From the NCBI GenBank assembly GCA_951406725.2, contig OX597814.1:137640001-137704000 (forward strand): DNA of 64,000 nt, written 5' to 3'. This stretch comes from Octopus vulgaris (lineage: Eukaryota). Of this stretch, positions 1-64,000 are shown one piece after another. The notes under the pieces were generated by a model, which was given only the letters and a program-made list of their open reading frames with translations, made no database searches and was not told where the DNA came from. The position numbers were made by a program, and so were the translations under genes. Each line of letters begins with the position of its first letter. Position 1 is the first letter of the stretch.

Positions 1-130
1 GTGGTTTGGTAAAAGAGACCAATAGAATAAGTACTAGGCTTACAAAGAATAAGTCCGGGGTCGATTTGCTCAACTATAGGCGGTGCTCTAGCATAGATGC
101 AATCAAATGACTGAAACAAGGAAAAGAATA
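1..130 (+). mobile_element. 3' end of tRNA-derived SINE family A
   Basis: Matches the reverse complement of the tail of full copies such as 27108-27530. Confidence 0.85.
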
Positions 131-453
131 ATTAAAAGACCAATTTTGCCAACAAGTGTTTTCAGTCATTGATATGTACAATAATTTAGTCAAAATGGCG
201 GCACCCGAAGCACTTCATTCATCATATCTCTTATGTCTCAGGCTAAATTATTTTTCTCAATATTATTCAGTGACATTTACAAATAAATTAAGATAGTTTA
301 TAGCAGAATTTCTCAACCATTTTTTGCCTATGGACCCCTTTGATTCCTATTTCACTCTACATGGAAAACAAATACAGTTCTATATTTAAGAGATGAGGAA
401 TTATGTACATTATTTACATTTGACGGATATTTGTCCTCATCTTGTTTGTTGTT

Positions 454-499
454 AACACAACGTTTTGGCTGATATACCCTCCAGTCTTCATCAGGTGTC
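454..499 (-). ncRNA. Decayed minimal hammerhead ribozyme motif in a Penelope-like repeat
   Basis: Minus strand GACAC-CTGATGA-A-GACTG..CAGCC-AAAA-CGTT-GTGTT; GAAA mutated to AAAA and one stem II mismatch. Confidence 0.6.
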
Positions 500-547
500 T
501 TGAGGAAATTTTTAAACCTGGGTTCTCATTCCTAAGGTATTTTTTGA

Positions 548-548
<1 letters not shown>

Positions 549-645
<97 letters not shown>

Positions 646-805
646 GTATCATTGCCTTCTAATGCTGGAGATGTACTACAGTATCAGCTGTTCACTACCA
701 GTGAACTAAGGTAACACCTCTCATTTTTCGAGCACCTTCTGGAGTATTCGAGCGGCTCTAAGCAGTGCTGTTTTCTGCAAGTGCTCCACCCTTATTGCAG
801 CCCCA
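549..805 (-). mobile_element. 3' end of an R4/Dong-like non-LTR retrotransposon with (TAA)n tract
   Basis: Minus strand translates AIRVEHLQKTALLRAARILQKVLEK*, the C-terminus typical of RLE-type R4/Dong ORFs; (TAT)n at 549-645. Confidence 0.7.
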
Positions 806-1061
806 CTGACAAATCCATCCACTTTTTAGATGCTTTTAAAGCCAAACTGTGCAACCACATGTACCACTTCACTCACATTGTATTTGTGAATCTAAGGCTA
901 TGATAAAAGATACTTGGCCCAAAATGTCAAATAGCGTGAGCCCTATAAAAATGCTTAGTCACACACTGCATGACAATCTTGCACCTATGTTCTGTTACAT
1001 ATTCAATTCCTTCTGTTTTTTTTTTTTAACATTTTCAACATATAACTTTCCCTTTTTTTAG

Positions 1062-1135
1062 CCTGGTTTACCTCAACATTGTACATCCAACAAATGGACG
1101 AGGTGTTAAGATCTCCATAAATGGTTACAGTAAAG
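1062..1135 (+). CDS. Arrestin-domain gene, first exon in window (LVYLNIVHPTNGRGVKISINGYSK); upstream exon(s) outside window
   Basis: Polypyrimidine tract + AG at 1060-1061, donor AAG|GTCAGT; RGVKISING matches the Arrestin_N 'RGi.i...G' strand; phase joins the next exon. Confidence 0.85.
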
Positions 1136-1598
1136 GTCAGTATTTCTTCATTTGTAACAAAGTTAACCATACTAGCTTGAAATAATCCATTTCTGTTTCC
1201 GTATTTCTCCTCTCTTCATCACCCTCGTTGTTTCCAAACACTCACGTCCTATATTAATCACATTGTGCAATCCTTCCTTCTTAGAACATCAGCCCTTTGG
1301 AAATCACTTCCTGCTCATTTCTTTCCCATAGCTGTTGCATTACTAGGGTTCTAGAGGAAAAAAAAAACATGGCACCAATCTTGCCAGTCTAGGAGAGCCT
1401 GCAGACAGAGCAACTTCAGCAAAAAAAAAAAAAGCAAATGATATTTCTTTGGTGATTCTTTTGTGATTATTAGCTGATGTATCATCAATTCATATGATAC
1501 CATCAGTGTGTAGGAGTGTACCTATGTCAAAAACTTTAAGATGTTGCTATGATATGCAAGTATACAAATTTGTCCAATTCCACTATTGTTAATATACA

Positions 1599-1830
1599 TA
1601 TGATGGGGTGGTGAAAGGTTCCTGGCTTTGAAAATTTCCTGGGTAAAAGAAAATACAAGAAGATTAGTTAATTATGATTTTATTCAACATGTTCCCCTCT
1701 TAGATTCTCACTCTTACTGCAGCGGCCGTTCAGTTTTTCTAAACCCTGTAAAAGAACTCGGATGGTTTGGCCTCCAACCAGGCTTTTTGCAATACCCTTG
1801 AAACCATGAAATTTTCAGCACTCCCCTTGT
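1599..1830. mobile_element. Mariner-derived MITE, decayed
   Basis: Imperfect TIRs tatgatggggtggtgaaaggttcc / aaattttcagcactccccttgt. Confidence 0.55.
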
Positions 1831-2559
1831 TTACATGTGTATTGTGTGTCTGTGTGTGTTACTGTCTCCTTGCCTTGACATCATGTGATAGTTGTAAATG
1901 CATGTCACCATAATGCAAATGATGTCCTTCATTTTCAATATTCTGCGCAAACATATTTGGTCTTGGGGAAATATTTCCTCACAATGGAAACAGGTGCAAG
2001 TTGGTGACAAGAAGGACATCAGGCTGTAGAAAATCCATCTGACCCATACAAGCATGGGAAACTGGGAATTAAAGTGATGATGATGATATCATTTAACTGT
2101 CATTTTTTCCATGTTTCCATGGGAAGGATAGAATTTTGAGGCAGATTTTCTAGGGGTGGATGTTATGTTTTCATGGAAGATTAGAAATGAACAACCTCAC
2201 TTGTATGATGATATGGATTATTTGCAACCATTACATGATGTTTAGAAATGGGTACATGCAATCACATAAACATTACATACATATATCCAAATTTTCAAAT
2301 GTCTCAGTTCTGGCGCACTAAAACCCAGGAGCAGTTCCGCAGTAGATAATTCACTGCAGTTAATGTTACTGGTTAGAAAACATAATTATTTAAAATTTAA
2401 ATAATGAGGGTGATAAATTGAATATTAATTTAATTAACATCAGTTTAAAACCAGTAGCCTAGCATATAGAAAAATCTGAAAATTCAGAAAAATTTTAATA
2501 CATGCGTATAATAAGGGATGGCCACTAAGTGGACATCCAATATGTTAGAAGAAGATCAC

Positions 2560-4945
2560 CTATGATCTAACTACAATACATATTGCCCACCGGATGCAAT
2601 ACATATTGCCCACTGGATGCAATACATATTGCCCACCAGATGCCCCAAACCACATAGGAAAGTTTGAAGATTGTCTCACAAGAATTAAAGAAATCCTCAT
2701 GAATCTGGAACAAAATGTGACCATATTTCTTATGGGTGATTTCAACTTCCCCAATGTCAAATGGCCCGAAGGTCTCATACTCTCAGGAATGACTCATTGC
2801 AAGCAAGCACAGGTGGAGTCCCTGCTCAACCTCACCAATGCCCTATTCATGGAGCAAGCTGTACTCAGACCAACTAGGATGAATAACATTCTGGATCTCT
2901 GCTTCACGAACAATATGGACATCATTCATGATTTGAAAGTGACACCGACATTAGTCTTGGATCACTACATAATAGAGCTGTCTATGTTTGGGCCGAAACT
3001 AACCAGAGACATACAGCTTAAAGAAAGCACCCAAAATCTCTCCAATCTGAACTTCCACAAAGCAGATTGGAAATATATCCAAAAAGAGATCCTCAGAGAG
3101 GACTGGCCGAAATGTCTCTCCACACCAGACATTGACATGAAACTAGAATGTTTCATGTCTTCTGTGCAAGCCATATGCCAGAAATATGTCCCAGAGTACA
3201 AGGCCAAAACAAATAGGAGCAAGATTCCAAGGGAGAGGAAGATCCTCATGAGACGACGGATGAAGGTTGCAAATCGACTCAACCAACATCCCAAAAGTAG
3301 CAAAATATCCCGCCTAAAAACAACATTGATGGAGATCGAAAAAAGGCTGCAACAATCCTATGTGAGGGAGAAAGCAGACAAAGAAGTCTGGGTTATAAAA
3401 AACATTAAATCAAACCCAAAGGCCTTCTTTTATTACATGAAAGAAACTGCCTCAGTACACTACAAGATAGGACCCCTCCTCCAGAAGGATGGCTCCCTCA
3501 CAGACAGTCCAACTAAGATCAGTGAGATACTGAATGACCAGTTCAAAAGTGTCTTTACCACCCCGTTGGAACACAGACAAGTGAACGAACCAGTGGACTT
3601 CTTTGCTGCCTCACCTATAACCAGCGAGGCAGTTACAATGGAATACATTGACATTAGTGAAGAAGATATACTACTAGCCATAGAAGAAGTAAACACAAAC
3701 TCAACTGCTGGTCCAGATGGTTTCCCAGCAATCCTCCTCAAATTGTGTAAGCATGCCCTGGCAAACTCCCTCCAGATTCTCTTCCAGAGCTTTCTTACAA
3801 ATGGCAAACTGTCAAGCAAGCTGAAGGAGGGAATAATATTCCCAATACATAAAGGGGGAAGTAGAGCAGATGCCAAAAACTATTGGCCTAACTCTCTGAC
3901 TTAACACATCAGCAAAGTCATGGAACGGATAGTCAGAAGGAAACTAATCACATTCCTTGAAGAAAATAACTTGCTGAGTGATACCCAGCATGGTTTTCAG
4001 CCAGGTAGGAGCTGCCTGACCCAGCTCTTACAACATTATGACTGGGTGTTGAGGCAGTTACTCAACAAATCAAATGTGGACGTAATATACCTTGATTTTG
4101 CAGAAGCTTTTGACAAGGTGGATCATGGTATGATATGCCACAAACTGCGTGACCTTGGCATAGCTGAAAAACTTGGAGAGTGGTTACATGACTTCCTTAA
4201 AGATAGGAGTCAGGCAGTAGTGGCTAATGGAGCCACCTCTATGAACACATAAATAGTGAGCGGTGTTCCACAGGTCACTGTCTTGGGACCACTGTTTATT
4301 ATAATGGCCCTCTCAGATATGTCTTCAAATGCCCAGATAGCCACTCTGGCAAGCTATGCAGATGATACGAAAGTCTCGCAGAAAATACAGAACTCCAGCG
4401 ATGTTGCACACCTGCAGCAGGAGTTGGACTCAATTTACAGTTGGGCTGAGGATAATAATATGCAGTTTAATGCTGAAAAATTCCAAGCCCTGCACTACCA
4501 GCATCCAAAACTGAATATGAAACTTACAGGGTACACCAGTCCACAGGGAATTTCAATCCCAGAGCCTAAGTCAGTGAGGGACCTGGGTATCGACATGAGT
4601 GATGATGCCTCTTTCGAAGTGCACATTACCAGGATGGCGACAAAGTGCAGACAACTGGCTGGGTGGATCCTAAGAACATTCAGAACCAGAGATAAGGAAA
4701 CCATGATGGTCCTCTGGCAGACATTCATCCTCAGCCTCCTGGATTACTGCTCACAGCTATGGTCACCCACCAGTGTGAAATTAACAGCGGACCTTGAAGC
4801 ACTCCAGAGAAGATTCACAAAGAAGATCATCTCTTTGCAACAGCTCGGCTACTGGGAAAGGTTGAAACAGCTAAGACTCTACTCCCTGGAGCGAAGGCGG
4901 GAGAGGTATGCAGTAATATACATCTGGAAGATCCTGGAAGGAATT
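2560..4945 (+). mobile_element. CR1/L2-clade LINE ORF2 (endonuclease + RT), truncated at both ends, pseudogenised
   Basis: ORFs 2594-3904, 3920-4252 and 4256-5014 share one frame, split by stops; GDFNFP, LDLCF, GPDGF, QHGF, YLDFAEAFDKVDH, SGVPQ, YADDTK, LDYCSQLWSP motifs. Confidence 0.95.
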
Positions 4946-5063
4946 GTAGTTAAAAATGAGTTACTTATATATATATCTCAAGGCCTCGTCAGAGATTATA
5001 AAGTACAATTATGAAGATATAAAATGCAAATATAAATATGAAACAAAGTACACATACACAAGA

Positions 5064-5108
<45 letters not shown>

Positions 5109-5743
5109 CATACATAAGTGTATATACACATACATATACATATATATAAGTATATACTTAATAATATACATAGACATAAGGTTACAGTTAATCAAATATA
5201 TATACTGGAATATACATATATATCCACATCAAAGGGTACATATACAAAGTCCAAAGTTCATTGTATTACATTACTAAAACTATTAATATTATTATTATTA
5301 TTATTAATAATACCAATAATGGAATATGTGCATTCTGCTATTCACAATACATAGTAGATGGAAAATACCGCATAAAATATAGTATAATATAATACAGTGT
5401 AACACAACATAATATAATATAATATATTATATTGCATATTACATATACAATATAGTATAACATAATATATAGGCAGATGTATATGGGAGATGCCAGTACA
5501 TTAATTCAATAAAATAATGCAATACAATATACAATGTCATTATATTCATATATCATACAGCAAGAATCGAAACTTTAGTCTAAATCTGCATACATATATA
5601 TACACACAGGTACCAAATTACATGCACATGCATATACATACATGCGCAAAAACATCCATTAATACATATACATATATAAAGAGATTTTATCCTTTTACAT
5701 CATACAAAAGATATATGCATGTACATACATAGAGTTCACAGAT

Positions 5744-6299
5744 CAAAGCTTGACATAACAAATAGGCGACGTACCAAATCTTACAGCTGTTTCTGATCTG
5801 TTGCCAAAGACTATCTATAAGTAATCACGAAAATAAAGTTCTTCATCTTCATAGGACATTCGAATTAAGGCACAGATATTCATCAGAGTAAAAGACAAGA
5901 AGAGCATCCAATATAAACAAAGGGAAGAAGGAAAAGGAAAGAAAACATGACCTAGAAAAGAAATCTAGTAGCCCAATATATTAAAAGCATATAATCTACC
6001 ATTCTTGGGGCTACGAGGTCCGTAGGTGAAAAACTTTTTACCTACGGACCTTGTAACCCCAAGAATGGTAGATTATATGCTTTTAATATATTGGGCTACT
6101 AGATTTCTTTTCTAGGTCATGTTTTCTTTCCTTTTCCTTCTTCCCTTTGTTTATACTGGATGCTCTTGTTTTTCACTCTGATGAAGCTCCAAGAAGATGA
6201 AGAACTTTATTTTCGCAATTATTTATAGACAGCTTTTTGCAACGGATCGGAAACAGCCATAAGATTTGTTACATCACCTATTTGTTATGTCAAGTTTTG
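5744..6299. repeat. Foldback element with hammerhead-like motif in each arm (Penelope-like)
   Basis: Centre about 6034; 5912-6010 is the exact reverse complement of 6057-6155; CTGATGA..GAAACAGCTGTA on minus (5886 to 5782), decayed copy on plus (6178-6261). Confidence 0.9.
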
Positions 6300-6896
6300 T
6301 ATTAAAAAATAAGCTATAAATATGTTCCAATCGATGTGTTTGTTAATCTGAGGTTTTCTTCATTTTTTGATTATTTGTACATATATATATATATATGTAA
6401 ATGTTTGTGTGTCTGTGTTTGTCACCCCACCATCGCTTGACAACCGATGCTGGTTCGTTTACATCCCCATAACTTGGTGGTTCGGCAAAAGAAACTGATA
6501 GAATAAGAACAAGGCTTACAAAGAATAAGTCCTGGGGTCAATTTGTTTGACTAAAGGCAGTGCTCTAGCATGACCACAGTCAAATGACTGAAACAAGTAA
6601 AAGTATAAAAGAATAAAGGTTGAAATGCAAAATTGACCCCTGCGGATTTTGAACTCAGAGCTTAGAAATAGATCAAATATCACTAAGCATTTTGTCCCAC
6701 ATACTAATAATTCTACAAGTTCACTGCCCTAAATTAGTCATTGAATGATGTGTTATATTTTTTAATTCAGTTGTATTTCCTTTTAGTATCTTAATTCTCC
6801 ATGCAAGACATATATTGTTGCTTATCTTATAACTTGTTTTTAAAAAATATATTTTATATACAGAATTAAAATGTTTTTCCTCTTATTAATTTTCAG

Positions 6897-7007
6897 TAAA
6901 ATATAGTCCAAAGTCAAAGGACGTTCCTTCATCAGAAGTTGTACAAGAGTTACAAGCTGAAAAGAACTACCTTAAATGTCAAGATGTTGTTTTATATGTA
7001 TTAGAAG
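6897..7007 (+). CDS. Arrestin-domain gene exon (VKYSPKSKDVPSSEVVQELQAEKNYLKCQDVVLYVLE)
   Basis: ttttcag| acceptor, AAG|GTTGGT donor, 111 nt, phase 1-1, open; AEKNYL matches the arrestin 'E.Y' motif. Confidence 0.85.
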
Positions 7008-7299
7008 GTTGGTCACATTAATGTTTTTACCTTAAGCACTAAGTTATTTTCTTAAGTTCTTTATCCAACTCCTTCAATATGTTATTAGTAGTACTTTTTT
7101 TGTAAGAGTTAAAACTTTAATATGACTGAACTTAAAATCAAATACACAAAGCATGACAATATGTTGAAGACTGACTAGCAATATGTATCACCACCTCTGT
7201 TCCACTCCACAGCACTTTGGGCATTTGTCTTCTTCTATAGCCCTGGGCTCATCAAAATCTTGTGAGTGGATTTGGTAGATGGAAATGGAAAGAAGTCCA

Positions 7300-7568
<269 letters not shown>

Positions 7569-7593
<25 letters not shown>

Positions 7594-8663
7594 CGTTTAA
7601 CGTCCGTTTTCCGCGCTAGCACGGGTTGGACGGTTCGACCGGGGTCTGGGAAGCCAGGGGCCGCTCCAGGCTCCAGTCTGATCTGGCAGAGTTTCTACGG
7701 CTGGATGCCCTTCCTAACGCCAACCACTCCGTGAGTGGAGTGGGTGCTTTTACGTGCCACCTGCACAGGGGCCGGGGGGTCCGGCATCGGTCACGATCGG
7801 TTCGAGCTTTTAACGTGCCAGCGGCACGGGGGCAACCGGATCCGGGGTACTTTGGGGATCCGGGGTACTTTGAATGGGTAGGGGGTATGTGGAATTGCTG
7901 CAGAAAGCAGCCCGGGTCTTTGCAGTCACAGCATATCTCCAGAGATCTCGGTCCTTCGCCATTGCCTCAGTGAGGCCCAATGCTCTGAGGTCATGCTTGA
8001 CTACCTCATCCCATGTCTTCCTGGGTCTACCTCTCCCCCTGATACCTTCAACTGTTTGGGAGTGGCACTTCTTCACACATCTCTCTTCATCCATCCGCAG
8101 CACATGACCATACCATCGCAAGCGTCGCTCTTGCACACCACATCTGATGCTTCTTATATCCAGCATTTCTCTCAGGATGCACACTGACACTACACATCCA
8201 GCGGATCATGCTAGCTTCATTTCTTTCAAGTCTACGCATGTCCTCTGCAGTCACAGCCCATGTTTCATTACCGTGAAGCATGGCAGTTCGCACACATGCA
8301 TCATACAATCTACCTTTTGCTCTGAGGGAGAGACCTTTTGTTGCCAGTAGGAGCTTTCTGAACTTTGCTCAGGCTATTCGTATTCTAGTGGTGATACTCT
8401 CTGTGCATCCACCTCTGCTACTAACTTGGTCACCCAGGTAGCGGAAACTATCAACTACTTCTAGTTTCTCTCCCTGGAGTGTGATGGAATCTGTTTTCTG
8501 AGTGTCTGTTGTGTCTATTGTCCCTGTGCATCTGCCGCACATAAAAGCTATCTTATCTGTTAATTTCCCTTTAATGTTGCTGCACCTCTTATGTGTCCAT
8601 AGCTTACATTGGGTGCATCTTATGGAGTTTCTACCTGTACCTTTCCTACAGATTGAGCAGGGC

Positions 8664-8665
<2 letters not shown>
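7569..8665 (-). mobile_element. RTE-clade LINE 3' fragment with PHD-like finger and (GAT)n tail
   Basis: Minus strand WPCSIC..CTQCKLWTHKRC..CGRC, VDSFRYLG, LYDACVRTAMLHGNETW, RLRWYGHVLRM, RGRGRPRKTW. Confidence 0.92.
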
Positions 8666-9165
<500 letters not shown>

Positions 9166-9220
9166 TTAGTGAAGGGAAGAAATGGAGCTGAACGAAGATT
9201 CTACAAAATTCCTTTTTATT

Positions 9221-9306
9221 ATTTTCTACACATGTTTCAAAGGCTGCAAATTTCCAAATTCGGATTGAATAAGGAGACCATTTTGCAGCTTTCTCTTCAG
9301 GAAAAT
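9221..9306 (-). ncRNA. Minimal type I hammerhead ribozyme with intact core
   Basis: Minus strand ATTTTC-CTGAAGA-GAAAGCTGCAAA..TTTGCAGCCTTT-GAAAC-ATGT-GTA|GAAAAT: 6-bp stem I, long stem II, palindromic ACATGT in stem III, GUA site. Confidence 0.78.
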
Positions 9307-10335
9307 CCAGGAATTTAAATCTCTAAACAAATGCGCAGCAAGCTATTCGAACGTTTTTCTTCTGTGGTCAAACTACTCATTCTGCTGGGCTAGCTACCTA
9401 ACAGGATACAGTCATGGGTCAGATCTAATTTTGATTCGTCAAAAAATTGATGACGTTTTTCTTCCGTGGTCAAACTTGTCGTTCCACTTGGTTGGTTTCC
9501 TAACAGGATACAGTTAGGAGTCTTTTCACTATATTCGTTGAGGCTGGGTTTTGATTGGTTTGGAACTATATGACGTCAGTGAACAGTGCCAGAGACCAGA
9601 ACCCACAGCTTAGCTGATATAAATCCAACAATCACAAAATTTACCAAAATTACGCCAGCAGACGCCGACCAAAAATCATTACTGTTGCTCCCATTGGAAC
9701 ACAAGGTAAAATCTATAATGAACTCCTCGCCTTTTCAAGAACATGGATTTTTTATATTTGACTCTATTGAATGTATGTCACAATTATGAACTGTTCCATC
9801 ATACTCTTTAAGCATATAGCATGGACTCTCTTTATTATAAAAAAATTTTTTTGATAAGGTTTGTTATTACAAGAACCGAAACATGTTAAATTAAAATTTA
9901 TCTAATATAACGGCATTTTCAAACTTCATTTTTTACAAATATATACCCACTCGTATACGAGCTAATTTTATTATAAATATATATATATATATAAAAGTTA
10001 AATAAAGTTTACAAACCTCAATAAGGGATAATGTAATCCAATGAGAATAATGGTTAGTTACCTATTTAAAAATTGTTGAATATTGCCATTAATATTCAAG
10101 TGTAAGGTAACTAGATTAACTGTGGTTTACATATATTTTAAGAAGATAAGAAAATAGAGAGATATTTAACAATTATTTATCAATTTAAAAATTAGACAAC
10201 ATCTCTGACAACTGGTTCGATTCCAGGCCTTTATAAGTTAATTACCATTATTAAAACCATTTAAAAGTCGAATCTCATCACAATTAAGTGTTCATATTCC
10301 TGCTTGTTGAGTATATGGCTCCAAACTGGTAACTG

Positions 10336-12015
10336 ATAATAATAATAATAATAATAAAACATTGTGTACAGTGCTCAGGTACACTACAACTCATCTAAAG
10401 TGTATGTATAGTACATAGGGTAATGTACAAGCGTCAGGAAAAGAACAGTGCATGTGTCATGACATACACATATGTGTATGAGTATGGAAGGGGGACAATA
10501 AGGTGTAGTTTCGGCGGATTTCGGAAAGCATGAGGGCCTTAAAGGATGCAGTGTCATGGCAGTCAACAACTGACACAGGCAGTTTGTTCCATGCTTCAGC
10601 AACTCTGAGCATGAAAAAATGTTTCCGAAAGTCATGGGAGCTGTGCTGTTTTCTGACTTTGTAGGCATGTCCACGTGTGTTGGACACATGGAGATCAAAA
10701 AGGTGTTCGGTGTTGTTGTTGGTGAGGTGGTTGATAACTTTGTGGGTGTTTACCAAGTACGTCGCCAGACGCCGGAGCTTCAGCGAATCCACGCCCAGGA
10801 AAACAAGGCACTCAGAGTATGGTAGGTGTCTGATGGAGGGTATGCGTTTGGTTGCATGTCTCTGAACAGATACCAGGAGGTCAATGTTCTGAGCAAGATA
10901 GGGGTTCCAAACTGATGATGCGAATTCCAAGTGTGGTCGTACCATAGCTGTATACAGCTTTAAATAGATGGCTGGAGAGCAGCTAACAAAAGTCTTGCTG
11001 AGTGATGCCAAGACACCCTCGGCCTTCTTGACAATTTTAGAGATATGCTTTGTCCAACGCAAATCACTGCTGACAGTGATGCCTAGGTCACGCTCGCAAG
11101 AGGATTTCTTGATATCAGTGTTGTGGAGGGAGTATGTGGACGCAGGATTTTTTCTCCCAAAATGCATGGTGGTACACTTGTCCACAGCCAATTTCAGTTG
11201 CCAGTCTGTGATCCATTGCTGCATTGTGTCCAGGTCTGATTGCAGGAAAGAGTCGTAGACATCAGGATCTGTCCTCTTGATTTCAAGGTACAGCTTGATG
11301 TCGTCTGCATATTTCAATACTGTGGTATTCTTTAAATTGGCATCTATGTCATTAATGTATGCCACAATCAAGAGGGGACCAAGAACAGATCAATGTGGTA
11401 CACCCGATGACATCTCATATGGTGTAGAATGCTGTCCTAGAACTGTGACTACCTCCTTTCGGCTGAGAATGAAGGATTTCAACCAGTTAAAAAGATCATC
11501 CCTCACACCCATTGCAGAGAGTTTCACCATAAGCCTTTTGTGTGGCACAGAATTAAAAGCCTTAGCAAAGCCAAGGTAGACAACATCCACCCATGAGCCA
11601 CTGTCAGTGATCTGAGTAATGTCCTCAAGGAACTCGACAAGCTGATCACTGCAGCTGGAGTTAGGGACAAATCCATATTGTGAGGGTCGGATGAGACTGT
11701 GAGAGCTCCAGAAGTTCCAAAGTGTTTCTCTGACACACGATTCCATCAGTTTTGCAATACAGCTAGTGAGACTGACTGGGCGATAGTTGACAGGTGATGT
11801 GCGGTCTCCTTTTTGAACAGAGGAATGACACTGGCGGTTTTCCACTGCTCCGGAGTAGCACCATTGTTGAGACAGTACTGGAAAAAAATAGAAAGCTGGT
11901 GTAAAAGGAAGTACCTGCCACGTTTGAGAAGCAGGTATGTAATGCCATCAAGACCAGGGGAGGCATAGTTGCGCTTATTTTGAAGGTGACGTCGCAGCAT
12001 TGCAGGTGTAAATTC
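10336..12015 (-). mobile_element. CR1-clade LINE, 5'-truncated, with (ATT)n tail
   Basis: Minus ORFs with NYRPVSLTS, QYGF, YLGFAKAFNSVPH, SGVP, YADDIKL, VRPHLEFASSVWNPY, TRGHAYK. Confidence 0.95.
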
Positions 12016-12135
12016 AAAGGGGAGGAAGGTAGTATATTTATTAGAGTTAGAATAGAAAAATATATCATTACAGGGTGTTAAATAAAAGACATTGCGAAAG
12101 TAGGTATATAAGTATAATTGTAATATATTACAATA

Positions 12136-13335
12136 TACTCAGAATAAAAGGCAGACTGTATGATGCATGTGTACGAACTGCCATGCTACATGGCAGTGAA
12201 ACATGGGCTGTGACTGCTGAGGACATGCGTAAGCTCGCAAGAAATGAAGCCAGTATGCTCCGATGGATGTGTAATGTCAGTGTTCATAATTGTCAGAGTG
12301 TAAGTACCTTGAGAGAAAAGTTGAACCTAAGAAGCGTCAGTTGTGGTGTGCAAGAGAGACGGCTGCGCTGGTATGGTCATGTGACGAGAATGGCTGAAGA
12401 TAGTTGTGTGCAAAAGTGCTACACCCTAGCAGTTGAGGGAACCTGTGGAAGAGGTAGACCCAGGAAAACCTGGGACGAAGTGGTGAAGCACGACCTTCGA
12501 ACTTTAGGTCTCACCAAGGAAATGACTAGAGACCGAGACCTTATGGAAGTATGCTGTGCGTGAGAAGACCTGGCAAGACTAGTCAGGCCATAACCCGTGG
12601 CCCCTACCTGGGACGTAGTCAGTCCACCTGTGCATACCTTCCTTCTTGTGACACTTGTGAAGACCTGTTGAGGCAAGTGAAAATCAAATCAAAAATCAAA
12701 AAATCAAACAAAATCAAAATAGATGAACATCAATGGAATTTGTATCTTTGTGGTACCAGTGCCGGTGGCACACGAGAAAACCATCCGAACGTGGCCGTAG
12801 CCAGTTTTGCACCGACTGGCCTCCATGCTGTGGGCACGTAACTATCACCATCCGATCGTGGCCGATCGCCAGCCTCATCTGGCTCCTGTGTCGGTGGCAC
12901 ATAAAAAAACACCATCCGAGCGTGGTCGTCTGCTAGCCTTGTCTGGCACCTGTGTCGGTGGCACATAAAAACACCATCCGAGCGTGGCCGTTCGCCAGCC
13001 TCGTCTGGCACCTGTGTCGGTGGCACATAAAAACACCATCCGAGAGTGGCCGTTCGCCAGCCTCGTCTGGCACCTGTGTCAGTGGCACATAAAAACACCA
13101 TCCGAGCGTGGCCGTTCGCCAGCCTCGTCTGGCACCTGTGTCGGTGGCACATAAAATCACCCACTACACTCTCGGAGTGGTTGGCGTTAGGAAGGGCATC
13201 CAGCTGTAGAAACACTGCCAGATCTGACTGGCCTGGTGCAGCCTTCGGGCTCCCCAGACCCCAGTTGAACCGTCCAACCCATGCTAGCATGGAAAGCGGA
13301 CGTTAAATGATGATGATGATGATGATGATGATGAT
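12136..13335 (+). mobile_element. RTE-clade LINE 3' fragment with about 62-bp tandem repeats in the 3' UTR and (GAT)n tail
   Basis: KGRLYDACVRTAMLHGSETW, RLRWYGHV, GRGRPRKTW; five repeat units at about 12848-13157. Confidence 0.93.
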
Positions 13336-13717
13336 ACTGCAATTATACTCATATACCTACTAATTGTACTCATATGCCTACTTTCACAATTTCTTTTATT
13401 TAACACCTGTAATGATATATTATTCTTTTCTTACTTTTATTATAACTCTAATAAATATACTACCTTCCACCCCTTTGTAAGGTTTATATCATGTTTTTTA
13501 TATATAAATTTTATCAGTTAATGGTTTGGAGCCATATACTCAACAAGTAGGAATTTAGCCAACTCTGATGAGATTTGACTTTTAAATGGTTTTGATTATG
13601 GTAATTAATTTATAAAGGTCTGGAATTAAAACAGCTATTAGAGATGTTGTCTAATTTTTAATTGATAAATAATTATTAATTATCTCTCTATTTTCTTATC
13701 TTCCTAATATATATATA

Positions 13718-14097
13718 CTAGCAGTATCGCCCGGCGTTGCTCAGGTTTGTAAGGGAAATAACTATAAAGCATTTTTAGAGAGTTATAGCCAAAAAATAGC
13801 TAAAAAATGGAAAAAAATGATGGTAAATTTTTTTTGAGAGTAAAAAAAGGTGGAGTTGCGCCCCCTAGACAGTTTGCGGTTTGTGTTTCTGATTCTCGAC
13901 CCCATGTCGAATTTATCGATTTTTTTCAGAACTGGGGGAACTTTTCAAAATTTTCGCTGCGTTAGTTTTGAATTATGACATTGGGCTATGTGTGTGTGCA
14001 AGTTTCATCAGAATCGGTTGAAAGCCGTGGTCAGGGTGAGGGTACAAGCAAACAGACACACAGAAACACGCACAGACAAACTGTCGTTTATATAGAG

Positions 14098-14098
<1 letters not shown>
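13718..14098 (-). mobile_element. Non-autonomous Helitron-like element
   Basis: Minus strand starts TC(TCTATATAAAC), ends with a GC-rich hairpin then CTAG, sits between A and T, no TSD. Confidence 0.7.
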
Positions 14099-14159
<61 letters not shown>

Positions 14160-14332
14160 GTTGGCAAATGAAATAAGTATAAGAATGTACATTCTATATG
14201 TGGCTGAAGATTGCTCAACATTTTAAAACTGATGTAATACAGTGTTTAATAAAATGAAGTAGCATGAAACAATTGTACTACACTACCTTGGATATCCTTG
14301 TTACTTATTTTGATTATATATATAGATATATA

Positions 14333-14608
14333 TAATTAGATCAAGATAGTTATCGCCAGTCAATGGGGTTACCCAGGGTTTCACATCCATAAAGTGCTTA
14401 GCTTTACAGCATCTTAACAGACCCTAATGGTCTGGCCTATAACCTCTCTTCAAAGTGTGTTCAGCAACTAACCATGAGGTCTTTTCTTCCTCCACTTTGA
14501 AGAGAGGTTATAAGCTACTGGCCATTAGATGCTGTAAAACTAAGTGCTTTATGGACATGAAACCCTGAGTAACCCCACAGACCGGCCATAACTATCTTTA
14601 ATCTAATT
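14333..14608. repeat. Imperfect foldback element
   Basis: 14333-14456 is reverse-complementary to 14493-14608; arms contain GAAACCCTG(G/A)GTA. Confidence 0.85.
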
Positions 14609-14680
14609 ACTCTACTGTTCTATAACTTAGAGCATGATTCTGTTTCTGATTTATGATTTACTGACTATATATATATACAA

Positions 14681-15952
14681 TTGGGTCATCCCATTAATAA
14701 TGCGTTTTTTTTTTAATTGCTTGAACTAAAAGTTGGATGGGGACAGGATAAACTACCTGCATCAGTTAGCTATTAAAGCAGGTAGTAATTTTACCTTGTA
14801 CTTATTCTTAGTGCAAGTTTCGAAAAGTGCAGTTTGATTTTAAGTTATTTTTTCAAAGCTATAATGGAAGTGACAAAGGAGCATATTTGATATATTTTGC
14901 TTTATGAGTTCAGTAAAGGCAACAACACAATGGAAGGTGCAAGGAATACTAATGCAGTATATGGGGGTCAGACACTAAGCGTAAGCCAGTGTCAACGGTG
15001 GTTCCAGATTTTTCCAAGCTGGAAACTACAGCCTAGAAGATAATTCTCATTCTGGAGGATCTGTATAGCTCGACAAGGACATCCTGCAAAACTTGGTGGA
15101 ACAAATCCCATTGTAACTGTTAAGGAACTAGCAGAAAAGCTTGGATTTGGTCGTTCAACCATTCATCAACACCTGCATGCCATCGGAAAAGTCAGCAAAT
15201 TGGGTCAATGGATTCCGCACAAACTCTCCAAGTCTAATCATGCACAGAGAGAGAATGTGTGCTTTTCTTTGCTATCATGTCTCATGAATGAACTTTTTTG
15301 GACTAAATAGTGACTGGTGACAAGAAATGGGTTTGCTATAAAAATGTCAAGCATGGAAGACAGTGGGTAGGGAAAGGAGAAATACCAGTACCCCAGGCTA
15401 AAGAAGGTTTTCACCCATGTAAGGTGTTGTTATTTGTTTGGTGGGATGTGAAAAGTTTAGTCCACTTTGGACTTTTAAACCCAAACCAAATGATAACAGA
15501 GGAGATCTACTGCGAGCAATTTCAGCAGCTTAAGTCAGCGCTAGAAGAAAAATTACCATCTTTGGTTTCAAGACAAAAGGTGTTCTTCCATCAGGATTAT
15601 GCTTGACCACATACAGCGAGGATGATATTCCAAAGGCTCGAGCAGTTTGAAATGGATGCCCCACTCCACTTATTCACCAGACATTGATTATCATTTATTC
15701 TGCAGTCTTCAAAATCACTTGGACAAAAAAAATATGAATTTTCTAGATGAGGTCAGAACAGTACTGGAGGAATATTTTTTGTCACAGACAAGCGAATTTT
15801 GGAAGAGAAGCCTTGCAAGTCTACAAGATAGATGGAAGAGAATTGTAGAAAATGAAGGAGAGTTTATTTTAGATTAAAAAAGAACTTTGTTTATCTTAAT
15901 TTGCAAAATAAAAGAAGTTTAAAAAAACTGCACTATTTATGGGATGACCCAA
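14681..15952 (+). mobile_element. Full-length mariner transposon with inactivated transposase
   Basis: TIRs ttgggtcatcccat / atgggatgacccaa, right TA flank; ATG at 14864; WIPHKL, VTGDKKW, FHQDYA, YSPDIDYHLF motifs with stops and frameshifts. Confidence 0.95.
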
Positions 15953-16178
15953 TATATGCATATATGAGTATATATATATGACAGGGATTAAGGAAGTAAT
16001 GCAATTTTTATTTACATTAATATTTGATTCGTCCATGGGGATATATTACCTTGCTTGTAAACAAGTGAGGGTTGGTGACTGAAAGGGCAGCCAGCAGTAG
16101 ATTTACCTCAACAAATTCCTTCTGGAAAAGTAGACATTAAACGATGACGATGATGATGTTGATACACATACATATGTA

Positions 16179-16237
<59 letters not shown>

Positions 16238-16239
16238 CT

Positions 16240-16503
16240 ATCATCATCATCATCATCATCATCGTTTAGCATCCGCTTTCCGTGCTAGCATGGGTTGGAT
16301 GGTTCAACTGGGGTCTGGGAAGCCAGAAGGCTGCACCAGGCCCAGTCTGATCTGGCAATGTTTCTACGGCTGGATGCCCTTCCTAACGCCAATCACTCCG
16401 TGAGTGTAGTGGGTGCTTTTTACGTGCCACCGGCACAGGTGCCAGACAAGGCTGGCAAACAGCCACGGACGGATGGTGCTTTTTACGTGCCACCGGCACG
16501 GGA
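16240..16503 (-). mobile_element. RTE LINE 3' UTR fragment
   Basis: Same 3' UTR and (CAT)n as 7569-7760 and 13160-13335. Confidence 0.88.
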
Positions 16504-17185
16504 ATATAAATATATATATATATAAAATCATCACCAGCATTATCATCATTTAATGTCCATGTTTCATACTGGAATGAGCTTGACAGTTTCACAGGATCCA
16601 ATGGGTCTGATGACTACATTGTGTTCTAATGTCTGCTTAAGCATGGTTTCTATGGTTGTATGCCCTTCTGTCCTCAATGCCAACCACATCTTATATAGTC
16701 ACACTCCTAACCATTTTATATTGGTCACCCTCCTGAGCCACTAAATTATCTTCCTACAATCATAGATCTTTCCCTCTATGCCTTCCCCCACCCACACTCA
16801 TACAACTTACCCAACCACCTGACATCTCTTCCTCTTCTCCCTTCCTCTTTCATTCATCCCCTGCTTATTTTAATATTATCATTACTTTTCCTGCTACTCT
16901 TCACCTCCACCTTTTTCTGCACCACCAGCCATCTCATCTCTAGACCTTTCAACTCTACCCAATTTCTACAGTTGTCACCTACTTTTCCCTTCTACCTATT
17001 TTCTCTATCATTTATCAACGTTTTTTCTTTATTATATACACCAGTGATTCTCAACCAGGGTTCATATGACCCTTTGTGGAGGTTGGGGTAGGGTTCATAT
17101 AAGATTTTGTAGTTAAAATTTATGTGCAACTGATTGGTTATACTTCTGCAAAACACAAAAAATTTTAACAATTTTTTTATAAAAG

Positions 17186-17590
17186 TGCAGGCCATGGCTG
17201 TGTGGTAAGAAGCTTGCTTCTCAACCACAGGGTTACGGGTTCAGTCCCACTGTGTGGCACCTTGGCCAAGTATCTTCTACTATAACCTCGGGCTGACCAA
17301 AGCCTTTTGTGTGGATTTGGTAGATGGAAACTGAAAGAAGCCCGTATTTCATATATATATATATATATATAAAAGAGTAAAGAGTAAAGAGTATATATTT
17401 GTGTGTGTCTGTGTTTGTCCCACCTCCATCACTTGACAACCGATGTTGGTGTGTTGACATCCCCGTAACTTAGTGGTTTGGCAATAGAGACTGACAGAAT
17501 AAGTCCTGGGGTTGATTTGTTTGACTAAAGTTGGTGCTCCAGCATGACCACGGTCAAACGACTGAAATAAGTAAAAGAATAAAAGAATAA
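17186..17590 (+). mobile_element. SINE family A, sense copy
   Basis: Head with A box tggctgtgtggtaag and B box gggttcagtccc; body matches other copies. Confidence 0.88.
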
Positions 17591-17974
17591 TTCCTAGTAA
17601 TCCTTTCTACTTATAGGCACAAGGCCTGAAATATTGGGAGAGGAGAAAGTCAGTCACATTGACCCCCAGTACTTGACTGGTTCTTTATTTAGCAACACCG
17701 AGACAAAGTCAACCTCAGCAGCATTTGAACCCAGAACATAAAGACAGATGGAATTCCTATTTCTTTACTACCCACAAGGGGCTAAACATAGAGGGGACAA
17801 ACAAGGACAGACACACGGATTAAGTCGATTACATCAATCCCAGTGTATAACTGGTACTTATTTAATCGACCCTGAAAGGATGAAAGGCAAAGTTGACCTC
17901 GGCGACCGCTAAGCATTTTGCCTTGCATGCTAATGATTGTGCTAGCTCACAATTATAAAAATATCTTTTTTCTT

Positions 17975-18374
17975 TTATCATGTTAGTCATTAGACAGCAG
18001 CCATGCTGGGACACTGCCTTGAGGAATTTTGTTGAACTAATTGACTCCAGTACATGTTTTCTTTTTAAGTCTGGTACTTATTCTATCAGTCTCTGTTACC
18101 GAACTACTAAGTTACAGGGCTGTAGAGATGATAAGACTGATTGTCAAGTGGTGGTGAGGGACAAACACAGACAAAAAGACACATACACACATACTCACAC
18201 AGATACACACACACTCACACACACATGCACACACACACATACACACACACACACACACGCACACACACACACACATATATATGACGGGCTTCTTTCAGTT
18301 TCCGTCTACCAAATCCACTCACAAAGCTTTGGTCAGCTTGAGGCCATAGTAGAAGACGCTTACCCAAGGTGCCA
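17975..18374 (-). mobile_element. SINE family A, 5'-truncated antisense copy
   Basis: Matches family A body. Confidence 0.8.
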
Positions 18375-18723
18375 ATAAATTTCAAAGGAGTCCATAAGTA
18401 AAAAATGGTTGGGAAACACTGATATACACCCTCTCACCTATTCCCTATCTTTTACTATCTCTCATATCTCTCACTCTCCCATACATTCTTGCAACCTCTA
18501 TCTGCCCCACTCATTTCTACTCACCTCTTATCTTGGTGTTGGTGGGCTACATCCTGCCAGCATCTCTCTTTCTCTTCTCAACTCCACTGCAGCTCTCCCC
18601 ACCCCTGGTAAGAAGCCTTTTTTGTTTGTGTATACATCAGAGAGAGAGAGAGAGAGTAACCTGTTAAATACATTAAACTTCTTCAGTTTTATTAACTTAA
18701 TTTCTATCTCATTTTTGTTTTAG

Positions 18724-18786
18724 AGTCCCTCATGATTGGCGCCTACATATTTCCATTTAAGGTTTTATTGCCCCCAAATATACCAG
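18724..18786 (+). CDS. Arrestin-domain gene exon ([22 protein letters not shown])
   Basis: ttttag| acceptor, CAG|GTATGT donor, 63 nt, phase 1-1; encodes the hallmark G.y.FPF...LP..lP.S motif. Confidence 0.92.
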
Positions 18787-18865
18787 GTATGTAAAATACA
18801 TGTTTGTCTGACTGCATGTACACAAATACATATAAACACATACAATTGTGTGTGCAAATGTGTGC

Positions 18866-18902
<37 letters not shown>

Positions 18903-18937
18903 GACATACATATATATATATATTTATATATATATAG

Positions 18938-19028
<91 letters not shown>

Positions 19029-19098
19029 GGTGGTGCTATTAAGTTAGACATGGCCTGGGCCAATAATGGCCGAAACCTATCAAAGTAGATATGCATAT

Positions 19099-19234
<136 letters not shown>

Positions 19235-21039
19235 TGGTGGACTGGGTCTAAAAATATTGGTTGCCAGAAGACTAAGGGGGCCCACCCACAACTACAACGC
19301 TATCATTTAATATATTATTTATTACATTGAGTTAAAATGATTCATGATGGATGGCCATATGTTCTGCTCAGAAAGAGCTTTACAAACAAGTGAGGGACTG
19401 GGCTAGTTGGACTATTTGAAGACTAGACTTTCTAAATATAGCTGAAGTAATTTTATATGACATTGGAGGGAGAGAAAGGTATCAAGGTAGAGAGGGGCGC
19501 AGTGAGCAGAGAAAAAAAAAGACAAGAACATGGTTACTGGGATATGTATATATATATGGGTATAAAGAGATATAAGAATGCTAGTAGAAACCACGTAATT
19601 GAAGGCAAATGAGAAAGTAAAAGAGTGATAAGATAAGGCAGTAGATAGTATGTTACTTCTCAAGAAAGTGAATGCAAACGATTATGTATAAATTTCTTAG
19701 GAAAGTGACAGGACATATAAATTACGTGAATATTATTAATTATAATAATAGTAAGCTAAAATCAGGAGTTCATGAATGTAATTATGTTAAGGAATTTAGT
19801 AAATAAAAGAATATCCTGTCTTCCTAGAAATTGTAGAAAGTCAGGAATAATTTTGGTGGATTGCTATGTTCTTATATAGTCAAGAAATCAACACACTAGA
19901 TAGTCAGCAGTCTGAGAAATATAATAAAAGTGAGAAGAAGTTAAGGTAAAAAAAGGAAGAAAAAGAGAGGAGGAAGGGAAGAAGAAGAAATCGAGAGGAG
20001 CGAGGGAAGAAATGTATAGAAACATGTTAGTGCATATATAATTAAGGAGTAGAACAAGTTAAGTAGTAAGCTGTGAAAGATATTATTATCATCATCATCA
20101 TCATCATCATCATCATTACTACTACTACTATTGCTGCTTACATAGCCTTGAATTTCTCAAGTTACAATACTTGAAAAATTCAATGACTTTAAATTGGAAG
20201 CTGAAAGTGATAAAGATCATGGACACATTTCTTTGAAAATAGTTTACCTGAAAACCTGATATTTCCCTCTGACAAAACTTAAGTACACAACTCATTCCTT
20301 GGATAATGGAACACTACCTTTAATGATTCTACAAAAAGAAAATATTCTAGTAAATGAAACTGATGCAAATAACAGCTGCAGGTTGAAAAGAAAAGATTAA
20401 AAATGAAATAACCTTAAAACAGAATAATTAATCAGGTATATTGCAAGAATCTGCTGAGTGGTGGGGAAGAGAACCCTTTAGCATTTAAACTGGCCATATT
20501 TAGCCAATATAGTCAACCTGCTTTATGTTCAAACGAGCAAAACGTCCCTCCACTGTCCGATGGACGGCGCTGAGTTGTCAAACATTTAAACCAAATTTTT
20601 TCAAAACAACTTGTCTAACTGTCCCATAGGCCTCCCCTTTGAGAAACACTGATTTAACCTAAATTTGAGACACCAGCAAAAGGAGAAATAAAGATAGACT
20701 TTTTTTCTATTCCAAGAAAAACGATTTTACAAATGCACGTTCCCACGGCTTTATCGATCGCATTCTCACCTGGAATCGATTTTTGTAATTTTTTCAAGAC
20801 TTATACATGCCCTGATACCTTCGGTATCTACATATCAAATTTCTCTCCTTCCCTCCATCTCTCTCTCTGTCACACACACACAGCCTCTTAATGTTGACAG
20901 TGACATCTAAGTTTCACTGATCATGTCTTTGATCACCTAATCTGAGAAAGCCACAATTGGTGAAACTCTAAGGTCTCTGTCATCCTTTAACTTGTAAATA
21001 AATATATCCAAATCATTCCAGTTATGTTTTCACATTTAG

Positions 21040-21137
21040 GTTCTATAACTGTGTTTGGAGAGAATGAAGATGCAATATGGTATGCATTTGTCGACTATAA
21101 CATTAACGCCGTGGTTATTGATTGTAAAGAGGTGTAT
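21040..21137 (+). CDS. Arrestin-domain gene exon (SITVFGENEDAIWYAFVDYNINAVVIDCKEVY)
   Basis: tttag| acceptor, |GTAAGT donor, phase 1-0; VDYNINAVV matches 'v.Y.i.a.i'. Confidence 0.88.
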
Positions 21138-21714
21138 GTAAGTCATTTTTAATCCTTTTATCACAAACTTGCCTGAGAACTCCTCAGGCTCTATGATACA
21201 AAATCTGCCTGTTTCAAAGTTTATCATCATCATCATCATTATATTTTTTATTAAAATCTTCCATCTTAATTTTATGTAAGAACCTTTTGCTAAGTTATGT
21301 TCCAATAACTAACTTTATAATGAAAAAAGTTGTTTTACCCAATCATTCCAAATTCTTGATTATTTTCAAAATTAATTGAAAAATTAAAACAACTGTCATG
21401 AAAGGGTTAAGGTTAATTGTGAGTTAGTATAATTTCCATTAAAACATTAACCCTTTTTATACCAACCCACCCACTAGTACAAATTTACTATTAAATTTTA
21501 TGTTAATTTATGTTCCAACAAACAGCTTTAATAATAATTTTATGAAATTCTTCATTATGTTTAAAATTAACTAAAATGAAGTCAATATATTTCAACACAA
21601 ATCTATTTTGACAAACCTTATAATTCAGCTCCTTGCTTCAGATCAAACCTAAAAAACCTAAAAAGAAAGAAAAAGGAAAAAAAGAGAGAAATCATTTAGT
21701 TATTACTTTATTAA

Positions 21715-22040
21715 TTACTCTTAGATATGATATCTTAAACATATCTTGGAGAACTTATCCACCAAGACACAGCTGTATGGAGACCTACCTGTTTCCACCA
21801 AGGGAAAGGTATTTGTACTTTGCAGAACATTGCGGGTAAGTTAAGCAGGAGCTGGCAAGTGACTTACTGCTATGGATGCCAAAGCATGGCAATACTTGAG
21901 TAGTTATCTAAACATAATGTATGTAGATCAACTCACCAGAGACACTTGATGCCTCCCTAAAGAGCTCTCTCAATTAATGCAGGACTGAGATGGATGGCAT
22001 GCATGAGTTAAAAATGTCTGAGAAAACTCAGCCAGATGAT
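21715..22040 (+). mobile_element. Highly decayed RTE-like LINE 3' fragment
   Basis: Remnant LYFAEHC..ELASDLLLWMPKHG..YVDQLTRDT; resembles 39040-39780. Confidence 0.6.
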
Positions 22041-22526
22041 GATGAATTCTTCTTAACTACCAACTGAAAAGCACACAAAATCAAAATTTGGGTCCAGACA
22101 GCTAAGATTCTGACCATGTGTGAATTCTTGGTTTCCACTGCTTAATTTCATATATATTTGAAATAACCTTAAAGAAGGAATAAGAACCAGAAATCTCATT
22201 ACTTGAGTTTTATTGTAAGTAAACAACTGATTGAGGCTGTAAGTATTTTCTGGCTTTAAAAAGAAATCTTAATTTTTGTGATACAATTTTGGCAGTATTG
22301 TATATGAAAAGGGCTGCTATGAAAGAAATTGGCAAATATTCTAAAGTCCAGCATTCATTTGCAGCAACTTTGAGGGTTAAAAGATGCTGAGCTACTGAGA
22401 TTGAATATAGGCAATATTTCAAAAATATATTATGTGACTTATAATTTTAGGTTTTGTTGTAAAATTATATAATTCTTGTTGCTTTCAAAATATAGTGTCT
22501 AAGATTATTGTTATTAAAATTTCTAG

Positions 22527-22645
22527 ACAACTGAAACTTTTCAAGTGAGAACATCTCCTCCTGTTGATTATCCTCTTGAAGTTACTGCACAGTGTCAACA
22601 ATCATTTCTGAGATTTTGGAATCAAAATTACTCGGTAAAAGCAAG
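22527..22645 (+). CDS. Arrestin-domain gene exon (TTETFQVRTSPPVDYPLEVTAQCQQSFLRFWNQNYSVKAR)
   Basis: ttctag| acceptor, AAG|GTGAAT donor, phase 0-2, open; F.V end of N-domain and linker. Confidence 0.85.
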
Positions 22646-23479
22646 GTGAATATCAGCAATATTTGAAGTTTTCATTTTTAATGACCACGGTAACATGTAC
22701 TTGTATTGGGTTTGATGTCAGATATACTACATATGTCAACTATTGATGTGGCATGGTTCCATTATTATATCTTCAAAGCTAATATTTTCTTTACTGTTTA
22801 GTCAGAGGAGATACATATCTCTGACACTTTACTTTTTGAGAACCTGCAAGGCAGGTCGAAGGAAAGGAGGAAGTTGTCCTAAAATTGTAGACATGATTTG
22901 AATGCTTGCTATAGAGTGAGCTTCTCTAAAGGTTCTCAAAGACTGAGTGATGTTGATAAATCAGGTGATGTATTTAAGTCAGCCATCAGAGAACTGAGAA
23001 TGTAAAGTGGGAAAAATACTGCAAGGCATCTAATCTAAAACTCCAGCAATTCTATGAATCAACAATCCTGACTGGTACTTCATTTCATCCACTTCAAATT
23101 TGACTCTTGATGTGTTTTAAACAAATACCATACAGCATTTTCTTTTATACTCTAATAATTTTGCCTATTTTCTGTACCTCATAGAAATATTGTTGATTGG
23201 CCCAAGGCTACAGTAGAAGACACTTGCCCAAGGTGCCATTCAGTGGGATTGAACCCGGAACCATGTGGTTGGGGAGCAAGCTTCTTGCCACACAGCTATG
23301 CTTGTGCCAATTATATGTGGACTTTTATAGTATTTTTTGAAGCTGATGTGTTATCAGAGTAAAGCTAAATTGCAATAATTGAGACACATTTACATGTTAC
23401 TGAAAAACCACTGCATTATCTTAACTGTTTAATCATTTTGCTCTTTATTTTTTTCTTTATTGTTTTCTTTTGTTCACAG

Positions 23480-23579
23480 GTTTGACGCAGCTGGTTATGT
23501 ACCTGGAGAAGATAATGCTAAATTATGTCTTCAATATAATACCTCATCAAATATCAAAATTAAAGAAATTATAGTAAAG
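23480..23579 (+). CDS. Arrestin-domain gene exon (FDAAGYVPGEDNAKLCLQYNTSSNIKIKEIIVK)
   Basis: Long pyrimidine tract + cacag|; GYVPGE is the Arrestin_C start motif; donor AAG|GTCTGT (in-frame alternative after 23591). Confidence 0.9.
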
Positions 23580-23604
23580 GTCTGTAAGAAGGTCAATCCT
23601 TTAA

Positions 23605-23869
23605 CTCTTTAGCATAAACAACTGGCCATTTCAGGCCCAAATATTCTACCTGTCCTATGTTCAAACTGGCCAAATGCTGTTTCTCTCATCTACTCTTTAC
23701 TCTCTTTTTACTCTTTTTACTTGTTTCAGTCATTTGACTGTGGCCATGCTGGAGCACCGCCTTTAGTCGAGCAAATTGACCTCGGGACTTATTCTTTGTA
23801 AGCCCAGTACTTATTCTATCAGTCTTTTTTGCCAAACCGCTAAGTGACGGGGATACACAAACACACACT

Positions 23870-23914
<45 letters not shown>

Positions 23915-24214
23915 GACAGGCTTCTTTCAGTTTCCGTCTACCAAATCCACTCACAAGGCATTGGTCGGCCCGGGGCTATAGCAGAAGACACTTGCCCAAG
24001 ATGCCACGCAGTGGGACTGAACCCGGAACCATGTGGTTGGTAAGCAAGCTACTTACCACACAGCCACTCCTGCGCCTACTGTATAATGTTATTCTAAAAA
24101 TAAACAAACACATCATCAAAATGATGTGTTAGCTATGAATTAATGCATGATTAATTCAAAACAATGTGAAGAAATAAGCATTACATTTGACAGATTAATC
24201 TGTATGGTAAAGGG
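23605..24214. mobile_element. piggyBac-like MITE with a full SINE A copy inserted (about 23690-24077, minus)
   Basis: TTAA|ctctttagca ... ggtaaaggg|TTAA ends; internal SINE ends with cagccactcctgcgcct. Confidence 0.7.
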
Positions 24215-24231
24215 TTAATCCAATTATTCAT

Positions 24232-24278
<47 letters not shown>

Positions 24279-24716
24279 CATTCACACATGCACATGCACA
24301 AACACATACAGATGCAGATATATAAAGAAAACAAATTAAACTGTTCCTTTTGACAATATGTATTCTAGTTGTTAGTTGTTCAATCAATAGAACAGCTTGC
24401 TTATTGAATTATTGTTTAAGTGGCTGGGTATTCCTCAGGCACCTGTACTCTTAACATAGTCCTCAATCAGAATCTAAATGACAAAGCTGGCTTTTTACAT
24501 TACAATACAATCCATCCGAGGAACTTCTACTCAGCTTTCATCTACAAAATTCCATTCACAAGGTATTGCAGAGAACTATAGTAGAGGCTGTAGTAGAGAT
24601 ACTTACTCAAGGTGCCATGCATGGGGTCAATCCAGAAACCACAGTGTTGCAAAACAAACTTCTTAACCACATGAAACAAGACCCCTTTCATCAGTTTTCC
24701 TGGGCATTTGGTCTTA

Positions 24717-25132
24717 TTCTCTTTTACTCTGTCTTTTACTTGTTTCAGTCATTTGACTGTGGCCATGCTGGAGCACCACCTTTTTAGTCGAGCAAATCAA
24801 CCCCAGGACTTATTCTTTTGTAAGCCTAGTACTTATTCTATCGGTCTCTTTTGCTGAACCGCTAAGTTACGGGGACATAAACACACCAGCATCGGTTGTC
24901 AAGCGATGTTGGGGGGACAAACACAGACACACAAACACATACACACGCATATATATATACATATATACGACGGGCTTATTTCAGTTTCCGTCTACCAAAT
25001 CCACTCACAAGGCTTTGATCAACCCGAGGCTATAGTAGAAGACACTTGCCCAAGGTGCCACGCAGTGGGACTGAACCCGGAACCATGTGGTTGGTAAGCA
25101 AGCTACTTACCACACAGCCACTCCTATGCCTA
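24717..25132 (-). mobile_element. SINE family A, full length
   Basis: High similarity to 27108-27530; tRNA-like head at the right end. Confidence 0.92.
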
Positions 25133-25919
25133 TAGGTCTTGATAGCCTTCTGTAACTGTTTCAGCAAGTTGCCATAGTGCTTCCCAGTGATGGTCTCACA
25201 AGGTACAGGATTGTAACTAAAATAGGATAGCTTTACTCAGTAATCTTTTAATGTTATATCTTTTTAAGTTTCATCTTTAATTTGTTTCAGTCATTAGACT
25301 GCAGCAATGCTGGGGCATCACCTAAAAGAATTTTTTTGTCAAATGAATCGACCCCCCCCCCCCCATTACTTTTTTTTTTAAGTGTGGTATTTATTCTGTT
25401 GGTCTCTTTTGCCGAACCACTAAGTTACAGTGATGTAAACACACCCACACTGATTGTCAAGCAATGGTGGGGAAACAAACACACACACACATGCACACAC
25501 GCACGCACACACACACACACACACACACACATCATGGGCTTCTATCAGTTTCCATCTACCAAATCCACTCACAAATCTTTGGCCGGCCCAATGTGATAAT
25601 AAAAGACACTTGCACAAGTGTCTTCTACTTTTCATGCATGAAACCTAAAACTACTAACAAGTTACAATATCACACAACATTACAGAAGAGCCTCTTACCC
25701 AGTTGCTTGATGTGCTAGAAATGGCAACCTAATCTTACTGTCTTAATAAAAAAATTAAAAACACCTAGGATAATGAAGTATTGGATACACAACTACAAAA
25801 AAAGACAAGATGGTCCAGGCTGGAATGTTTTTGATCATATGTGTATTTAATCAAGGCTGAAATGGAATTGAACAGCAAAAACAACATGAACCAAGTTAAA
25901 AATAGTTTTAAATGGTGTC

Positions 25920-26299
25920 TCTCTCTCTTTTACTTGTTTCAGTCATTTGACTGCGGCCATGCTGAAGCACCGCCTTTAATCGAGCAAATCGACCCCAGGA
26001 CTTATTCTTTGTAAGCCCAGTACTTATTCTATCGGTCTCTTTTAGCCGAACCGCTAAGTGACGGGGACATAAACACACCAGCATCGGTTGTCAGGCAATG
26101 CTAGGGGGACAAACACACACACATATATATATATACGACGGGCTTCTTTCAGTTTCCGTCTACCAAATCCACTCACAAGGCTTTGGTCGGCCCGAGGCTA
26201 TAGTAGAAGACACTTGCCCAAGGTGCCACGCAGTGGGACTGAACCCGGAACCATGTGGTTGGTAAGCAAGCTACCTACCACACAGCCACTCCTACGCTT
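25920..26299 (-). mobile_element. SINE family A, full length
   Basis: High similarity to other family A copies. Confidence 0.92.
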
Positions 26300-26855
26300 A
26301 TGTCCTGTATGACAAAGAATTATATACCTTCAAATCATCATCATCATAATCGTCATTGTCATTTAATGTCTGCCCTCCATGCTAGCAGAGGTTGGATGGT
26401 TTGACAGGAGCTGGTAAGCCAGAAGACCTCACCAGGCTCTAATTTAGCATGGTTTCTACTGCTGAATGCTCTTCCTAATGCCAAATTCACTCATAAGGCT
26501 TTGGTTGGCCTAGGGCTTTAGAAGGAGACACTTGCCTAAGATGTCTGCAATGGGACTAAACCAGAGACCATGTGGTTGGAAAGCAAGCTTTTAAACCACA
26601 CAGTCACACCCATACTTTCAACAATATAAATAGATTATTAGAAATATTAAATTTCTAAATCTCTCATAGAGATATGTACGGTGGTGGGGCGATAGAATGG
26701 TTGTATACTGTCAATCTAACGTGAACGTGACAGTAGGGGGTTACACCACCACTGTTTAGCCCTAGGAAGTATCGACGCTTTCTGATGGCTTCAACACATT
26801 TTTCCTGTGTCCTTATATACATAGATTATTCTTTACTAATTATATCTACTTTCAG

Positions 26856-27019
26856 CTTTTGAAGTCCCTTGCATTATCTAGTGGATCAGCGGGCCGTAAA
26901 TCTGTTACTGAGGAAAGTTTTGATTCCGCTCAACCCTCTTATATTTTACCATATCGCACACAGGAAAGTAATGTTTGGCAAACTTGCTTAACATATACTA
27001 ATGAAGAATTACCTAACAT
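26856..27019 (+). CDS. Arrestin-domain gene exon (LLKSLALSSGSAGRKSVTEESFDSAQPSYILPYRTQESNVWQTCLTYTNEELPN)
   Basis: ctaat branch-like site, tttcag| acceptor, |GTGAGT donor, 164 nt open, phase 0-2. Confidence 0.85.
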
Positions 27020-27107
27020 GTGAGTTTACTTATTTTTTAATTAACTAATTTCTACTCTTGTTTCCTTTGAAATCCATCAATATGTAGCCAGCTTTTTCTC
27101 ATTTTGT

Positions 27108-27334
27108 ACTCTCTTACTCTTTACTCTTTTACTTGTTAGTCATTTGACTGCGGCCATGCTGGAGCACCGCCTTTAGTCGAGCAAATCGACCCCGGGACTT
27201 ATTCTTTGTAAGCCCAGTACTTATTCTATCGGTCTCTTTTGCCGAACCGCTAAGTGACGGGGACGTAAACACACCAGCATCGGTTGTCAAGCAATACTAG
27301 GGGGTCAAACACAGACACACAAACATATACACAC

Positions 27335-27365
<31 letters not shown>

Positions 27366-27530
27366 CGACAGGCTTCTTTTAGTTTCCGTCTACCAAATCC
27401 ACTCACAAGGCATTGGTCGGCCTGGGGCTATAGCAGAAGACACTTGCCCAAGATGCCATGCAGTGGGACTGAACCCGGAACCATATGGTTGGTAAGCAAG
27501 CTACTTACCACACAGCCACTCCTGCGCCTA
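27108..27530 (-). mobile_element. SINE family A, full length, young
   Basis: Minus strand starts aggcgcaggagtggctgtgtggtaag..gggttcagtccc (pol III A/B boxes); internal (CA)(TA) tract; gagtaaaa-repeat tail. Confidence 0.93.
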
Positions 27531-28479
27531 TTTACTTTATTTGCATATTAGTAGGGGGAAAGAAAAACTAACTGGGAAATTGTGTAAATATGGGTCTGCT
27601 AAGCAGTGGGTTTTGATACATCAAAAATGGGAGCTTAAATAATAAGATAATCATTATTTCATTTTGTTTCTGTGAACTTTACTGAAGCAGGTATACCTAT
27701 ACCTATTAATATTGGCTTCAAATTTTTGGCATAAGACCATCAATTTTGAGAAGGTTCTTATTTTATCTGAAAGGCAAAGTGGTCCTTGGTGCAATTTGAA
27801 CCCAGAATGTAAAGAAGGATGAAATGCCACTCATAATTTTGCTTGGTGTGCTAACGATTATGGTAGGTTACCACCTTCCTGTACCTATTAATATTAAGTT
27901 GGATATGGATAACTGTAAAAAAACCCACATAAACACAAATAAAATATCTCCCCGCTCCAACATGTGCACATTGGTACTCAATTATATTTATAATAATTTA
28001 TATAAATTATAATTTATATTCATTCATAATTATTAATGGAACTTAATATAATCAAACCTCATATTAGTTCAAATATGTATGAGAAATATTTGAATCTGTA
28101 AACAGCTTTTCACTTTAGTTTATCACGGAGATTAAAATTCTCTCTCACTTAAGACAAAAAAAGTGGAAAAGCACCATATTCAGCTTAAAATGCCCTCTAT
28201 TGGACTGATGGATACATAAACTAATTTTGTTCTCAGTTCAATATATCAAAGAGAAGCAAATCTGAACTGATGAAGTAGCTTAGCTTCTCTTATAAGAAAG
28301 CCATTGAAAATATTGACTGGTGGCACATATCAGCTGCCAGGCCATAGAAAATTTATAAGTAGATGCATGAAGCAGTGACTGAGAGTAAACCAAGCTTGAT
28401 TGTAGTTCAAATATGTTTAAAAGAATCTTCTTAAATTTAACATAACTAACACATTGCATTCATTTGTTTTCTCTTACAG

Positions 28480-28543
28480 ACCTCTTGAAATTAAAATACC
28501 TCTAAAAGACTTATCACCCACCACCAGCACTGAGATTATTCAG
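28480..28543 (+). CDS. Arrestin-domain gene exon (IPLEIKIPLKDLSPTTSTEIIQ); probable GC donor
   Basis: ctaac branch point, ttacag| acceptor; 'l.IP....PT....II' Arrestin_C motif; donor CAG|GCAAAC or weaker in-frame TTT|GTAGCA after 28564. Confidence 0.8.
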
Positions 28544-28850
28544 GCAAACAACATTTCTATTTTTGTAGCAAACATTTATGCATACATGAACATCTTCTTG
28601 CACAAGATTAATTGTTGACAGTAGCTTTTTTTTAAATTACATCTTTAGTATATTATAGGTTTCTATGAATAGGTTTCTTTCAGTTTCCATCTACCAAATC
28701 CAATCGTAAGTCAACCCAGCAATGTAGTACAAGATATTCACATACGGTACCACACTGTGGGACTGAGCTTGCAAGTGGTTGGGAAGTAAACTAAATACCA
28801 CAGAGACATGACTGCATATTTATGTACACACACACACACACACACACACA

Positions 28851-28928
<78 letters not shown>

Positions 28929-29015
28929 ACAAAGAATGAACATAAAAAAAAAAAAAACGTGAGGATGTGGTACATGTAAAGTATTAGCAGACGCTCAGGG
29001 AAGGAAAGAAAGGTG

Positions 29016-29053
29016 GTTTTACTACATTTCGAGCAAAGCTCTTCTTCAGAAAC
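29016..29053 (-). ncRNA. Minimal hammerhead-like motif, partly decayed
   Basis: Minus strand GTTT-CTGAAGA-A-GAGC-TTT-GCTC-GAAA-TGTA-GTA|AAAC. Confidence 0.6.
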
Positions 29054-29310
29054 AGAAGACAAAAGAATGTCCAAGAGAAAAGGAAGATAGAAGAAAAAAG
29101 AAATCGCCAACGATTCACATGTGGTTAGACTTTGAAATGACTGGAAGGGAATGGGTGAAGAAAAAGTTCTTTCTAAGACAGGAGAGTGTAAGAGAAGGAG
29201 GTGTGTGTGTAATAGCATGTGTGTGTGTGTGTGTGTATGTGTTGTGTGTGTGGTGTTACACCAACTTGAGTTGAAAATTTTGGGAGCATGCACCACTTAC
29301 TAATGTAGCA

Positions 29311-29462
29311 CACAGTGTGGCTCTGTGATAAGAAGCTTGCTTCCCAGCCACATGGTTCAGGGTTCAGTCCCACTGTGTGGCACCTTGGGTAAGTGTCTTC
29401 TGCTATAGCCTCAGGTTGACCAAAGCCTTGTGATCGGATTTGGTAGACAGAAGATGAAAGAA

Positions 29463-29503
<41 letters not shown>

Positions 29504-29714
29504 TTCTCTTTTCTCTTTTACTTGTTTCAGTCATTTGACTGCGGCCATGCTGGAGCACTGCCTTTAATCGAGCAACTCGACCCTGGGACTTATTCTTTTG
29601 TAAACCCAGTACTTATTCTATCGGTCTCTTTTGCCGAACCGCTATGTAATGGGGACATAAACACACCAGCATCAGTTGTCAAGCAATGCTAGGGGGACAA
29701 ACACAGACACACAA

Positions 29715-29745
<31 letters not shown>

Positions 29746-29917
29746 CATATATACTACGGGCTTCTTTCAGTTTCCGTCTACCAAATCCACTCACAAAGCT
29801 TTGGTTGGCCCAAGGCTATAGTAGAAGACACTTGCCCAAGGTGCCACACAGTGGGACTGAACCCGGAACCTTGTGGTTGGTAAACAAGCTACTTACCACA
29901 CAGCCACTCCTGCGCCA
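29311..29917. mobile_element. Inverted pair of SINE A copies (5' half on plus 29311-29466; full copy on minus 29502-29917)
   Basis: Both match family A in opposite orientations. Confidence 0.88.
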
Positions 29918-29925
29918 TACATATA

Positions 29926-30624
29926 CAAGGGAGAGTCAAAATTATATGCACTCTTGTTTTTTCAATGTATTTACACAAAAGCAGGGGACAAACAAGTATG
30001 TCATTTTTCTATATAGTCTCCTTCCTTTTTGATGCACTTGGTCCAGCAGTCCACAAGCTTGTGTATTCCCTCCGAGAAGGTGTTTAGTTTGTTGTGCAAC
30101 CATTTATGCACCACTTCCTTCACATCTTCATCCATAGGAAATCGACAACATTGTAAACCATCTTTGAGTGGTCCAAAGATATGATAGTTGGAAGGGGCAA
30201 GATCTGGGCTGTAGGCAGGGTGTTCCAGCACCTCAAGACCCAATTGGTTAATGGTTTCAACAGTTTGGGTGGCTGTGTGTGGGCATGCATTGTCATGCAA
30301 CAACAAAACTTCCTTCAATAACAGGCTTCGTCGTTTGGTGCAAATTGCTGGCTTCAGTTTGTTGGTCAGTAAAGCACTTTTGATCATACACCTCTTCCGA
30401 CCAGAGAAATTGGATCACTGCTCTTTGTTCTTCTTTGGTGCATATTGCTAGTGGAGCAGCCATGCTAACACTTTAAAGCCAAAAAGAAAAATGGTGCGAA
30501 CAGGCTCAACTTCAATCATGTGACCACAATAGTACCAACTATAAGCATGCATGTGCAGAAGGCAGTGTGACAATAATAAAGATATGTTATGATGAAAGTG
30601 CAGATAATTTTTGACTTCCCCTCG
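29926..30624 (-). mobile_element. Internally deleted mariner
   Basis: TA-flanked TIRs caagggagagtcaaaattat / ataatttttgacttcccctcg; ORF 30001-30387 with LLHDNACPH and HPAYSPDLAPSNYHIFG. Confidence 0.92.
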
Positions 30625-30885
30625 TATATATATGTGTGTGCGTCTTTGAGTCTGTGTTTGTCTCCCCACCACCACTTGGCAATCAGTGTCGGTGTGTTTG
30701 CATCTCCGTAACCTGGCCAGTTTGGCAAAAGACACTGATAGAATAAGTACCAGGCTTAAAGAATAAGTATTTTGGGTCGATTCATTCAACTAAAAATTCA
30801 AGGTGGTACCCCAGCATGGTCACAGTCCAATGACTGAAACAAGTAAAATATAAAAGTTATATATATATATATATATATATATCTT

Positions 30886-31022
30886 CAAGGTGGGTCAAAA
30901 AGTCATGCACAAAATGAGTTCAATACAGCCTGGTATTGTCAGACATGCTTCAATTTATCTAAAATTGAATAAAATAATGATGAATACACATATACTTGTT
31001 GACAATGAACAAGATGATTAAA

Positions 31023-31060
<38 letters not shown>

Positions 31061-31120
31061 CAACAACATTAATAAAGTGAAATGCCAGATCTTTTGGTGC
31101 CTGACTTTTGGCCCACCCTG
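30886..31120. mobile_element. Tc1/mariner-like MITE
   Basis: TIRs caaggtgggtcaaaagtca / tgacttttggcccaccctg, right TA flank. Confidence 0.7.
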
Positions 31121-31253
31121 TATATACAATGATCATTTTTTTAATGGCCTTTGGCCAGGCCTTGTGTATTGTGTGTGTGTGTGTGTAGTTTAAGTAACAG
31201 TAAATGCCTGTCAGTATAACTTTTACTTTTTATATATATATTTTTTTAAACAG

Positions 31254-31352
31254 TGTTTCTATAAAGTGAAAATACATATAACTCTACAGAACAATAAATC
31301 AGTTCAGCTTGATGTGCCTGGACCCTATGTACTATCTCCCCTCGATGAAAAG
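31254..31352 (+). CDS. Arrestin-domain gene exon (CFYKVKIHITLQNNKSVQLDVPGPYVLSPLDEK)
   Basis: aaacag| acceptor, AAG|GTAAGT donor, phase 0-0; 'Y.v.i...l.vP' end of Arrestin_C. Confidence 0.9.
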
Positions 31353-31572
31353 GTAAGTTACAACATTCACTTATACTATTCAGCAACAGACTAACATTTA
31401 TTTGAAGTTCCTATTGGAATGTAGCAAGTATACATCTATGCCTCACATCTATATTTTATTTTGGTCAGTAAGGGCATCAAAACTATTCAACCAGAGATTG
31501 CTGTGTGTGTCACTTACATACAATGTTGATGACAATAATGTTTTCATTTCTCACAACACTTTTATTCATTAA

Positions 31573-31793
31573 CCCTTTCGTTACTGTATTTATTTTAAGA
31601 TACTCTGTGTTTGTTTCAATTAATTTTAAATATAACAAACAATTTAGTAAAATAACTTAGTTATCATTCAGCTAGTGTTAGGAACATAAATTGTAACTAA
31701 GGTTTGGTGGAAGATTTTAATTCAAAACTTATGAAAACAAGACATTTGTACTCAGAGCCAGAACCGGTTTCAGCCGGGTTGGTAACGAAAGCG
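31573..31793. mobile_element. piggyBac-like MITE
   Basis: TTAA|ccctttcgttac ... gtaacgaaagcg|TTAA. Confidence 0.8.
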
Positions 31794-32384
31794 TTAATGA
31801 CTGTCTTAGTCTTTCTTAACCTTCTTCATGCTGGGATCATCCACAAACAACTTAGATATTTCAAACTAGACTTGCTAGATACTTTTAAAAAATGCCCTCC
31901 ACAGAAGAATTAGACAACTAAGTCTTCTTTTAACAACATCAAGACACAATTTAATGTACATATTAAGGAAACGGACTTGAACATCACACTATCTAGTCAT
32001 GAACAACATACAACAAAAATCTTCAAAGTTACTATAAACACAAAGTCTTACAATCTTTAACAATTTTTCATAATAATAATGAAATTATTGTATACAGTGC
32101 TCAGGTGCACCACAACTTGTCAAAAAGTACGTATAAAGTATATGCTGTAATATACAAATGTCTGGAAAGTGAACAGTGTATGAGTCAGATACATGCTTGC
32201 ATGTGTATGGAGGGGAGAAAATCAGGTGTAGTGTTGGTGAATCTCAGGAAGCATGGAGGTTTTGAAGTCATGATAATCTTAGATATATAAAAAATTATGC
32301 TCTGCAAAAACTAGGTTTCCTCTTTGAACTAGAAAGTACATCAGCTTTGAACTCTACAAAATTCAAATATCACTCGTATTGGAG

Positions 32385-32752
32385 TACAGCTCAGCACCAT
32401 TTCAGTGTGATCAATGCCAGTGCTGCCTGACTGGTCCCATGCCAGTGGCACATAAAAAGCACCATTCAAGTGTGGTTGTTGCCAATGCCACCTGACTGGT
32501 TCCCGAGCTAGTGGCATGTAAAAAGCACCATTCAAGCACAGTTGATGCCAGTACTGCCTGACTGGCTCTCATGCCGGTGGCACATAAAAAGCACCCACTA
32601 CACTCTCGATTTTTTTTTTTATTTATTTTTGGCGGTTGTAAACTTTGCCAGATCAGATTGGAGCCTGGTGCAGCCTTCTGGCTTGCCAGCCCTCAGTCAA
32701 ACCATCCAACCCATGTCAGCATGGAAAACGAACATTAAATGATGATGATGAC
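32385..32752 (+). mobile_element. Decayed RTE 3' UTR fragment with tandem units
   Basis: Diverged gccagtggcacataaaaagcacc units and (GAT)n end. Confidence 0.75.
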
Positions 32753-34983
32753 ATCTGACTGAATCTATAGCTGATTGCTATAGATTCACTCACTACTGTG
32801 TTCAGTCGCTAACAGAGACACTGTTTCTTTTGTGTGTTTCTTCTACTGTTACTACAACTTTCTGATCTTCTGAAGTAGCTAGTTCTATACTCCTCCTACC
32901 TAAATATACTTAAGTTGGCAGCAAATTAGTTGCACTGTTAGAGCACAAGTTCAAGACAAAATATGACATCTGTTCCTATTCTCTGTGCTCTAAATTCAAA
33001 TTCTACCTTGCCTTTCATTCTCCCTGGATCAGCAAAATAAAATCCAGTTTAGGACAGTAAATTGGCAAAATTGTTAGAGTGTGGGACTGAATAGACTGGA
33101 TATAGGTTCAAAACAATGGTCCCTCTGTGACCAGCTATAACTTTTAACTTCCTTAAATATTATACACCTTCTCTTACAACTAAGTTCTGTTCTGACTCAC
33201 ATGTTGTAAGTCAATCTGATTGTATTTCAGATTTATATTTTTCAATACTATTTTCATTCAAATGCAACTGATGCTTGAAAGTGACTGAGTGAGAGATAGT
33301 AGCAGGCAGTAGATGCTTGGGTTTGAGGGAGGCCTGCGTTGCCAGATGCTGGCATAGTTATTATGCATGCAGCTGCCCTATGTCCAAAAATCGATTTTTT
33401 TATTTATTTATTTTTTTGCAGTCGTAAGTTGCATAGATTGTAAGTCGAGAAGGTGTATATATAAAGTCATACAGAATAAAAGGAAAGCTCCTGGAATAGA
33501 CTGGGCCATAACTCAATAGAAGCAGACGGTGCAAACTTTGCTTGGCTGAGAGGGCAAATATCCTAAAAAATTCACTCAATCTGGGCACCTTGTTAAATTC
33601 AGAAAGTGAAGCTTTTAGTCAGTGTCCTTATGGTAGAAAATTCTTTCTGGAAATGTGGGCTACCCTGCTTGCTGACTAGTGAATGGAAAACGTACATAAA
33701 CTGACCCTTTTCGAGTACTGTTGGAATCATTCAAAGGGTAGTAACTCTATATTTTCCAGAATGGTTTTATTGTTTAAAAAAAAATTTTTGTAGTTTCAAG
33801 TGGGTTTTATTTTCACACAAAGCTGACCAAGATTGTATTTTTACTCCCAAGAGCAAGTCACCTATATTGCTAAGTGCAATAATAGACATGAAACCAATGG
33901 TAACTTTCTAACTGGCCATAACCAATGACTACATAAAATATATGTGCATGGATATGTGTGTGTTGTGTATCTTTGTGTCTATGTTTGCACCCCATCATTG
34001 CTTGTCAACCAGTGTTTGCTTGATTATGTCCTGGTAACTTAGTGACTTGGCTAGGAGAGATTGATAGAATAAGTACCATGCTTAGAAAATAAAATAAGCT
34101 CTGGGTTGATTTGTTCAGCTAAAACCCTTTAAGGCAGTGCCCCAGCATGGTAACGGTCTAAAGAATGAAACAAATAAAGGACAAAAGATTAAATCTTTTG
34201 TCTTTGACCACAATTGATAGGGACAAATCTGTAAACTTTTGGATATCTAGTTCGAGACACTATATCTAATTTAGAAAGTAAGACCTAAACCATTAATTGA
34301 CATTGACATTTATTATTTTGTTTTATATTTTGTTTTAATAATGCCTTTCATTTTTCAAGTGTGTAATATTAAGAAAGCTTAAGGCAGTGAGATGGCAGAA
34401 TTGTTAACATGCCAGGCAAAATGCTTAGCGGTATTTCATGTCTTTACGTTCTGAGTTCAAATTCCTCCATAGTCAACTTTTCCTTTCAGGTTTGATAAAG
34501 TAAGTACCAGTTGAACATTGGGGTCAATGTAATCAACTTATCCCTCCCCTGAAATTGCTGGCCTTGTGCCAAAATTTAAAACCAATATTAAGTAAACTTG
34601 ATAAAACATTTCATTTCCCCTAAAAGTGAAATGGATTTATCCAGTGGATTACTTTTAGATACAATAACACTCCTAGGTATGACCTTAACCTGTAGTGGGT
34701 CCCTGGCTTGTGAGTTCCAAGGTTTTGAAGCATGTGGAACCACCTCTTAGCCATTATTGCTCCCAGGTCTGCTCTGACCTAGAGTAGTACCACATGTTAG
34801 GGTCCCAGCTATGGATTAATTAGCATGTCATGGAATTACCTTTGGAAGAAAGACCCTCACAGACACCCCTATGGACCTAGAGCAAGTGGGGCCTTTCAGC
34901 TCTTTAACTGCTCATTGAAAAAAAGATAACTCCATAGCTAATCCTGCATCCAGATAACCATTCTTTTCTTTTTTATTTTCTAG

Positions 34984-35083
34984 TGGTGTAATCGGATATG
35001 TCCAGATTGGATGAACAAAGGAAAAACAACCTTACCAAATGTCTCTCTTGGAGAAAATTTTAGGGTTTCTAGAAGACTCTTAT
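34984..35083 (+). CDS. Arrestin-domain gene C-tail exon (WCNRICPDWMNKGKTTLPNVSLGENFRVSRRLL)
   Basis: Strong pyrimidine tract + tag|, |GTAAGA donor, phase 0-1, open; no domain motif for independent support. Confidence 0.75.
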
Positions 35084-36289
35084 GTAAGATTTAACTATTT
35101 ACTTGGTAATTGTTTAACTGCACCTCCATGCATGTTCACACATTACATTCACCACTACCTCCATCTTTCACCTGTTACTTGCCCTCACTCTCTGTGACAG
35201 CATCTGGTCTCTCCTCCCCACCTATGACCCACTGTCTTTATCCTCTCATGCCCACCTACTTGTACCTTGAGAATTTGTTCTGGCATTCAATCACAACCTT
35301 CCTTTATCTCCTTCTCAATTACTCCCTCCCATCTCTATATATAATGGGGAGTAGTCATGTATCTCCTCTATAGCAAGACACCTGTGCTTGTCCTTCTATC
35401 TTACTTTAGCCTTTCAACATATAACCACCTTCTCCTCTCAAATGCTCCCCATTTAGTTGTGGGATTTTAGCTTTTGCTCTCCTTAATCTTCTTCTGTTTT
35501 TCTGCAAGTTACTTTGCAACCTCTTTAGTGCCACTAGTATGAAAAAAATTAAGCTCCCAGTACACTCTGTAAAATGGTTAGCATTACAAAGAGCATCCAG
35601 CTGTAGAAACCATGCCAAAGCTAGCATTGGAGCCTGACATGGCATTACAACTCTGTGGAACATGTGAAACCATTTAACTCATGCCAGTATAGAAAGCTAG
35701 GTGTCTCAAAAAGTGCATCCGGTACATTCTGTAAAGTGGTTGGCATTAGGGTGGGGTATTCAACCATAGAAACCATGCTAAAGCAGACACTAGTGCATGA
35801 TGTAATCCTCAGACTGTCAAATCATCCGACTCATGGCAGCATGGAAGATGGACTAAAAAAAAGTGATGATGATATATATATAACATGGGCTTTGTAAAGG
35901 AATAGATAAAAGTGTTTATAAGTGACCCATTAAACTTGTTGGAGATTAGCATTCTAGTGCTGTTTATACTGTAGATGGGGTTGTGCTAGAAAGTATTGTA
36001 CCTTACCCAAAACGAAGGAACAAATGAAAATAACATGGTTTACAGAAGACTTTGGTTTGGCTGAGGACAATTTATCTGATGCCAATGGCATTGTGAAGTG
36101 AATCCGGTGTATGTGATAAAGCAGTTTGTATTAGAAAGGGCATCTTGTTACATTAAAAGGGATAAATGAAGACAATATGAGGTAGAGAGTACTTTTTGGT
36201 GTGACATAGACAACGTCTATCATATTCATCGCATGATGAAATGCACTTTGTAAAGTGGTTGGTGATAGAAAGTCATCCAGCCATAAAAC

Positions 36290-36990
36290 CATGTAATAAA
36301 TAACTTACATACCAATTTTGCTGATTTTTCTGTAATGTGTGTTAGATTTTGAAGGAACATAAGTTTGGAGATGCTATCAAAAATCTTTTGTCTGATATAA
36401 AGTAGTTTCTTATTATTCTGTATATGGCATATTCTCAAGAGTTTTTGAAAGGTGAGATGTGCCACAGATCTGTAATTGTTTATCCTTTGTCTTGATCTCT
36501 GGCATCACTTTAGTTTTGGCTGCATAGCTGCTGAATATATTTTTGCCTATGTCTACACTACAAGGAACAAGAAGAGACTCAGAATTATACTTCATAGTAC
36601 TCTACTCATTACTGCAGACTTTCTTGATTGAACTTTGTTGGATGCCAACATTTAACTTCAGTCTTTCAGAAAATCATAGATCTGAATGTGCAATGTTTCA
36701 ATTATGCTAAAATTTTTCTGCTGGTGAGATAAGATTCTATGGTTGTCAAAGGCTTTGGCAAAGTCAAAGAATATTGGAGACATCTCATGATGTAGATGAC
36801 AAACTGTTCAGAATTTAGATGTGTTTATTGTAGAAGTAGTGTCAGACAGTTTCTTGTTGGACAAAAACCAAGTTTGGAATTATCAAAAATCTTTTGTTGA
36901 TATAAATAGTTTCTTATTATTCTGCATATGATATTCTCAAGAGTTTTTGAAAGGTGAGATGTGCCACAGATCTGTAATTATTTATCTGTG
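36290..36990 (-). mobile_element. Decayed CR1-like LINE fragment with local direct duplication
   Basis: SYAAKTKV (YADDTK-like) on minus; about 36360-36485 recurs at about 36870-36985. Confidence 0.55.
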
Positions 36991-37612
36991 TTCTTGTTTC
37001 CTTTATAAATCAGTACTGTTATAATAGCTTCTTACCACATTTCTCATAGTTGTCTAGCATCTAAATATCTTTGACAGATTATTTTCATAGAACTAACAAG
37101 ACTGACTTTGCAAGATTTTAGAAATAAAGCTGAAAGTCAATCTGGTTTGGAAACTGAGTTTATATCAAGACAGCTTATTAAATTGATTACGTTCAGTTAA
37201 CTTTATATCTATTAGGTTATTGACAGATGGAATATATCAGTATGTTCAATATACTGCTCTTTCTCTGTCTGAGAAAAGATGCTTGCAGTCTAAGCATATG
37301 GCAAATTCAAAAACAGTAATCCATACACATACCATTTGGACATTGAACCAGACTGGTTTTTAATTTTAAGATGAGAAGGTCATATGCAGAGTGGTAACAC
37401 AAAACTTAAAGTAATGATAGTATGCAATCTCAGTTTTAAATGTGGTTATTATATCCTTTTATCCTTTCCAGGTTGATAAAAATAAAGTATTTTTGGGGGA
37501 GTAGGGGTTGATACATTCCTCTAAATAGTATGGCCTTGTGCCAATCTTAGAAATCAGTAAAATTATGTTTAATTTAGATGACTAAATTTGTAATATTTTT
37601 GTTTGATTTCAG

Positions 37613-37653
37613 ATGAAGAATTTTTTGGACTTCCAGGATTTTTACCATTGTGA
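37613..37653 (+). CDS. Arrestin-domain gene terminal coding exon (YEEFFGLPGFLPL*)
   Basis: tttcag| acceptor, phase 1 matches the previous donor, TGA at 37651-37653, followed by non-repetitive AT-rich UTR-like DNA. Confidence 0.7.
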
Positions 37654-37911
37654 CATTATCACCCATATTTTCGTGCAAACCCTTTTTGATACTCCAAGAA
37701 AGCAGTTTTTGTAACTGACATTTAATGACAAGATCTATTTATATATTTATACATAGATATTTAAAAATTGTTTTCTTTGCTTACACACGCATTTCACTTT
37801 GTTAACATGTAACAGAGTTACAATGTCAAATCACTTTCTAATGGATCTCACATGACTCATATATATTCTTTATGTTCTATCATGAAATGTAGCATACATT
37901 CCTATTATATA

Positions 37912-37917
37912 AATAAA
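37912..37917 (+). terminator. Candidate polyadenylation signal of the arrestin-domain gene
   Basis: AATAAA about 260 nt after the stop, followed by a GT-rich tract; AT-rich background lowers specificity. Confidence 0.4.
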
Positions 37918-39039
37918 TAATTCCATTTGTTGTTGAATCCCAGGTCAGCTTTGAGTGAGCAGACCTAGAGTGAAAAATATTCCAGCTCTGACCATCCAGT
38001 CTTTCTTTCAGATATATACATTAACTAAGTCATTCATAAATTATGACCCCTCCTATTCGTTTAATGCTGACATATTTATATTCTAATTAGTTTCCATTGT
38101 TGTTTCTCTTATGAGATCATATATAAATGTTAAATATATCTCATAAGTTGTAAGGGAATTTTTAAGTGTAGGTTACTTTCACAAGGTTTTATGACATAAA
38201 ATGGATGAGTGACAATTTTTTTCGAATTAAACTATTGGTTTATTTAACTTGGAGTCAAATTTCACTCAAATCACACCTTACCATCCTAAAAATATAAAGA
38301 TTGCAACATGCTGTCTTAGATAAAGTATGTTTGAAGAAAAAAAGGGATGTTCATAGCTGGAATGCTTTTGATCATAAGTCTGCTGGATCAATACTGGCCT
38401 GGGACTAATCAACACTAATAACAATTTCACAAGTAACATTCCCAGAAAATCTCATGCATATTTCCAACAGAAATATAAATATTCTGCCCAGAGTCACAAT
38501 GAAATGACAGAAGCAAAATTAAACACATGATCTATAAGTTTGTAGTCTAATACATTATCCACCCTACCATTCTATCACTATGTAAGGTGCTATAGTCAAG
38601 AGAAAAATGATAGATACTTGAAAATGCCATTCTTTGTTAATAATAATGATTAAACAAGAATGTATTATCTCTGATGCTTGGGTTAGCAAAACCATTACCA
38701 GTTTCTTTAAAAGTAGGGGTGACATAGCAAAGATAAGTAAATCATAGATTTTTATAAAAGAGTTTTAAAAAGTAATAGTTGTAGAGAGAAAGTATTTGCT
38801 AAATTAGATAATATAGCAGATTGTTTCTATAGGGATAGGATGTCACAGATGTCCTTTTTCTAGTGAATTTTAAGAAAAACTACTTAGCAAAGAACAGTTT
38901 GCATTTTTCTGTAAAATGCAGGTTACATGCCTATTTGACAATATGAGGAAGCTACATATGGACAAGTAGTTTTAAGGATGTCTTGAAGTTATAATCAAAA
39001 CCCTCTCATTACACAGCCACAACAACAACAAGTATAAAT

Positions 39040-39780
39040 TATGATGATGATATTACTCTCTTCGCAGGCACCATCTAAGATGCTACCTTCCTTCTGCATG
39101 ACTTTGAAAAAATGGTAGCAGATATTAGTAGATAGGTCAATATCTCAATATTTCTGCTACTATCAGGAGGGATCAATAGGCACAATCACACAATACCTTG
39201 TAAAATTTATAGACTCCTTTGTATATAGGAAATAACATCACATCCACAGCTAATAAAGTAAAAACAAATGTCCTCTGAAAGCATGGGCTATTTTTGGTTT
39301 TAGTGTCATTTGGAAGTTATCACTTCCTGATGATCTTAAAAGAAGCTTCTTCTATGCCACTTCTGAATCAGTGCTTTTGTACAGGTCCACAACCTGGACA
39401 CTTTCTAAGCACCTGAAAACAAGGCTTAATGGCTATCACACCTGCCTATTATGGGTAGTTCTGAATGTTTCATTGAAAAAGCATTCATCCAAACAAAGAC
39501 CATATGGCTGTCTTCATGCAATTTCCAATATCATTAGAGAGAAAAGCATGTGTTTTGCAGGACATTGTTGGAGAGCTAAACAAAAACCTATTAATGATAC
39601 ATTCCTATGGACATCTTGACACAGATATACATGTGTTGGCCATTCAGCAAAATCCTTCATCAACCAGCTTTGTATAGGTACTAGATGTTGCCCTGTCGAT
39701 TTCCTGAATACCATGTGGTATTATGTATGATTGGTGGTATGATTGAGTCACAAAGATCTGAATAAGCTTGACTAGATGAT
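39040..39780 (+). mobile_element. Decayed RTE-like LINE 3' fragment
   Basis: ESVLLYRSTTWTL, FAGHCWRAKQ remnants. Confidence 0.7.
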
Positions 39781-40629
39781 TGACCAAATGATCTAAAGAT
39801 AGCAAAAGGAAGATTAAGATAATATTAAAAACTTCATTAGTAGCTGTTACATTATGAGTTTGACTTTATAAATCAAGAAGAAATAGTTCACTACTTTAGA
39901 TGTATCACATACACTAATCTAATGAACTGTGCAAAGAACTAATGACTAAATACCCAGAGTTACCCCTATGATTTTATAGAAATAGCTATGTTACTTAGGT
40001 AATCTAATTAGAGGACTTACTTTGACTAACGAGGAACTAATCGAGCTTGATTAGTTGTGTGTGATAATGCTGATAATATATGTTGCTTTTTGAAAGAGGA
40101 AATATATCTGTCTGTCTATCTATATATATGTGTGTGTGTGTATATATATATGTATATATATCAAAGACCAGTTTCACTCCTTGTTCTGTTTTCATTTAAT
40201 TTAATTTTTAATTGAATAAAATTTTGAAGTTTTCTCCCTTTTCTTCTTTGAAGAAAATTGTCAGTTATGCTGATGACTTTTTTTTCATTGTGGGTTTAAT
40301 TTTAACTGATGAGAAATCACTTCTTGGTTCATAAAATATGTTAGCCTGCATGTAACCACCTAACTTTATGTCTACTTTCAAAAGAGCCTTGTGATGGAAA
40401 TTCAGATCTTGAAAGTATAAAACCTCTGACCATATATTCTGCATTGATAACTATAAACAAGTAGCAATCTGTCTTCCAAGTTATCTCTAGCTGATCTCCT
40501 AATGGTTACTAAATACATAATTTTACATGCAAACTCTGAAATTGGTCTGTCAAAATAAAAAAAAAATTTATAATGTTAATAAATTGAAGAGATTTCAAGT
40601 TAGCTGTTTTAGTGGTTTTGATGTTGATA

Positions 40630-41340
40630 GTATTTTAGCTTCTGTTCCATCTATTCATCTCTGCCCACAATTCCTGGGTGGGTCATAGGGTAGAGTCCTC
40701 AGGCACCTCTTCCATAGGGTCCTATCAGAAGCAACTGTCATTACATTTTCCAATTGGATTCCCAAGCATGACCAACAGCAACTGTGGGTATTATCCAAAT
40801 ATCTCATTATCTCATTCATGGTCTACTAGGTTTCCTACCAGTTGGCTCAGTTTGAAGAATCTGTCTTGTGTTTTTTTTTCCCTCAACATTCTAATCACAT
40901 GTCCATAGTACTGAGCTGTGACTCTCTATGTGAAATAGCAGCTCAATTTCTGAGTTATGCATCCAGTTGAGTCACATGACACCAGAATTCCTTCAGAGGA
41001 ACTCCATTTTGTCTGCTTGTATTCAAAATTGTACTCTTTTAGGCATCACCTAGCATGCATGACTGTAGGTGAGGATTTGCACAAAAACCAAATTGAAGAT
41101 AATGAGTTTGGCCTTTTTACCAACCGTTTCTGACGATCAAATGCGGAAGCTGGTGCATTACTGTGCCTGCAATTCTAACATTCAGTTCAACCTCTCCTGC
41201 TTCTCATCACTTGTGAATATGGCCTTGAGACACTTAAACTTCTGCACTTGTCTTGGTGATGTTCTACTAACATACAGGTTGCATTGGGAAGACTTTCTTA
41301 AGAGGACTAATGTCTCAGTGTTTGCAACATTACTTCTAAT
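40630..41340 (-). mobile_element. Decayed RTE-like LINE fragment
   Basis: Minus strand QVQKFKCLKAIFTSD and KAKLIIFNLVFVQILTYSH remnants. Confidence 0.6.
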
Positions 41341-41810
41341 TGCTATTGGATATTTAAAAAAAAATGACATGGTAAAGTTAAATCAAGCACTTTCAAACCT
41401 AACATTTTTGAAAAATAAATTCTCAGATTAATTAAAATAAATAACTTCCAAAATAATATTCACCTACAACTAGCACTATGAAACTGAAAGCAACTTTATC
41501 AGTGGTGGAGGTGTACTAAGTTTCGTTCAGTTCCATCCCTTCTCTTTGAATGCAAATCTACTATATAAATGTGAGTGTATGTGGTTTATGTATGTGTGTT
41601 TAGCTCTAATAGGCTCTGAAATAGTGCGTCTTCAAAAAAAGTATATGATTTTCAAAGTCTGTGTTCCAAAGAGAATGTTGTCTGTAAATATTAATAATAA
41701 ACTATAATTTGATACGAGAAATAACTCAACTATTAGATCTACAAATCTCACACTCTGCATCTGTCACCATCAATCTATCTCTCTCTATATATTTACCATG
41801 CTTTTTGTCA

Positions 41811-41877
<67 letters not shown>

Positions 41878-41878
<1 letters not shown>

Positions 41879-42150
41879 CAGAGATGTACTTGCATAGCAA
41901 GTGACTTGATCTGAGGTTGTATGCTGAAACAAATACAATTGCAGTGTGGAAGGTGTTTATAAGCTATTTAAATACACGCAAAAACCGTTGGATTCACTTC
42001 AATATTTGTTGAAATATTTTCGTCTCTTTGAAACCATGACCTATCAAAGTGACAAAAATATTTTAACAAATTAAATTCAAATGTTGAAGTGAATCCAACG
42101 GTTTTTGTGTTTTTTTAAATAGCTTGTAAACACCTTCCATGCAACAATTG
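41878..42150 (-). repeat. Decayed foldback element of the same family as 59895-60195
   Basis: Shares gagatgtacttgcatagcaagtga.. and gaagtgaatc.aacgg.tttttgtgt segments; inverted arms about 41935-42150. Confidence 0.8.
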
Positions 42151-42166
42151 TGTGTGTGTGTGTGTG

Positions 42167-42223
<57 letters not shown>

Positions 42224-42224
42224 A

Positions 42225-42259
<35 letters not shown>

Positions 42260-42262
42260 GTG

Positions 42263-42664
<402 letters not shown>

Positions 42665-43035
42665 TATATATATATATATTAACTCTCATGTATTACTTGC
42701 ATTTTGTTTAAAATCTCATCTTTTAAATGTTTACTTTCATTTTATGACAGCTATCAGATACAACTGTTTTCTGATTGGGTAAACATGATCGAACTTTAAA
42801 CCTCTGTAATATTTTTCTAAAATTTTTCTGGAATAAATGAATCACAAACTCAAGTTCAACATGTAGAAGTACATCAATATACCAAATTTGAAAATTTTTA
42901 CTTAATTATAAAATTTCAAAACCTGTGACAGCAACAGAAAAGATCTCTCTCTCTCTCTCTCTTTCTGTTTGTCTATCTCTTTCGTTTTCTCAAGGTAAAC
43001 TTTCACACTCTCTATTTGTGTGTTTGTGTGTATAT

Positions 43036-43836
<801 letters not shown>

Positions 43837-46242
43837 AGGCGCAATGGCCTAGTGGTTAGGGCAGCGGACTCGCGGTCGCAGGATCGCGGTTTCATGCTGT
43901 GAGTGTGTGTGTCTGTGTGCGTGTGTGTCTGTGTGCGTGTGTGTAAGGAAGTTTATTAGCGCAACAGAGTAATTTTAAAAAGTATGTAAAAGATAATTTA
44001 TTTTTACAGTATACTTTTGTGTTAGTAAATATATTTTTTCTTGCACACACACACACACACAGACTTGCTATGCGTGGGGTGGTGGATTAAAAATTTAAAT
44101 TACAAAATTTGTTGTTACTTAAATTCCAACAATGGACCACCACATCATCGTTGTTTCATGGAGAGAAAAATATTTTTGTAAATCAGTATATGTCAATAAC
44201 AAAGAAATGAGAAAAATATCTGGTGGTTGTGGAATATGCTAGAAACAACAGTTAAATCTCCTTTAAATCACACACCTTTATGTCTGAAAATTATTTTGAA
44301 ATTATAAATGGAAACAAATTGCAGATTCAAACTGTTTATATTTTAAAACTGATTTAGAAAAATTTTGAAAAAAACTGAAAATTTAGGATTTGTAGGGGGC
44401 AGCAGGGTTAATGACAAATTAAAAATAATTTCAGCATTGTTTTTAAATTGCGTTTCATTTTTGTTTGAAAATAAAGGAAGTGGGGATTGTAATAGTGATC
44501 ACTGATTTCCAAAACTTCTTTTTTTCTGTAATCTTAAAGGTTTCTCCCATCATTTTAAGTATATAGTAAAAAAAAAAAAAAAAGCATTGGCCAAAGTCAG
44601 TACTGAGTGGGAGAGGGGGAATTAAAAAATTGATAAATTTTCAAAACTTTTTTCTTTACTGAAAAGGTGTCTCTCACTATTTTTAAGTGTGTAGCACAAA
44701 GAAAAAAAAAATTGGACAAAATCAGTCCAGAAGTGGAGATAGGGGATTCATAAATTTTCAAAATTTTCTTTCATAAAAAGCTTTCCCCATCATCATTTGC
44801 AAGGGTCACTTGAAAAAAGAATTTGAAAAATCCATATCAAAATGGAAAAAAAATCTAACTTATGTGGTTGTGAGTCTGCCTAAGTAATCTATTGTGAAAA
44901 TTACCAGACAGTGACAGGATACTCAGCTAGTGTAAGTATTTTCTGAGATCCCTATAAATTCCTGGTCCTGAATATGATGTACACTTTTGTAGGCTTTGTC
45001 TTCTGAGGTTATATTTTGTCAGACTTTATGAAGAAAAGCAAGTGTTCTAATTACTGTAATTATCAAACATATTTTTTAAAAATAAAATCTGGAGTCCAAA
45101 CAAGCTGATGGTGGTTTATCAAGAATAATCATTTAGTAAACAAGTCTTCCTCTAATGAGCAGTTATTACAAGGGAGATAATTATTTCTTCATAATTAGAA
45201 ATTTGATTGTGAAATTAAGGAATTACAAGGAAAAAGTCTCAGAGAATCCACATCTTTTACTTATTTCAGTCATTCGATTGTGGTCATGCTGGGGCACCAT
45301 CTTGAAGAATTTTAGCTGAACTCATCAACCCCAGTTCTTTTTTTTTTTTTTGTTAAATCCTGGTACTTATTCTATCAGTCTCTTTTACCAAACTGCTAAG
45401 TTACGGCGACATAAACACACTAAAACCAGTTGTCAAGTGGTGGTGAAGAACAAATACATACACAATGACACACACACAGGCTCACGGATATATATGTGTG
45501 TGTGTGTGTGTGTAAATGGATTAGTGTGTTTGTAGTGAAGGCTGTTATTTGTATCTTCTGGATCAACAAATGCAAAGTAACTGACAGATGTGAGTGTACA
45601 TTGAAGTTACTAAGTCTAGGGGTAAGATGTAAAAGGTCACCACATGTAGTGTACAAATGTAAGGTTCTCACCTCTGAGGTACCAATCATCATGCAGCTAT
45701 AAAGTTATTTGATGTAGAAATAGCACTTCTTGTTCCATGTCAGCTGGTTATATGTAGATAGTCAAACATAAGATGAAACAATGTAATAGCAACATCAAAG
45801 AGAAAAGAATAACATTCACAAATTTATTTGCCAGCAGTGGTTGGTTAAATATTCAGTAGTAATTGACAATAGCAATGATGGCTTGCTGGTAGTTGGCAGT
45901 ATGTGATTTGTGCATTCAGCTGAGAGAGGAAGAAAGGTTGTCCTTTTCCATTCAGCTGATGCTATGCTGTGCAGGAAGCTAATTGCTCTTAGTTGGAGGT
46001 TTGTCAACCAAAGAGAGAGATGGTCTCAGTTATATAAGGTATGGCCCAGAAATAAATAAAACCTAAAACAACAGACTGAGCCTTCCATGACTAGCAAAGG
46101 TCTCTGGAGGTCAGGTGTTTCTCATTAATCACCCAGTATGGAGATAAAACTCAAAGGAATCAGACAATTGTCTGACAAGTAACTAGTGTGTAGATTTGGT
46201 TTCAAATCTCAGTTAGACAGGGCTAAGTGAGCTCCTAATATA

Positions 46243-46664
46243 TACTCTTTACTCTCTTTTACTCTTTTACTTGTTTCAGTCATTTGACTGCTGCCATGCT
46301 GGAGCACCGCCTTTAGTCGACCAAATCGACCCCGGGACTTATTCTTTGTAAGCCCAGTACTTATTCTATCGGTCTCTTTTGCCGAACCGCTAAGTGACGG
46401 GGACGTAAATACACACCAGCATCGGTTGTCAAGCAATGCTAGGGGGACAAACACAGATACACAAGCACACACACACATACATATATATATATACATATAT
46501 ACGACAGGCTTCTTTCAGTTTCCGTCTACCAAATCCACTCACAAGGCATTGGTCGGCCCGGGGCTATAGCAGAAGACACTTGCCCAAGATGCCACGCAGT
46601 GGGATTGAACCCAGAACCATGTGGTTGGTTAGCAAGCTACTTACCACACAGCCACTCCTGCGCC
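46243..46664 (-). mobile_element. SINE family A, full length
   Basis: Near-identical to 27108-27530. Confidence 0.93.
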
Positions 46665-46717
46665 TTATATATATGTGTATATATTTATTAGAAGGTTTGG
46701 AGATGATGTACAGGTAT

Positions 46718-46982
46718 TATATATTAGAAGAAATGAGGTACTCAGAAATTTGGATGGTTTTATATTTGCAGATATTAGTACGTTACATGTTTTTATAAAT
46801 CATATATCATATATTACCGCTTTTGTCCACTCTAGTGGAGTTGTCAAATTTGAAAACTCCACTAGAGTGGACAAAAGCGCTAATATATGATATATGATTT
46901 ATAAAAACATGTAACATACTAATAAATATCTGTAAATATAAAGCCATCCAGATTTCTGAGTACCTCATTTCTTCTAATATAT
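46718..46982. repeat. Near-perfect foldback with arms of about 125 bp
   Basis: Centre about 46848; arms reverse-complementary with few mismatches. Confidence 0.92.
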
Positions 46983-46999
46983 ATATATATATATATATA

Positions 47000-47427
47000 T
47001 GTAACAGGATTAGGTTTGGTAACACTGGAGGGGTGTCCGATCTGATCCCATCACATACAATTTAGGTAGAATAACAGAGACAAAGTCAGGCGGTCTACGA
47101 TCACAGTAAGTGGTGGTTTATTCTCGATTACAAGCAGATACTAGTGCACATGTTCTCTAGTGGGAAACCGACAGCCGAATCCGCAGGACTGATTGCTATG
47201 CTTTCTTGTTGCGAGTCAAACGATTCGTCGGGTTCACTCCCGCTTCGTTGGGGTGAGGTTCTCAGAGTGAAAGCCAAGACACGTCCATCCCCTAGCACCA
47301 CTTATGCCAGAAAGGAAGGTTTAGCGATCCGCGTTTCAGGTTTCAGTTCCTGCACATGCACATGAGGGAAACTTCCAGTGGCCAACTAGAAGTAATCCAA
47401 TTCTGCGCATGTGCACTGAACCTTACA
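47000..47427 (-). mobile_element. Possible solo LTR in a (TA)n tract
   Basis: TGTAA..TTACA termini, AATAAA on minus at about 47117, locally higher GC; no TSD resolved. Confidence 0.35.
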
Positions 47428-47435
47428 CAGTAGCG

Positions 47436-47476
<41 letters not shown>

Positions 47477-48090
47477 GCAACAGGATTCTTTCATTTTCTG
47501 TCTACCAAATCCACTCACAAGGCTTTAGTCAGCCGAAGGCTACAGTAAAAGTCACTTGCCCAAAGTGTCACACAGTCAGACTGACCTCAGAACCCTGGAG
47601 CTGGGAAGCAAACTTCTTGCCACACAACTATACTTGTGCATATTTAATTCCCATTTTGATTTTTTGTCACTTAATACAAAGTTCTTAAAATTCCTAGCCT
47701 ATAGTAACCATTTTGTAAAGCTGGTTAGTAAAAGTAGAATTGTGCCAGTGACAAATATTTTGTTATTTCAAGAAATACATGGGAAGTGAATCTGACAGTT
47801 TTTGTGAGTTAAATGATTGCAAAACTTGCTCTTCAGTGATGAAAATGTTTCACTTTCAACTCATCATTTCAAATCAAGTTACTTGTTTGACAAGTACAAC
47901 ATTAAAAGTTAATGAAGTTTTGCCAAAAACCTGAATGTACAAGTTTCTCTATACAATATAAATTTACCCAAATTTATTAATTTATTTTAGATAACGTGAA
48001 GAGGAAAAGAATATTTTAATCTTTCTCTTTCCCTCTCTAGTCTCTCTCTCTCTCTCCATTATCACTATCCCTCATTTTGCATTGCATATA

Positions 48091-48320
48091 TAGGTGAGCT
48101 GGCAGAAACGTTAGCACGCCGGGCGAAATGCGTAGCCGTATTTCGTCTGTCGTTACGTTGTGAGTTCAAATTCCACTGAGGTCAACTTTGCCTTTCATCC
48201 TTTCGGGGTTGATAAATAAAGTACCAGTTACGCACTGGGGTCGATGTAATGGACTTAATCCCTTTGTCTGTCCGTGTTTGTCCCCTCTATGCTTAGCCCC
48301 TTATGGGCAATAAAGAAATA
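48091..48320 (+). mobile_element. SINE family B, young copy (similar copy at 51779-52012)
   Basis: ggtgagctggcagaaacgttag A box, gagttcaaattcc B box, shared body. Confidence 0.85.
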
Positions 48321-49134
48321 TATATATAGGTGCAGGTTTGGCTGTGTGAGAAGAAGCTTGTTTCCCAATCACTGGTTCCAGGTTCAGTCCCACTGTTTAG
48401 CACTTCAGACAAGTGTCTTTTGCAGTAGACCTGGACTGACCAAAGCCTTGTCCATGGATTTAGCAGACTGGTAGACAAAGACAGAAAGAAGCCTATTGTA
48501 TATATTTTTTGTGTACATGTGTGTGTGTTTGTGTCTCCTTATCTTGACATTGCATGATAGTTGTAAATGAGTGTCACTGTCATACAAGCAGTGTCATTCA
48601 TTTCCAATATTCTGTGAGAACATGTCTGGCAATGGGGAAATATTACTTTCCTTGGAAACCGGTAAGTGTTGGTGACAGGAAAGGCAACTGGCCATAGAAA
48701 ATCTGCCTCAAATAAACACCATCCAATTCCTGCAAGCATAGAAAAGTGTACATTAAATGAGGATGACGACAACAATGATGATGATGATGGTTGTAGTAGT
48801 GATGGTGGTGGAGGTAGTGGTGATGATGATATACATAAACGTGAACTTTCATATACAGACTATAAATAAAATATGAATACAAAATTCATTTTAAAGAATA
48901 TATAACCGCGAAGTATTGAATTGTTAACACCAAGTACAGTTTCAATTCATTGTCTTATTATTTTAGTAGGCTGACACTTTTTACTTGTAATGTCTACTTC
49001 ATAGACTGTTACTAAAAAAAATAGGGTTTAAATAAAGAAAAATGTTCTTATCCTAAATAGTCCTTATGCACAGATAATTAATTGCTTGGTAGGAATTAAT
49101 CGATATCATTGCAGAATAGTTGCTTGTACAGATT

Positions 49135-49770
49135 CAAATAAGTACCAGTTGAATATTGGGGTCGATGTAAACGACTGGCCCCACCTACTCCAAAATTGCT
49201 GGCCTTGTGTCAAAATTTGAAATTATTATCGTTATTATTAAGGTGGCGAGCTGGCTGAATCATTAGCATGCCAGACAAGAGGCTTAGCGATATTCTGCCC
49301 GTTGCTCCATTCTGAGTTCAAATTCCACTGAGGCCGACTTTTGGGGTTGATAAAATAAGTACCAGGTGAACACAGGGGTCAATGTAATTGACTATCCTCT
49401 CCCCCAACATTGCTACCCTTGTGGCAAAATTTGAAATTATTATTATTATTATTATTATGTTTTTTCCTTCTTTCTTCAAATTTTCTTCCGTTTCTTGCCG
49501 AGTGTTTTCCATACACCTAGGTCAGAGAAGGGCATTGTATGCATTCCCAAATTACACGTGCAAATTCACAGATGAAATATGTATTTAAAAATTAATAAAT
49601 AAATAAATTCATGGATGGATGTTATTTCCACAGTGATAGTGCTCTTCTCAGTACATGAGCCGTTCCAGTTAATATGATTTTTTGCACTTCCTGTAGGGAT
49701 GGTAAGCCTGGAATCATTTTCAAATAGGTTTCAGTACCTTTCTTTCTTTTTTTTTATAATTTAACCACTA

Positions 49771-49823
<53 letters not shown>

Positions 49824-52173
49824 CATTATTATTATTACAATCATCATCATCATTGAGTTAGCAAGCTTGCAGGATTGTTAGCAGGACAGGTAAAATACTT
49901 GGCAGCATTTCATCTGTTCTTATGTCCTTATCGTCAAAACACTACCACTACTGCTGCTTCTGCTAGTAATCAAGATAATAATGGTTTCTCATTTTGACAC
50001 AAGGTTAGCAATTTTGAGGGAAGGTAAGACAATTACATCAACCATCCCCCTCCCCTACTATTCAGCAGGTACTTATTTTATCAACCCTGAAAGGATGACG
50101 CAAAGTTGACCATGGCGGAATTTGAACTAAGAACATAAAGACAGACAAAATTCTGCCAAGTATTTTGCCTGGTGTACTTACAATTCTGCTTGCTTGCTGC
50201 TTTAATAATAATAATAATAATCCTTTCTACTGGAAGCACAAAACCTCAAATTTGGGGGAAGGGATTAGGTTGATTACATCAACCCCAGTGCATAATTGGT
50301 ACTTATTTAATCAACCCTGGAAGGCAAAGTCACCCTTGGTGGAATTTGAACTCAGAATGTAGCGATGAGTGAAATACTGCTAAGCATTTCATCCAGCGTG
50401 CTAACGACTCGGCCAGCTTGCCACCTTAATACGAATAATAATAATGGTTTCAAATTTTGGCACACAGCTTGCAATTTTGGGAAAGGGGGCTAGTCGATTA
50501 CATCAACCATAGTGCTTAACTGGTACTTATTTTATTGACCCCAAAAGGATGAAAAGGCAAAGTTGACCTCAGTGGAATTTGAACTCAGAATGCAAAGACA
50601 GACGAAATTCCGCTAAGCACTTTGTCTAGCATGCTAACAATTCTGCCTGCTCACCACCTTCAATAACAATAATAATAATAATTTTGATGCAAGGCCAGTG
50701 ATTCAAGGGGAGGGTATTTGCTAATACTGATAACCCTAGCATTTGATTGATAGTTTATTTTATTGATCTTGAAAGGATAAAAAAGAAGTTGACCTCTATG
50801 AGATTTGAACTGAGAATGCAAAGAGCCGAAAAGCATCACAAGGAATTTTTTTTTTGGTACTCTAGTAATTCTGCCAGCTCACTGAATAATAGTCTCTAAT
50901 TCAGGCACAAGGCTAGCAGTTCGCTGATACCATCAACCCAAATACTTATCTGTTATCTTTTACTTGTTTCAGTCATTGGTGTGCAGCCATGCTGGAGCAC
51001 TACCTTGAAGAGTTTAGTCAAACAAATTGACTCCAGTGTTAATATTTTAAGCCTGGAACTCATTCTATCAGTCTTCTTTGCTGAACTGCCAAGTTCCAGA
51101 GACATAAACAAACAAAAACCAGTTGTCAGGCAGTGGAAGGTGGACAAACAGACACAAAAACACACACACATCTATATGCATAAATGATGGGCTTCTTTCA
51201 ATTTTCATCTACCAAATACTCTCACAAGGTTTTGGGTTAGCTCAGAGCTATAGTAGAGAACACTTGTTCAAGGTGCCACTCTGTAGGACTAAACCTGACA
51301 ACATGTATTTGGGAAGCAAACTTCTTACCGCACAGTCTCACCTGCACCTATTATATTTTATCAATCCTAAAGAGACGAAAGACAAAATTGTCCTCAATGA
51401 AACTTGAACTCAGAAGGAAAAGTGATAGAACAAATGCCCCAAGACGTTTTCATTTTTTCTGCAACACTAATGATTTTTCCAGTTTAATGGATTTTTTTTC
51501 TCTAGATACAAGGCCAGCAGTCTTGAGAAGAAGGTTAGTTGATTCCATCGACTCCAGACTGGTACTTTATTTCATTGTCTCACGAAAGGATGAAAGGCAA
51601 AGTAAAGAGCTGACAGTAATACCAGAAAGCATTTTTTTTTAATGCTCTAACAAGACACAAGGCTACATGATTTTGTGGAAGAGTGTTGTTGATTAAGATC
51701 AACACCAGTCTTTCACTGATACTTATTTTATCAATTCTGAGGGGAAAGTGTAGTTAATTAAGATTGACTGCAGTACTTAAGGCGGCGAGCTGGTAGAAAC
51801 GTTAGCACACCAGGCAAAATGCTTAGTGGTATTTTGTCTACCACTATGTTCTGAGTTCAAATTCCACTGAGGTCGACTTTGCCTTTCATCCTTTTGGGGT
51901 AGATAAATTAAGTACCAGTTATGCACTAGGGTCGATGTAATCAACTTAATCCCTTTGTCTGTCCTTGTTTGTTACCTCTATGTTTAGCCTTCTGTGGGCA
52001 ATAAAGAAGTAAGATTGACTGCAGTACTTGCTATTTCTAAGCATCAAAGGATGAAAGGTGCAATTGACTTTAGTGGGGTTTTATCTCAGAACAAAGAGTG
52101 ATGCACCAAAATACTGTAAGGCATTTTGTTCAACACTATACTAATTTTATAATGCCACTACTGCTGCCTCTGT

Positions 52174-52205
<32 letters not shown>

Positions 52206-52860
52206 TAGTTCTTTCTAATTTTGGCATAAGGCCAGCAATTTTGAAGGGAAGGATAAGTCAATTACACTGACCCCAATTACACTGACTCCAAAAGATGAAA
52301 GACAAAGTTAACCTTGGCAGTATTTGAACACAATGTAAAGAGCTGGAAGAAATACCCCTGAGCAATTTTTTTTTTCTTGCTAACAATTCCACCAGCCTTA
52401 ATGGTTTCAAATTTTGATACAGGACCAACAGTTTTGTGGGGAGATGTTTAGTTGATTTCATTGATCCTAGTACTCAAGTAATACTTCATTTTATTGACCC
52501 CAAAAGATAAAAGACGAAGTTGACCTCTGTGGGAGTTGAACTCATAACATGAAGAGATGAAAGAAATGTCACAAAGCATTTTGCCCACAGCACTAACAAT
52601 TCTGCCAGCTCTACAGCAACAATGACCAGATTAATATTTTCAAATATAAGCATAAGGCCACACATTTCTATTTATAGGCACAAGACCTGAAATTTTGAAG
52701 GAGGAGGAAAGTAAATTACATTGATACCAGTACTTGACTGGTACTTAATTTATCAACCCCGAAAGGATGGAAGACAAAGTCAGCCTTAGCAGAATTTGAA
52801 CACAGAATGTAAAGATGAACAAAATACTGCCCGCTCACTGCCTTAAGCGTTCTATTAATA
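49135..52860. repeat. Dense cluster of SINE family B copies (more than a dozen by eye) plus one SINE A
   Basis: Recurring ggcacaaggc..attacatcaaccc..gtacttattt..aaaggatgaaaggcaaagttgacc..gaatttgaactcagaa units separated by (AAT)n. Confidence 0.85.
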
Positions 52861-53131
52861 ATGGTTTGTATCATTGGTGCCTGGCTACAAATTGTGGAGA
52901 GGATACACTCAATTAAAAAGACACTAGTACTTAATTATTACTTAACTTGGTACAGGATGGTTCTCTTAAACCCAGTAATCTCAGGACCTGGCCATCACCA
53001 GACCATGGGGAAATGCCAGAAAATTGAAATTTTCCTTTAAGGGGAGTTCCTACATAAATGTAATCTTGCTGTCCTATTTCACATAAAGATATCTTACCAA
53101 AGCTTACAACAGGAAATGATACAACTAATAA

Positions 53132-55383
53132 CACTGGTCAACAAGTATTTTTTTATCAAGCATATGTCAAGGTGTACTTAGTGTACTAATGCTGATTTCA
53201 AATATACAATTAGGTTTTTGACATCATGGAAACGGATCTTTAAAATAAACTACATTATTCATTGCTGCATAGTTCAGATGCAATATTTCATCATATTAAA
53301 TTAACCAATCAAGTTTTGTCTGATGAAATAGCTATTTCAACTTCTCAAATTGTTCAGCCATAATTAGTCTGATGAAATATTTCATCATCTCAAATTCAAT
53401 ATAAATATAATCATTTGTATCTATTTCCTTACTTGTTTTACTGTATCAACAATGTCAAGACAGTGTAGAAATCCTCCTGATGTGTTTTGTTATGTCTGTG
53501 GACAATTTATTGTGAAAGCTCAAAAGCATGCAATAACACCAGAGATCAAGATTTATAAGCTATACTTTGACTGTCCTCTTGGAAATCAGGACAAGTCATG
53601 GGCATCACATTTTATCTGCTCAGCTTACTCAAATGACTTGCGTGACTGGTTCAATAATAAGTCCATGCCTTTTGCCATTCCAGTGATATGGAGGGAGCCA
53701 AAAGACCATTTTAATGACTGTTATTTTTGCAAAGTAAATGTCACAGGATTTTCTATGAAGAATAAACACAAAATTGTGTATCCCCAATTTGGATTCTGCA
53801 ATGAGACCCGTGTCTCACAATGGAAGTTTGCCAATTCCAGTTCCACCAGACGATAGTATTGAAACATCAGATGATGATGCTGACTGTCACAATAGTACTG
53901 CTGAGGAAGATTACGTGGCTGATGACGATAGCTTTGAACCTCAGAAATTTTCCCAAATTAAACTGAATGACCTTGTCAGAGACCTATCCCTCCCAAAAGA
54001 TAAAGCAGAACTGTTGGCATCCAGACTGAAGAAGTATCTGCTAGAGCACGGTGTTAGTATAACTTATTTTTGGCAGAGAAATGTGGTTCTACAAACATGT
54101 TATTCTGTTAAAGGTCCGCTTTGCTTTTGCAGTAACATCAATGGAATTTTTGAATGTTTATCACAAAATCATGAGACTGAAGGGTGTTTGTTTATTGACT
54201 CTTCAAAACGAATGTTAAAAGCTGTACTTCTCATTAATGGTAATTTGAAGCCTTCTATTCCTATTGCACACTCCATTTGTCTTCATGAATCATATGAGAA
54301 TATGGAACTTTTATTTCACATCATTTCCTATGAAAGATGCTCATGGAAAATATGTGGAGATTTATAAGTCATTGGAATGTTAATGGAAAAGTAGTCAAAT
54401 TTCACAAAATACTGTTGTTTCTTGTCTATGGGATAGTCAGGCAACAGACAGACGTTATTTGGAATCAAACTGGCAGGCAAGAACATCATACCAGCTAGGG
54501 CTGTCAAGAATACACCTCTTGTAGGTCCATGTAATGTCTTATTGCCTCCTTTGCACATAAAGCTTGGACTGATGAAACAGTTTGTAAAGACACCAGGGAA
54601 GAGAATCGCCAGAGGGTTTGAGTATATTGCAGAAAAGTTTCCCAAAATCACACAGGCAAAGTTGAAAGAGGATATCTTTGTTGGACCCCAAATTAGAGAA
54701 GTATTCAAAGATGTCAGCTTCAAGACAACACTGTATGAATTGGAACTGCCTGCCTGGAATGCTTTTAATTGGATCTGAGAGAATTTCTTGGGCAACAAGA
54801 AAGCAAGGACTACAAGGATGGCATCAAGAATCCTCTGAAATGTTACTCAGCAATGGGTTGTCGTATGTCACTGAAAGTTCACCTCTTGAACTCCCATCTG
54901 GATTTCTTCACTGATAACCTTGGAGCAGTGCCTGATGAATATGGTGAAGGATTTCACCAGGACATTAGTGCTATGGAGAAACAGTACCAAGGCTTCTGGA
55001 ATGACAGTATGCTGGCTGACCACAGCTGGACACTTTACTGTGATCAACCAGATCAGGAATACTGCAAGAAATTCAAATCATAATGTTTCTAACTCTGTTC
55101 TAACTTTGTCTGACCCATTTTTTGTGTATTCACTCTTTGTAGAATGATAGGGATGATTTTTAACTCAATAAACTCATTTACTTTCCAAAAATAATATGTT
55201 CTTATTTATTACGCTAATGATTTCATATACACAAATATGTAAATATTTGCATGTATCTACTGAAAAACTGATACTTGCTGCTTATAAATGGAGGGAAATT
55301 TTGAAATCAGCATGAAAAATTAGTCTAAAAAAGCTGGTTTGCATTCATAATGAGTATAATACATTTAATTTTGTTGACCGGTG
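53132..55383 (+). mobile_element. Full-length Chapaev3-like (CMC superfamily) DNA transposon with decayed transposase
   Basis: CAC..GTG termini, TIR cactggtcaacaa / ttgttgaccggtg, TAA TSD both sides; FCYVCG, WREPKDH..DCYFC, LFIDSS, ICGDL, PPLHIKLGL, SLKVHLLNSHLDFF, DEYGEGFHQDI across frameshifts. Confidence 0.85.
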
Positions 55384-56644
55384 TAATGCTTGCAAACATC
55401 AAGTTCAAAATTCATGTATTTTTAAATTATTCATGAATTAAACAAATAAGAAGTGTTAAATAGAATTAACATATCCAGAACTGGTTGTCCTCTTGTTATT
55501 TTGATAAAGCACTTTTGTTAACTCACGTCTTGTTATTCATTCTGGGTTACATCATTAACATTACATTCACTGAATTGAAATCCACTCCTTATTAGTAATA
55601 ATGCCAATCTACAAGTTTATGACACATTGTCACATACATGTATAACTAAAAATTCGACCACCAGACATAGCAACTATTTTAACCCAGCATTTTCAATGTT
55701 TCCTTTTCCATCAGTATTAGGTTTTTAACGCATGATTTTTGGATTGAACAGGTTCAGTCACATTTAGATATCCTAGGAATCAGAGCTGAACTGGCAAAAA
55801 TGGCAGTTATTCAAGTTCTGTTGCTGATATGACAGAAGCCTTACAGAACCTGTTACTTAAGCACTTGACTTATCTTGCTTGGCCAAACTGAATTACCTGA
55901 TAAACAATTCTACTAACAACTTGTTCGGAAAGAAATGAGACAAGAAGCATTTCTAATTTCCCTATCAACTATTGCTACAGTTTAGAGTTAACACTTTCCG
56001 TGAAAATTTATTTTGAGAAATGCTTTTGTCATGACAGCTAGCTGACATTTATCCTGCTTTGACTACTACAGATGAATTCCTTTTACCTAAGCCGGCAGTC
56101 CAAGCTGACAATTTTGTTGAAGTGCAAAATCTGATACTTGCTAGTTTTATTACCTTCATTTATAGGATACATTTATCAATTTGCTGGATCTTCTGGTCTC
56201 AAGTTGAGCCTAAATGATTGAAACCCTTGACATTCATTTCACCACAGATTATTCTTATCCAGACAATCTGAATCTTAGTTGGTACAATTTTAACTGAAAA
56301 GAATTACCAATGTAAAATTATCAATGAAAAGAATTATCCATCTTGCAAGGTCCCAGAAAATGATAAAACCAGAGAATAGATGAGGCAGCTCTTACCAGCA
56401 ACCATTTCAAGTATCACATATTGTAAGGTAAATAATCAAAGAAAGATTTCTTAGATAGTTGTGACTTTGATCGATGCATTAATTTTTCTTTGTTTTTTCA
56501 GCATTTATAATCAGAGTAGTTAATTCTCAAGGCAGTAAACTGATTCTCACTCAGTCAAAAATCTCAGTTTACTCCAAGTATTTGATTACACCACTTAAGG
56601 ATAATTATCATTACATGTACTGTTTCTGATTATTCTGCTTTACA

Positions 56645-57043
56645 TCTTCTTTTATGTGTTTCACTCATTGGACAGTGGCAATGCTGGAGTATTATCTTGA
56701 AGGGTTTTTATCAAGCAAATCAATCTCAATACTTATTTTCCTTTTTAATTTTAGTACTTATTCTATCAGTCTCTTTTGCTGAACTACTTACTATGTTACA
56801 GGGACATAAACAAACCAACACCATCAAACAGTGGTGGGGGTACAAACACAGACACAAACAAACATTTACATGCATATACAAAACAGGCTTCCACACTGTT
56901 TCCATCTACCAAATTCATTCACAAGGCATTGGTCAACCTGAGGCTATAGCAGAAGACACTTGCCCAAAGTGCTATGCAGTGGAATTGAACCCAAAGACAC
57001 ATGGGTGCAAAGCAAGCTTCTAACCCATACTGCTATGCTTGCA
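56645..57043 (-). mobile_element. SINE family A, old copy
   Basis: Diverged match to family A. Confidence 0.8.
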
Positions 57044-57149
57044 GTAAATGTTTTAACATATTTTAATCTTTTATCATTTGATAAAAGATATTGTATGACC
57101 AAATAATAAATCTATCCATTCACTGTGCTTCCTTGTATCAACAGTCTTC

Positions 57150-57465
57150 AAATAATGCATAGGTCATTGAGCAAAGATTTCCATATAAGCTAACTATACT
57201 ACCTTTAGAGAGGAAGAATTAGGGAATATTCTTAATAAAGGATATTAGTAGCTACCAGTATTAGTAACTGCTAATACCCTTTATTAAAGATTTTTCTTAA
57301 TTCTTCGTCTCTGAAGATAGTTTGTTTGGTATCCATAGAAATTTTTGCTCAATGACCTATGGACCACATACACAGCTATTCTAGAAACTTCTGTAAGAGA
57401 CTTTATTCATTAGTAGTATAGTTAGCTTATATGGAAATCTTTGCTCAATGACCTATGTATTATTT
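57150..57465. repeat. Foldback element with decayed hammerhead-like motif
   Basis: 57150-57201 pairs with 57413-57464, inner arms centre near 57260; TCT-CTGAAGA..GAAAC-TTCT-GTA-AGA at about 57308-57398. Confidence 0.75.
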
Positions 57466-57736
57466 TTTAACTTCTTGATCCCTTATTTATTCTAGCTACT
57501 CTGCAATTACGTTTGAATTATAAGTTACACACTCCAAAGTGATACCATGGGTTTTGCTTGTTCATTCTTTCTTTCTAATCTACCCATTCAATGATGAACT
57601 ACTTGTAGCCATCCTTTGCTAGGTGGCTTCAACACTACCTTTACTTTTGTTGCAGTGCAAGTCAGAGTTTTAGTGGTAAACCATCTCAAGCACTTAGTGT
57701 ACATACCTATTACATTACATCATCAGATGGAATTAT

Positions 57737-58070
<334 letters not shown>

Positions 58071-58437
58071 CCTCTATTTACATAATATCAAGGTCTCTTT
58101 CTTTCTTTTGTTATCTTACTGTTTTTACCAATATATATATATATAGTTATGTTATATCCCATTAGGAAGGCAGTAGAGTACAGTATAGAGCTCATCCACC
58201 TTCAGAATTACTGAGTAGTACCGGTGATAGTTTTATTATATACTTCCAAGTTTAAATTTGGGTATTCATCATGTGTGAATATAATATTGAAGGAATTGAA
58301 GTCAATTGCTGCAATTGTTGCGTCGAAACAAGTGTAGCGAATAATAAACAAATGTCCAACTGTACTCTTTCTTCTTGACTCCAATTTCTTCAATTACATA
58401 TATATATATATATATATATATCTACTATATAAATGTG

Positions 58438-58767
58438 GTGAGGGCGCGTGGCTTAGTGGTTAGGGCATTCGGCTCATGATCGTAAGGTTGTGAGTTCGAT
58501 TCCCGGCGACGCGTTGTGTCCTTGAGCAAGACACTTTATTTCACGTTGCTCCAGTCCACTCAGCTGGCAAAAATGAGTTGTACTTGTATTTCAAAGGGTC
58601 AGCCTTGTCACTCTCTGTGTCACGCTGATTATCCCCGAGAACTACGTTAAGGGTACACGTGTCTGTGGAATGCTCAGCTATTTGCACGTTAATTTCACGA
58701 GCAAGCTGTTCCGTTGATCGTATCAGCTGGGACCCTCGTCGTCGTAACCGGCGGAGTCTTTTTTTAG
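58438..58767 (+). mobile_element. tRNA-derived SINE family D
   Basis: tggcttagtggttagg and gagttcgattcc boxes; flanked by duplicated ATATAAATGTG; absent from Helitron copy 1. Confidence 0.88.
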
Positions 58768-59387
58768 ATATAAATGTGAGAGTATGTGGTTATGTATGTG
58801 TGTTTAGCACCAAAAAGGCTCAGAAACAGTGTATCTGCAAGAAAAACAAATTTGATTTTCAAAATCTGCATCCCAAAGACAATGTCATCTGTATATAATA
58901 AAAAAAGACAAATTTGCTTCAAGAAAGAACTCAACTTTTAGATTGACAACTCTCCTACTCTCTAACTGTCTCCATGAATCTATCTCTCTCTATTATTTAT
59001 CACACACTTTATTACTCTCTCTCTATATATATATATATGTATTATCTGCCATGCATTGCTTTCATTTTGTTTAAAACTTTGTCTTCCAATGTTTACTTAC
59101 ATTTTATCACAACTATTACACACAAACCCTGTTTTCCGATTGGGTAAAAATGATCAAATTTTAAACCTTTGTTTATTACATTTTTTCTGGAATAAATGAA
59201 TCACACACTTGGATTCAGTGTGAAAAAGTACATCAATATACCAAATTTGAAAATTTTCAAAATCTGTGGCAGCAACAGAAAAAATGTCTATCTCTTTCAT
59301 TTTTCACTTTTCTCATGGTAAACTGTCAGAAGGATTTAAACGATAATTTATTTCAGTTGCATGCTTTTCTGTTAGCAAATATGTTTT

Positions 59388-59422
<35 letters not shown>

Positions 59423-59447
59423 CACACACGCACACACGCACACACGC

Positions 59448-59531
<84 letters not shown>

Positions 59532-59894
59532 GCTTGGTGGTAGAAGATTAAAAATTTAAATTACAAAATATTTTTTGTTGCTTAAATCCCATCAGTCAGA
59601 TCATCATTTCATAAAATGAGGAGAAATACATGTCAGTAACAAAGAAACTAGGAAGGTATCAAGTGGTCATTGGATATGCAAGAAACAACAGCTAGGTCTC
59701 CCTCAAATTGCATACCTTTTCATCTGAAAATTATTTTGAAATTTCAAACAGAAATAAATTGCAGATTTGAGCTGTTTGTATTTGAAAACTAAGATTTAGA
59801 AAAATAAAAAATTTTAGCATTTTTGCACATGGGGATGGAGTTTATGGAAAACTTAAAAAAGATTTCACTATTGTTTTTAGATTACATTTCATTT

Positions 59895-60195
59895 TCTAAG
59901 ATACACACAAAAGCCGTTCAATTCACTTCAACATTCAAGTTTAATTTGTCAAAATATTTTCATCGCTTTAAGACCGCGACCTGTTCACTGACAAAGCACA
60001 GATTTTTGTCAGTGAACAGGTCGCGATCTTAAAGCGACGAAAATATTTTGACAAATTAAACTTGAATGTTGAAGTGAATCGAACGGCTTTTGTGTGTTTC
60101 TTAAATGGCTTACAAACACCTTCCACGCTGTAATTGTTTTCGTTTCAGCACACGATCTCAGATCAAATCACTTGCTATGCAAGTACATCTCCGTA
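59895..60195 (+). mobile_element. Penelope-like foldback insertion with 9-bp TSD
   Basis: Arms 59897-59995 and 60005-60103, unpaired tail to 60195; ATTTCATTT at 59886-59894 and 60196-60204; site empty in Helitron copy 1 (about 44455). Confidence 0.85.
60005..60055 (+). ncRNA. Variant hammerhead ribozyme with G3-C8 core (mirror copy on minus at 59945-59995)
   Basis: TTTGTCA-GTGAACA-G-GTCGC-gatcttaaa-GCGAC-GAAA-ATATTT|TGACAAA. Confidence 0.68.
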
Positions 60196-60654
60196 ATTTC
60201 ATTTACTGTTTGAAAATAAAGGAAGTGGGGATTGTAATGGTGCTTGCCGATTTCCAATTTTATTTTTTTTAACCTTCAAGGTTTCTGCTATCCTTTTTAA
60301 ATACATAGTACAAGAAAAAAAAAACAAAAAAAAAAACAAAGCAAAAGGCTAAAATCGGTACTGAGTGGGGGAGGGATTTGAAAAAATTCATAAACTTTTC
60401 AAAATTAAAAATTTTTTTTACCGAAAAGGTGCCTCCCATTATTTATAAGGGCATAGTACAAAAGAAAGATTGGATAAAATCGGTCCAGAGGTGGTGGGGG
60501 ATTCATAAATTCTCAAAGTCTTTCATCATTTGCAAGGGTGTGGTGGGAAAAAAAGTTGAAAAATGGAGAGAATCCAACTTATGTGGGTGTGCTATTCCAA
60601 AAGTCTGCCAAGGTATTCCATTGTGAAAATTACCTGGCAACGACGGGATAATAA

Positions 60655-60685
<31 letters not shown>

Positions 60686-60686
<1 letters not shown>

Positions 60687-60818
60687 CATCATCATCATCA
60701 TCATCGTTTAATGTCCGTTTTCTGCGCTAGCATGGGTTGGACGGTTCGACCGGGGTCTAGGAAGCCAGGGGCTGCACCAGGCTCCAGTCTGATCTGGCAG
60801 TGTTTCTACAGCTGGATG

Positions 60819-60821
<3 letters not shown>
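60686..60821 (-). mobile_element. RTE LINE extreme 3' end
   Basis: Matches 7569-7710. Confidence 0.88.
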
Positions 60822-60865
<44 letters not shown>

Positions 60866-60883
60866 TATACGTATATATATATA

Positions 60884-61330
60884 TATAAGGATCAAAATCA
60901 TGTTAATGATTTTTATCAAATAGTCAGCATGCTATAAAAATTTATAGACAATTAAAACATTAAATTAATAATAATGTACAATTATTTGGACTTATATGTG
61001 TATGGTGTTGATGAAGGAAGAAAGCTTATTTTTTGCTTTAATCCAGAAATTGGAACCAGTTCACAATTAACATGAGGTCTTTTTAATTTTCTCTCACTAG
61101 CCAGCTTTCAGCCATGTGTATATCTAGCTGGAGGTTTTGGTAGTTTTTTGAAGGTATCAGCACTTCAAGCATGCTGGAAACAAGTTCTTTTCACCCTGTC
61201 TCCTTTGATATAATTTTATAATTATATTCATGTGTACATTATTATCAAATTAATGTATTAATTGCCTATAAATTTTGATAGCATGCTGACTACTTGATAA
61301 AAATCATTAATGTGATTTTTATCCTTATAT
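60884..61330. repeat. Foldback element with about 100-bp arms and a spacer
   Basis: 60884-60982 pairs with 61233-61330; decayed TTGATGA-A-GGA..TCC-A-GAAA at about 61008-61049. Confidence 0.8.
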
Positions 61331-61619
61331 CCCTTCATGAATTAATAAATATATATATGTATACATATATATGTGTGTGTGTGTGTATATATATGTATAT
61401 ATAGATGAAATGTCGTGAGCAGCTTTTGCTGTCTTAGAACCTTGATTAAAAGCAAAACGAAGGAGGTGTTGAAAATGCTCGTTTTTCTTAACTTGACGTT
61501 CCATTTTAATGATCTGAGAATAAACAAAAATTAACTAAAATTAACTAGAAAAAAACAAAATAGATTCCAAAATGATTCAAAAATAGAATTCTTGAAAAAA
61601 TAGATTCCAAAATTTAAAA

Positions 61620-63090
61620 ACGCAATAAATTCCAAAGTCTAAAAAAATTGTGGGAACTTAGTTGCCAACCCAATAGATGAACGAATCGACAACCTCCAAG
61701 TAACTTACCCTTTACAAAAATTTTAGGTGGGTTACAAACAGCACCACATGCAGGTTGATACATTACAACTGTTTTTTTCAAGTTGATGGTCAAGCCAAAA
61801 TCACACAAGCCGAGTCAAATGCAGATACAAGAGATTGCAGACCTGTTTCAGAATGACTGACAAGATCGCAATTATCAGCATACAAAAGTTCCTTAATGAG
61901 TGAAGTAAAAAACCTTCATTTTGAATTTCAGTGTAGTCAGATTGAAAACATTCTCTGTTGTTCGATATTTTATGTAAATACCCTCCTCAGAGTTTTGAAA
62001 AGCATGTGACAACACAACAGCAAAGTATATTGCAAAGAGGGTGGGTGCATCAAGGTCTCCTTGCTTTACTCCATTTTCCATGGCAAAAGATTCAGAGAGC
62101 CTACCACCAAAGTTAACTCTAGCTTTCATATCTTGATGCAAAGCCCTGATCATGTTTACAAATTTTTCTGGGCAACCTATTTTCCTTAGAATTAGCCACA
62201 GAGCATTTCAATTAACAGTATCGAATGTTTTGCTCAAATCAACAAAGCAATGGTATAGAGCAAGATTATGTTCAATGCACTTTTCTTCTAATTGTCTGAC
62301 AGTAAAGATACAATCAGCTGTGCCCTTGGAGGAACGAAAACCACACTGAGACTTAGACACTATATTTGGAACTTAGACATTTGGTATTTAGACATTCTAA
62401 CAAAATGTGGGCAAGTACCTTTCCAACCACAGGCAAAAACAAAATCCCACGAAAATTACCACACAGATCCTTTGGCCCTGATTTATACAAGGAGACTAAA
62501 ATAGCATCAACCTAGTCTTGAGGCACTTTCTCAGTTCTCCAACAGTGACAAATTAATATATTTAAGTTTAAACATTTTGTCACCCCCATATTTCAAGACT
62601 TCTGCACAGATTCCATTGGACCCTGGAGACTTATTGTTATTCAGCTTATTCACAGCTAAATAAATGTCATTTAGAGTTGGTTCAAATGCTATATTTCTTC
62701 TATAACTGGAAGGTGTTCGATTTTTTCTATCATCCTCATGTCAGCAGATGATTGTCTATCCAAAAGTGCAGGAAAATGCTCCACCCAGCACTTATGAATA
62801 GAAGCGGTGCCAGTCAGAAGCAAATGTCTATTTGCTGATCTCACTGGAGCTATGGAAGAAGATTTTGGGCCATATACCTTCTTAACATAAGAGGACAAAC
62901 CCTTGGCATCATTTTTATCAGCTGCTTCTTGTGTCCCTTTTGCTCTATCATTCCACCATTCCTATTTAAGTTTTCTTAGAGCAGTCTGCACTTTCCTTTT
63001 CAGCTTTCTTTAAGCTTAGTTTGAATTGGGGTTCAAAGACTGAGAAAGAAGTGTAATGCCTAAGTTTTGTTTTTCTAATATTGATTAGTA
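61620..63090 (-). mobile_element. Decayed RTE (BovB-like) LINE ORF2 fragment
   Basis: MIRALHQDMKARV, NGVKQGDLDAPTLF, LLYADNCDL, FGLTINLKKT, KKVYGP motifs in broken frames. Confidence 0.9.
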
Positions 63091-63239
63091 AAGAATATCA
63101 TGAAATGTGGAGTCAGCAGTTGTAACGATAAAAATTTGGCTATGGTGAATCGAATCCACTTCATGCTTGCAAGATCCACTACATGTATGCTTGTTAATAC
63201 TTCCAATCAGTTAAGATGAGAAACCATGAGAGGCACTGA

Positions 63240-63389
63240 ATGCATGCATGCATGTATGTATGTATGTATGTATGTATGTATGTATGTATGTATGTATGTA
63301 TGTATGTATGTATGTATGTATGTATGTGTGTGTGTGTGTGTATGTATACACATATACGTATATAATATATATTTAGACACACACACCAA

Positions 63390-63443
<54 letters not shown>
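63240..63443. repeat. (ATGT)n/(TG)n/(CTAT)n microsatellites
   Basis: Directly visible. Confidence 0.97.
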
Positions 63444-63448
63444 ACTAT

Positions 63449-63597
63449 GTATTTTATTAATAAAACTGCAAAAACAGGAAAAGATCCCCAAAACATCACA
63501 AAAATTGTTACTCAGAGTTTCATGTCCCCCTTCGATGGACGTGTAACTCTGAGTAACAGTTTTTGTGATGATTTTGCAGCTTTATTAATAAAGCATA
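63449..63597. repeat. Short foldback containing only the 3' half of a hammerhead motif
   Basis: Arms centred near 63531; GAAACTCTGAGTA on minus at about 63509-63521. Confidence 0.75.
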
Positions 63598-64000
63598 ATA
63601 CTCTACCTCCGGTATTCGAGTACTGTTTTTTTCCACCTTGTTACACATTTACGTGCTTACTCTGGGGTTTCTAAATACATACACACATACATACACACGT
63701 GCGAGCACATACAAACACGCACACATATGTGTATATATATATTTGTATATTATATATGTATACACACACTTGCGTACGCTTACATTGAATGCATCATAGA
63801 TACTCTCAAACATACACATGCATTCATACGTGCATGCTTGTATTGCGCGTGTGCCCCTCCCCACAAAAGTAGATTGTGAAAGTAAGAATGCATAGAAAGA
63901 TTAAAGATTTCCGAATTATGTTTTTCACAGGACAGCGTATAAATCATAAGCGGAATATATTTATGTGCATCCTGTATGAGTATGTGTGATTGTAATTTAT

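What the first reader, a model, noticed from the sequence alone, without database searches (positions are those of the whole stretch)
59895..60195. Mobile foldback element carrying a hammerhead ribozyme with a swapped G3-C8 catalytic-core pair
Seen: 60005-60055 folds as a minimal type I hammerhead with a 7-bp stem I (TTTGTCA/TGACAAA), a 5-bp stem II (GTCGC/GCGAC), GAAA, a palindromic AATATT stem III and a UUU site. The core reads GUGAACA instead of CUGANGA. The mirror arm has the same core, the 301-bp unit is flanked by a 9-bp duplication, and a decayed relative lies at 41878-42150. Established: positions 3 and 8 form a tertiary Watson-Crick pair and compensatory swaps restore activity in mutagenesis; minimal hammerheads of Penelope-like elements cleave as dimers through palindromic stem III. 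Inference: a natural core-variant ribozyme family that CUGANGA-based searches would miss. I cannot check whether it has already been reported.
Basis: partly seen in the sequence, partly recalled or inferred. Interest (0 to 1): 0.82.

Follow-up and report, generated by a model that had tools for sequence, protein, structure and literature searches.

The report
Swapped-core hammerhead in octopus Penelope retroelements
This 301-base insertion is the short end-piece of a Penelope-type jumping gene present in thousands of copies, and it carries a hammerhead-shaped RNA whose two paired core letters are swapped (G-C instead of C-G) while sister elements use C-G or U-A at the same spot, so it is likely a natural, probably slow, self-cutting variant that standard searches miss.

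Summary
Observation confirmed; the label 'foldback element' is wrong. 59895-60195 is the terminal repeat (pLTR) of a Penelope-like retroelement (RT + GIY-YIG) plus an inverted truncated copy, inside a 9-bp target duplication. An 18-mer with this core occurs 6,616 times in the genome (control 0); G3+C8 is kept in 104 of 114 copies. At the same site, sister families carry C3-G8 and U3-A8, with compensatory changes in all three stems, and an older relative (~72% identical) also has G3-C8. Published mutagenesis shows the swap partly restores cleavage, including in a Penelope hammerhead. Cleavage is not shown here: 0 of 165 copies begin at the predicted cut, most short copies begin just upstream, and one very young sister family carries an uncompensated core change (A9C). 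I found no natural G3-C8 hammerhead in print, but one key paper was unavailable. This scan noted G3-C8 cores earlier in phages and a protist element (unchecked notes). New variant of a known kind.

The parts
59886..59894 (+). left copy of 9-bp target-site duplication (ATTTCATTT)
   Evidence: flanking repeats of 9 bp or more in 16 of 30 loci against 32 of 870 mismatched flank pairs
59897..59995 (-). inverted, truncated second copy of the pLTR (the 'mirror arm')
   Evidence: L001, query 11-109, 96%; such arms vary in length among loci
59945..59995 (-). hammerhead motif in the inverted arm, same GTGAACA core, one G-U in stem II
59995..60195 (+). sense arm: terminal part of the pseudo-LTR of Penelope-like family A (inferred transcription-start region, hammerhead, ORF start, tail)
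60005..60055 (+). minimal type I hammerhead motif: stem I 60005-11/60049-55, stem II 60020-24/60034-38, GAA 60039-41, palindromic stem III 60042-47, predicted cut after U 60048
60012..60019 (+). variant core GUGAACA (G3 at 60012, C8 at 60017) plus the unpaired G at 60019 that is typical of Penelope minimal hammerheads
   Evidence: consensus in PMC4209133 Fig. S3
60105..60195 (+). first 30 codons of the element's ORF (ATG at 60105), cut off at the insertion end; so the hammerhead lies in the 5' UTR
   Evidence: frame continues into the RT ORF in L104
60139..60195 (+). optional ~60-nt tail between the two preferred 3' ends of copies
   Evidence: 3' ends of 165 copies fall in two clusters, 64 and 95
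60196..60204 (+). right copy of target-site duplication
41875..42151 (.). older decayed insertion of the same family (main arm on - strand, inverted arm on +), core no longer intact

Best explanation
The locus is a short insertion of a Penelope-like retroelement's terminal repeat, and its motif is the family's minimal type I hammerhead with a naturally swapped G3-C8 core pair that selection likely kept and that likely still cuts slowly, only when two copies pair. Shown: the element (RT + C-terminal GIY-YIG ORF, pLTR in tandem and inverted arrangements, target duplications, two 3' ends); the motif's place about 57 nt before the ORF start; G3-C8 in this family and an older relative, C3-G8 and U3-A8 in two sister families, with compensatory stem changes. 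Inferred: a promoter in the pLTR starts capped RNA about 22 nt before the core. A full-length RNA from a partial tandem holds two hammerheads 4.3 kb apart, which can pair through the palindromic stem III and cut after U17, trimming cap and tail. RNA from a solo pLTR holds one hammerhead, stays uncut and is copied back as the many ~200-bp insertions, of which this locus is one. This copy itself is predicted to be silent, because its inverted arm sequesters the motif.
For: Element: an open 1025-codon frame with GIY-YIG (25.4 bits, cut-off 22.6) in L102; the unit follows the ORF in 27 of 30 protein-selected loci, 25 with the whole core; tandem plus inverted layout in L104. Conservation: G3+C8 in 104 of 114 rows from loci not fetched by a core pattern, U17 in 114 of 114; 6,616 exact 18-mers. 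Covariation: 13 chosen representatives of three families, 97.9% of 143 cells paired, 6 of 11 pairs changed on both sides, 3-8 pair G-C 4, C-G 3, U-A 6, none unpaired; slid controls 33-50% paired. The three families form one clade, (A,(B,C)), SH-aLRT 99 (quick tree). Family B has 652 copies with a fully canonical CTGATGA core. An older relative keeps G3-C8 while N7, loop II, stem III length and outer stem I changed. Shared variants in family A: 0 of 36 structured columns against 11 of 105 others, p = 0.066. Papers: C3G/G8C partly restores a Penelope hammerhead (PMC11167929) and is the only double-mutant rescue in the CUGA region (PMC9901934). 5' ends: 67 of 165 copies start 15-27 nt before the core; of 23 that keep the full start, 16 have a G in front where the template has C or T, as reverse transcription of a cap would give (inference).
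Against: No cleavage shown. 0 of 165 copies begin within 2 nt of the predicted cut (sample biased to copies holding the core). The 6-bp stem III duplex is marginal (-0.2 kcal/mol) and the lowest-energy dimer is another structure. The youngest family B copies read CTGATGC (A9C) in 46 of 53 rows spanning the motif, an uncompensated core change in a recently very active family, so full activity may be dispensable. In the anole element, ribozyme-dead mutants still insert in vitro and no RNA-seq reads end at the cut (PMC11167929). Two ORF-linked copies lack the core through a small deletion. The 13 rows of the pair count stand for only three lineages, chosen by me through a descriptor that requires pairing, so the covariation figures are not probabilities. 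The within-family test is not significant.
Confidence: 0.7

Rival explanations
1. The motif descends from a hammerhead and keeps its fold, but no longer cleaves to any useful degree; the structure is kept for another job, such as RNA recognition by the element's RT, or promoter and 5' UTR function.
For: A9C is fixed in young family B; integrated copies derive from uncut RNA; ribozyme not needed for insertion in vitro (PMC11167929); metazoan minimal hammerheads cut poorly even as dimers (PMC4209133).
Against: U4, G5, A6, G12, A13, A14, A15.1, U16.1 are invariant in 13 of 13 representatives, position 17 is never G in the rows seen, and only the 3-8 pair changed in a compensated way; a fold kept for binding would not need this. 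G3-C8 survived about 28% divergence.
Confidence: 0.24
2. G3 and C8 are two neutral mutations that hitch-hiked in one successful source element; the apparent compensation is luck.
For: Thousands of near-identical copies count as few independent events; the within-family selection test gives p = 0.066; family B shows that a core change can spread.
Against: Three related families show three different Watson-Crick pairs at 3-8 and no mismatch; two successive G3-C8 families differ in the free positions but not at 3 or 8.
Confidence: 0.05
3. The 301-bp unit is a foldback DNA element (MITE-like) and the hammerhead shape is incidental.
For: Long inverted repeat and a 9-bp duplication at this locus.
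Against: Inverted arms vary in length or are missing; the arms are not terminal (the sense arm extends 90 nt beyond); the sequence is the 3' end of an RT + GIY-YIG element in 27 of 30 loci.
Confidence: 0.01

Closest known systems
Minimal type I hammerheads in pLTRs of Penelope-like elements (Cervera and de la Pena 2014, PMC4209133)
   Same: Type I layout, unpaired base between 9 and 10.1, G10.1-C11.1, GAAA, short palindromic stem III, NUH site, place in the pLTR; the Crassostrea example has the same AUUU site; a U3-A8 variant is described there.
   Different: G3-C8 core. It is not among the 56 representative motifs listed in their Fig. S3 and not named in the Results or Discussion. The unpaired base is G, which their consensus (H) excludes although one listed motif has it.
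Engineered C3G/G8C hammerheads (PMC11167929; PMC9901934; PMC8495972; PMC3884650)
   Same: The same base-pair swap, partly active in vitro, also in the anole Poseidon hammerhead.
   Different: Those are laboratory mutants; here the swap is the natural state of thousands of genomic copies in two successive families.
Natural U3-A8 core variants (Perreault et al. 2011, PMC3088659; Schistosoma Cercyon elements, PMC4209133)
   Same: Natural covariation of the 3-8 pair; family C in this genome has it.
   Different: U3-A8 is two transitions from C3-G8 with a wobble intermediate; G3-C8 needs two transversions (inference from the letters).
Penelope-like elements with C-terminal GIY-YIG and a CX2-5CxxC linker (Neptune, Nematis; PMC8557442); anole Poseidon PAc (PMC11167929)
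   Same: Single RT + GIY-YIG ORF, partial tandems, inverted 5' copies, optional tail with both ends inside the ORF start, insertion into TA-rich DNA.
   Different: RT motifs A and B lie 133-135 residues apart, about twice the spacing in the Poseidon, Nematis and Neptune rows of that paper's supplement (my count by eye); tail about 60 nt instead of 30-40; 3' region about 1.1 kb and microsatellite-rich. Clade not assigned.
Non-LTR retrozymes (PMC7229834; bioRxiv 10.64898/2026.07.22.740005)
   Same: Short non-autonomous hammerhead repeats derived from pLTRs; L003 has five tandem ~215-bp units.
   Different: Most copies here are solo or inverted, not tandem arrays; circular RNA was not tested.

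Membership tests
Hammerhead ribozyme (minimal type I) | Three-way junction with stems I, II and a short palindromic III | tested here: met
   stem III is not predicted by RNAfold as a monomer
Hammerhead ribozyme (minimal type I) | Literal CUGANGA core | tested here: not met
   GUGAACA; no Rfam hammerhead hit
Hammerhead ribozyme (minimal type I) | Watson-Crick pair between core positions 3 and 8 | tested here: met
   G-C in 104 of 114 family rows; paired in 13 of 13 representatives
Hammerhead ribozyme (minimal type I) | U4 G5 A6, A9, G12 A13 A14, A15.1-U16.1, H17 | tested here: met
Hammerhead ribozyme (minimal type I) | Covariation of the stems among homologues | tested here: met
   6 of 11 pairs changed on both sides; only three lineages, rows chosen by me
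Hammerhead ribozyme (minimal type I) | Site-specific self-cleavage after H17 | not testable with these tools
   only assembled contigs were available; genomic ends show no pile-up at the site
Penelope-like element (EN+) | Single ORF with RT and C-terminal GIY-YIG endonuclease | tested here: met
   GIY-YIG passes the Pfam cut-off; RT read from motifs, no Pfam RT hit for family A, sub-threshold RVT_1 in homologues
Penelope-like element (EN+) | pLTR in partial tandem and inverted 5' copies, variable target duplication, optional tail | tested here: met
Penelope-like element (EN+) | Hammerhead in the pLTR near the ORF start | tested here: met
Named PLE clade (Neptune, Nematis, Poseidon, Hydra, Naiad) | Placement in an RT tree with reference elements | not tested
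   no reference proteins were held; the tree has only unnamed homologues
Foldback DNA transposon / MITE | Fixed terminal inverted repeats shared by all copies | tested here: not met
Non-LTR retrozyme | Tandem arrays transcribed into circular RNA | tested here: inconclusive
   1 of 30 loci (L003) is a five-unit tandem; circular RNA not testable

The most novel reading that the evidence does not exclude
One clade of octopus Penelope-like elements is a natural series of working hammerhead cores: C3-G8, U3-A8 and the first high-copy natural G3-C8, the last tied to a non-C at the cleavage site. The ribozyme acts as a two-copy gate: tandem transcripts cut themselves, solo capped transcripts escape and are copied as thousands of short insertions. 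The carrier may itself be an undescribed PLE clade with a long insertion in the RT fingers and a C-terminal endonuclease.
Probability: 0.3. Interest if true: 0.75.

Novelty: new variant of a known kind. Interest (0 to 1): 0.6.

Why it matters
C3-G8 has been treated as nearly fixed in natural hammerheads, and the search descriptors in the papers read require CUGANGA. A G3-C8 family with thousands of copies, beside sister families with C3-G8 and U3-A8, is natural evidence that the pair, not the letters, is selected. It implies that hammerhead counts are too low and that retroelements reported to lack a hammerhead should be re-searched with a free 3-8 pair. The matched natural set (G-C, C-G, U-A, and an A9C change) makes a standing question directly testable: whether Penelope hammerheads must cleave at all.

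Tried and rejected
Rfam scan: no hammerhead among 81 matches at E <= 1. Upstream of L009 first looked like the ORF end but is a nest of other repeats. Intron idea: a CTAAC...YAG just before the motif looked like a 3' splice site, as in Drosophila Penelope; a GTAAGT donor seen in a few loci is missing from the autonomous copies, and short copies keep the AG and gain a G instead of a shared exon, so I prefer a transcription start; not settled. A3-U8 family: 12 pattern hits against 3 in the control proved to be mostly decayed G3-C8 copies; rejected. A canonical-core form of family A: the pattern gave 267 hits, only 1 of the first 100 listed with family A's stem II; the rest are a B-related family D. 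Searches with two distant homologues returned mostly family A; family C came from low ranks. Ten of 12 diverged A-like ORF loci showed no motif, most being interrupted. Metagenome scan: 1 weak locus, not followed. Sequencing runs: no RNA holder on record; four runs laid were contigs only and say nothing on cleavage or expression. Second alignment A2 misaligned stems I and III and was not counted. Careful tree unfinished; the quick tree is cited. Literature: nine searches showed no natural G3-C8 hammerhead; the search of Perreault's supplements was uninformative because the U3-A8 positive control also gave 0. Lunse et al. on Penelope hammerhead dimers and Arkhipova et al. 2017 on Terminons were not held, and either could describe this variant.

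Full report
1. Observation. The stretch is as described: stem I 60005-11/60049-55, core GTGAACA at 60012-18, stem II 60020-24/60034-38, GAA, palindromic AATATT, U at 60048. The inverted arm (59897-59995) holds the same core. ATTTCATTT flanks the unit on both sides. The relative at 41875-42151 is 79-84% identical and has lost its core. RNAfold finds stems I and II, z = -2.86; the whole unit folds as one -167.5 kcal/mol hairpin. Rfam gives no hammerhead among 81 matches at E <= 1.

2. The family. The window lies in a 2.8-Gb genome (G000). A related family in it matches a protein that a database labels Octopus vulgaris at 100% over 96 residues, so the host is most likely an octopus. The 201-bp sense arm has 985 candidates; the 40 scored are 96-100% identical. 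An exact 18-mer holding the core occurs 3,359 + 3,257 times, reversed control 0. Among 30 loci the inverted arm is absent or of varying length, and one locus has five tandem units. Flanking repeats of 9 bp or more sit at the borders in 16 of 30 loci (12 not TA runs) against 32 (3) of 870 mismatched flank pairs.

3. The parent element. Walking upstream through longer copies led to L066, a decayed RT + GIY-YIG ORF followed by the unit. A protein search gave 5,196 candidates. The unit follows the ORF at about 1.1 kb in 27 of 30 loci, 25 with the whole core. L102 has an open 1025-codon frame with GIY-YIG above the Pfam cut-off. L104 shows an inverted 5' copy, a partial-tandem pLTR, the ORF and the 3' pLTR, with motifs 4,261 bp apart. 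The ORF starts 57 nt after the predicted cut, at the base matching window 60105, so the motif is in the 5' UTR and not under coding constraint in that frame. This is the layout described for Penelope-like elements (PMC8557442, passages). The finding is therefore a short retro-insertion, not a foldback element.

4. Is the motif a hammerhead? Cervera and de la Pena (PMC4209133; parts 1-2 of 4 of the text and parts 1-2 of 3 of the supplement read) define the minimal Penelope hammerhead as CUGANGA-H-G...C-GAAA-N-palindrome-NU-H, with an unpaired base before stem II. The motif matches this in all but positions 3 and 8 and the identity of the unpaired base. In 114 de-duplicated family rows from loci not fetched by a core pattern, 104 have G3+C8 and 114 have U17; the other ten are single or double changes. 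Shared subfamily variants hit 0 of 36 structured columns and 11 of 105 others (p = 0.066).

5. Sister families. Family B (55% protein identity to A) has, at the same place before its ORF, a motif of the same layout with C3-G8; 652 copies have a fully canonical CTGATGA core, but the youngest copies read CTGATGC (46 of 53 rows). Family C (about 50% to A, 59% to B) has U3-A8 (8 motif hits in 20 loci fetched). A, B and C form one clade, (A,(B,C)), SH-aLRT 99 in a quick tree of 27 rows. On 13 representatives (4 A, 3 B, 6 C), 97.9% of 143 cells pair, 6 of 11 pairs change on both sides, and the 3-8 pair is G-C, C-G or U-A and never unpaired; slid controls pair 33-50%. These rows are three lineages picked by a descriptor that demands pairing, so this is descriptive support, not a probability. 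A pattern leaving 3 and 8 free with N7 = C gave 94 hits, control 0: by my count 54 GTGACCA (14 with family A's loop), 5 CTGACGA, 4 TTGACAA and 31 other, mostly single-change forms. Most belong to an older family E, 70-73% identical to A downstream in 3 of the loci aligned, which keeps G3-C8 while N7, loop II, stem III length and outer stem I differ with pairing kept. A B-related family D has C3-G8 (267 hits). In the rows seen, G3-C8 families have U17, while older C3-G8 copies have C17.

6. What papers say about the swap. C3G or G8C kills, and C3G/G8C partly restores, the anole Penelope hammerhead; the same paper finds the ribozyme unnecessary for insertion in vitro, no RNA-seq reads ending at the cut, and a tail defined by two RT start sites inside the ORF start (PMC11167929, passages). 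Pairwise mutagenesis found this swap to be the only rescue in the CUGA region (PMC9901934, passages). A review agrees (PMC8495972, passage). Perreault et al. report natural U3-A8 only (PMC3088659, section 8). A G3-C8 variant is said to work better with G17 than with C17, data not shown (PMC3884650, passage). Dimer cleavage through the palindrome is reviewed in PMC6765202 (passages).

7. How it likely works. Of 165 distinct copies, 65 extend beyond the template start, 67 start 15-27 nt before the core, and none starts within 2 nt of the predicted cut; 16 of 23 copies with the full start carry a G where the template has C or T; 3' ends fall in two clusters (64 and 95) about 60 nt apart, both inside the ORF start (sample biased to copies with the core). 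I infer a capped transcript from a pLTR promoter, copied uncut by the element's RT from either of two internal start sites, with template switching giving the inverted arm. Full-length RNA from a partial tandem has two motifs that could pair through stem III and cut; solo pLTR RNA has one and would not. The pairing is weak (-0.2 kcal/mol), so cutting is probably slow or helped by protein, as reported for other minimal motifs. Odds: element identity about 0.97; hammerhead descent with a selected 3-8 pair about 0.92; measurable cleavage about 0.7; cleavage needed for transposition under 0.4. Against activity: A9C in young family B, uncut templates, and the anole data.

8. Novelty. Nine searches found no natural G3-C8 hammerhead in the held library; PMC10085705 and PMC7229834 (passages) and the bioRxiv retrozyme preprint (part 1 of 5; supplements closed) did not show one. 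Two relevant papers were not held, and the Perreault supplement check was uninformative. Earlier notes of this scan report G3-C8 cores in phages and, with an extra base, in a protist Penelope element; I did not test them and do not count them as support, though they lower the surprise. Nothing was noted before in this genome or on look-alike DNA. Verdict: a real, probably unreported natural core variant of a known ribozyme in a known kind of element, with unusually good comparative support and no proof of cleavage.

Noticed in passing
L132:2565-2598 and other family B loci (L126-L154, L185-L188): The youngest, nearly identical family B copies carry CTGATGC (A9C) and U17, whereas older copies have canonical CTGATGA and C17: an uncompensated core change in a recently very active element, with open frames up to 1312 codons.
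   Followed up: partly
L102:3968-7045 (-), L185, L237: RT motifs A and B are 133-135 residues apart in families A, B and C although the endonuclease is C-terminal; an insertion here is described mainly for N-terminal-EN elements and telomerase. 311 homologues, mostly unnamed; possibly an undescribed PLE clade.
   Followed up: partly
L234:2190-2220 and L235-L246: Family C carries a U3-A8 minimal hammerhead, a known variant not reported from cephalopods in the papers seen.
   Followed up: yes
L003:1501-2644; L028:1501-2054: Five tandem ~215-bp units (retrozyme-like) in L003; three 64-bp sub-repeats holding a partial motif in L028.
   Followed up: no
L078 near 2990, L099 near 350: Two ORF-linked copies lack stem I, the core and half of stem II through a deletion between short direct repeats.
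   Followed up: no
G000:C28:17978984 and C28:19759679: Two identical motifs with an A3-U8 core in a family-C-like stem II; not fetched, may be one duplicated decayed copy.
   Followed up: no
window 47783-47898: Weak third relative of the downstream part of the unit (68% over 122 nt).
   Followed up: no
L106 (- strand, position 2129 of the reversed locus): A separate canonical-core minimal hammerhead shape (CTGACGA, 4-bp stems, ACGT palindrome) unrelated to families A-E.
   Followed up: no
window 23700-29920, 46240-47640, 12780-13220, 43290-43610: Many copies of a SINE-like repeat split by microsatellites, and 62-bp tandem arrays; recalled as common octopus repeats, not checked.
   Followed up: no
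L249, about 1.1 kb past the ORF end: An LTR-retrotransposon-like insertion (gag/protease-like by eye) interrupts an older family-A-like copy.
   Followed up: no
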